Virus record (IMG/VR): IMGVR_UViG_2657244940_000011 | Strand: one strand, 5' to 3' | DNA from: a virus | Taxonomy: Duplodnaviria; Heunggongvirae; Uroviricota; Caudoviricetes | Length of the DNA stretch: 5,563 nucleotides | Shown here: positions 1 through 5,563 of the stretch, in pieces | How positions within the stretch are numbered: the first letter of the stretch is position 1 | Layout: the number at the start of each line of letters is the position of its first letter | The notes under the pieces: generated by a model | Told to the model about the DNA's origin: nothing | Seen by the model: only the letters and a program-made list of their open reading frames with translations | Databases searched by the model: none | Position numbers and translations under genes: made by a program

Positions 1-41
1 GGTTAGCCTCTTACGTGCCGAAAGGCAAGGAGAAGCAGGCT

Positions 42-197
42 ATGAAGCAGCAAAAGGCGATGTTAATCGCCCTTATCGTCATCTGTTTAACCGTCATAGT
101 GACGGCACTGGTAACGAGGAAAGACCTCTGCGAGGTACGAATCCGAACCGGCCAGACGGAGGTCGCTGTCTTCACAGCTTACGAACCTGAGGAGTAA
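42..197 (+). CDS. hokD: Hok/Gef-family type I membrane toxin (51 aa; HokD/RelF-like)
   Basis: Translation MKQQKAMLIALIVICLTVIVTALVTRKDLCEVRIRTGQTEVAVFTAYEPEE has the Hok signature (hydrophobic helix, TRK-LCE-R-R-G-EVA-F-AYE) and matches my recollection of HokD/RelF. AAGGAG at 27-32 sits 9 nt before ATG 42; TAA stop at 195-197. The ORF track starts at in-frame GTG 15, which would add a 9-aa extension and is judged less likely. Confidence 0.85.
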   Translation: MKQQKAMLIALIVICLTVIVTALVTRKDLCEVRIRTGQTEVAVFTAYEPEE

Positions 198-265
198 GAG
201 ACCCAGCGGGGGAGAAATCCCTCGCCGCCTCTGATGTGTCAGGCATCCTCAACGCACCCGCACTT

Positions 266-286
266 AACCCGCTTCGGCGGGTTTTT
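266..286 (+). terminator. Intrinsic terminator downstream of hok
   Basis: Hairpin cccgc(268-272)-ttcg-gcggg(277-281) followed by TTTTT (282-286). Confidence 0.6.
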
Positions 287-412
287 CGTCGCATTATGAG
301 GTTGTAATTTTAGCTACCATGAGACTATCCTAAGGATCTCAAACAGATCTATTTTGTATCAAATTTGGTGCATGGCTTTGCCAATAATCGGAAAACAAAA
401 GGACTCATTAGT

Positions 413-592
413 ATGAGCTGCCCACTCAAAAAACACACGCGGTTGAGTATTCCGCCTCGCGATAAAAGCGTTGTGGCAGTCCCTCGCCCAGTGATTGATG
501 AAAACTGCGCACATCGTGAACAAGTGAAAAATGCTTTTGATTTCGGTTTTTCTCGTTATGAGAAAGCCATGGAAGAACTTTCAAAAGTGTAA
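413..592 (+). CDS. Small protein (59 aa) immediately upstream of the Doc-family toxin; candidate cognate antitoxin of unrecognised family
   Basis: ATG 413 is preceded by AGGA at 400-403 (9-nt spacing); TAA stop at 590-592, 10 nt before the toxin ORF. The ORF track extends it to TTG 365 (75 aa), which has no Shine-Dalgarno. Size and position fit a type II antitoxin, but the sequence does not resemble Phd/YefM or YhfG by eye. Confidence 0.4.
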   Translation: MSCPLKKHTRLSIPPRDKSVVAVPRPVIDENCAHREQVKNAFDFGFSRYEKAMEELSKV

Positions 593-601
593 TGATGGGT
601 A

Positions 602-1096
602 TTGTACTCTATGGCTGAGATTGTTGAAGGAGTGCATTACCTTACGGTTGATGATCTTGTTGAAATCAATCATTCCCTAATTGAATTACAGACGCCAGAT
701 GAGCCCGTTGGTGTTCTGAGTCCAGATAACTTAAGTTCTTCTCAGGCCCGTCCCAGCATGGTTCGATGGTATGAACAGACTAATGACATGTTTGTACTGG
801 CATCGGTATTGATTGAAAGTCTGATTCAGAATCATCCGTTTGCTAATGCGAACAAACGAACAGCTATGATGGCTGGTTACGTCTTCTTGTTGTTGAATGG
901 CTATGAGTTAACAGCACCAGGCGATGAAATCGTGGAAATGGCAGAGGGACTGGCCTGCAAAACCTATACTCGAGAAGATCTCGAGAACTGGTTGTGTTAT
1001 TGGTCTCGCGCGTATGACAGCCGGGAATTATGTAAAACAAGCGCAACTATTGTTTTGTATGAAACTATCAAGCTTAAAATAGAACAGCAAAACTAA
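602..1096 (+). CDS. Doc (death-on-curing) / Fic-family toxin
   Basis: The product contains HPFANANKR (nt 833-859), which fits the Doc variant of the Fic motif H-x-F-x-[DN]-[AG]-N-K-R. Start is TTG 602 or ATG 611 (both in frame; upstream in-frame TGA at 593-595); TAA stop at 1094-1096. Confidence 0.8.
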   Translation: MYSMAEIVEGVHYLTVDDLVEINHSLIELQTPDEPVGVLSPDNLSSSQARPSMVRWYEQTNDMFVLASVLIESLIQNHPFANANKRTAMMAGYVFLLLNGYELTAPGDEIVEMAEGLACKTYTREDLENWLCYWSRAYDSRELCKTSATIVLYETIKLKIEQQN

Positions 1097-1114
1097 AGGT
1101 GCTTCCAATGAAAA

Positions 1115-1134
1115 CCCGCTTCGGCGGGTTTTTT
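1115..1134 (+). terminator. Intrinsic terminator downstream of the Doc-family gene
   Basis: Hairpin cccgc(1115-1119)-ttcg-gcggg(1124-1128) followed by TTTTTT (1129-1134), then A and TTTT. Stem and loop are identical to the terminator at 266-286. Confidence 0.65.
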
Positions 1135-1187
1135 ATTTTAATGGACTAAATTTTAGCCAATTCTTCTATTTAACCGACCAGGGTTTG

Positions 1188-1215
1188 TTGATTAGCTGGT
1201 ATGCCTGACTAGAAT
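1188..1215 (+). promoter_or_regulatory. Candidate sigma70 promoter for the 1297-1557 operon
   Basis: TTGATT (1188-1193), 16-bp spacer, TAGAAT (1210-1215); located between the upstream terminator and the next gene. Confidence 0.3.
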
Positions 1216-1296
1216 CGATGCACTTAAGTAGCGCGCAGGGAGAAGAGGGATGGACCCCAAACAGGGGAGTGCTATTTATCTGGAAGGATTCTGTTG

Positions 1297-1557
1297 ATGA
1301 AAATCAAAGAATTACGTGAAATTTTTAGTGAAGATGGCCTCTATACTGTGCGCGTTGAGAATGGCGCAATTGTCAGCCACTGCCGTATTAAATGTTTACA
1401 GTCTCAACAAAGGAAGAGTGGAGCTGCGTTAATTCATTTGGTGGATGGGCTTGTGACGGATGGTTTTATTTTGCGTGCAAATGAATTTGTCACATCGTTG
1501 CCGTCTCTGAAAGAAGCTGGGATTAAGGCTGGTTTTTCTGCTTTTGAAGATGAGTGA
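1297..1557 (+). CDS. Hypothetical small phage protein (86 aa), nin-region; sits where rem lies in K-12 Qin as I recall it
   Basis: ATG 1297 is preceded by AAGGA at 1284-1288 (8-nt spacing); TGA stop at 1555-1557. The ORF track starts one codon earlier at TTG 1294. No recognisable motif; product identity not verifiable here. Confidence 0.55.
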   Translation: MKIKELREIFSEDGLYTVRVENGAIVSHCRIKCLQSQQRKSGAALIHLVDGLVTDGFILRANEFVTSLPSLKEAGIKAGFSAFEDE

Positions 1558-1623
1558 ATTCATCTACAATTCAGCGCAGGGCTGAACCCCTGTTGAGTAA
1601 CACTGTGCCACCGGAGAAAGCCG

Positions 1624-1902
1624 ATGGCGCAAAATTCCAGACTACACAATTCTGATAATTCAGCCGCCTTTGCCAGCAGGCACGGGCGGCGCTCTCATGC
1701 ATTCAAATATGACTGGTATCAGCACGATCCCTGCACCGAAGAACAGGCTGAATGGCTGATTCAGCGCTACCGCAGACACGGATACGAGATTAAGAAAGCC
1801 CTCAGCCTCGATTATCGTCTCTGGATAATCTACGTCAGACTCCCTTATTCCGAACGCCCACCGCGTCCGTCCCGCACATTCCAGCAACGCATCTGGAGGT
1901 AA
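1624..1902 (+). CDS. Hypothetical basic protein (92 aa)
   Basis: ATG 1624 is preceded by GGAG at 1613-1616 (7-nt spacing). The TAA stop at 1900-1902 lies 1 nt before the GTG start of the next gene, implying translational coupling. Confidence 0.5.
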   Translation: MAQNSRLHNSDNSAAFASRHGRRSHAFKYDWYQHDPCTEEQAEWLIQRYRRHGYEIKKALSLDYRLWIIYVRLPYSERPPRPSRTFQQRIWR

Positions 1903-1903
1903 C

Positions 1904-2968
1904 GTGCGGGTATTACTTCGACCTGTTCCGGTACCGGAACTTGGGCTGGTGGTGCTAAAACCGGGCCGTGAATCCATGCAGGTATTTCATAACCCTCGAG
2001 TTCTGGTGGAGCCGGAACCGAAAAGCATGCGCGGTCTGCCGTCCGGAGTCGTTCCTGCCGTTCGCCAGCCATTGGCGGAGGATAAATCACTACTGCCATT
2101 TTTCAGCGATGAGCGGGTGATTCGTGCTGCTGGCGGTGCTGGTGCGCTGTCTGACTGGCTGTTACGCCACGTTAAATCCTGCCAGTGGCCACACGGCGAT
2201 TATCATCACAGCGAAACCGTCATACATCGTTATGGTATCGGCGCAATGGTGTTGTGCTGGCACTGCGACAACCAGCTGCGTGACCAGACCTCCGAATCAC
2301 TCGGGCAACTTGCTCATCAAAACCTGTCAGCATGGATGATTGACGTCATACGTCACGCAATCAGCGGTACGCAGGAGAGGGAGTTATCGCTGGCCGAATT
2401 ATCCTGGTGGGCGGTCTGCAATCAGGTGGCTGATGCGCTTCCGGAGTCTGTATTGCGTCGTTCACTGGGATTACCGGTGAAAAAAATCCGCTCCGTATAC
2501 AGTGAGAGCGACATCGTACCGGGAGAACAGACAGCCACCAGCATACTGAAGCAGCGCACAAAAAATATTGCGCTACCGCTTCACGTCCACCAGCACCAGC
2601 AACAGAACCCACCACAGGAAAAGACGGTGGTCAGCATTGCCGTTGATCCGGAGTCACCGGCTCAGTATCTCCAGCGCCAGAAACCACAACGGGAAGAGAT
2701 GCCTGTATACACGCGCTGGGTAAAAACGCAGAAATGCATGACGTGCGGTAATCAGGCAGATGATCCGCATCACATCATTGGTCATGGACTGGGAGGGATG
2801 GGAACAAAGGCTGACGATTTGTTTGTTATTCCGTTGTGCCGTAAATGCCATAACAAACTACATGCCGGAGTAAAAGATTTTGAAGAAAAACACGGCAGTC
2901 AGTTGTTGTTGCTGATTCGTTTTTTAATGCACGCGAGAAATTCGGGTGTTCTGAAGTGGAAAGCATAA
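1904..2968 (+). CDS. DUF968-type prophage protein (YdfU-like) with C-terminal HNH/zinc-finger-like motif
   Basis: 354-aa ORF starting at GTG 1904 with GGAGG at 1895-1899. The C-terminus carries CMTC...DPHH...CRKCHNKLH (nt ~2735-2865), a CxxC...HH...CxxCH-N-x2-H arrangement typical of HNH-like nucleases. It sits directly upstream of rusA as in lambdoid nin regions. Family name is from memory of K-12 YdfU. Confidence 0.75.
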   Translation: MRVLLRPVPVPELGLVVLKPGRESMQVFHNPRVLVEPEPKSMRGLPSGVVPAVRQPLAEDKSLLPFFSDERVIRAAGGAGALSDWLLRHVKSCQWPHGDYHHSETVIHRYGIGAMVLCWHCDNQLRDQTSESLGQLAHQNLSAWMIDVIRHAISGTQERELSLAELSWWAVCNQVADALPESVLRRSLGLPVKKIRSVYSESDIVPGEQTATSILKQRTKNIALPLHVHQHQQQNPPQEKTVVSIAVDPESPAQYLQRQKPQREEMPVYTRWVKTQKCMTCGNQADDPHHIIGHGLGGMGTKADDLFVIPLCRKCHNKLHAGVKDFEEKHGSQLLLLIRFLMHARNSGVLKWKA

Positions 2969-3334
2969 ATGACCGAACGCATAGAATTTGTTTTGCCTTA
3001 CCCGCCGACGGTGAACACTTACTGGCGACGCCGTGGCAGCACATATTTTGTATCAAAAGCCGGGGAGCGTTATCGCCGGGCAGTGGCGCTTATTGTTCGC
3101 CAGCAGCGGCTGAAATTAAGCCTGTCCGGAAGGCTGGCGATAAAGGTGATTGCAGAGCCACCGGATAAGCGTCGTCGCGACCTGGACAACATTCTGAAAG
3201 CACCGCTGGATGCGCTGACGCATGCGGGAGTGCTCATTGATGACGAGCAGTTTGATGAAATCAATATTGTACGTGGTCAGCCAGTATCTGGTGGACGGCT
3301 GGGTGTGAAGATTTACAAAATTGAGAGTGAGTGA
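2969..3334 (+). CDS. rusA: Crossover junction endodeoxyribonuclease RusA (Holliday junction resolvase)
   Basis: 121-aa product with PDKRRRDLDN...DAL...DD...GGRL, matching the RusA catalytic-region pattern as I remember E. coli RusA. ATG 2969 directly abuts the upstream TAA (2966-2968). Confidence 0.9.
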   Translation: MTERIEFVLPYPPTVNTYWRRRGSTYFVSKAGERYRRAVALIVRQQRLKLSLSGRLAIKVIAEPPDKRRRDLDNILKAPLDALTHAGVLIDDEQFDEINIVRGQPVSGGRLGVKIYKIESE

Positions 3335-3897
3335 GCGTAAATATGATATATCCGGAAATTACAGGCAAAAGCGGCGAGCATTTACGCCTAAAAACGCTGG
3401 AAGCAGTCTGGATCCAAGGGCGATTACGGATGTGGGGGCGTTGGTCGTATATTGGCGGCGGTAAGACGGGAAATATGTTCAACCAATTACTGACCTCTAA
3501 AAAGCTGACAAAAACGGCAATTAACGAGGCGCTCCGGAGGATGAAAAAAGCTGGTCTGGACAAACCTGAACTTGAGGCTTTTTTGCGGGATATGATCAAC
3601 GGCAATCAAAAAAGCTGGCTGGCACATTGTACCGATTCAGAGGCGTTAATAATCGACAGGGTTATTGGCGAAGTCCTGGCAGGCTATCCCGGGCTGCTCA
3701 ATGTCCTGAGTCAGCGTTATGTGGGGCGGGGGATGACTAAGCGCAAAATGGCTGAACTGCTGAATGATGCACACCCGGAATGGAGTTTAAGAACCTGTGA
3801 AAGACGCATTGAGCATTGGCTAAAGGTGGCAGAATTTATTTTGTACAAACCAATGGTTATGGCTTTTGGTATAGAGAAAAAAGTTATTGCTTTTTGA
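3331..3897 (+). CDS. Late-gene antitermination protein Q (Q21/QuuD-like family)
   Basis: GTG 3331 overlaps the rusA stop (GTGA); an alternative start is ATG 3343. The N-terminal W-G-x-W...G...LLTSKK pattern resembles what I recall of QuuD. Position after rusA and just before a short leader plus strong terminator matches the canonical Q-PR'-tR' arrangement. TGA stop at 3895-3897. Confidence 0.7.
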   Translation: MSVNMIYPEITGKSGEHLRLKTLEAVWIQGRLRMWGRWSYIGGGKTGNMFNQLLTSKKLTKTAINEALRRMKKAGLDKPELEAFLRDMINGNQKSWLAHCTDSEALIIDRVIGEVLAGYPGLLNVLSQRYVGRGMTKRKMAELLNDAHPEWSLRTCERRIEHWLKVAEFILYKPMVMAFGIEKKVIAF

Positions 3898-3976
3898 CGT
3901 AAAAACTGCTTCAATTTCGGTACGCTTCGCAAAGCCGTACCACGAGGCGAATAGCAGACATGGACATTTGAAAGAG
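3867..3976 (+). promoter_or_regulatory. Putative late promoter PR' / qut region and short leader
   Basis: Placed by synteny (Q stop to tR'). Candidate elements are an extended -10 TGgTATAGA (3867-3875), TTGACG (3894-3899) and a hairpin ggtacg(3919-3924)/cgtacc(3936-3941). No consensus -35/-10 pair could be fixed by eye. Confidence 0.3.
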
Positions 3977-3998
3977 CCCGCTTTTTGCGGGTTTTTTT
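3977..3998 (+). terminator. Intrinsic terminator (tR'-like) ending a short post-Q leader transcript
   Basis: Hairpin cccgc(3977-3981)-ttttt-gcggg(3987-3991) followed by TTTTTTT (3992-3998). Confidence 0.7.
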
Positions 3999-4139
3999 AT
4001 GCCTGAAAAACGGCACAGAACATTAAACGCGCTGGTGGTTGCGAATACCGGTCTTTCAGCTTGCTGGCTTTTCCGACAAGAGTTATTGGTATGTTACGTT
4101 AACCAGAAAATGGAAAAAGACATGCTAAAACAGTAGGAT

Positions 4140-4319
4140 ATGACCGAAACCGCCAGAGTGGTGTTTAATGAATTAAGTGCCACCGAACCGGCGACAGTCG
4201 GGGAGATTGCGCAGAATACTTACCTTTCACGTGAACGCTGCCAGTTAATACTGACCCAGCTTGTTATGGCGGGGCTGGCAGACTATCAGTTCGGTTGTTA
4301 CAGACGCCTTCAGTCCTGA
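4140..4319 (+). CDS. Small helix-turn-helix-like protein (59 aa), absent from the ORF track because it is below 60 aa
   Basis: ATG 4140 to TGA 4317-4319 encodes MTETARVVFNELSATEPATVGEIAQNTYLSRERCQLILTQLVMAGLADYQFGCYRRLQS. The segment GEIAQNTYLSRERCQLIL looks like an HTH. AGGA at 4135-4138 is only 1 nt from the ATG (poor spacing), and an in-frame TAG lies at 4134-4136. The stop codon is inside the 3' stem of a strong terminator. Confidence 0.4.
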   Translation: MTETARVVFNELSATEPATVGEIAQNTYLSRERCQLILTQLVMAGLADYQFGCYRRLQS

Positions 4320-4329
4320 AGGCTTTTTT
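4306..4329 (+). terminator. Intrinsic terminator
   Basis: Hairpin gccttca(4306-4312)-gtcc-tgaaggc(4317-4323) followed by TTTTTT (4324-4329). Confidence 0.65.
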
Positions 4330-4422
4330 ATTTGTGGTAAATGGGCGGCTGGTGGGTGTGGTGGTTGTTGCTTTCCCGTTGCTGAAAAAGAAAGCATCAG
4401 GCGATTAGCAGGGTATCAGTTA

Positions 4423-4673
4423 CCCGTTGAAATTTTTAAATACCTCACAATTCAGGCGGTTGACTGTTGTCTGGTTTGCGGGGAGTTTGTTAAAAGAAAC
4501 TGGCATGGTGAATCCCCCTGTGCGGAGGGGCAATCAGCGACTGGTGTTTTGTCACCGACCCTTATCCTTTCTGTGCGGGTTCAGGTGCTGATACTGAACT
4601 CACCGGGAGGCACCCGGCATCATGCAATGGCACATAGCGCCACTCTCCAGCCCCTCTCCGGAGGGGCTTTTCT
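4423..4673 (+). repeat. Tandem repeat unit A (~250 bp) carrying three conserved GC-rich hairpins
   Basis: Shares with unit B: cccgtt(g/a)aat at the start, ctcacaattcag (4444-4455), TTGAC (4460), gcatggtgaatccccctg(t/a)gcggaggggc (H1, stem 4515-4530), ctgaactcaccgggaggcacccggca (H2, 4594-4619, 26/26 identical) and agcccctctccggaggggcttt (H3, 4649-4670, 22/22 identical). Confidence 0.6.
4650..4673 (+). terminator. Intrinsic terminator (hairpin H3 of repeat unit A)
   Basis: gcccctc(4650-4656)-tccg-gaggggc(4661-4667) followed by TTTTCT. Confidence 0.55.
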
Positions 4674-4861
4674 GTGCCGGATACATCACAGTTTCTGGAA
4701 CCTTAGGTACTACAGTATCAGTCAGGGTGCTATATTTTCAGATGTGATGAAAGCCTGTCAGCAGGCAGGGCGTATCGGAAATGACCCAGTAGAGAAAACG
4801 TTGACTCAGATACCGGTGCTGAGTTACCGGGAAACCGGCATCACATGACCGCTATCCTTCT

Positions 4862-4889
4862 AGGCCCATCCGCTCCGGTGGGCCTTTTT
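4862..4889 (+). terminator. Intrinsic terminator preceding repeat unit B
   Basis: aggccca(4862-4868) ... tgggcct(4879-4885) with an internally paired loop (ccg-ctc-cgg), followed by TTTTT (4885-4889). Confidence 0.6.
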
Positions 4890-4906
4890 ACTGCAGAAAA
4901 CAGGTT

Positions 4907-5160
4907 CCCCGTTAAATGCTATGTTGCTCACAATTCAGTAAGTTGACAGTTGCCTGTCAGACTGGGCATTTGTTAAAAAAATTTCGCATGGTGAATCCCC
5001 CTGAGCGGAGGGGCGACTGGTGACGGTATAATCTCTGATTATCAAAACGAGAATGACGCGGGTTTAGTGGCACCGGGCTGAACTCACCGGGAGGCACCCG
5101 GCACCATGTGCATGATGATACAGATACGCGGCTTTAGCCCCTCTCCGGAGGGGCTTTCTT
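4907..5160 (+). repeat. Tandem repeat unit B (~250 bp), diverged copy of unit A, offset ~484 bp
   Basis: Same three hairpins at nearly the same spacing as unit A (H1 stem 4998-5013; H2 stem 5087-5101; H3 5137-5154), with diverged spacers. Also carries the palindrome tgacag-ttgc-ctgtca (4944-4959) and a perfect TATAAT (5027-5032). Confidence 0.6.
5137..5160 (+). terminator. Probable intrinsic terminator (hairpin H3 of repeat unit B)
   Basis: gcccctc-tccg-gaggggc followed by an interrupted T-run TTTCTT; weaker than the unit A copy. Confidence 0.4.
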
Positions 5161-5166
5161 GTGGGC

Positions 5167-5191
5167 AAAAAAAGCCCGAGTGGGTTCGGGC
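5167..5191 (-). terminator. Hairpin with A-tract on the + strand, i.e. a terminator-like structure for the - strand (or bidirectional with 5137-5160)
   Basis: AAAAAAA (5167-5173) then gcccga(5174-5179)-gtgggt-tcgggc(5186-5191); on the - strand this reads hairpin plus TTTTTTT. No - strand gene is visible downstream within the window. Confidence 0.35.
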
Positions 5192-5246
5192 AACAGCATG
5201 AGATATACATTTTTATAATCGAATGGATTTTAACCAGAATTCATAA

Positions 5247-5271
5247 GGCTGCGCAACTGCGCGGCCTTTTT
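5247..5271 (+). terminator. Intrinsic terminator
   Basis: ggctgcgc(5247-5254)-aact-gcgcggcc(5259-5266), an 8-bp stem with one G-U pair, followed by TTTTT (5267-5271). Confidence 0.55.
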
Positions 5272-5373
5272 CGTATTGCGGGCTGTAGTCTTCCTCCTGC
5301 CATTGTCCTGTAACTTCCGGACTTCAGCTCGCTCCTTATCTGACTCACAACATTATCCCGACCGGGAGGATTC

Positions 5374-5563
5374 ATGACATTTAAACACTACGATGTGGTC
5401 AGGGCGGCGTCGCCGTCAGACCTTGCGGAGCGACTGACACAAAAACTGAAGGAGGGGTGGCAGCCATTTGGCAGCCCTGTCGCCATCACGCCTTATACCC
5501 TGATGCAGGCCATTGCGGCGGAAGGTGATGTCACCACACCTGTGGTGGTGAAGCCGTCGGATG
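5374..5563 (+). CDS. Hypothetical late-region phage protein, 5' end only (runs off the window)
   Basis: ATG 5374 is preceded by GGAGG at 5365-5369 (4-nt spacing). The frame is open for 63 codons to the window end (MTFKHYDVVRAASPSDLAERLTQKLKEGWQPFGSPVAITPYTLMQAIAAEGDVTTPVVVKPSD...). Not in the ORF track because there is no stop in the window. Confidence 0.6.
   Translation, partial: MTFKHYDVVRAASPSDLAERLTQKLKEGWQPFGSPVAITPYTLMQAIAAEGDVTTPVVVKPSD

What the first reader, a model, noticed from the sequence alone, without database searches (positions are those of the whole stretch)
1..286. Hok toxin with a mok-like overlapping open frame entering from the window edge
A second reading frame (positions 2, 5, 8 ...) is open without stops from the left edge to TGA 188-190, overlapping hok (42-197) almost completely in a different frame. 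This is the arrangement of mok in plasmid R1 hok/sok loci. The mok start and any sok antisense promoter would lie upstream of position 1, so whether the locus is a complete, regulated type I module cannot be decided from this window.
Basis: partly seen in the sequence, partly recalled or inferred. Interest (0 to 1): 0.4.

Follow-up and report, generated by a model that had tools for sequence, protein, structure and literature searches.

The report
Prophage hokD toxin locus, cut short

Summary
Positions 1-286 hold a HokD toxin gene (42-197; Pfam HOK_GEF, 82.9 bits), its ribosome-binding site, its 3' fold-back element (247-259) and its terminator (266-286). Frame 2 is open from the edge to TGA 188-190, as reported. 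It has no ATG, GTG or TTG, and shuffles give an open frame 5-17% of the time. The same frame is closed in hokC, the closest paralogue compared.

The window is an entire 5563-bp contig, so the source has no upstream sequence. All 18 nearly identical complete E. coli genomes, and 78 of 81 phage loci encoding the same HokD, carry a full hok leader upstream rather than relE. In all 53 phage loci that share window bases 1-41, a TAG whose G is window position 1 closes frame 2. In the same loci the mok-position ATG lies 57 nt before the hok ATG, in frame with hok, as annotated for K-12 mokC/hokC.

So the mok equivalent is frame 3 (3-41), not frame 2. By homology the Sok promoter lies inside the window on the minus strand (28 to 1). 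The Sok RNA itself lies off the contig. About 74% of complete E. coli genomes carry such a locus, so it is already known and of low interest.

The parts
1..28 (-). Sok antisense promoter, assigned by homology. The -35 box TTGCCT is at 28 to 23, the 17-nt spacer at 22 to 6, and the -10 box TAACC[T] at 5 to 1, with its last base lost at the contig end. The predicted Sok start is 7 nt left of position 1.
   Evidence: The Sok 5' end is complementary to mok nt 9, both in R1 (T7 primer sequence in PMC1635323) and in the annotated K-12 sokC. The alignment to hokC and to an R1-type locus places the same hexamers with the same 17-nt spacing. The hexamers are kept or improved in variants (TAATCT, TTGACC). 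The generic consensus scan did not call it.
3..41 (+). 3' part of the mok-equivalent leader reading frame (LASYVPKGKEKQA), in frame with hok. Its ATG lies 16 nt left of position 1 in relatives.
   Evidence: An ATG sits at -57, in frame with hok, in all 53 loci sharing window 1-41 and in L001. K-12 mokC and hokC share a stop codon, so they are in frame. The frame is open from the window edge.
27..32 (+). hok Shine-Dalgarno sequence AAGGAG, 9 nt before the ATG. It overlaps the Sok -35 box.
   Evidence: Read from the sequence. Invariant in the alignment with hokC, hokB and the R1-type locus.
42..197 (+). hok coding sequence, HokD, 51 aa plus TAA.
   Evidence: RefSeq annotation WP_000813254.1 on identical DNA. 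Pfam PF01848 at 82.9 bits. Identical to K-12 HokD.
2..190 (+). Frame-2 open stretch of 62 codons then TGA. It is the positional counterpart of the R1 mok frame but has no start codon, so it is not a gene. It was called as a partial CDS in the stored record of the contig.
206..225 (+). 3' UTR hairpin (GCGGGGGA GAAA TCCCTCGC).
   Evidence: Minimum-free-energy fold of the full-length surrogate mRNA.
247..259 (+). fbi, the fold-back inhibitory element. CCUCAA(C)GCACCC pairs with the 5' tac sequence GGGUGCUUGAGG of the full-length mRNA.
   Evidence: In the fold of L001 5872-6288, identical to the window from 6001 on, the first 12 nt pair with these bases. Energy -167.7 kcal/mol, z = -7.1. The element is almost invariant across 81 loci, with rare substitutions, the commonest at the bulged base.
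266..286 (+). Intrinsic terminator of hok mRNA (AACCCGC TTCG GCGGGTT then TTT).
   Evidence: Shared with K-12 hokD.

Best explanation
[quoted passage not shown] It sits in the nin region of a lambdoid prophage and is truncated by the end of a draft-assembly contig 16 nt after the mok start codon.

Shown here:
- The HokD coding sequence, its Shine-Dalgarno sequence, the 3' fold-back element and the terminator are all in the window.
- The first 28 bases are hok-leader sequence, not the K-12 relE junction.
- Every close relative carries upstream a promoter-like region, the tac 5' end, the Sok-complementary hairpin and a mok ATG in frame with hok.
- In those relatives frame 2 is closed by a TAG exactly at the window edge.

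Inferred from the R1 and gef paradigms:
- The full-length mRNA is kept inert by tac-fbi end pairing.
- Slow 3' trimming removes fbi and exposes the mok translation start.
- Abundant, unstable Sok RNA, transcribed leftwards from the promoter at window 28 to 1, pairs with that region and blocks it.
- When Sok decays, ribosomes starting at the mok ATG read through window 3-41 and open the hok start site. A membrane-damaging Hok is then made, either as the 51-aa peptide or as a 70-aa in-frame extended form.

Frame 2 plays no part. Only ribosome transit up to the hok start is needed, so the leader frame is free to differ between loci.
For: - The window equals contig CDRA01000727.1 in full.
- Pfam HOK_GEF at 82.9 bits; annotated hokD on identical DNA.
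- The Rfam RF01794 model, which models the hok-sense leader, scores 118.9 bits (threshold 59) on L001 5872-6047. The window holds model positions 114-157, cut at the 5' end. The same model hits K-12 hokC (118.3 bits) and an R1-type plasmid locus (87.2 bits), but nothing in K-12 relBE-hokD.
- All 18 complete genomes that match window 1-600 at 99.8% or more also match the 171 nt upstream at 99.7% or more overall.
- 78 of 81 IMG/VR loci encoding an identical HokD have the tac sequence.
- 53 of 53 loci sharing window 1-41 have TAG at -43 and an in-frame ATG at -57.
- mokC is in frame with hokC in K-12.
- tac-fbi pairing appears in the fold, z = -7.1.
- The position of the Sok 5' end comes.
- Stop codons in mok downstream of the hok start do not affect hok translation in R1 (PMC9841398).
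Against:
- The contig could end there because of an insertion or rearrangement rather than a repeat.
- The generic sigma-70 and terminator scans found no sites in the surrogate locus. The promoter assignment is by homology only.
- tac and fbi do not vary within this clade, so covariation gives no independent support.
- No expression or toxicity data exist for this locus. Per a preprint's summary, native chromosomal hokA, hokB and hokC loci did not give post-segregational killing.
Confidence: 0.88

Rival explanations
1. One reading: frame 2 is an R1-type mok gene whose start codon lies just upstream of the window. Its translation through 2-190 is what couples to hok.
For: Frame 2 has the same register relative to hok as R1 mok, with an offset of 58, and as K-12 mokB, with an ATG at -58. 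It ends 7 nt before the hok stop, much as the R1-type frame ends 4 nt before its hok stop. It is open across the whole window.
Against: - A TAG closes it at the window edge in 53 of 53 relatives sharing window 1-41 and in all 18 closest genomes.
- It has no ATG, GTG or TTG in the window.
- The conserved ATG is at -57, in frame with hok.
- The frame is closed in hokC.
- Chance gives an open frame 5-17% of the time.
- Only 1 of 81 loci has lost the TAG, and that one has a GTG at -70.
Confidence: 0.03
2. K-12-type arrangement: hokD is the third gene of a relB-relE-hokD operon. It has lost its own leader, mok and sok, and is transcribed from the relB promoter.
For: The HokD protein is identical to K-12 HokD. 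2 of 81 phage loci have the relE junction. In K-12, relF/hokD is co-transcribed with relBE (PMC3598666).
Against: K-12 is homologous to the window only from about position 28. Window 1-27 instead aligns with the hok leader of hokC, hokB and the R1-type locus and with Rfam model positions 114-157. The Rfam leader model finds nothing in K-12 relBE-hokD. No close relative has relE upstream.
Confidence: 0.01
3. The locus in the source genome is a disrupted remnant. The contig ends at position 1 because an insertion sequence or rearrangement has removed tac, the mok start and Sok. That would leave hok untranslated, or expressed without its antitoxin RNA.
For: Contig ends often mark IS copies. In K-12, IS186A lies about 20 bp downstream of the hokC stop. 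The upstream sequence cannot be seen.
Against: All 18 nearly identical genomes have an intact leader. The break coincides with the right-hand boundary of the most variable stretch of the family, which is what an assembly-graph fork between two hokD copies would produce. E. coli genomes with a match have a median of 2 and up to 9 such places. A hok with an intact start site but no Sok would be expected to be counter-selected (inference).
Confidence: 0.08

Closest known systems
hokC/mokC/sokC (gef) locus of E. coli K-12
   Same: It has the same leader architecture: tac, Sok-complementary hairpin, and a mok ATG 57 nt before the hok ATG and in frame with it (mokC = 19 + 50 aa). It also has the same MLNTCR... 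leader start as the window's relatives. The Rfam leader model scores 118.3 bits there against 118.9 in L001.
   Different: It is a different paralogue, at about 85% nucleotide identity over the coding region. It sits at a chromosomal rather than a prophage site. In K-12, IS186A lies about 20 bp downstream of the hokC stop. The frame-2 equivalent is closed by two TAA codons. The Sok hairpin is 18 nt shorter.
hok/mok/sok (parB) of plasmid R1
   Same: The same set of elements is present: hok mRNA with 5' tac and 3' fbi, a Sok promoter with a 17-nt spacer overlapping the hok Shine-Dalgarno region, a Sok 5' end complementary to mok nt 9, and a Hok/Gef toxin.
   Different: In R1, mok is out of frame (offset 58, 70 codons) and runs through hok in what is frame 2 here. 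Here the start is at offset 57, in frame. The loci are plasmid versus prophage. The Hok proteins are clearly diverged. The leader frame is therefore variable even among plasmid loci.
hokD (relF) of the relBEF operon, Qin cryptic prophage, E. coli K-12
   Same: The HokD protein is identical, and the coding sequence, 3' UTR, fbi and terminator are nearly identical. The prophage neighbourhood is the same downstream (rem, ydfU/DUF968).
   Different: K-12 has lost everything upstream of the hok Shine-Dalgarno sequence (tac, Sok, mok start, Sok promoter) to relBE. The window keeps at least 27 more leader bases, including the Sok promoter. Its relatives keep the whole leader.

Membership tests
[quoted passage not shown] | Small (about 50 aa) Hok/Gef membrane toxin ORF | tested here: met
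   Window 42-194 scores 82.9 bits against PF01848, cut-off 22. Identical to RefSeq HokD.
[quoted passage not shown] | Structured hok mRNA leader (tac, ucb, mok start hairpin) upstream of hok | tested here: inconclusive
   The window holds only model positions 114-157, at 24.9 bits (below the threshold of 59) and cut at the 5' end. The full model scores 118.9 bits in L001, which is identical to the window where the two overlap. All 18 closest genomes have the leader.
[quoted passage not shown] | Antisense Sok RNA gene overlapping the mok start | not testable with these tools
   The Sok RNA body lies off the contig. Only its promoter is in the window (28 to 1, minus strand), assigned by homology. 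The consensus scan gave no call. A predicted Sok stem-loop in L001 folds at -21.5 kcal/mol, z = -3.0.
[quoted passage not shown] | Leader ORF (mok) that starts upstream and is read across the hok start site | tested here: met
   The frame in register with hok is open from the window edge. An ATG at -57 is present in 53 of 53 relatives. Same as the annotated mokC. The start codon itself is off the contig.
[quoted passage not shown] | 3' fbi element pairing with the 5' end, followed by a terminator | tested here: met
   Window 247-259 pairs with the first 12 nt of the surrogate full-length mRNA. Terminator at 266-286. Nearly invariant in the family.
[quoted passage not shown] | Toxicity repressed by Sok; killing on loss of Sok | not testable with these tools
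   Needs experiments. HokD was listed among the controls previously shown to be toxic in a preprint's over-expression assay.
R1-type mok (out-of-frame overlapping ORF) | ATG about 58 nt upstream of hok, in the frame that starts 1 nt before the hok ATG, and open through most of hok | tested here: not met
   The frame is open in the window but has no start. TAG at -43 in 53 of 53 relatives, and the conserved ATG is at -57.
K-12 relBE-hokD (relBEF) arrangement | relE ends 71 nt before hokD, and the hok leader upstream of the Shine-Dalgarno sequence is absent | tested here: not met
   Window 1-27 differ from the K-12 junction and match the hok leader. There is no Rfam leader hit in K-12.

The most novel reading that the evidence does not exclude
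Among prophage loci encoding an identical HokD and near-identical mRNAs, the few bases just left of window position 1 are by far the most variable part of the transcript. These are mok codons 2-5, the stretch complementary to the 5' end of Sok. At least 15 variants were seen. In one of the two same-genome pairs examined the two copies differ; in the other they are identical. This may reflect diversifying selection that gives each prophage a private Sok/hok pair, so that co-resident prophages do not protect each other's toxin. The contig break at position 1 would then be a by-product of that variability. A less likely alternative is that frame 2 is translated by some non-canonical route.
Probability: 0.3. 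Interest if true: 0.35.

Novelty: already known. Interest (0 to 1): 0.1.

Why it matters
It matters little in itself. Full-length hokD-type loci are present in 4021 of 5426 complete E. coli genomes, are annotated by RefSeq, and are covered by Rfam and Pfam. Three points are useful:
- K-12's relBE-hokD is the rearranged exception, and the window represents the common, leader-bearing form.
- "mok" is not a fixed frame. In the hokC/hokD group it is in frame with hok, so an open out-of-frame stretch across hok should not be read as mok.
- Gene callers can mis-call that open frame at contig edges, as happened in the stored record of this contig.

Tried and rejected
- I looked for the exact source among complete E. 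coli genomes and phage records. None covers more than 78% of the window. An exact-protein look-up showed that the window is a whole draft contig, so the upstream sequence cannot be had.
- The generic sigma-70 and terminator consensus scan on the surrogate locus found nothing. The hexamers (TTGCCT, TAACCT) fall below its thresholds, so promoter and terminator were assigned by homology and folding.
- I looked for tac/fbi covariation within the hokD clade. Both elements are almost invariant, with rare substitutions (the commonest at the bulged base), so it is uninformative.
- The frame-2 peptide gave no hits against Pfam or NCBIfam.
- A tRNA scan of the window found none.
- I considered and rejected the relE-upstream scenario and the R1-type mok reading.

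Full report
**Observation.** The window begins ggttagcctcttacgtgccgaaaggcaaggagaagcaggctATGaag. The ATG at 42 opens a 51-codon ORF ending at TAA 195-197. Its product, MKQQKAMLIALIVICLTVIVTALVTRKDLCEVRIRTGQTEVAVFTAYEPEE, scores 82.9 bits against Pfam HOK_GEF, cut-off 22. It is identical to K-12 HokD and is annotated hokD (WP_000813254.1) on identical DNA in RefSeq genomes.

That frame contains no ATG, GTG or TTG. An open frame of this length arises in 4.7% of mononucleotide shuffles, 6.0% of synonymous recodings of the hok frame and 17% of codon-order shuffles. An antisense frame (11-175) is open over nearly the same stretch. The frame-2 peptide matches no protein family.

**Where the window comes from.** An exact-protein look-up with the DUF968 protein (1904-2968) returned one contig, CDRA01000727.1 of draft assembly GCA_000947375.1. 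It is 5563 bp long, so it is the window itself, and no upstream sequence exists in the source. The stored gene calls for that contig list a partial gene at 2-190, which is frame 2, and no call in the hok frame. No complete E. coli genome or phage record covers more than 78% of the window. Eighteen complete genomes, several of them named ETEC strains, match window 1-600 at 99.8-100%. I used NZ_CP025916.1 (locus L001, where window 1-600 equals L001 6001-6600) as a surrogate for the missing upstream.

**What lies upstream in relatives.** L001 has no relE. A 291-nt intergenic stretch follows a hypothetical gene. The Rfam model RF01794 ("sok") matches the hok-sense strand, so in practice it models the hok mRNA leader. 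It scores 118.9 bits (threshold 59) on L001 5872-6047. The window retains model positions 114-157, at 24.9 bits and flagged as cut at the 5' end. As controls, the same model hits K-12 hokC (118.3 bits) and a plasmid locus of R1 type (87.2 bits), but nothing in K-12 relBE-hokD.

All 18 closest genomes also match the 171 nt upstream of the window, at 99.7% or more over a 771-nt query. Of 81 IMG/VR loci encoding an identical HokD, 78 carry the tac 5' sequence, two have the K-12 relE junction and one has something else. A place covering at least 80% of the 417-nt full-length transcript is present in 4021 of 5426 complete E. coli genomes. Genomes with any match have a median of 2 and up to 9 matching places. 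The leader-bearing hokD locus is therefore the common form.

**K-12 comparison.** In MG1655, relE ends 71 nt before hokD. Homology between K-12 and the window starts only at about window position 28 (AGGAGAAGCAGGCTATG). Window 1-27 align instead with the leaders of hokC, hokB and the R1-type locus.

**Which frame is mok.** In R1 the mok ATG is at 116-118 and the hok ATG at 174-176, an offset of 58 with a 70-codon out-of-frame mok (PMC9841398). Window frame 2 has that same register. In L001, however, the ATG at the mok position (5985) is 57 nt before the hok ATG, and so is in frame with it. Frame 2 is closed by TAG at 5999-6001, and the G of that TAG is window position 1.

Among the 81 phage loci, all 53 that share window bases 1-41 have this TAG and the in-frame ATG at -57, and none has an ATG or GTG in frame 2. 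This is the K-12 mokC/hokC arrangement: the two annotated genes share the stop at 16751, and mokC is 19 + 50 codons beginning MLNTCR, as here. K-12 mokB, by contrast, is out of frame with an ATG at -58. In hokC the frame-2 equivalent is closed by two TAA codons.

Eleven of the HokD loci use the third frame: an ATG at -56 opens a 19-codon leader ORF that ends in a TGA overlapping the hok ATG. The leader frame is therefore not conserved. [quoted passage not shown] The mok equivalent in the window is frame 3, positions 3-41, not frame 2.

**Sok.** The R1 Sok RNA begins ACUAGACAU, complementary to mok nt 9-1 (primer in PMC1635323). The annotated K-12 sokC likewise begins opposite mokC nt 9. By alignment, Sok of this locus would start at L001 5993, which is 7 nt left of window position 1.

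Its promoter then reads as follows on the minus strand: TTGCCT at window 28 to 23, a 17-nt spacer at 22 to 6, and TAACC at 5 to 1 plus one T lost at the contig end. The R1-type locus has TTGCGC, 17 nt, then TATCCT at the same aligned places. Variant leaders have TTGACC and TAATCT. The promoter is thus inside the window, overlapping the hok Shine-Dalgarno sequence (27-32), while the Sok RNA is off the contig. This rests on homology only, because the generic consensus scan called nothing. A 64-nt trial Sok segment of L001, taken from that start, folds into a 5' hairpin and a long stem-loop, at -21.5 kcal/mol and z = -3.0.

**3' elements.** I folded L001 5872-6288, which is identical to the window from 6001 on. 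The fold pairs the first 12 nt, GGGUGCUUGAGG, with window 247-259, CCUCAA(C)GCACCC. This is the tac/fbi end pairing of the R1 model. The fold also places a hairpin at 206-225 and a terminator at 266-286. The energy is -167.7 kcal/mol against -127.7 for shuffles, z = -7.1. Within the hokD clade tac and fbi show only rare substitutions, the commonest being C to T at the bulged base, so covariation is uninformative.

**Mechanism.**
- Shown: the parts listed above and their conservation.
- Inferred from R1 and gef work:
  - The stable full-length mRNA is closed by tac/fbi pairing.
  - 3' trimming removes fbi and frees the mok start.
  - Sok pairs there and blocks it.
  - When Sok is lost, ribosomes entering at the mok ATG traverse window 3-41 and open the hok start, and Hok damages the inner membrane.

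Because mok is in frame here, a 70-aa extended Hok may also be made. It still scores 81.6 bits against HOK_GEF.

**Why the contig stops here.** Column entropy across 63 unique full-length mRNAs peaks at the bases after the mok ATG and falls to near zero from GGTTAGCC, which is window position 1. At least 15 loop variants exist. Of the two same-genome pairs examined, the two copies differ in one (L045 versus L062) and are identical in the other. A genome with two hokD copies would fork the assembly graph at exactly this point (inference). An insertion or rearrangement at the break cannot be excluded, and I give it about 0.08.

**Verdict.** This is a known, very common prophage hok/sok locus of HokD type, truncated by a contig end. 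The identification as hok/sok with a leader frame entering from the edge is right. The assignment of frame 2 as mok and the placement of the Sok promoter upstream of the window are wrong. Interest is low.

Noticed in passing
window 413-1096 (+): Just downstream of hok is a likely type II toxin-antitoxin pair. A 59-aa ORF with no family match (413-592) is followed by a Doc/Fic death-on-curing toxin (611-1096; NCBIfam DOC_P1 127.9 bits, Pfam Fic 45.7 bits). This insert is rare: only 80 of 5426 genomes cover at least 80% of window 1-600. K-12 has rem directly after hokD.
   Followed up: partly
L001 5978-5999 (window -22 to -1, off contig) and the 80 IMG/VR loci: The stretch around the mok start, especially the 4 nt after the ATG, which pair with the 5' end of Sok, is the most variable part of otherwise near-identical hokD transcripts. 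At least 15 variants were seen. Of two same-genome pairs examined, one has two different loops (L045 versus L062) and the other has identical loops. This may mean private Sok/hok specificities.
   Followed up: partly
e.g. L062 around 1444-1503: 11 of 81 HokD loci have the leader ATG at -56. That gives a 19-codon upstream ORF whose TGA overlaps the hok ATG (AUGA). It is a third way of coupling, alongside in-frame and R1-type out-of-frame mok.
   Followed up: partly
The published R1 offset is 58. Its R1-type frame is closed by TGA at -52.
   Followed up: partly
window 2-190 (+): The gene calls stored with the source contig list a partial 62-residue gene in frame 2 and no call in the hok frame. 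This is an edge-of-contig annotation artefact.
   Followed up: yes
window 1-47; L001 5872-6047; L004 502-654; L086 182-353: Rfam RF01794, named 'sok antitoxin', matches on the hok-sense strand from the tac 5' end to the hok ATG. In practice it detects the hok mRNA leader rather than the Sok orientation.
   Followed up: yes
window 4474-4679, 4718-4891, 4957-5166 (+); 5167-5221 (-): There are two strong copies and one weak copy of the sRNA family STnc100 (138, 28.5 and 165.5 bits), downstream of the Q-like gene. On the opposite strand is an AsxR match exactly at its threshold (63 bits), overlapping a weaker AgvB match. Both are sRNA families described from Stx prophages.
   Followed up: no
window 206-287 (+): The hok 3' UTR (hairpin, fbi and terminator) gives a weak sub-threshold match to the IsrK sRNA family (26.7 bits, threshold 50). 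The same is seen in K-12 hokD. It could be chance or distant common origin.
   Followed up: no
window 180-183 (+): The Tyr47 codon of hok is UAC followed by G (UACG). A preprint states that hokC, hokD and hokE mRNAs show A-to-I editing that recodes this Tyr to Cys, analogous to the TadA-dependent editing of hokB (10.1101/2025.08.07.668861). Not tested here.
   Followed up: no
window 1297-3897 (+): The rest of the contig is a lambdoid prophage nin/late-regulation block: rem, a 92-aa ORF, DUF968/HNH, rusA and a DUF1133/Q-like antiterminator. It is about 93-94% identical to the ETEC prophages, while the first 600 bp are 100% identical, which suggests mosaic recombination.
   Followed up: no

Follow-up and report, generated by a model that had tools for sequence, protein, structure and literature searches.

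Proteins of the DUF968 family were placed, together with those of DUF1364/YbcO, in group 7 of the His-Me finger nucleases by Jablonska et al. (2017; PMC5714182), who named RusA and Q as neighbors of this group, noted fusions to ERF and Rad52, and proposed a role in recombination like that of NinG and the RecA-dependent nucleases. A zinc-finger HNH motif of proteins then classified under DUF968 had been described by Curtis et al. (2014; PMC4118853), with fusions to Erf, Rad52, and RusA reported in the same work. In January 2026, Gp16 of the Staphylococcus aureus phage ΦNM1 was shown to be a nickase that binds both dsDNA and RecA and is stimulated by the latter (PMC12817073). Literature searches on DUF968 and ydfU returned no paper characterizing YdfU or any DUF968-proper protein. 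The statement in the original prediction that DUF968 proteins are not functionally characterized holds for DUF968 proper in the literature searched, but it passes over both the 2017 classification and hypothesis (PMC5714182) and the HNHc_6 homologue described in 2026 (PMC12817073).

Here, a member of this family is described from the window, i.e. the whole 5.5-kb stretch of phage DNA that was analyzed. Its His-Me class, its RusA/Q neighborhood, and the recombination hypothesis are already known (PMC5714182), and the window protein is a routine DUF968/YdfU member. What sequence comparison adds is a pattern of reciprocal residue loss, a probable inactivity of PdcB from phage P1, a RusA adjacency that appears clade-specific, and, tentatively, a second HNH-like module.

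Gene organization of the window

The window comes from a lambdoid prophage, where it forms the end of the early-right ("nin") operon, and all of the genes listed in Table 1 lie on the plus strand. Of 5426 complete genomes, 4853 contain prophage DNA matching the window, whose sequence is 93–95% identical to chromosomal prophages of many Escherichia coli strains, in which PGAP gives the same gene structure; the GTG start of the DUF968 gene is also that annotated by PGAP in a 93%-identical E. coli prophage. Most E. coli genomes harbor DUF968/YdfU genes, and the window gene has 92–97% identical counterparts in E. coli prophages, with a 99%-identical C-terminal domain present in one Shigella flexneri genome and one E. 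coli genome. Homologues were also found in many Stx-converting, Shigella, Salmonella, and Klebsiella temperate phages.

The original prediction had described a 354-residue ORF with a CxxC...HH...CxxCHNxxH motif near its C terminus and a stop codon that abuts the rusA start (TAAATG), and both were confirmed (Table 1). The rusA product scored 61.2 bits against Pfam PF05866 (threshold 22.8), and its acidic catalytic motifs, read against the catalytic aspartates of E. coli RusA, are intact (RRRDLDN at residue 68 and DDEQ at residue 91). For the Q-like gene, two start codons come into consideration, GTG at 3331, which would overlap the rusA stop by 4 nt, and ATG at 3343, the latter being favored because the DUF1133 alignment opens at ORF residue 5 and PGAP makes the same choice. 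All junctions of the operon are tight, with 1 nt between the upstream ORF and the DUF968 gene, no gap between the DUF968 gene and rusA, and 8 nt between rusA and the ATG of the Q-like gene. The TAAATG junction therefore points to operon packing and probable co-translation rather than to a specific partnership.

Table 1. Features of the window, with positions counted from its first nucleotide
Feature	Position	Strand	Basis or remark
hokD-like ORF, Hok-family type I toxin	15-197	+	PGAP: hokD in 93%-identical E. coli prophage
Small ORF	365-592	+	
Fic/Doc-family toxin	602-1096	+	34% identity to P1 Doc over 47 aa, E 1.6e-8
Small PHROG-only ORF	1294-1557	+	
Small ORF, 92 aa, PHROG 1212 (unknown function)	1624-1902	+	TAA stop (1900-1902), 1 nt before DUF968 GTG
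Shine-Dalgarno GGAGG of DUF968 gene	1893-1897	+	Direct sequence reading
DUF968/YdfU-family gene, 354 aa, GTG start	1904-2968	+	Pfam PF06147, PHROG 96
N-terminal conserved domain, residues 55-195, without Pfam family	2066-2488	+	
N-terminal Cys/His cluster C93...H101H102...C118-W-H-C121-D-N123	2180-2272	+	
Linker, residues 196-254, poorly conserved, includes His/Gln-rich stretch	2489-2665	+	AF2 pLDDT <50; gappy alignment
C-terminal His-Me/HNH nuclease domain, residues 255-354	2666-2965	+	
Zinc and catalytic motif	2735-2863	+	Proposed Zn ligands C278, C281, C312, C315
C278-x2-C281	2735-2746	+	
H289-H290	2768-2773	+	
Catalytic-type residues H289/H290, D305, H316, H320	within 2735-2863	+	D305 at 2816-2818
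C312-x2-C315-H316-N317-x2-H320	2837-2863	+	
TAAATG stop/start junction DUF968/rusA	2966-2971	+	DUF968 stop TAA 2966-2968
rusA, RusA-family Holliday-junction resolvase, 121 aa	2969-3334	+	Pfam PF05866 2e-16, PHROG 34 1e-56
DUF1133/Q-like antiterminator	3343-3897	+	Pfam DUF1133 2e-105
Apparent late-promoter leader region	downstream of Q-like gene		
STnc100 sRNA family, first copy	4474-4679	+	165 bits
STnc100 sRNA family, second copy	4957-5166	+	138 bits
AsxR (anti-stx2 sRNA) match	5169-5221	-	

At the downstream end of the window, the two STnc100 copies are both full-length and terminate in the same terminator hairpin, and the AsxR match lies on the opposite strand; together, these resemble a late-promoter leader region, present in duplicate, after the Q-like gene. 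Most E. coli relatives are similar to the window up to ~4359 but not over positions 4360–5563. In place of the latter they have a DNA methyltransferase gene and a cluster of Ile/Arg/Arg tRNA genes; the window contains no tRNA gene, and ~4359 marks a mosaic breakpoint downstream of Q. Upstream, the Fic/Doc toxin and a small ORF that precedes it, ~0.8 kb from the DUF968 gene, mirror the phd-doc-pdcA-pdcB order of P1 (L001 2592–4448). The same synteny was found elsewhere only in one close E. coli relative and in one of 80 IMG/VR loci, so it was set aside as probable coincidence.

The C-terminal HNH domain

The window protein matched DUF968 (PF06147) over residues 160–346 with 212.9 bits (E 4e-63; gathering threshold 27.8 bits) and the PHROG 96 family, "HNH endonuclease," with an E value of 1e-163. 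The full protein also exceeded the gathering threshold of HNHc_6 (PF16784; 29.3 versus 26.6 bits), in an alignment that spans only profile positions 118–184 of 204. When the C-terminal 100 residues were searched alone, DUF968 (1.4e-39) and HNHc_6 (9e-8, 32.4 bits) were again matched, with weaker matches to HNH PF01844 (E 0.0047, below threshold) and HNH_5. Judged by these profile scores, the match of the Cys/His motif is far above chance. The AF2 model is confident for residues 260–345 and has a strand-strand-helix layout, that of the beta-beta-alpha-metal fold of the His-Me finger/HNH superfamily. A structural search returned Ref of phage P1 (PDB 3PLW), a RecA-dependent HNH nuclease, as the best match.

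Residue conservation was tabulated across 70 representatives of 50%-identity clusters, namely those covering the domain. D305 was present in all 70, followed by C278 (69), H290 (67), H289 (65), H316 (64), H320 (63), C312 (62), and C281 (58), and position 315 was His in 34, Cys in 25, and another residue in 11. D305 is the occupant of the HNH Asn position. H290 aligns with H157 of Gp16 and with the HH of McrA and IscB and lies at the end of the first strand, where the catalytic His of the HNH superfamily is found, which makes it a candidate general base. H316 and H320, on the helix, are candidate ligands of the catalytic metal, and C278, C281, C312, and C315 are candidate structural zinc ligands. 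Because the H157A substitution in Gp16, at the equivalent of H290, did not relieve toxicity (PMC12817073), catalytic roles are given to the window residues by analogy. Profile and alignment evidence thus shows homology of the C-terminal ~100 residues to zinc-finger HNH (His-Me finger) nuclease domains, with the residue classes for catalysis all present. Of the layout originally proposed, the HNH/His-Me assignment is borne out by Pfam, PHROG, AF2, and conservation, but the Asn of the CHNxxH motif is not: N317 is variable (Asp in 25 of the 70, Asn in 16, and Arg in 12), and the HNH Asn position falls instead on the invariant D305.

Around 10 of the 70 representatives lack C281, and often also C312/315, while retaining H289, H290, D305, H316, and H320. 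A small group of PdcB-like proteins shows the opposite, with all four Cys and none of H289/H290/H316/H320. These reciprocal losses show that the zinc cysteines and the catalytic-type histidines are separable features, both of which are found in the window protein. A purely structural zinc ribbon had been named as the finding that would speak against a nuclease; since H290, D305, H316, and H320 are better kept than the zinc cysteines across these 70 distant relatives, the cluster is not merely structural.

The N-terminal domain

Pfam covers residues 160–346 only, but conservation is also high over residues ~55–195. Relatives down to 18% identity in the N-terminal region share C93, C118, and W119 without exception and D122 at a conservation of at least 90%, and the consensus motif there is "LCWHHDN." An AF2 model of the N-terminal domain only (pLDDT 86.9, pTM 0.80) contains three helices and a beta-hairpin ending at C118, followed by another helix. 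Foldseek searches with this model gave no match, the profile of the domain gave chance alpha-amylase matches only against PDB sequences, and the window protein had no match to the NinB/Orf-like N-terminal domain of Gram-positive HNHc_6 proteins.

With C93, C/H101, C118, and H/C121 as candidate zinc residues, the model and the conserved positions suggest that residues ~60–190 may form a second, degenerate HNH-like zinc module. An internal duplication detectable by plain sequence was rejected, as the Smith-Waterman score of residues 61–160 against 251–354 was equalled or exceeded by 138 of 1000 shuffles, and neither the position matching the catalytic His (H102) nor that matching H320 (R126) is conserved. 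The chances are roughly even that the domain arose long ago as a copy of the HNH zinc module, has since degenerated, and now serves in binding rather than catalysis. A more far-reaching proposal, which we consider quite unlikely, is that DUF968 proteins are tandem HNH "pseudo-dimers," in which a degenerate non-catalytic zinc module (~90–126) and an active HNH would together make a single-strand nickase that recognizes D-loops or branched DNA. Its products would pass to RusA, and it would stand in for NinG/Rap across a sizeable class of lambdoid phages that includes the Stx phages.

In some sequences (P0145, P0178, P0180, and P0232), the N-terminal 150–225 residues of DUF968 are joined to domains of tail fibres or of tip attachment protein J. 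Chimeric assembly or recombination between prophages is the most likely origin, and a functional meaning of the fusions was rejected.

Genomic neighborhood of DUF968 genes

The association with RusA was compared in three sets of loci. Within the close clade, comprising 80 IMG/VR loci with 82–97% identical proteins, a DUF968 ORF could be scored in 79, and rusA directly follows its stop codon in 73 of these; in several of the other 6, the contig ends before any downstream gene. As the gene after RusA varies among Q types, DUF968-RusA moves as a unit in this clade. A second clade of 80 IMG/VR loci, P0126-like, had RusA within 4 kb in none (0/80). Among 80 diverse loci from different Enterobacterales species, RusA was found within 4 kb in 44 and was undetected in 36; it was immediately downstream in 3, immediately upstream in 7–9, and upstream across one intervening ANT/Rha or KilA-N gene in ~34. 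The order in the Stx2 phage WGPS2 is RusA, regulator, DUF968, Q, and no RusA lies near the DUF968 gene of Vibrio phage Cla or of P1. Neither adjacency nor order is therefore held family-wide in the way that a dedicated DUF968-RusA pair would entail, and the RusA-free clade, the 36 diverse loci, and P1 PdcB indicate that such a partnership does not characterize the family. The link with RusA is clade-specific. Translational coupling had been put forward as the mark of a nuclease pair, and this part of the original prediction was not upheld, given that every operon junction is tight and adjacency is limited to the close clade. No fusions of RusA, Erf, or Rad52 to the DUF968 C-terminal domain were seen in the phage records searched with that domain.

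The constant neighbor of DUF968 is instead a Q antiterminator or late activator. In most loci, the next downstream gene is a Q (Phage_antitermQ, Antiterm, Phage_antiter_Q, or DUF1133, i.e. drawn from at least four Pfam Q families), with Lpa in P1. The constancy of Q may reflect only a place at the end of the early operon. Lambda-type NinG was found in 2 of 240 DUF968 loci and NinB in 0 of 240; the rarity of NinG is consistent with DUF968 filling the NinG slot, although a base rate for a formal test is absent from this count.

Two further observations concern the position downstream of DUF968. In a few E. coli genomes, DUF968 and a PF03589 Q antiterminator are called as one ORF (P0304, P0306, and P0331; 607 aa). 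In the P0126-like clade (L085–L164, e.g. L106 5049–5651), a conserved 200-residue protein with no Pfam match lies directly downstream of DUF968, in the position of Q elsewhere, and may be an undescribed late-gene regulator.

Proposed role and alternative explanations

We give about half of our confidence to the reading in which the DUF968 gene product is a two-domain YdfU/DUF968 phage DNA-processing enzyme, a nuclease of recombination or replication intermediates working with RusA. It would nick or cut such intermediates (D-loops and branched molecules) in a metal-dependent manner, possibly with stimulation by RecA, as with the nearest structural relative, P1 Ref, and the sequence relative ΦNM1 Gp16. 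It would act in the delayed-early phase, being transcribed in one nin-type operon with RusA; the junctions that result would be resolved by RusA, and the DUF968 protein would fill the slot that NinG/Rap has in lambda. The N-terminal domain (~60–190) would probably provide recognition of a DNA structure or a partner, not catalysis. The abutting stop and start codons would ensure co-expression with rusA in the close clade and would not express a family-wide rule. The NinG-like recombination nuclease of the original prediction, itself an analogy, is on this showing partly supported; the idea is reasonable but not new.

Kinship with Ref and Gp16 also allows a host-directed role, in which a nuclease of this type would mainly attack the chromosome of the host, at its RecA filaments or D-loops, stalling host replication and feeding SOS or biasing the phage to lytic growth, and would not process phage intermediates with RusA. 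Such a role would agree with the best structural match being a RecA-dependent nuclease, with the inhibition of host growth by Gp16, which requires RecA (PMC12817073), and with the many family members that have no RusA nearby. We nevertheless judge it unlikely: the window protein had no Pfam match to the Ref family (RecA_dep_nuc, PF16786) even at E 10, its N-terminal domain resembles neither the tail of Ref nor the NinB-like domain of Gp16, and the gene is intact in thousands of resident prophages, though it would be repressed there.

The fixed position before Q raises the further prospect that the protein is a non-catalytic zinc-finger DNA-binding or regulatory protein for late-gene control. 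The Q genes directly downstream in most loci, the DUF968-Q fused ORFs, and the P1 PdcB subfamily, which keeps four Cys without the catalytic-type His and adjoins the late activator Lpa, are all compatible with this. However, the His/Asp set is intact in the window protein and in ~90% of the representatives, and its better retention relative to the zinc cysteines argues for selection on catalysis. Moreover, the swapping of unrelated Q types beside the same gene has the character of a mosaic boundary rather than of co-evolution, and a regulatory role is accordingly held to be improbable. Phage HNH genes are often mobile or associated with terminase, and caution has been urged in inferring function from gene position (PMC12315714). 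A selfish free-standing HNH homing endonuclease or a packaging HNH of the HK97 gp74 type is nonetheless highly improbable here and was rejected on synteny, as the gene keeps its place before Q in Escherichia, Klebsiella, Salmonella, Yersinia, and Vibrio phages and P1. In addition, the protein is conserved along its entire length and carries a large additional N-terminal domain, and the window has no terminase gene next to it.

Should the DUF968 protein indeed be a RecA- or structure-directed nickase that acts ahead of RusA, the account of how recombination intermediates are processed in lambdoid phages without NinG would become complete. Effects on prophage induction, inter-prophage recombination, and phage-antibiotic synergy, such as Ref has in P1, could then also follow. 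The value of the locus lies in offering a well-defined and easy biochemical target, not in discovery.

Comparison with known systems

Lambda NinG/Rap (PF05766), a branch-specific endonuclease of the HNH type, has its gene ahead of Q and close to the end of the nin region, a place like that of the window gene. Its domain architecture differs from that of the window protein, which had no Pfam match to NinG and an E value above 1 in BLASTP against lambda NinG. P1 Ref, the best match in structure, has a disordered basic N terminus. P1 also encodes PdcB, a true DUF968 member (3.6e-50) that is 26% identical to the window protein over 358 residues (E 5e-39), with both domains covered. The pdcB gene (L001 3405–4448; "unknown protein function") lies directly before the late activator gene lpa and has no RusA neighbor. 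PdcB has kept the four zinc Cys and lost H289, H290, H316, and H320, a pattern by which it is probably catalytically dead.

Gp16 of ΦNM1 shares 37% identity with the window protein over 59 residues (E 5e-8; hhalign 95%), and its residues C145/C148/H157/C181/H184/H185/H189 correspond to C278/C281/H290/C312/C315/H316/H320 with identical motif spacing. Gp16 matches HNHc_6 at 4.9e-117 and also DUF968 above threshold, and the window protein likewise matches both families; both are early-operon phage genes, and both phages carry RusA. The two differ in that Gp16 has a NinB/Orf-like N-terminal domain and is encoded beside SSB, whereas the window protein has an unrelated N-terminal domain and is encoded beside RusA and Q. 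YbcO (DUF1364, PDB 3G27), with 96 residues, consists of the HNH core only, without the N-terminal 250 residues. YdfU of the E. coli Qin prophage (DUF968, PF06147) differs in nothing material, and the window protein is best regarded as another allele of it.

Follow-up and report, generated by a model that had tools for sequence, protein, structure and literature searches.

Why would a prophage place six intrinsic terminators between its Q-type antiterminator gene and the first large gene of its late operon? In the stretch of phage DNA analysed here (the window, 5,563 nt), six such sites on the + strand and a seventh on the - strand (T1 to T7) are found in this interval. A preliminary description had regarded the pile-up as unusual and had offered two explanations for it: a stacked barrier that would make late-gene and lysis expression tightly dependent on Q, or the insulation of independently transcribed small genes or RNAs. 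The present analysis points to the latter. With a probability of roughly 85%, the region is the moron cargo slot of a lambdoid E. coli prophage, in which each hairpin ends one small transcription unit. The gene row of this slot has already been described in Shiga-toxin-type phages, and the pile-up is ordinary for the slot, because the hairpins are the normal ends of known small prophage genes.

Terminator hairpins between Q and the esterase gene

All seven hairpins are present where they had been described, as judged by RNAfold and by our own scanner run against shuffled sequence (Table 1). The scanner, which required a single hairpin with a dG of -9 or lower and at least five T in eight nucleotides, found six + strand sites and one - strand site in positions 3960-5290, spanning 3974-5275. 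In 200 shuffles that preserved the dinucleotides, the mean was 0.33 sites (sd 0.55) and the highest count was 2. Four + strand sites lie in the remaining 3959 nt of the window. The built-in terminator scan reported 16 terminator-like sites in the whole window, compared with 5.2 +/- 2.7 in shuffles, and recovered all of the hairpins except T1. None of the promoters predicted in the region is called by the built-in consensus scan. As a source of the hairpins, tRNA genes were considered and rejected, since ARAGORN found none in the whole window; related phages do carry tRNA cassettes in the slot.

Table 1. Features of the interval between the Q-type gene and the esterase gene. Energies were calculated with RNAfold for the bare hairpins, the positions of which are given under Details.
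Feature	Position	Strand	Details
Q-type late antiterminator gene, DUF1133 family	3331..3897	+	188 aa; Pfam, PHROG, phmmer
Predicted late promoter PR'	3887..3926	+	-35 TTGCTT 3887-3892, 17-nt spacer, -10 TTCAAT 3910-3915; predicted start near 3922; -10-like TAnGCT 3921-3926, candidate sigma-dependent pause site; conservation among DUF1133-Q prophages
T1, tR' of Q module	3974..4000	+	hairpin 3974-3994, -12.7 kcal/mol, tail TTTTTTTATG, run of seven T
phrog_331 small ORF	3999..4319	+	PHROG 331; weak TrmB-like winged-helix match
T2	4306..4329	+	hairpin 4306-4323, -9.1 kcal/mol, tail TTTTTTAT, run of six T; overlaps phrog_331 stop codon
Predicted promoter of copy A	4467..4496	+	-35 TTGTCT 4467-4472; extended -10 TGtTAAAAG 4488-4496
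STnc100 sRNA gene, copy A	4503..4677	+	Rfam match 4474-4679
T3, terminator of copy A	4649-4676	+	hairpin 4649-4668, -16.7 kcal/mol, tail TTTTCTGTG
Predicted extended -10 of copy B	4728..4736	+	TGcTATATT
B-type STnc100 paralog, copy B	4742..4893	+	model R1, fold, covariation
T4, terminator of copy B	4862-4890	+	hairpin 4862-4885, -15.7 kcal/mol, tail TTTTTACTG
Predicted promoter of copy C	4950..4979	+	-35 TTGCCT 4950-4955; extended -10 TGtTAAAAA 4971-4979
STnc100 sRNA gene, copy C	4986..5164	+	Rfam match 4957-5166
T5, terminator of copy C	5136-5163	+	hairpin 5136-5155, -16.7 kcal/mol, tail TTTCTTGTG; strong stem, poor T-run (TTTCTT), weakest of the seven
T7, terminator of anti-sRNA	5191-5167	-	hairpin 5191-5174, -9.9 kcal/mol, tail TTTTTTTG
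AsxR-family anti-sRNA gene	5167..5221	-	RF02703; converges on copy C
Predicted promoter of anti-sRNA	5227..5256	-	-10 TAAAAT 5232-5227; -35 TTGCGC 5256-5251
T6	5245..5275	+	hairpin 5245-5268, -17.8 kcal/mol, tail TTTTTCGTATT; about 100 nt upstream of esterase gene
DUF1737/SASA-type esterase gene (start), nanS-p-like	5374..5563	+	Pfam DUF1737, 63 bits; annotations of L001-L008

The Q module and T1

The genomic context had been read correctly, with a Q-type gene upstream of the hairpins and the esterase and lysis genes downstream. The Q gene matches Pfam DUF1133 with 350 bits and Phage_antitermQ (PF06530) with 32.6 bits (cut-off 26), as well as PHROG 753, 'anti-termination protein Q-like', with 269 bits, and phmmer revealed a distant match to the Q21 structures 6P18/6JNX (E 7e-4). 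This type of Q is found in 1,846 of 5,426 complete E. coli genomes. The esterase gene, which runs off the window, is the first large gene of the late operon.

At the end of the Q gene, a late promoter PR' is predicted for the DUF1133-type Q. The arrangement TTGnnT-17-TTCAAT together with TAnGCT is conserved in five DUF1133-Q prophages, the Q genes of which are only about 70% identical; the predicted -10 element lacks the consensus A at position 2 and is not called by the built-in scan. Eleven loci were scanned, among them the window, and in nine the first + strand terminator lies 44-81 nt past the Q stop codon; no such site was found in L003 or L005. A T1-like terminator with varying stems also follows diverged DUF1133 Q genes irrespective of cargo, and a hairpin plus T-run with another stem or loop sequence occupies the position of T1 after three unrelated Q modules. 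T1 is thus an intrinsic terminator that lies shortly downstream of Q and stays with the Q module, and a leader RNA that stops there would be about 77 nt long. PR' is constitutive, and in lysogens its transcription is terminated at tR'; in Stx phages, the functional tR' is reported to lie 258 nt from PR', which is the second hairpin in 933W (PMC7547250). Therefore, a convincing first hairpin may terminate poorly, and by analogy the effective tR' could be either T1 or T2. It should be noted that the STnc100 RNA described below was rejected as a candidate for the PR'-tR' leader, which would make it an analogue of lambda 6S RNA: identical STnc100 units are found after Q genes of unrelated types, pR' of 933W is annotated separately, and the conserved promoter and T1 stay with the DUF1133 Q.

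Small genes and RNAs ending at the hairpins

That the region has almost no coding capacity was nearly correct, the exception being a single credible ORF of phrog_331 (3999/4140-4319). An in-frame TAG at 4134-4136, which is CAG in relatives, leaves 59 codons from the ATG at 4140; PHROG 331 matches 4140-4319 with 114.6 bits and 3999-4136, in the same reading frame, with 28.9 bits. In relatives, a protein of 65 aa is annotated from the ATG corresponding to 4122 (WP_000917743 in the L001 record), and L002 has a stop near the N-terminus of the 107-codon form, which is thus a doubtful candidate for the real gene. T2 is kept in L001 and L003, and the version in L002 has the same stem and a different loop (GCCTTC-cgcagt-GAAGGC plus T-run). 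No + strand promoter was identified for a transcript ending at T2, including the phrog_331 ORF, or at T6, and thus the action of these two terminators may be limited to read-through transcripts.

T3 and T5 are the terminators of two complete copies of the STnc100 sRNA gene. Copies A and C score 138.1 and 165.5 bits against RF02076 (gathering score 47), and 178.5 and 180.3 bits against our own model R1. Conserved promoter-like elements precede copies A, B and C as well as the anti-sRNA gene, and the mapped 5' end of the related RNA PasD fits copies A and C. The elements of copy A align in register with those of copy C (repeat D1) and are conserved across all family members, and those of copy C are part of a conserved block; the predicted promoters of both copies are supported by analogy with PasD2, in which the homologous position lies ahead of the mapped 5' end. 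In Salmonella, STnc100 promoters are bound by RpoD (PMC10794520). A sigma-54 promoter, an idea that stems from the RpoN ChIP-exo data of the same paper, was looked for by eye with no -24/-12 motif found. T5 is unchanged in seven of the eight aligned loci, and in 933W its position is taken by another stem with a T-run. The STnc100 gene is located 75 nt downstream of stx2, and RT-qPCR on vesicle preparations of STEC detected its RNA, a result that says nothing on transcript size or Hfq binding (PMC12370729). In RefSeq, none of these RNAs is annotated in the loci examined, and a pseudo-ORF is laid over STnc100 in two of them. Similarly, a 195-aa ORF (4261-4848) across copies A and B of the window has no family support and overlaps the structured RNA genes, and it was rejected as spurious.

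Copy B, which ends at T4, scores only 28.5 bits (E 0.0024) against RF02076, below the gathering score of 47, and it is therefore treated as a divergent paralog of the family and not as a member of RF02076. R1, which was built from A- and C-type members only, nevertheless aligns to it over its full length (model positions 1-179, 41 bits, E 8e-11) and also finds a B-type copy in L003 and L011, giving three loci with E values of 1e-10 to 1e-12. RNAfold predicts the fold of the family, with the closing helix, the 5' hairpin, two 3' hairpins and the terminator of STnc100/PasD. In an alignment of 15 members, which was fitted to the model and thus favours the structure, pairing holds in 99.3% of the cells, and changes on both sides are seen in 21 of 37 pairs; shuffles gave 7.9 +/- 2.0 such pairs, with 0 of 500 reaching 21, and slid controls gave 1-5. 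Within the terminator helix, six of eight pairs are compensatory. The extended -10 element is identical in the L011 allele, which has 85% identity, and the B-type copy occurs in 673 of 5426 complete E. coli genomes (about 12%), as two alleles. On the basis of the fold, the covariation, the conserved -10 element and this distribution, a decayed pseudogene was rejected, and copy B is regarded as a structurally intact, divergent STnc100-type paralog.

On the opposite strand, the gene that ends at T7 scores 63.0 bits against AsxR (RF02703), which is exactly the gathering score of 63 and thus a borderline assignment, and 43.4 bits against AgvB, below the gathering score of 56. It aligns to positions 1-53 of the AsxR model, with an identical 3' part. 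Anti-sRNAs of this kind are 51-60 nt long, of which about 42 nt at the 3' side are conserved while the 5' end varies, and convergent sRNA pairs, AsxR included, are found 3' of PR' in the moron site (PMC4104026); the gene in the window has this size, conserved 3' part and variable 5' end, and it converges on copy C. Between the stems of T5 (to 5155) and T7 (from 5174) lie 18 nt, which contain the T-runs of both. A second allele of the anti-sRNA gene, with a different stem and T-run, lies at the same place in L003, L004, L006 and L007. The predicted -35 element TTGCGC, which sits within the T6 hairpin, is common to both alleles, and the -10 element, 18 nt away, is allele-specific (TAAAAT or TATTAT).

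T6 is identical in 933W, and its 3' arm and T-run are part of a conserved block upstream of the esterase gene. It matches the terminator of PasD2 at 22 of 25 nt (local score 33, compared with 16.5 +/- 2.3 in shuffles), and in E2348/69 the PasD2 terminator has the same distance to the esterase gene as T6. PasD is an STnc100-related, abundant, Hfq-dependent sRNA of EPEC (PMC8550237; preprint 10.64898/2026.05.13.724894), and its mapped 5' end, GCATGGTG, is at the same spot as the placed start of STnc100 (PMC8550237). Two further proposals for T6 were discarded: it is not the end of a PasA/PasC-type sRNA, since PasA is encoded on the opposite strand, past the esterase gene, and an extended homology between the 3' region of PasD and the spacer from T6 to the esterase gene was not found, as MAFFT gave no alignment and only the 25-nt hairpin match was significant.

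Variation of the slot among related phages

In eleven loci, the interval from Q to the esterase gene contains 2, 2, 2, 2, 3, 4, 5, 5, 6, 6 and about 7 + strand terminators, and the number tracks the cassette content, namely tRNA cassettes, stx, and one versus three STnc100 units. The pile-up is thus not unusual, contrary to the preliminary description: 933W carries five + strand sites between Q and the esterase gene, of which its record annotates three, and L003 about seven, whereas PhiR5_1 and PhiR12_1, with the same layout, have only two. In the records of 933W and VT1-Sakai, pR', qut and two or three successive terminators are annotated. The phrog_331 ORF, the tRNA cassette, stx, the STnc100 units and the anti-sRNA alleles are each present or absent among collinear phages, and each has its own hairpin plus T-run, as is typical of morons. 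The window shares the A-B-C array with its close relatives, and a version of about 85% identity follows a different Q in L011. Homology breakpoints lie in or beside T1 (near 3987), at the T5/T7 pair and in the 5' arm of T6.

Discussion

The following mechanism may be proposed, for which we infer promoter activity, termination in vivo and Q-dependent read-through from the sequence. PR' would fire constitutively, and in the lysogen its transcript would stop at T1, yielding a short leader like lambda 6S RNA or StxS. The phrog_331 ORF would come next, ending at T2, followed by the tandem STnc100-family genes A, B and C with their own predicted promoters and ends at T3, T4 and T5; the AsxR-family anti-sRNA would end at T7, which stands back to back with T5, and T6 would be the counterpart of the terminator at which PasD of EPEC ends. 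In the lysogenic state, the terminators would supply the sRNAs with a 3' hairpin and U-tail, the usual Hfq-binding end, and would shield the esterase and lysis genes from transcription started at the sRNA promoters. After induction, Q-loaded polymerase from PR' would pass all of them. As a by-product, such a row of terminators would probably present unmodified polymerase with a cumulative barrier.

It is quite improbable, however, that the hairpins were selected as a stacked barrier that makes late-gene and lysis expression tightly Q-dependent. All six + strand sites do face transcription from PR' upstream of the esterase and lysis genes, T2 and T6 lack an identified promoter of their own, successive terminators follow pR' also in 933W and VT1-Sakai, and a cumulative block to unmodified polymerase is expected from established knowledge of intrinsic termination. 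Nevertheless, for six of the seven hairpins the gene or RNA that ends there can be identified in the window or in a relative, with T6 matching the PasD terminator, the stems covary within the sRNA fold, and T7 has the wrong orientation for a barrier. Moreover, the number of hairpins, from two in the viable phages PhiR5_1 and PhiR12_1 to about seven, follows the cargo and not the type of Q or of the lysis genes. The unit-by-unit anatomy of ORF, sRNAs and anti-sRNA instead supports the insulation of independently transcribed small genes and RNAs. Far less credible still is the view that the hairpins chiefly represent joints of recombination or scars left by mosaic phage evolution, without a present role in transcription: the breakpoints at T1, at the T5/T7 pair and in T6 would fit it, but breakpoints at unit boundaries are also expected from the exchange of whole units. 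In addition, each of the stems leads into a T-run on the same strand as the neighbouring gene, compensatory changes preserve the stems, T2 and T7 retain stem and T-run despite sequence change, and homologous RNAs have been detected, PasD and AsxR as discrete transcripts ending at such hairpins and STnc100 by RT-qPCR.

A variant of the reading as a cargo slot concerns T5. If this terminator were leaky, a part of the transcription of copy C would reach T6 and yield an RNA of about 285 nt, which would be fully antisense to the AsxR-type RNA, cross its promoter and couple the levels of both RNAs. The T-run of T5, the similarity of T6 to the end of PasD, an STnc100 relative without a T5-like hairpin, and the predicted -35 element of the anti-sRNA within T6 would agree with this, whereas the strong stem of T5 (-16.7), its invariance in most loci, and the presence of T5 without anti-sRNA and without T6 in Stx2a_WGPS6 speak against it, and the literature found reports no long isoform. 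Both the leakiness of T5 and the antisense coupling are thus unlikely. Slightly better odds, albeit still low ones, may be given to the tentative idea that A-B-C is a conserved multi-sRNA locus, the middle subtype of which is missed by the Rfam threshold, and in which a leaky T5 might link copy C and the AsxR-type RNA.

For annotation, the consequence is that successive intrinsic terminators after a prophage Q gene mark a row of small-RNA genes missed by protein-centred pipelines. The slot holds Shiga toxin in related phages, and its sRNAs retune host regulation in pathogenic E. coli. The additions made here are modest: the B-type paralog under the Rfam threshold, the conserved A-B-C array and the predicted late promoter of the DUF1133-type Q. 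A third STnc100-type gene and a predicted promoter for a widespread type of Q are useful, incremental gains.

Comparison with known systems

The Q module resembles those of lambda and of Stx phages, in which a promoter at the end of Q is likewise followed by a leader and an intrinsic terminator, as with 6S RNA and StxS; here the predicted promoter, the leader and the terminator are all conserved, and the layout of the predicted PR' is similar to the annotated pR'/qut of 933W. In contrast, the only sequence shared between the leaders of 933W and of the window is the motif CGTAAAAA-CTGC, which is short and lies in the spacer of the promoter, and the predicted length of about 77 nt differs from the 258 nt of the StxS precursor of Stx phages. 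Lambda 6S RNA is 194 nt long.

The STnc100 copies A and C share their predicted start with PasD2 of EPEC E2348/69, which scores 34.6 bits against R1, precedes an esterase gene, and ends in the hairpin that matches T6 at 22 of 25 nt. PasD has no T5-type internal terminator, and its 3' extension of about 60 nt holds its seed. Copies A and C are full-length STnc100 genes, whereas copy B is a more divergent subtype. With AsxR and AgvB (Tree et al. 2014), the anti-sRNA shares a gene of 53 nt in which the 3' part and the terminator are conserved while the 5' end varies, and also the convergence with another sRNA 3' of PR'. Its 5' region, however, differs at about five positions from that of canonical AsxR, the 5' end of which is complementary to the loop of the FnrS terminator, and therefore its target may differ.

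Among the closest known arrangements is the slot of 933W/Sp5, with the order Q - pR'/qut/tR' - tRNAs - stx2AB - STnc100-type sRNA - AsxR - esterase - lysis genes. The order of the elements is shared with the window: in both, an STnc100-family RNA lies directly ahead of a convergent AsxR gene and the esterase gene comes next, and the hairpins of the AsxR terminator and of T6 are sequence-identical. The window differs in the absence of stx and tRNAs, in a Q of the DUF1133 type instead of the 933W Q, in three STnc100-family units instead of one, in the terminator stem of the STnc100 copy, and in about five positions of the AsxR gene, within its 5' variable region.

Results

Terminator inventory of the Q-to-esterase interval

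The window comes from a lambdoid E. coli prophage and is its nin-Q-late junction; the order is hok/sok, Fic-domain gene, DUF968, RusA, then, where Q is expected, a DUF1133 gene, a ~1.45-kb gap in which coding sequence is scarce, and a DUF1737/SASA-type esterase gene. All seven hairpins listed in the preliminary description (T1-T6, in order along the window, and T7) are present, each with a T-run 3' of it on the same strand. A built-in scan of the whole window returned 16 terminator-like sites versus 5.2 +/- 2.7 in shuffles, and our own, stricter scanner found six + strand sites and one - strand site in 3960-5290, far above the 0.33 +/- 0.55 (maximum 2) of 200 dinucleotide-preserving shuffles.

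Features of the window (energies for hairpins folded alone; the Rfam gathering score is 47 for STnc100)
Feature	Position	Strand	Energy (kcal/mol)	Match
sok antisense RNA, 3' part	1-47			24.9 bits; cut by window edge
Hok-family toxin ORF	15-197	+
isrK-like, weak	206-287			26.7 bits; gathering score 50
75-aa ORF	365-592
Fic/DOC-domain ORF	602-1096			Pfam, 45.7 bits
T1		+	-12.7
T2		+	-9.1
STnc100 copy A	4474-4679	+		Rfam, 138 bits, full-length
T3		+	-16.7
STnc100 copy B	4718-4891	+		Rfam, 28.5 bits, weak
T4		+	-15.7
STnc100 copy C	4957-5166	+		Rfam, 165.5 bits, full-length
T5		+	-16.7
AsxR anti-sRNA	5221-5169	minus		Rfam, 63.0 bits, exactly the gathering score
T7	5191-5167	minus	-9.9
T6		+	-17.8

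The pile-up had been described as unusual. However, the same scanner, applied to the + strand of the Q-to-esterase interval in eleven loci, found two terminators in PhiR5_1, PhiR12_1, Stx2a_WGPS6 and mEp460, three in VT1-Sakai, four in phi296, five in 933W and L002, six in the window and its closest relative L001, and ~7 in L003. The count tracks the number of cassettes: tR' (the terminator after the late promoter PR'), the phrog_331 ORF, a tRNA cassette that brings a terminator of its own, STnc100 units (one or three) and T6. Because the counts follow the cassettes, and because pR' and qut are already annotated in the GenBank records of 933W and VT1-Sakai together with two or three rho-independent terminators in succession, the pile-up is a feature already known for this slot. 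The window is near the upper end of the range only through its three STnc100-family units. Homology breakpoints of mosaic modules (loci L002-L007) lie in or beside T1 (~3987), T5/T7 (5160-5195) and the T6 5' arm (5241-5250).

On the nin side, L001 has an annotated hokD and a full sok match at 113 bits. The isrK-like match ends in a hairpin (267-282) plus T-run, and phages L006 and L007 have full isrK and C4 antisense RNA matches in their nin regions. The 75-aa ORF and the Fic/DOC ORF that follows it, a possible toxin-antitoxin-like or moron pair, are closed by a hairpin (1110-1133) with a terminator score on either strand.

Small RNA units ending at T3, T4, T5 and T7

The Rfam placements therefore assign T3 to STnc100 copy A, T5 to copy C, T4 to the weak middle copy B and T7 to the AsxR-type RNA, in each case as the terminator. 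A secondary idea of the preliminary description, terminators of independently transcribed small RNAs, is correct. STnc100 has been located 75 nt 3' of stx2B in Stx2 phages (PMC12370729), a position also seen here in Stx2a_WGPS6 and 933W.

The phage STnc100 matches start ~30 nt upstream of the Rfam model, and the block TCACAATTCAG..GTTGAC..GTTG.CTG...TTGTTAAAA is conserved. Inside it we infer a promoter (TTGCCT, 18-nt spacer, TGtTAAAAA) with its start at GCATGGTG, 4986 (copy A: 4503). This call is backed by PasD2 of EPEC (NC_011601 741157-741328; ends from RNA-seq coverage and northern blot size, PMC8550237 Table S6), whose 5' end coincides exactly with the homologous GCATGGTG and has TTGACT-17-TTAAAA upstream of it. 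PasD2 also matches R1, our covariance model of A/C-type STnc100 sequences, at 34.6 bits; the PasD-STnc100 relationship has been drawn independently in a 2026 preprint (10.64898/2026.05.13.724894), and RpoD ChIP-exo signal has been reported at Salmonella STnc100 promoters (PMC10794520). Immediately 5' of the properly spaced -35 of copies A and C (4444-4466 and 4927-4949), the conserved TCACAATTCAG..GTTGAC(A/T) holds another -35-like hexamer, placed 7 nt too far 5'. In PasD2 TTGACT itself is 17 nt from the -10. This block may serve as a regulator site or as an alternative promoter. RefSeq annotates none of the sRNAs in L002 and L003, and the pseudo 'hypothetical protein' opposite copy A (L002 5505-5645, L003 6555-6695; window ~4490-4630, minus strand) is an artefact of annotation, laid over the gene of a structured RNA.

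Copy B scores below the Rfam threshold, and a decayed repeat was considered and ruled out. RNAfold gives it the architecture of A and C (closing helix, 5' hairpin, two 3' hairpins, terminator), the closing helix being AUGUGAUG/CAUCACAU versus GCAUGGUG/CACCAUGC in A and C. R1, built from nine A/C-type sequences only, detects the B-type copy from end to end in L003, L011 and the window (41-45 bits, E ~1e-10 to 1e-12). Among 15 confident members, in an alignment fitted to R1 itself, standard pairs fill 99.3% of cells, both sides have changed in 21/37 pairs versus 7.9 +/- 2.0 in shuffles (0/500 reach 21) and 1-5 with slid partners, and 6/8 pairs of the terminator helix are compensatory. Two alleles of copy B, ~99% and ~85% identical, are present across 673 of 5,426 complete E. 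coli genomes. L011, with the 85% allele, keeps the extended -10 TGcTATATT and preserves the 5' hairpin and terminator with different base pairs; since it carries the full A-B-C array 3' of a different Q, this arrangement is conserved.

Copy C and the AsxR-type gene are convergent, with T5 and T7 back to back. Convergent sRNA pairs 3' of PR', AsxR included, have been described at the moron site (Tree et al., PMC4104026). The 5' end of the AsxR-type RNA (5196-5221, minus) has ~5 differences from canonical 933W AsxR in the variable seed region (CGAUUAUAAAAAUGUAUAUCUC vs CGAUUAUUAAAACGAGUAUCUC), so that its target, judged from sequence, may be other than FnrS. Read on the + strand, this segment contains a perfect TATAAT (5214-5219). 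In L003, L004, L006 and L007 the AsxR type is replaced by a second anti-sRNA allele, GCCCGCGTCTCCCAGCGCGGGC plus T-run, very similar (one stem mismatch) to an unnamed EPEC RIL-seq sRNA candidate from the E2348C_1409/1408 intergenic region. For both alleles, TTGCGC within T6 (minus strand) is likely the -35 of the predicted anti-sRNA promoter.

T1, T2 and T6

The DUF1133 protein matches the PHROG 'Q-like' family, also passes the Pfam Phage_antitermQ threshold, and is distant kin of the solved Q21 antiterminator (6P18/6JNX, E 7e-4). Relatives with unrelated Q genes share the window sequence from ~3987 onward, and at the T1 position all of them carry a hairpin plus T-run with a different loop and upstream sequence. 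The first + strand terminator lies 44-81 nt past the Q stop codon in 9/11 scanned loci, the window included, and was not found at that distance in L003 and L005. In the DUF1133-Q prophages compared, chosen with Q genes of only ~70% identity and quite different cargo downstream (holins, tolA, tRNAs), TTGnnT-17-TTCAAT, a -10-like TAnGCT at the predicted start, and the leader are all conserved after the stop codon, and the T1 stem varies while its T-run is constant. On the strength of this conservation, we take 3887-3915 to be the predicted PR' and T1 to be tR', with a predicted leader of ~77 nt; TAnGCT is a candidate sigma-dependent pause element. At the very start of this leader, a perfect 6-bp inverted repeat (GGTACG...CGTACC, 11-nt loop; 3919-3942) is not preserved as a helix in diverged DUF1133-Q relatives.

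PR' of Stx phages is constitutive and stopped at tR' in lysogens, over a PR'-to-tR' distance of 258 nt (Sy et al., PMC7547250). This matches the second of the hairpins annotated in 933W, so a first hairpin, however good-looking, need not be an efficient terminator, and stopping in the window may be by T1, T2 or both.

T2 overlaps the stop codon of a small PHROG family 331 ORF and is retained in L001 and L003, with the same stem and another loop in L002. The ORF has 59 codons from 4140, versus an annotated 65 aa from 4122 in relatives; an in-frame TAG (4134-4136; CAG in L001, L002 and L003) either leaves a shortened, 59-aa product or signals a pseudogene. The in-frame stretch upstream, from 3999, matches the N-terminal part of the PHROG 331 profile (28.9 bits); in L002 a stop codon falls in this stretch.

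933W carries an identical T6. The 3' arm and T-run of this hairpin are part of a conserved block 5' of the esterase gene, and its 5' arm extension is part of the AsxR-allele module. Since no + strand promoter dedicated to T2 or T6 was found, both may act only on read-through transcription.

Discussion

Each hairpin very probably serves its own unit (probability about 0.85), giving an sRNA or leader its 3' hairpin and U-tail. In the lysogen, each would also bar transcription from constitutive promoters from the esterase and lysis genes. Lambdoid Q proteins act on polymerase at PR', which then reads through downstream terminators; given this and the homology to Q21, Q-modified polymerase would pass all of the terminators upon induction. 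The 'stacked barrier' of the preliminary description is plausible as a by-product but is not what organises the region. In their hosts, PasD and the anti-sRNAs rank with the most abundant accessory sRNAs (PMC8550237; PMC4104026).

STnc100, AsxR/AgvB, PasD, tR' and StxS-type leaders, and the moron-site arrangement have all been published, and the terminator finding as stated is therefore already known. The new points are modest: a B-type paralog that is under the Rfam threshold yet structurally conserved and widespread, the conserved A-B-C array, the PR'/pause-element prediction for the DUF1133 Q family, and the correspondence of T6 to the PasD terminator. T6 and the PasD2 terminator match at 22/25 positions over a 25-nt stretch (score 33 versus 16.5 +/- 2.3 in shuffles), and both lie ~90-100 nt ahead of an esterase start.

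Follow-up and report, generated by a model that had tools for sequence, protein, structure and literature searches.

The open reading frame (ORF) at positions 4140-4319 of the window, by which the whole analysed stretch of 5,563 nucleotides is meant, is a genuine protein-coding gene under strong purifying selection. It is the Met7-initiated remainder of a small phage gene of the family PHROG 331, the native start of which is broken by a nonsense codon in this copy. The explanation that fits best, to which a probability of about 0.6 is given, is that of a winged-helix gene placed first in a Q-dependent late transcript, where the terminator overlapping its stop codon would gate a methyltransferase and the protein would be linked to the methyltransferase cassette. 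The finding holds up, yet most of it is ordinary: a catalogued small phage gene of unknown function together with a common terminator arrangement.

Layout of the window

The window comes from a lambdoid E. coli prophage and represents its late-regulatory region. Its features are listed below, with the strand indicated for the elements around the small gene and for AsxR.

Left end of the window: hokD/sok
602-1096: Fic/Doc toxin ORF
1904-2968: DUF968/HNH gene
2969-3334: RusA
3331-3897: Q-like antiterminator, DUF1133 (PHROG 'anti-termination protein Q-like')
3970-3998, plus strand: strong intrinsic terminator, tR'-like, 3' of the Q-like gene, a hairpin followed by U7
4060-4097, plus strand: conserved non-coding motif CTTGCTG-N(~13)-CA(A/G)AGTTAT(T/C)(G/T)GTATGT(T/C)AC, ~25-60 nt before the native start
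4122-4136, plus strand: native start, ATG 4122 followed by Leu-Lys-Gln and broken by TAG at 4134-4136, where relatives have CAG or another sense codon
4140-4319, plus strand: 59-aa ORF, the Met7-initiated remainder of the PHROG 331 gene, from ATG to TGA 4317-4319
4306-4329, plus strand: intrinsic terminator overlapping the stop codon, arms GCCTTCA/TGAAGGC, loop GTCC, then T6
4335-4359, plus strand: remnant of the 5' end of the methyltransferase leader, TGGTAAATGGGCGGCTGGTGGGTGTGG, with a Chi site, GCTGGTGG, at 4348-4355; recombination junction
4474-4679 and 4957-5166: STnc100 sRNA, two full copies
5169-5221, minus strand: AsxR match at gathering score
From 5374: DUF1737/NanS-p-type esterase gene

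The terminator at 3970-3998 (-16.6 kcal/mol, z = -4.8) is much stronger than the hairpin at 4306-4323, and it is called tR' by position only. An equivalent terminator was identified 5' of the small gene in almost all aligned related loci, whichever Q family they contain; in the SfV record it is annotated as a putative rho-independent terminator. The preliminary description of this DNA had placed the small ORF immediately downstream of tR', and this placement holds to the extent that a strong terminator lies between the Q-like gene and the ORF and that related loci present the same order. Between 3700 and 5563 the terminator scan found 10 terminator-like sites, as against 2.5 +/- 1.5 in shuffles.

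Coding status of the ORF

The product of ORF 4140-4319 is MTETARVVFNELSATEPATVGEIAQNTYLSRERCQLILTQLVMAGLADYQFGCYRRLQS (ORF listing), of 59 aa and thus one codon short of the default 60-aa cut-off, exactly as first reported. The ORF had been called unannotated. It is indeed absent from the supplied track, by the length cut-off alone, but relatives do annotate the gene in RefSeq/GenBank, as a 63-65-aa CDS starting 18 nt upstream of 4140.

The reading frame is free of frameshifts in all 70 unique homologous CDS. Between the copies of phiP27 and SfV, 19 synonymous changes stand against 4 non-synonymous ones (dN/dS about 0.04), and comparison of E. coli with other genera gives a pS of ~0.75, which is saturated, and a pN of ~0.08-0.11. 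The invariant helix-3 residues CQLILTQL are each encoded by 2-6 different codons among the homologues. The comparison of synonymous with non-synonymous change that had been proposed as a check came out clearly on the side of a conserved reading frame.

It had also been suggested that the region might equally be a non-translated structured leader. Such a leader, or another RNA element with no gene at all, would suit the spacing of the Shine-Dalgarno (SD) sequence, which is as poor as described (AGGA at 4135-4138, a single base and then ATG 4140), and the hairpin at the 3' end of the region. It is contradicted by the strong purifying selection on the protein, with 0 frameshifts in 70 unique sequences, and by the highly confident fold prediction of the product. 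The folding energy of the ORF region is likewise unremarkable, the terminator apart (z = -0.99), and Rfam gave no match within 3900-4473; with these two results and the coding pattern of substitutions the structured-RNA reading of the ORF region was rejected. The untranslated leader is effectively refuted by the codon analysis and keeps only a negligible probability.

Protein family and predicted fold

The 59-aa product matches PHROG 331 with E = 3.4e-33 over residues 1-58, and its identity to annotated phage and prophage proteins is 95-100%. Members of PHROG 331 are named by PGAP either 'hypothetical protein' or 'TrmB family transcriptional regulator'. By tblastn the protein was identified in 55 phage records, which include phiP27 (L23), SfV (orf47), many Stx2a/2c/2d phages and phages of Klebsiella, Citrobacter and Hafnia. 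At the DNA level the query 3900-4480, comprising the gene and its flanks, matched 2,920 of 5,426 complete E. coli genomes. The protein search returned 341 homologues. The family is small, since the profile search found just 85 representatives at 50% identity among 1.84 billion cluster representatives, and it is confined to Enterobacterales phages, all identifiable sources of the homologues being Enterobacterales.

No Pfam family reached its gathering threshold with the 59-aa product. The sub-threshold matches were TrmB (PF01978, 18.6 bits vs 25.6), HTH_24 (15.4 vs 21.9), MarR_2 (15.1 vs 27) and a further winged-helix family, DprA_WH. The NCBIfam search gave just a match to Lrs14 of 12-13 bits, where the cut-off is 90, and the sequence search of the PDB gave none that was significant (best full-sequence E = 0.0093, with no single stretch significant). 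An assignment to defence or anti-defence systems was rejected, the sole PADLOC match being of 15.7 bits.

The AlphaFold model of the product, for which the input alignment comprised 31 sequences, presents a pLDDT of 95.7 and a pTM of 0.81. It contains three helices (residues 3-10, 20-27 and 31-43) and two strands (47-50 and 53-56) forming a beta hairpin at 47-56. Foldseek matched it, with probability 1.00, to winged-helix domains of IclR, MarR, O-methyltransferase N-domains and SelB; among the 50 matches listed the TMq, which is the TM-score normalised to query length, was 0.64-0.86. The product is thus confidently predicted to be a minimal winged-helix domain, formed by three helices and a two-strand wing. 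The HTH-like segment pointed out in the preliminary description corresponds to helix 2-turn-helix 3 of the model, and structure prediction, which had been proposed as a check, defines the fold more precisely as a winged helix.

Helix 3 contains the invariant residues T39 and Q40, and most members have RR or KR in the wing. Most members of the family are acidic, with a pI around 5, which is atypical for a stand-alone DNA binder and calls for caution with the assumption of DNA binding. The product has two cysteines, C34 and C53, and a zinc-finger Cys cluster is absent. The literature searched, with searches for SfV orf47, phiP27 L23 and the Pas/STnc100 papers among others, contained no experiment or expression data on the gene.

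Native start and the TAG allele

The native gene comprises 63-67 aa in relatives, with a start equivalent to ATG 4122. All 70 unique homologous CDS begin ATG-YTA-AAW-CAN-NNN-GAT-ATG, with M1 invariant and codon 2 represented by 3 codons for 1 amino acid (Leu2). An SD-like GGA/GGAG is found 10-17 nt 5' of the native start across genera, and no SD is conserved among the homologues for a start at Met7. The family N-terminus is M-L-(K/N)-x-x-D-M-T. The window copy departs from it by a TAG at codon 5, the product of a C-to-T change from CAG (Gln5 nonsense, 4134-4136); this codon is open in all other unique CDS of the main homologue set. Both the 59-aa length and the poor SD of the ORF are therefore explained by the TAG allele.

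This allele is rare. The exact 80-mer around the TAG was identified in 0 of the 5,426 complete E. coli genomes, and the exact 59-aa product is called on 22 public contigs, whereas two common intact forms are on 317 and 875 contigs. The four contigs inspected (L117, L118, L119 and L122) all carry the TAG and are 99.9-100% identical to the window, and because of this identity the allele is considered young. It occurs with the methyltransferase, in L117 and L122, and also without it.

With the TAG allele the Met7-initiated form alone is possible, and the whole fold is predicted to be kept. When the 64-aa form is modelled, its six additional N-terminal residues come out with low confidence and lie outside the fold, so that a product re-initiated at ATG 4140 would be structurally complete. 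The window's 59 residues are 100% identical to residues 7-65 of the JNEC-KY177 copy. Gene callers often over-extend the gene to 106 aa through the non-coding upstream stretch. The in-frame upstream ORF at 3999-4136 was rejected as coding, relatives reading the same DNA in other frames and with indels.

Terminator over the stop codon

The hairpin GCCTTCAGTCCTGAAGGC at 4306-4323 comprises 7 pairs, 4 of them GC, with a loop of 4, and is followed by TTTTTTATTT (terminator scan). Folded alone it gives -10.5 kcal/mol and z = -2.8. The 3' arm opens with the TGA (4317-4319) as its first three bases, which bears out the claim that the stop codon sits inside the terminator stem.

In the Enterobacteriaceae homologues the hairpin is kept with compensatory arms: GCCTCCA/TGGRGGC, GCTGCCA/TGGCRGT and CTCCGC/GCGGAG. 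Arg-Leu-Gln is encoded by the 5' arm, and synonymous changes of the Leu codon are followed by the 3' arm, which is non-coding. These compensatory changes support a function of the stem, which need not be termination. Only the E. coli type has a strong T-run; elsewhere the U-tract is weak, and the hairpin is absent from the Proteus and Providencia homologues; termination is therefore not universal in the family.

The preliminary description held that translation and termination could interfere, and for this there is experimental precedent in E. coli: in the tR2 experiments, as described in PMC4824070, a terminator a few bp past a gene was almost fully repressed by the translating ribosome. Terminators at or within the ends of CDS resemble the present one in that the hairpin and U-tract begin inside the last codons of an ORF. 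The arrangement in the window is nothing unusual; the 5' arm is coding across the family.

The upstream motif

The motif at 4060-4097 is conserved from E. coli to Proteus and Providencia. It is regarded as non-coding because the gene-caller extensions use different frames through it and nearby indels are tolerated, and it may serve as promoter, operator or mRNA element. The scan identified no sigma-70-like promoter on the plus strand in 3700-5563. The best manual -35/-10 fit, TTGCTG-N17-TAT(T/C)(T/G)G, is without the conserved final T of the -10 element, and the manual fits of the motif for sigma-70, sigma-54, LexA, DnaA and IHF were all poor. A robust palindromic operator was not found either; neither the E. 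coli nor the Proteus type conserves the 4-bp inverted repeat CAGA..TCTG. Two other assignments were rejected: that of a Q-binding element, the same motif being present 3' of four unrelated Q families, and that of a pairing between CTTGCTG and codons 4-6 (CAGCAAG), codon 5 being hypervariable.

Methyltransferase and leader RNA in relatives

The gene occupies a fixed slot in relatives, the order being Q gene, terminator, ORF, ~150-nt leader RNA and methyltransferase. The methyltransferase was identified 3' of the gene in 81 of 111 related loci, with a spacer of 142-152 nt. The enzyme is a ~350-aa beta-class N6-adenine methyltransferase of the M.EcoGII/M.EcoGI type, with a PF01555 match. Upstream, the Q genes of the related loci belong to at least four unrelated clusters; inserted morons may take their place. 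Many Stx2 phages carry the cassette between Q and stx2. Phage 1720a-02, which carries a close relative of M.EcoGII (PMC5778455), has the small ORF 153 nt upstream of the methyltransferase gene. M.EcoGII and M.EcoGI are reported to be prophage-encoded and adenine non-specific enzymes, silent in the lysogen and deleterious if constitutive (PMC5778455). In the literature searched, the in vivo control of enzymes of this type was not described.

RNAalifold resolved the spacer into two domains, with a long-range helix whose 3' strand ends right before the methyltransferase ATG. Changes on both sides were observed in 18 of 28 pairs and 95.9% of cells were paired, although the alignment was fitted to the covariance model and these pair counts therefore lean towards structure. 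None of 500 shuffles reached the observed values, and slid controls fell to 22-42% paired. The covariance model also recovered the leader in N15, Serratia phage OS31 and Vibrio phage VHML (E = 2e-7 to 3e-9); Rfam had no match for the ~150-nt leader. The covariation indicates that the spacer is a structured leader RNA.

The cassettes of N15, OS31 and VHML comprise terminator, leader and methyltransferase, and the small ORF is absent from them. The protein is therefore dispensable for the enzyme and not an obligatory subunit, and the ORF is an add-on confined to an enterobacterial subclade. The gene is in turn intact in loci without the methyltransferase, such as JNEC-KY177, and may be independent of the enzyme in its role.

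Recombination junction

The window retains the upstream half of this synteny and contains neither the leader nor the methyltransferase downstream. It resembles the methyltransferase-bearing relatives as far as ~4356-4359, and from ~4350 the window corresponds to the 3' part of the DUF3927 gene of other prophages, the join running via a ~20-nt patch of similar sequence that includes the Chi site. The leader covariance model gave no match in the window. Since the similarity stops here and the model finds nothing, the ORF is without its usual downstream partners. As judged from these alignments, leader and methyltransferase were lost by recombination at ~4350-4360 and replaced by an sRNA-rich module with the STnc100 copies. 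Around 206 complete genomes match at least 80% of the query 3900-4480, which spans the junction.

Comparison with known systems

The closest relatives are the other PHROG 331 members (for example WP_000917743.1, phiP27 L23 and SfV orf47), which are of the same family and in the same position after Q and a terminator. The phiP27, SfV and Stx2-phage copies are 95-98% identical to that of the window, and JNEC-KY177 is 100% identical over residues 7-65. The window copy differs from these members in being without the first six codons, due to the TAG, and without the downstream leader and methyltransferase. The winged-HTH domains of TrmB, MarR and IclR (PF01978, PF12802, PF13412) share with the product the H1-H2-H3-beta-hairpin topology, with a TMq of 0.73-0.86 to IclR and MarR structures among the matches listed. 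Unlike them the product is a bare ~55-residue domain, acidic, with no dimerisation or ligand domain, and its Pfam scores are below the cut-offs.

Two other systems, Mu com-mom and the PNB-2/M.EcoPA8 holoenzyme, are the closest functional analogies. Com acts by opening an inhibitory mRNA structure. In Mu the small regulator gene com lies directly upstream of a DNA-modification gene, and Com is a zinc-finger protein, as given in PMC3299994. The likeness is one of layout only, a small protein gene just 5' of a toxic DNA-modification gene, and in the relatives the leader helix ends immediately before the methyltransferase ATG. The product differs from Com in being a winged helix with two cysteines and no homology, and the gene downstream is a methyltransferase and not Mom. 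A translational activator of the Com type was rejected, the product having no zinc finger (C34 and C53 only).

PNB-2 of the Stx phage PA8 is a winged-HTH protein that forms a 1:1 holoenzyme with M.EcoPA8orf6770P and directs the enzyme to 16S rRNA; it is encoded immediately upstream of this prophage adenine methyltransferase and co-transcribed with it (PMC10810198). Here too a winged-helix gene lies 5' of a phage adenine methyltransferase. PNB-2 is however of 143 aa, and its enzyme is a 208-aa MT-A70 protein of the early-left region rather than a beta-class enzyme of the late region. Homology to PNB-2 was rejected, hhalign giving a probability of 12% over 17 columns. A restriction-modification C protein was rejected as well, the fold being winged helix and not Xre and no palindrome being conserved; no endonuclease gene was identified adjacent to the gene in the annotated relatives examined.

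Proposed mechanism and alternatives

In the favoured explanation the small gene would be the first gene of the Q-dependent late transcript. The stop-codon hairpin with its U-tract would form a second barrier, after the tR'-like terminator, to RNA polymerase that has not been modified by Q, and would help to silence in lysogens the toxic non-specific methyltransferase and the downstream late genes for lysis and toxin. A ribosome ending the ORF would cover the hairpin and suppress termination, which would tie read-through to the translation of the ORF, as can reasonably be expected by analogy with the terminators described above. In the case of the TAG allele, ribosomes would get to the TGA only by re-initiating at ATG 4140, three bases past the TAG. 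The protein would most likely be a nucleic-acid- or partner-binding accessory of the methyltransferase cassette and not an obligatory subunit. Against the gating speaks that a Q-modified polymerase would ignore the terminator anyway.

The gene in the window could also be a dead relic, its expression killed by the TAG at codon 5, its ORF surviving since the mutation is recent and its partners gone. The nonsense codon does lie inside the conserved native frame, Met7 is without a conserved SD, having one base between AGGA and ATG, and both methyltransferase and leader are deleted in the window; the allele is moreover rare, with 22 contigs vs 317 and 875, and young, its carriers being 99.9-100% identical to the window. 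Nevertheless ATG 4140 follows the TAG by three bases, and re-initiation would be plausible given the established translational coupling of bacteria. The other 59 codons are undamaged and identical to those of the intact JNEC-KY177 copy, the lost residues do not belong to the fold modelled for the 64-aa form, and the same allele is present in the methyltransferase-bearing loci L117 and L122. A dead relic is thus rather unlikely, though it retains some weight. Another possibility is an autonomous moron, provided with its own promoter (the motif at 4060-4097) and its own terminator. Its product, made in the prophage state whether or not the methyltransferase is there, would be a small DNA-binding transcription regulator, acting as a repressor, an anti-repressor or a regulator of late genes. 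Essentially this was the view of the preliminary description. Two terminators do bracket the gene, which thus has a terminator of its own, and its absence from the equivalent cassettes of N15, OS31 and VHML is as for an inserted unit; a conserved non-coding motif precedes it, it is intact where the methyltransferase is missing, and the PGAP name is that of a transcriptional regulator. It is opposed by the scan, with no sigma-70-like promoter on the plus strand of 3700-5563, by the acidic protein, by the failure to find a robust palindromic operator and by the literature searched, which offers no support, so that an autonomous moron appears improbable.

A more specific possibility, considered a doubtful one, is that the winged-helix protein serves the M.EcoGII-type cassette as a dedicated partner. 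ORF, hairpin and leader would then make up a three-layer switch, not described before, that controls a toxic enzyme. The terminator embedded in the stop codon would here couple translation of the ORF to read-through. The partnership could take three forms. The protein might be an RNA-binding activator that opens the leader near the methyltransferase start, similar to Com but with another fold; it might join the enzyme as a subunit and redirect or restrain it, as PNB-2 does for M.EcoPA8; or it might be a reader of N6-methyladenine.

Significance

The importance of the gene comes mainly from its context, the family being the conserved upstream neighbour of methyltransferases of the M.EcoGII/M.EcoGI type. 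For annotation the lesson is that a real gene can be missed when a nonsense allele brings it under a 60-aa cut-off. The lead of greater interest is found mostly beyond the window, in the unannotated leader RNA and in a possible three-layer control of M.EcoGII-type enzymes. Modulation of termination or read-through between Q and stx2 could affect the expression of late genes and of the toxin.

Leader RNA of the methyltransferases

Directly 5' of M.EcoGII-type beta-class adenine methyltransferases, the related loci share an RNA some 150 nt in length that is structured and conserved, its range extending from E. coli phages through to N15 and the Vibrio phage VHML. The window retains a remnant of it.

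Leader RNA in related loci and in the window
L002: 3181-3345, leader RNA
L003: 3178-3341, leader RNA
L101: 2671-2837, leader RNA
L112 (N15): 1357-1515, leader RNA
L115 (VHML): 1302-1462, leader RNA
Window: 4335-4359, leader RNA remnant

Changes on both sides were identified in 18 of the 28 pairs, counts that lean towards structure as the alignment was fitted to the covariance model. The methyltransferase ATG comes directly after the 3' strand of a long-range helix, and a search of Rfam gave no match for this RNA. It is a candidate for a new cis-regulatory leader of a toxic enzyme.

Replacement of the methyltransferase cassette

In the window the cassette formed by this leader and the methyltransferase is replaced by a module rich in sRNAs, comprising STnc100 copies and an AsxR match on the opposite strand.

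sRNA matches downstream of the junction
4474-4679, + strand, STnc100, full-length (138 bits)
4957-5166, + strand, STnc100, full-length (165 bits)
4718-4891, + strand, STnc100, third copy, degenerate and weak (28.5 bits)
5169-5221, - strand, AsxR, reaching the gathering score (63 bits)

The AsxR match overlaps one to AgvB, the latter being sub-threshold. Past the junction, what the window holds at 4350-4408 is the 3' portion of a small DUF3927 gene (compared with 1428-1559 of locus L116); other prophages have this gene downstream of Q and tRNAs. The junction passes through about 20 nt in which the two sequences are similar, GGCTGGTGGGTGTGGTGG versus GTGGCGGGTGTGGTGG.

The small gene (4140-4319) has a Chi site (GCTGGTGG) on either side, at 4031-4038 and 4348-4355, both oriented alike. 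The downstream one lies within the 5' arm of the second leader helix and is conserved in the Enterobacteriaceae relatives.

Left part of the window

Toxin ORFs were identified in the left part of the window, the hokD-type one at its very edge.

Features of the left part
1-197, hokD-type toxin ORF and 3' end of a sok-like RNA
365-592, 75-aa ORF preceding the Fic/Doc toxin ORF
602-1096, Fic/Doc-family toxin ORF (PF02661)

The 75-aa ORF had no family match; it could be the antitoxin of the Fic/Doc toxin. An identical terminator sequence, AACCCGCTTCGGCGGGTTTTT, is present twice, past the hok region (266-287) and past the Doc gene (1112-1134). Weak Rfam matches to isrK, rsmX and istR overlap these two sites, probably only because they are hairpins.

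Upstream frame and nonsense allele

A 45-aa ORF (3999-4136) lies in the same frame as the small gene, and database gene calls often fuse both into proteins of 94-106 aa. This stretch was rejected as coding: its DNA in relatives contains indels and other reading frames, and it is therefore a non-coding over-extension.

Three contigs, L117, L120 and L122, encode an identical 59-aa product. L117 and L122 carry the TAG allele (nonsense codon 4134-4136) with the methyltransferase still downstream. L120, whose upstream sequence is cut off so that the TAG position falls outside it, is known by its 59-aa gene call; beyond this come the methyltransferase and then the Shiga-toxin A and B genes. Speculatively, an early nonsense codon that keeps ribosomes from the stop embedded in the terminator could reduce read-through into the methyltransferase.

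Follow-up and report, generated by a model that had tools for sequence, protein, structure and literature searches.

A prophage locus with three tandem STnc100-related units, probably small RNA genes, between a Q-like antiterminator gene and the late genes

The locus described here lies in a window of 5,563 nucleotides (the whole stretch of DNA that was analyzed). It is probably a cassette of three independently transcribed paralogous sRNA genes, termed units A, B and C, of the STnc100/EcOnc05-06-27/PasD family, whose products would act in trans in an Hfq-dependent manner. Family membership, the fold and its covariation, promoter geometry, terminators and recurrence of the cassette were observed directly; functional statements on the three units rest on homology. 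In the model that we favor, the cassette would occupy the 'moron' site of a lambdoid prophage, between a Q-like antiterminator gene and the late genes (a nanS-p-like esterase gene, then the holin gene), and would be followed by a convergent AsxR-type anti-sRNA gene. Each unit would have its own sigma-70 promoter of the extended -10 type and a conserved 5′ scaffold of ~105-125 nt, in which an 8-bp closing stem beginning at +1 is predicted to enclose a hairpin (H1), a long arm and a second hairpin (H2), with the linker 3′ of H1 pairing with the arm loop as a pseudoknot. A variable, putatively single-stranded 3′ linker and an intrinsic terminator would complete the unit. Judging by characterized relatives, the RNAs would be made in the lysogen as stable species of ~150-175 nt, bind Hfq and act in trans by base-pairing. 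The variable 3′ linker is probably the seed, and seeds of this kind on a common scaffold would give the three units three target specificities. The three terminators may also add to the barrier that silences the late genes until Q-modified RNA polymerase reads through.

A sequence-only reading of this DNA had described two tandem units sharing three hairpins. When re-counted on the sequence, this similarity was confirmed. Units A and C (~4444-4676 and 4927-5163) have H1, H2 and H3 in common: H1 with its flanks is identical at 28/30 positions (4503-4532 vs 4986-5015), H2 (CTGAACTCACCGGGAGGCACCCGGCA) at 26/26 (4594-4619 vs 5078-5103; within repeat family D3 of the repeat finder, 31 nt, 97%) and H3 (AGCCCCTCTCCGGAGGGGCTTT) at 22/22 (4649-4670 vs 5136-5157; within repeat family D2, 28 nt, 93%). 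As had been claimed, the hairpins are nearly equally spaced, with A-to-C offsets of 483, 484 and 487 nt for H1, H2 and H3, which leaves a difference of 1 nt in the distance between H1 and H2 and of 3 nt in that between H2 and H3, and the sequence between them has diverged (46% identity in the internal spacer and 54% in the 3′ linker, compared with 92-93% in the hairpin blocks). Upstream of H1, the two units remain similar for a further ~60 nt, within a conserved promoter region (repeat family D1, 88 nt, 80%). Chance similarity can be excluded because a single covariance model recognizes both units (E = 2e-31 for A and 2e-38 for C). The interpretation of H3 as a terminator also held, since an intrinsic-terminator-like site was detected in each of these units; the region has 10 such sites, compared with 1.7 expected from shuffles. 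The number of units, however, is three rather than two. An offset of 484 nt between units of ~250 nt leaves room for a third, diverged unit, and unit B was found between A and C at ~4742-4889; repeat families D2 and D4 have weak third copies consistent with it.

Units A and C are clear members of Rfam family RF02076 (STnc100), scoring 138.1 bits (E 2e-31) and 165.5 bits (E 2e-38), respectively, each over model positions 1-206, where membership means a score at or above the gathering score of 47 bits. The earlier reading had matched the units to no described element, which is wrong, and had named a match to a described Rfam family among the findings that would refute it; as regards novelty this refutation applies, since the element belongs to an already catalogued prophage sRNA family and is not a new class. 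'Small structured RNA or riboregulator' was nevertheless the right category, and nothing in the analysis favors the 'protein-binding array' proposed beside it. Unit B scores 28.5 bits, below the gathering score, and by the Rfam criterion is not a member; it counts only as a diverged relative. With core model R1, units A and C score 125.2 and 107.2 bits and unit B 53.1 bits (E 2e-9). Units A and C resemble STnc100 in helices, terminator and prophage niche. The consensus helices are kept with compensatory changes, and all three units lie in a lambdoid prophage, 3′ of Q/pR′ and 5′ of the lysis genes. The displayed consensus structure of RF02076 has no pseudoknot, whereas units A, B and C each have one. 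STnc100, first listed in Salmonella, is a gammaproteobacterial sRNA with 11 annotated copies in E. coli O157:H7 EDL933. Weak Rfam matches to rsmX, istR, Leu_leader, Ysr49 and sn2417 fell below the gathering score and were rejected as terminator-driven chance matches. The parts of the three units and of the adjacent anti-sRNA gene are as follows.

4444-4502, + strand: unit A promoter region (repeat family D1, conservation stack), with a conserved CTCACAATTCAG box (4444-4455), TTGACT (4460-4465), -35-like TTGTCT (4467-4472), extended -10 TG (4488-4489) and -10 hexamer TAAAAG (4491-4496)
4503-4672, + strand: unit A RNA, STnc100 member, ~170 nt (Rfam, R1, fold, terminator scan)
Within unit A RNA: closing stem P1 4503-4510/4618-4625; H1 4515-4519/4526-4530; pseudoknot AUCAGC 4533-4538 with GCUGAU 4587-4592; arm 4577-4584/4594-4601; H2 4603-4607/4613-4617; variable 3′ linker 4626-4648; terminator 4649-4668 + U4
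4728-4736, + strand: unit B extended -10 TGcTATATT (read from sequence)
4742-4889, + strand: unit B RNA, diverged third copy, ~148 nt (weak Rfam match, R1, terminator scan)
Within unit B RNA: P1 AUGUGAUG 4742-4749 with CAUCACAU 4839-4846; H1-equivalent 4753-4757/4762-4766; pseudoknot UAUCGG 4773-4778 with CCGGUG 4813-4818; arm 4802-4809/4819-4826; H2 CCGG-GAAA-CCGG 4827-4838; linker 4847-4861; terminator 4862-4885 + U5
4927-4985, + strand: unit C promoter region (repeat family D1, conservation stack), with a CTCACAATTCAG box (4927-4938), TTGACA (4943-4948), -35-like TTGCCT (4950-4955), extended -10 TG (4971-4972) and -10 hexamer TAAAAA (4974-4979)
4986-5160, + strand: unit C RNA, STnc100 member, ~175 nt (Rfam, R1, fold, terminator scan)
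Within unit C RNA: P1 4986-4993/5102-5109; H1 4998-5002/5009-5013; pseudoknot CUGGUG 5017-5022 with CACCGG 5071-5076; arm 5060-5067/5078-5085; H2 5087-5091/5097-5101; variable linker 5110-5135; terminator 5136-5155 + UUCUU
5169-5221, - strand: AsxR/AgvB-type anti-sRNA gene, convergent (Rfam RF02703 AsxR), with its terminator at 5191-5174 + U7

A consensus promoter scan, which demands a good -35, reported no promoters for the units, and the promoter was therefore recovered from conservation instead. In an ungapped stack of 47 distinct upstream regions, information was highest at TG (-15/-14) and TAAAAa (-12 to -7), counted from the G of GCATGG. The extended -10 of unit B ends 5-6 nt 5′ of the closing stem, a geometry shared with A and C. 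In Salmonella LT2, RpoD binds STnc100 promoters (PMC10794520). The 5′ end published for PasD2 (NC_011601:741157) coincides exactly with the G at which the closing stem begins; from this coordinate and the promoter geometry we inferred the 5′ end of unit A, which probably coincides with the closing stem. With such a 5′ end, the start of the Rfam model would be promoter DNA, and the first ~29 positions of RF02076 are probably of this kind and not RNA. Northern sizes of EcOnc05 (~222 nt) and EcOnc27 (~235/247 nt) exceed the ~170 nt expected if the RNA begins with the closing stem. There may be longer isoforms, or transcription may start farther upstream, perhaps at the conserved CTCACAATTCAG box. 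At the other end of the RNAs, the terminators of A and C are followed by short U-tracts (UUUUC and UUCUU, respectively), which is poor both for termination and for Hfq binding.

Three helices that the sequence-only reading had missed are present in each unit, namely the 8-bp closing stem, the 8-bp arm and the pseudoknot. RNAalifold, run independently, returned the same nested helices (P1, H1, arm and H2). In a MAFFT alignment of 35 distinct cores, 94.3% of cells were paired and 16 pairs had changed on both sides, a value reached by 0/500 shuffles, with 37-45% pairing in slid controls; in a model-fitted alignment of 50 distinct sequences, 97.8% of cells were paired, and slid controls over both alignments gave 37-50%. 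Covariation sits in the closing stem, the arm (7/8 pairs in the 35 MAFFT-aligned cores) and the pseudoknot (6/6) rather than in H1 and H2. H1 is nearly invariant, its pairs with double changes numbering 0/5 in the MAFFT alignment vs 3/5 in the model-fitted one, where they come only from diverged copies fitted to the model. H2 is conserved as sequence, with zero compensatory changes among 35-50 distinct relatives. The notion of conserved structure with freely drifting spacers, for which a search for compensatory changes had been proposed, is thus borne out in part: the spacers have diverged and the three additional helices covary, but H1 and H2, the hairpins on which the notion had been built, are conserved as sequence. 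Unit B is structurally intact, and when it is compared with A and C its P1 and H1 show compensatory changes.

The pseudoknot partners switch together by subtype (AUCAGC/GCUGAU, CUGGUG/CACCGG, AAUGAUC/GAUCAUU and CUGGCU/AGCCAG, with AUCAGU/ACUGAU in locus L205). Because the MAFFT alignment places the unit C class one column out of register at the pseudoknot, this helix was scored alignment-free as well; when each strand was compared with its own and with swapped partners, 1/720 permutations, the identity, attained the observed value. Neither a pseudoknot nor tandem cassettes are mentioned in the papers that we read. Viral contigs were searched with a 14-base pattern (CATGGTGAATCCNCC), and the roughly 1/4 of unique matches that were due to chance were filtered out; in 596 Gb of genome contigs the same pattern gave only chance matches, in unrelated phyla.

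The window encodes, according to Pfam, DUF1133/Phage_antitermQ, RusA, DUF968 and Hok proteins and the start of a DUF1737 (NanS-p-like) ORF at 5374. An identical locus in E. coli JNEC-KY179 continues with SASA esterase, DUF1378, DUF826, holin and lysozyme genes, and the lambdoid-prophage setting that had been read from the sequence, with Q on one side and the late genes on the other, was thereby confirmed. In E. coli ATCC 11775, the cassette is directly 3′ of tRNA-Ile, tRNA-Arg and tRNA-Arg; strain ABU 83972 carries the cassette as well. Unit B is present in 673/5426 E. coli genomes, and in every case that was checked it has canonical copies on either side. About 12% of complete E. coli genomes have the X-B-Y triple cassette. 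The anti-sRNA gene at 5169-5221 scores 63.0 bits with RF02703 (AsxR), equal to the gathering score of 63, and 43.4 bits with AgvB, which is below the gathering score. The unit C terminator (5136-5155, +) faces this convergent gene (-), 5′ of the DUF1737 ORF, so that unit C and the AsxR-like gene form the 'dyad' described by Tree et al. (2014).

Among the known relatives, EcOnc27 (= sRNA103), EcOnc05 and EcOnc06 of EHEC Sakai/EDL933 (Tree et al., 2014; Gruber and Sperandio, 2015) belong to the same family as units A and C; like the relative PasD, they have been validated by Northern blotting and through Hfq. Their Northern probe targets fall inside STnc100-family cores or tails, and the Sakai Sp5 copy 3′ of stx2B scores 110 bits with the core model. 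As with unit C, their partner is a convergent AsxR/AgvB-type anti-sRNA, and both lie in the moron site 3′ of pR′. They differ from the window units in the internal variable region and the 3′ linkers, and none of the three Northern probes matches the window. In addition, the window is devoid of stx genes, and its forward units number three instead of one. EcOnc27 and other Stx-phage sRNAs are bound by Hfq in CRAC experiments (PMC4104026, PMC7873438); the EcOnc27 peak at 1268411-1268490 was left out here, as the 2014 coordinates may not fit NC_002695.2. STnc100_4 of EDL933 has been confirmed by Northern blot (PMC5331693), and the mechanism of sRNA103/EcOnc27 has been described as unclear.

PasD1 and PasD2 of EPEC E2348/69 (Pearl Mizrahi et al., 2021; Zhu, Shabalina and Storz, bioRxiv 2026) are abundant RNAs for which RIL-seq has yielded targets. 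In the chimeras, the PasD fragments come from the final ~50 nt, and a predicted seed, CCUUGUGAG, is located just 5′ of the terminator (PMC8550237). Hfq-dependent stability was reported from Northerns for the five Pas sRNAs (PMC8550237), but Hfq dependence looks weaker for PasD, since PasD levels changed little in an hfq mutant (PMC8550237). The PasD scaffold is homologous to that of the window units (GCAUGGUGAAUCC..., arm, GGGAGG, covarying pseudoknot), and the RNAs are similarly 172-173 nt long, with a 5′ end at the closing stem, and lie upstream of a sialate-esterase gene. The homology is confined to the scaffold: PasD1 and PasD2 score below the RF02076 gathering score (41 and 38 bits), their H2 is rearranged, their long U-rich tail with the CCUUGUGAG seed has no counterpart in the window units, and the window does not contain the sequence to which the PasD Northern probe is directed. 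PasD copies are also reported as dispersed, whereas the window units are in tandem.

Tandem sibling sRNAs such as PrrF1/PrrF2 of Pseudomonas, OmrA/OmrB and Qrr1-5 are adjacent paralogues, each with its own promoter and terminator, that share conserved parts and differ in others. They have no sequence relation to the window units and conserve the seed, whereas the window units conserve the 5′ scaffold and vary in the putative seed. We know of no validated target for any STnc100 member. A review lists no function for STnc100, and the Zhu, Shabalina and Storz preprint cites PrrF1/PrrF2, OmrA/OmrB and Qrr1-5 as comparators.

Alternatively, the units may affect the late operon mainly in cis. They would then serve as stacked terminators or insulators, or as structures for processing or stability of the Q-antiterminated late mRNA, with the sRNAs as by-products. 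Consistent with this, the + strand has six intrinsic-terminator-like hairpins from the Q-like gene to the DUF1737 ORF (~3969-3999, 4306-4323, 4649-4668, 4862-4885, 5136-5155 and 5245-5268), and the position of the STnc100 family is invariably 3′ of pR′ and 5′ of lysis genes. We nevertheless consider it unlikely. A likely tR′ is already present directly 3′ of the Q-like gene, each unit has its own strongly conserved promoter at the canonical distance from the closing stem, and a covarying, pseudoknotted scaffold of ~120 nt is superfluous for a terminator. Moreover, relatives are abundant discrete RNAs in uninduced lysogens and have partners in trans.

The scaffold could also be a sensor, that is, an aptamer-like or protein-binding domain that governs whether the terminator 3′ of it forms or the seed is exposed, in the manner of a riboswitch, possibly while the RNA also acts in trans. 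An invariant, multi-helix pseudoknotted core whose junction and loop nucleotides hardly vary, with a variable linker and an intrinsic terminator behind it, does look like an aptamer with its expression platform. Units A and C have perfect complementarity between the 3′ strand of H1 (GAGGGGC) and the 5′ strand of the terminator (GCCCCUC) (inverted repeats I3 and I6), and complementarity of this kind occurs in 23/47 distinct tails, compared with 2% of shuffled ones. It is missing, however, in the other half of the tails, including those of PasD and unit B, and antiterminator pairing between H1 and the terminator was therefore rejected as a general rule and kept as a minority hypothesis. None of the 13 Rfam matches to the window at E <= 1 is to a riboswitch family, the ligand or binding protein would be one not yet known, and a unit is followed by the convergent sRNA gene or the next unit rather than by an ORF to regulate. 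Taken together, these points make a sensor quite improbable, somewhat more so than action in cis.

Only a slight chance remains for a protein-coding or dual-function element, in which GGGAGG of H2 would serve as the Shine-Dalgarno sequence for an AUG in the 3′ strand of the closing stem and direct synthesis of a small peptide. GGGAGG followed by AUG is conserved, ORFs are present (41 aa at 4622-4747; 14 codons in PasD2), PGAP calls 'hypothetical protein' over the region in some genomes, and some EDL933 STnc100 copies have a ribosome-footprint-to-RNA ratio of up to 3.2. Other EDL933 copies, however, have ratios of 0.04-0.6, unit B has no GGAGG, and the AUG is accounted for by the covarying closing stem. 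Neither the length nor the sequence of the ORFs is constant from unit to unit, and the ORFs continue across the terminator hairpin, which would leave a terminated RNA without a stop codon; core lengths lie between 104 and 130 nt and do not differ by multiples of three. The 195-aa ORF at 4261-4848, the 54-aa and 41-aa ORFs and the small SD/AUG ORFs were rejected as coding because they are not conserved in length and extend across terminators, and because the covariation is the kind seen in RNA. This agrees with the earlier view of the units as structured non-coding RNA genes rather than coding duplications. Descent from degenerate tRNAs or tRNA-like elements of the ileZ-argN-argO cluster, found at the same site in Stx phages, is effectively refuted, despite the shared niche (the cassette adjoins tRNA-Ile/Arg/Arg in E. 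coli ATCC 11775) and a four-way-junction core with H2 set against the 3′ strand of the closing stem, much as a T-arm adjoins an acceptor stem. ARAGORN found 0 tRNA or tmRNA genes in the window, Rfam tRNA models gave no match at E <= 1, the stem and loop sizes are not those of a cloverleaf (the closing stem has 8 bp, the H2 loop 5 nt and the variable insert 30-45 nt) and there is no CCA or discriminator context.

Within the favored reading of the units as trans-acting sRNA genes, the nearly invariant pseudoknotted scaffold of ~120 nt exceeds what a simple base-pairing sRNA needs, which indicates that part of the biology is missing from the sRNA explanation. A role in stability, Hfq presentation or processing is possible. 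More tentatively, and with a fairly low probability, the scaffold may itself be a functional domain, a binding site for a phage or host protein or a small molecule or a module for processing or protection that fixes the fate of the seed. If so, STnc100/PasD RNAs would be modular regulators composed of a scaffold plus an exchangeable seed, which prophages shuffle and stack in cassettes with as many as four units. Few bacterial sRNAs are annotated as often as STnc100, which adjoins Shiga toxin genes, and sequence variants overlapping it have been linked to the outcome of haemolytic uraemic syndrome. The element was already known as an sRNA family; the pseudoknot, 5′ end, modularity and cassette provide handles on its conserved part, and their residual value for the field is modest but real. 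As for modularity, one locus (L221) combines a unit C core with a unit A tail and another (L141) a unit A core with a unit C tail, and judging from these sequences scaffold and tail recombine independently of each other.

Direct comparison within the window bears out the two blocks with three common GC-rich hairpins on which the sequence-only reading was built. The first hairpin (H1) and its flanks are identical at 28 of 30 positions (4503-4532 and 4986-5015), the second (H2) at 26 of 26 (4594-4619 and 5078-5103) and the third (H3) at 22 of 22 (4649-4670 and 5136-5157). Their spacing is nearly equal in both units, with offsets of 483, 484 and 487 nt, and the sequence between them has diverged (46% identity in the internal spacer, 54% in the 3′ linker). 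H3 was correctly taken as a terminator, as an intrinsic-terminator-like hairpin is found in units A and C; the 1.76-kb region has 10 such sites, compared with 1.7 expected from shuffles. The statement that the units match no described element was wrong, however, since in an Rfam 15 scan of the window both score far above the gathering score of RF02076, STnc100 (47 bits), each over all 206 model positions: unit A with 138.1 bits (4474-4679) and unit C with 165.5 bits (4957-5166). A third, weak STnc100 match (4718-4891, 28.5 bits) is under the gathering score. Chance similarity of the units is excluded by the covariance-model E-values. The proposal of a functional structured RNA was thus right in kind and its description accurate, but both the family to which the element belongs and its genomic niche had been described before; a match to an existing Rfam family had itself been named as a finding against novelty, and the element is not novel.

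RNAalifold, applied to 35 distinct cores (the conserved 5′ part of the RNA), predicted an 8-bp closing stem (P1), H1, an 8-bp long arm and H2. In the MAFFT alignment of these cores 94.3% of cells were paired and 16 pairs had changes on both sides, a number reached by 0 of 500 shuffles; slid controls gave 37-45% pairing. The double changes fell in the arm (7 of 8 pairs) and P1 (3 of 8), and none in H1 or H2, which in this alignment are conserved as sequence. The idea that structure is kept while spacers drift therefore holds for the spacers but not for these two hairpins. In a model-fitted alignment (109 hits, 50 distinct), which is biased towards the structure of the model, 97.8% of cells were paired, with double changes at 8/8 pairs of the arm, 5/8 of P1, 3/5 of H1 and 0/5 of H2. 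The scaffold of ~120 nt is almost invariant, including the whole of H2 and the GAAUCC junction. In one relative, the IMG/VR prophage locus L211, the arm is fully compensated (GGGACGCUG/CAGCGUCUC), and tRNA-like sequence comes after this copy. The compensatory changes anticipated by the sequence-only reading were found in the arm, in P1 and in a pseudoknot, though not in H2. In this pseudoknot, the loop of the arm is complementary to the 6-9 nt that directly follow H1 on its 3′ side, and both sides co-vary between subtypes:

4533-4538 with 4587-4592, plus strand: unit A, AUCAGC/GCUGAU
5017-5022 with 5071-5076, plus strand: unit C, CUGGUG/CACCGG (CACCAG in relative L201)
4773-4778 with 4813-4818, plus strand: unit B, UAUCGG/CCGGUG
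Further subtype: AAUGAC/GUCAUU
PasD2: AAUGAUC/GAUCAUU
L211: CUGGCU/AGCCAG
Relative L205: UAUCAGUAC/GUACUGAUA, a C-to-U change matched by a G-to-A change

Double changes were present at 6 of 6 pseudoknot pairs even with the imperfect MAFFT register, and in an alignment-free test with one representative per class the true assignment alone among 720 permutations reached the observed complementarity. The pairing is absent from the Rfam RF02076 consensus line, and is not mentioned in a 2026 preprint on PasD and STnc100 or in the other literature reviewed.

Between units A and C lies a diverged STnc100-like gene, unit B (RNA at ~4742-4889, plus strand), which keeps every element of the fold in different letters. 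Its closing stem is AUGUGAUG/CAUCACAU, compared with GCAUGGUG/CA(U/C)CAUG(C/U) in units A and C; its H1 equivalent is GCCUG-UCAG-CAGGC, its arm UGACUCAG/CUGAGUUA and its H2 CCGG-GAAA-CCGG, all helices being retained via compensatory changes, and it has its own terminator with U5. With the core model built in this analysis its score is 53.1 bits (E 2e-9). Among 5426 complete E. coli genomes, 673 carry unit B, which has two variants, ~99% and ~90% identical to the window copy, and was flanked by canonical copies on both sides at every locus checked (the window, L001, L133, L145, L146, L157, L164, L171, L209, L212, L220, L223, L246 and L247).

When 47 distinct upstream regions were aligned on the G of GCAUGG, conservation was highest at TG (-15/-14) and TAAAAa (-12 to -7), which by sequence is a canonical extended -10, with TTG(T/C)CT 17-18 bp further upstream; the unit B counterpart at the same place is TGcTATATT. 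The published 5′ end of PasD2 (NC_011601:741157) is exactly the G of GCAUGG that opens the closing stem, and we therefore placed the 5′ ends at ~4503, 4742 and 4986. With these probable 5′ ends, the predicted RNAs are ~170 (A), ~148 (B) and ~175 nt (C), and the Rfam model would cover promoter DNA with its first ~29 positions. The Northern sizes of EcOnc06 (~177 nt) and PasD (~172 nt) agree with these lengths; those of EcOnc05 (~222 nt) and EcOnc27 (~235/247 nt) are longer. Longer isoforms are possible, perhaps starting from a conserved CTCACAATTCAG box (4444-4455 and 4927-4938, plus strand; also in the Sakai prophage Sp5) that precedes the closing stem by ~50 nt. This box might serve as the -10 of another promoter further upstream, and would then account for the ~222-247 nt EcOnc05/EcOnc27 bands.

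STnc100 is among the most often annotated bacterial sRNAs, with no function given in a review. EDL933 has 11 annotated copies, one of them Northern-confirmed (PMC5331693). In eight Sakai prophages, Tree et al. (2014) described "convergent sRNA pairs" that bind Hfq and lie 3′ of pR′, such as EcOnc27 facing AsxR and EcOnc06 facing AgvB (PMC4104026, PMC7873438). The Northern probe targets of EcOnc05, EcOnc06 and EcOnc27 fall inside STnc100-family members (36, 7 and 2 loci, respectively), and these RNAs therefore belong to the family. The EPEC RNAs PasD1 and PasD2, ~172 nt long, are abundant, and RIL-seq has given targets for them; PasD was Northern-verified and is one of five Pas sRNAs reported to be Hfq-stabilised (PMC8550237). 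The 2026 preprint makes PasD1 and PasD2 structural relatives of STnc100, and in our hands they matched the Rfam model weakly (41 and 38 bits).

The gene order in the window is Hok, Fic/Doc, DUF968, RusA, DUF1133/Phage_antitermQ, a 59-aa ORF, the array and the start of DUF1737:

42-197, plus strand: Hok/Gef ORF of a hok/sok-type toxin locus at the left edge (1-300)
602-1096, plus strand: Fic/Doc-family protein, 164 aa, preceded by a small ORF (365-592)
3343-3897: DUF1133/Phage_antitermQ (Q-like) protein
3895-4000, plus strand: structured ~100-nt stretch directly 3′ of the Q-like gene, ending in a very strong terminator
4140-4319, plus strand: 59-aa ORF between the Q-like gene and the sRNA cassette, with its own terminator (4306-4323)
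5169-5221, minus strand: AsxR/AgvB-type anti-sRNA gene, convergent with unit C
5245-5268, plus strand: strong intrinsic-terminator-like hairpin (10 bp, 7 GC, then TTTCG) between the AsxR-like gene and the DUF1737 ORF (start 5374)

A JNEC-KY179 (E. coli) prophage carries the same DNA at 99.8% identity, and the genes that come next there encode a SASA-family sialate esterase, DUF1378, DUF826, holin and lysozyme. The array occupies the "moron" site, which is bounded by Q/pR′ and the lysis genes and in Stx phages holds stx; in Sp5, ~100 nt separate stx2B from a family member on its downstream side. The AsxR-like gene scores 63.0 bits, exactly the gathering score of AsxR. Its conserved 3′ part is intact, and its target may differ because the 5′ variable, target-defining region (CGAUUAUAAAAAUGUA) departs from the AsxR consensus. 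Given that the EcOnc RNAs of the published pairs belong to the STnc100 family, unit C and this gene are one of the published "dyads".

Three paralogous RNA genes of the same build thus make up the cassette, and a convergent anti-sRNA gene comes after them. In each, a conserved promoter precedes a covarying scaffold with a pseudoknot, to which a variable linker and a terminator are attached. Judging from relatives, the RNAs would be transcribed by sigma-70 polymerase in the lysogen, as suggested by RpoD ChIP-exo in Salmonella and by expression data (PMC10794520, PMC5331693, PMC8550237), would associate with Hfq, and would pair with targets via the single-stranded segment ahead of the terminator, which in PasD contains the seed and the RIL-seq fragments (PMC8550237). 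Since it is this segment that varies, the cassette would offer three specificities on one scaffold. The C/U-rich linkers of units A and B (CUCUCC, UCCUUCU) would, speculatively, suit pairing with ribosome-binding sites. By the same analogy, the terminators may add to the barrier ahead of the late genes, through which Q-modified polymerase would read. Alternatively, the core-plus-terminator layout suggests a riboswitch-like sensor, as does the perfect complementarity of the H1 3′ strand GAGGGGC to the terminator 5′ strand GCCCCUC (4526-4531 with 4650-4656 in unit A, 5009-5014 with 5137-5143 in unit C). However, this complementarity occurs in only 23 of 47 distinct tails (compared with 2% of shuffled tails), and no regulated ORF follows directly. 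The complementarity could stand for an alternative pairing of antiterminator type or simply for a common origin of the hairpins. If the element acted purely in cis, as a stack of terminators or a structure in the late mRNA, neither the dedicated promoters nor the discrete RNAs that are abundant in relatives would be accounted for. Coding is unlikely: the closing-stem AUG lies 11 nt after the GGGAGG of H2 (4608-4625, 5092-5109), and ribosome footprints on some EDL933 copies (RIBOseq footprint-to-RNA ratios 0.04-3.2; PMC5331693) leave a small doubt, but the ORFs (e.g., 4622-4747) are unconserved and cross the terminator, with one and the same frame in each of the three units, and core lengths differ by non-multiples of three. 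An origin from degenerate tRNA genes is excluded, as ARAGORN finds no tRNA in the window and the Rfam scan is also against it.

Of the 5426 complete E. coli genomes, 344 contain the 1041-nt array with a coverage of ≥80%; in the type strain (L247) the cassette follows tRNA-Ile-Arg-Arg. Other arrays, in IMG/VR prophage loci, have four tandem copies (L130) or two adjacent ones (L201), and sequenced phage genomes carry one copy each (338 records). Sequence comparison indicates that family cores and tails are mosaic, scaffold and tail apparently recombining as modules: of the IMG/VR loci, L221 joins a unit C core to a unit A tail, and L141 a unit A core to a unit C tail. This recombination, the pseudoknot, the probable true 5′ end and the recurrent cassette of unit B between two canonical copies are possibly worth passing to specialists.

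Elsewhere in the window, the 3895-4000 stretch, closed by a terminator with a 13-bp stem and U7 (z = -3.5), has no Rfam match and is a candidate pR′-tR′ short transcript, comparable with lambda 6S RNA or StxS. The 59-aa ORF, labelled a hypothetical protein in the matching genome, has a weak winged-helix (TrmB-like) match below the cut-off (E 0.0017). At the left edge, a sok antisense match (1-47) is 5′-truncated and below the gathering score, and a weak isrK-like match (206-287) terminates in a terminator. The Fic/Doc protein and the small ORF before it may form a Doc/Phd-like toxin-antitoxin pair in the prophage early-right region. A promoter-like motif, TGgTTAAAAT, lies upstream of the AsxR-like gene (~5228-5237, minus strand), and the 5245-5268 hairpin recurs in Sp5 (L245, 808-835).
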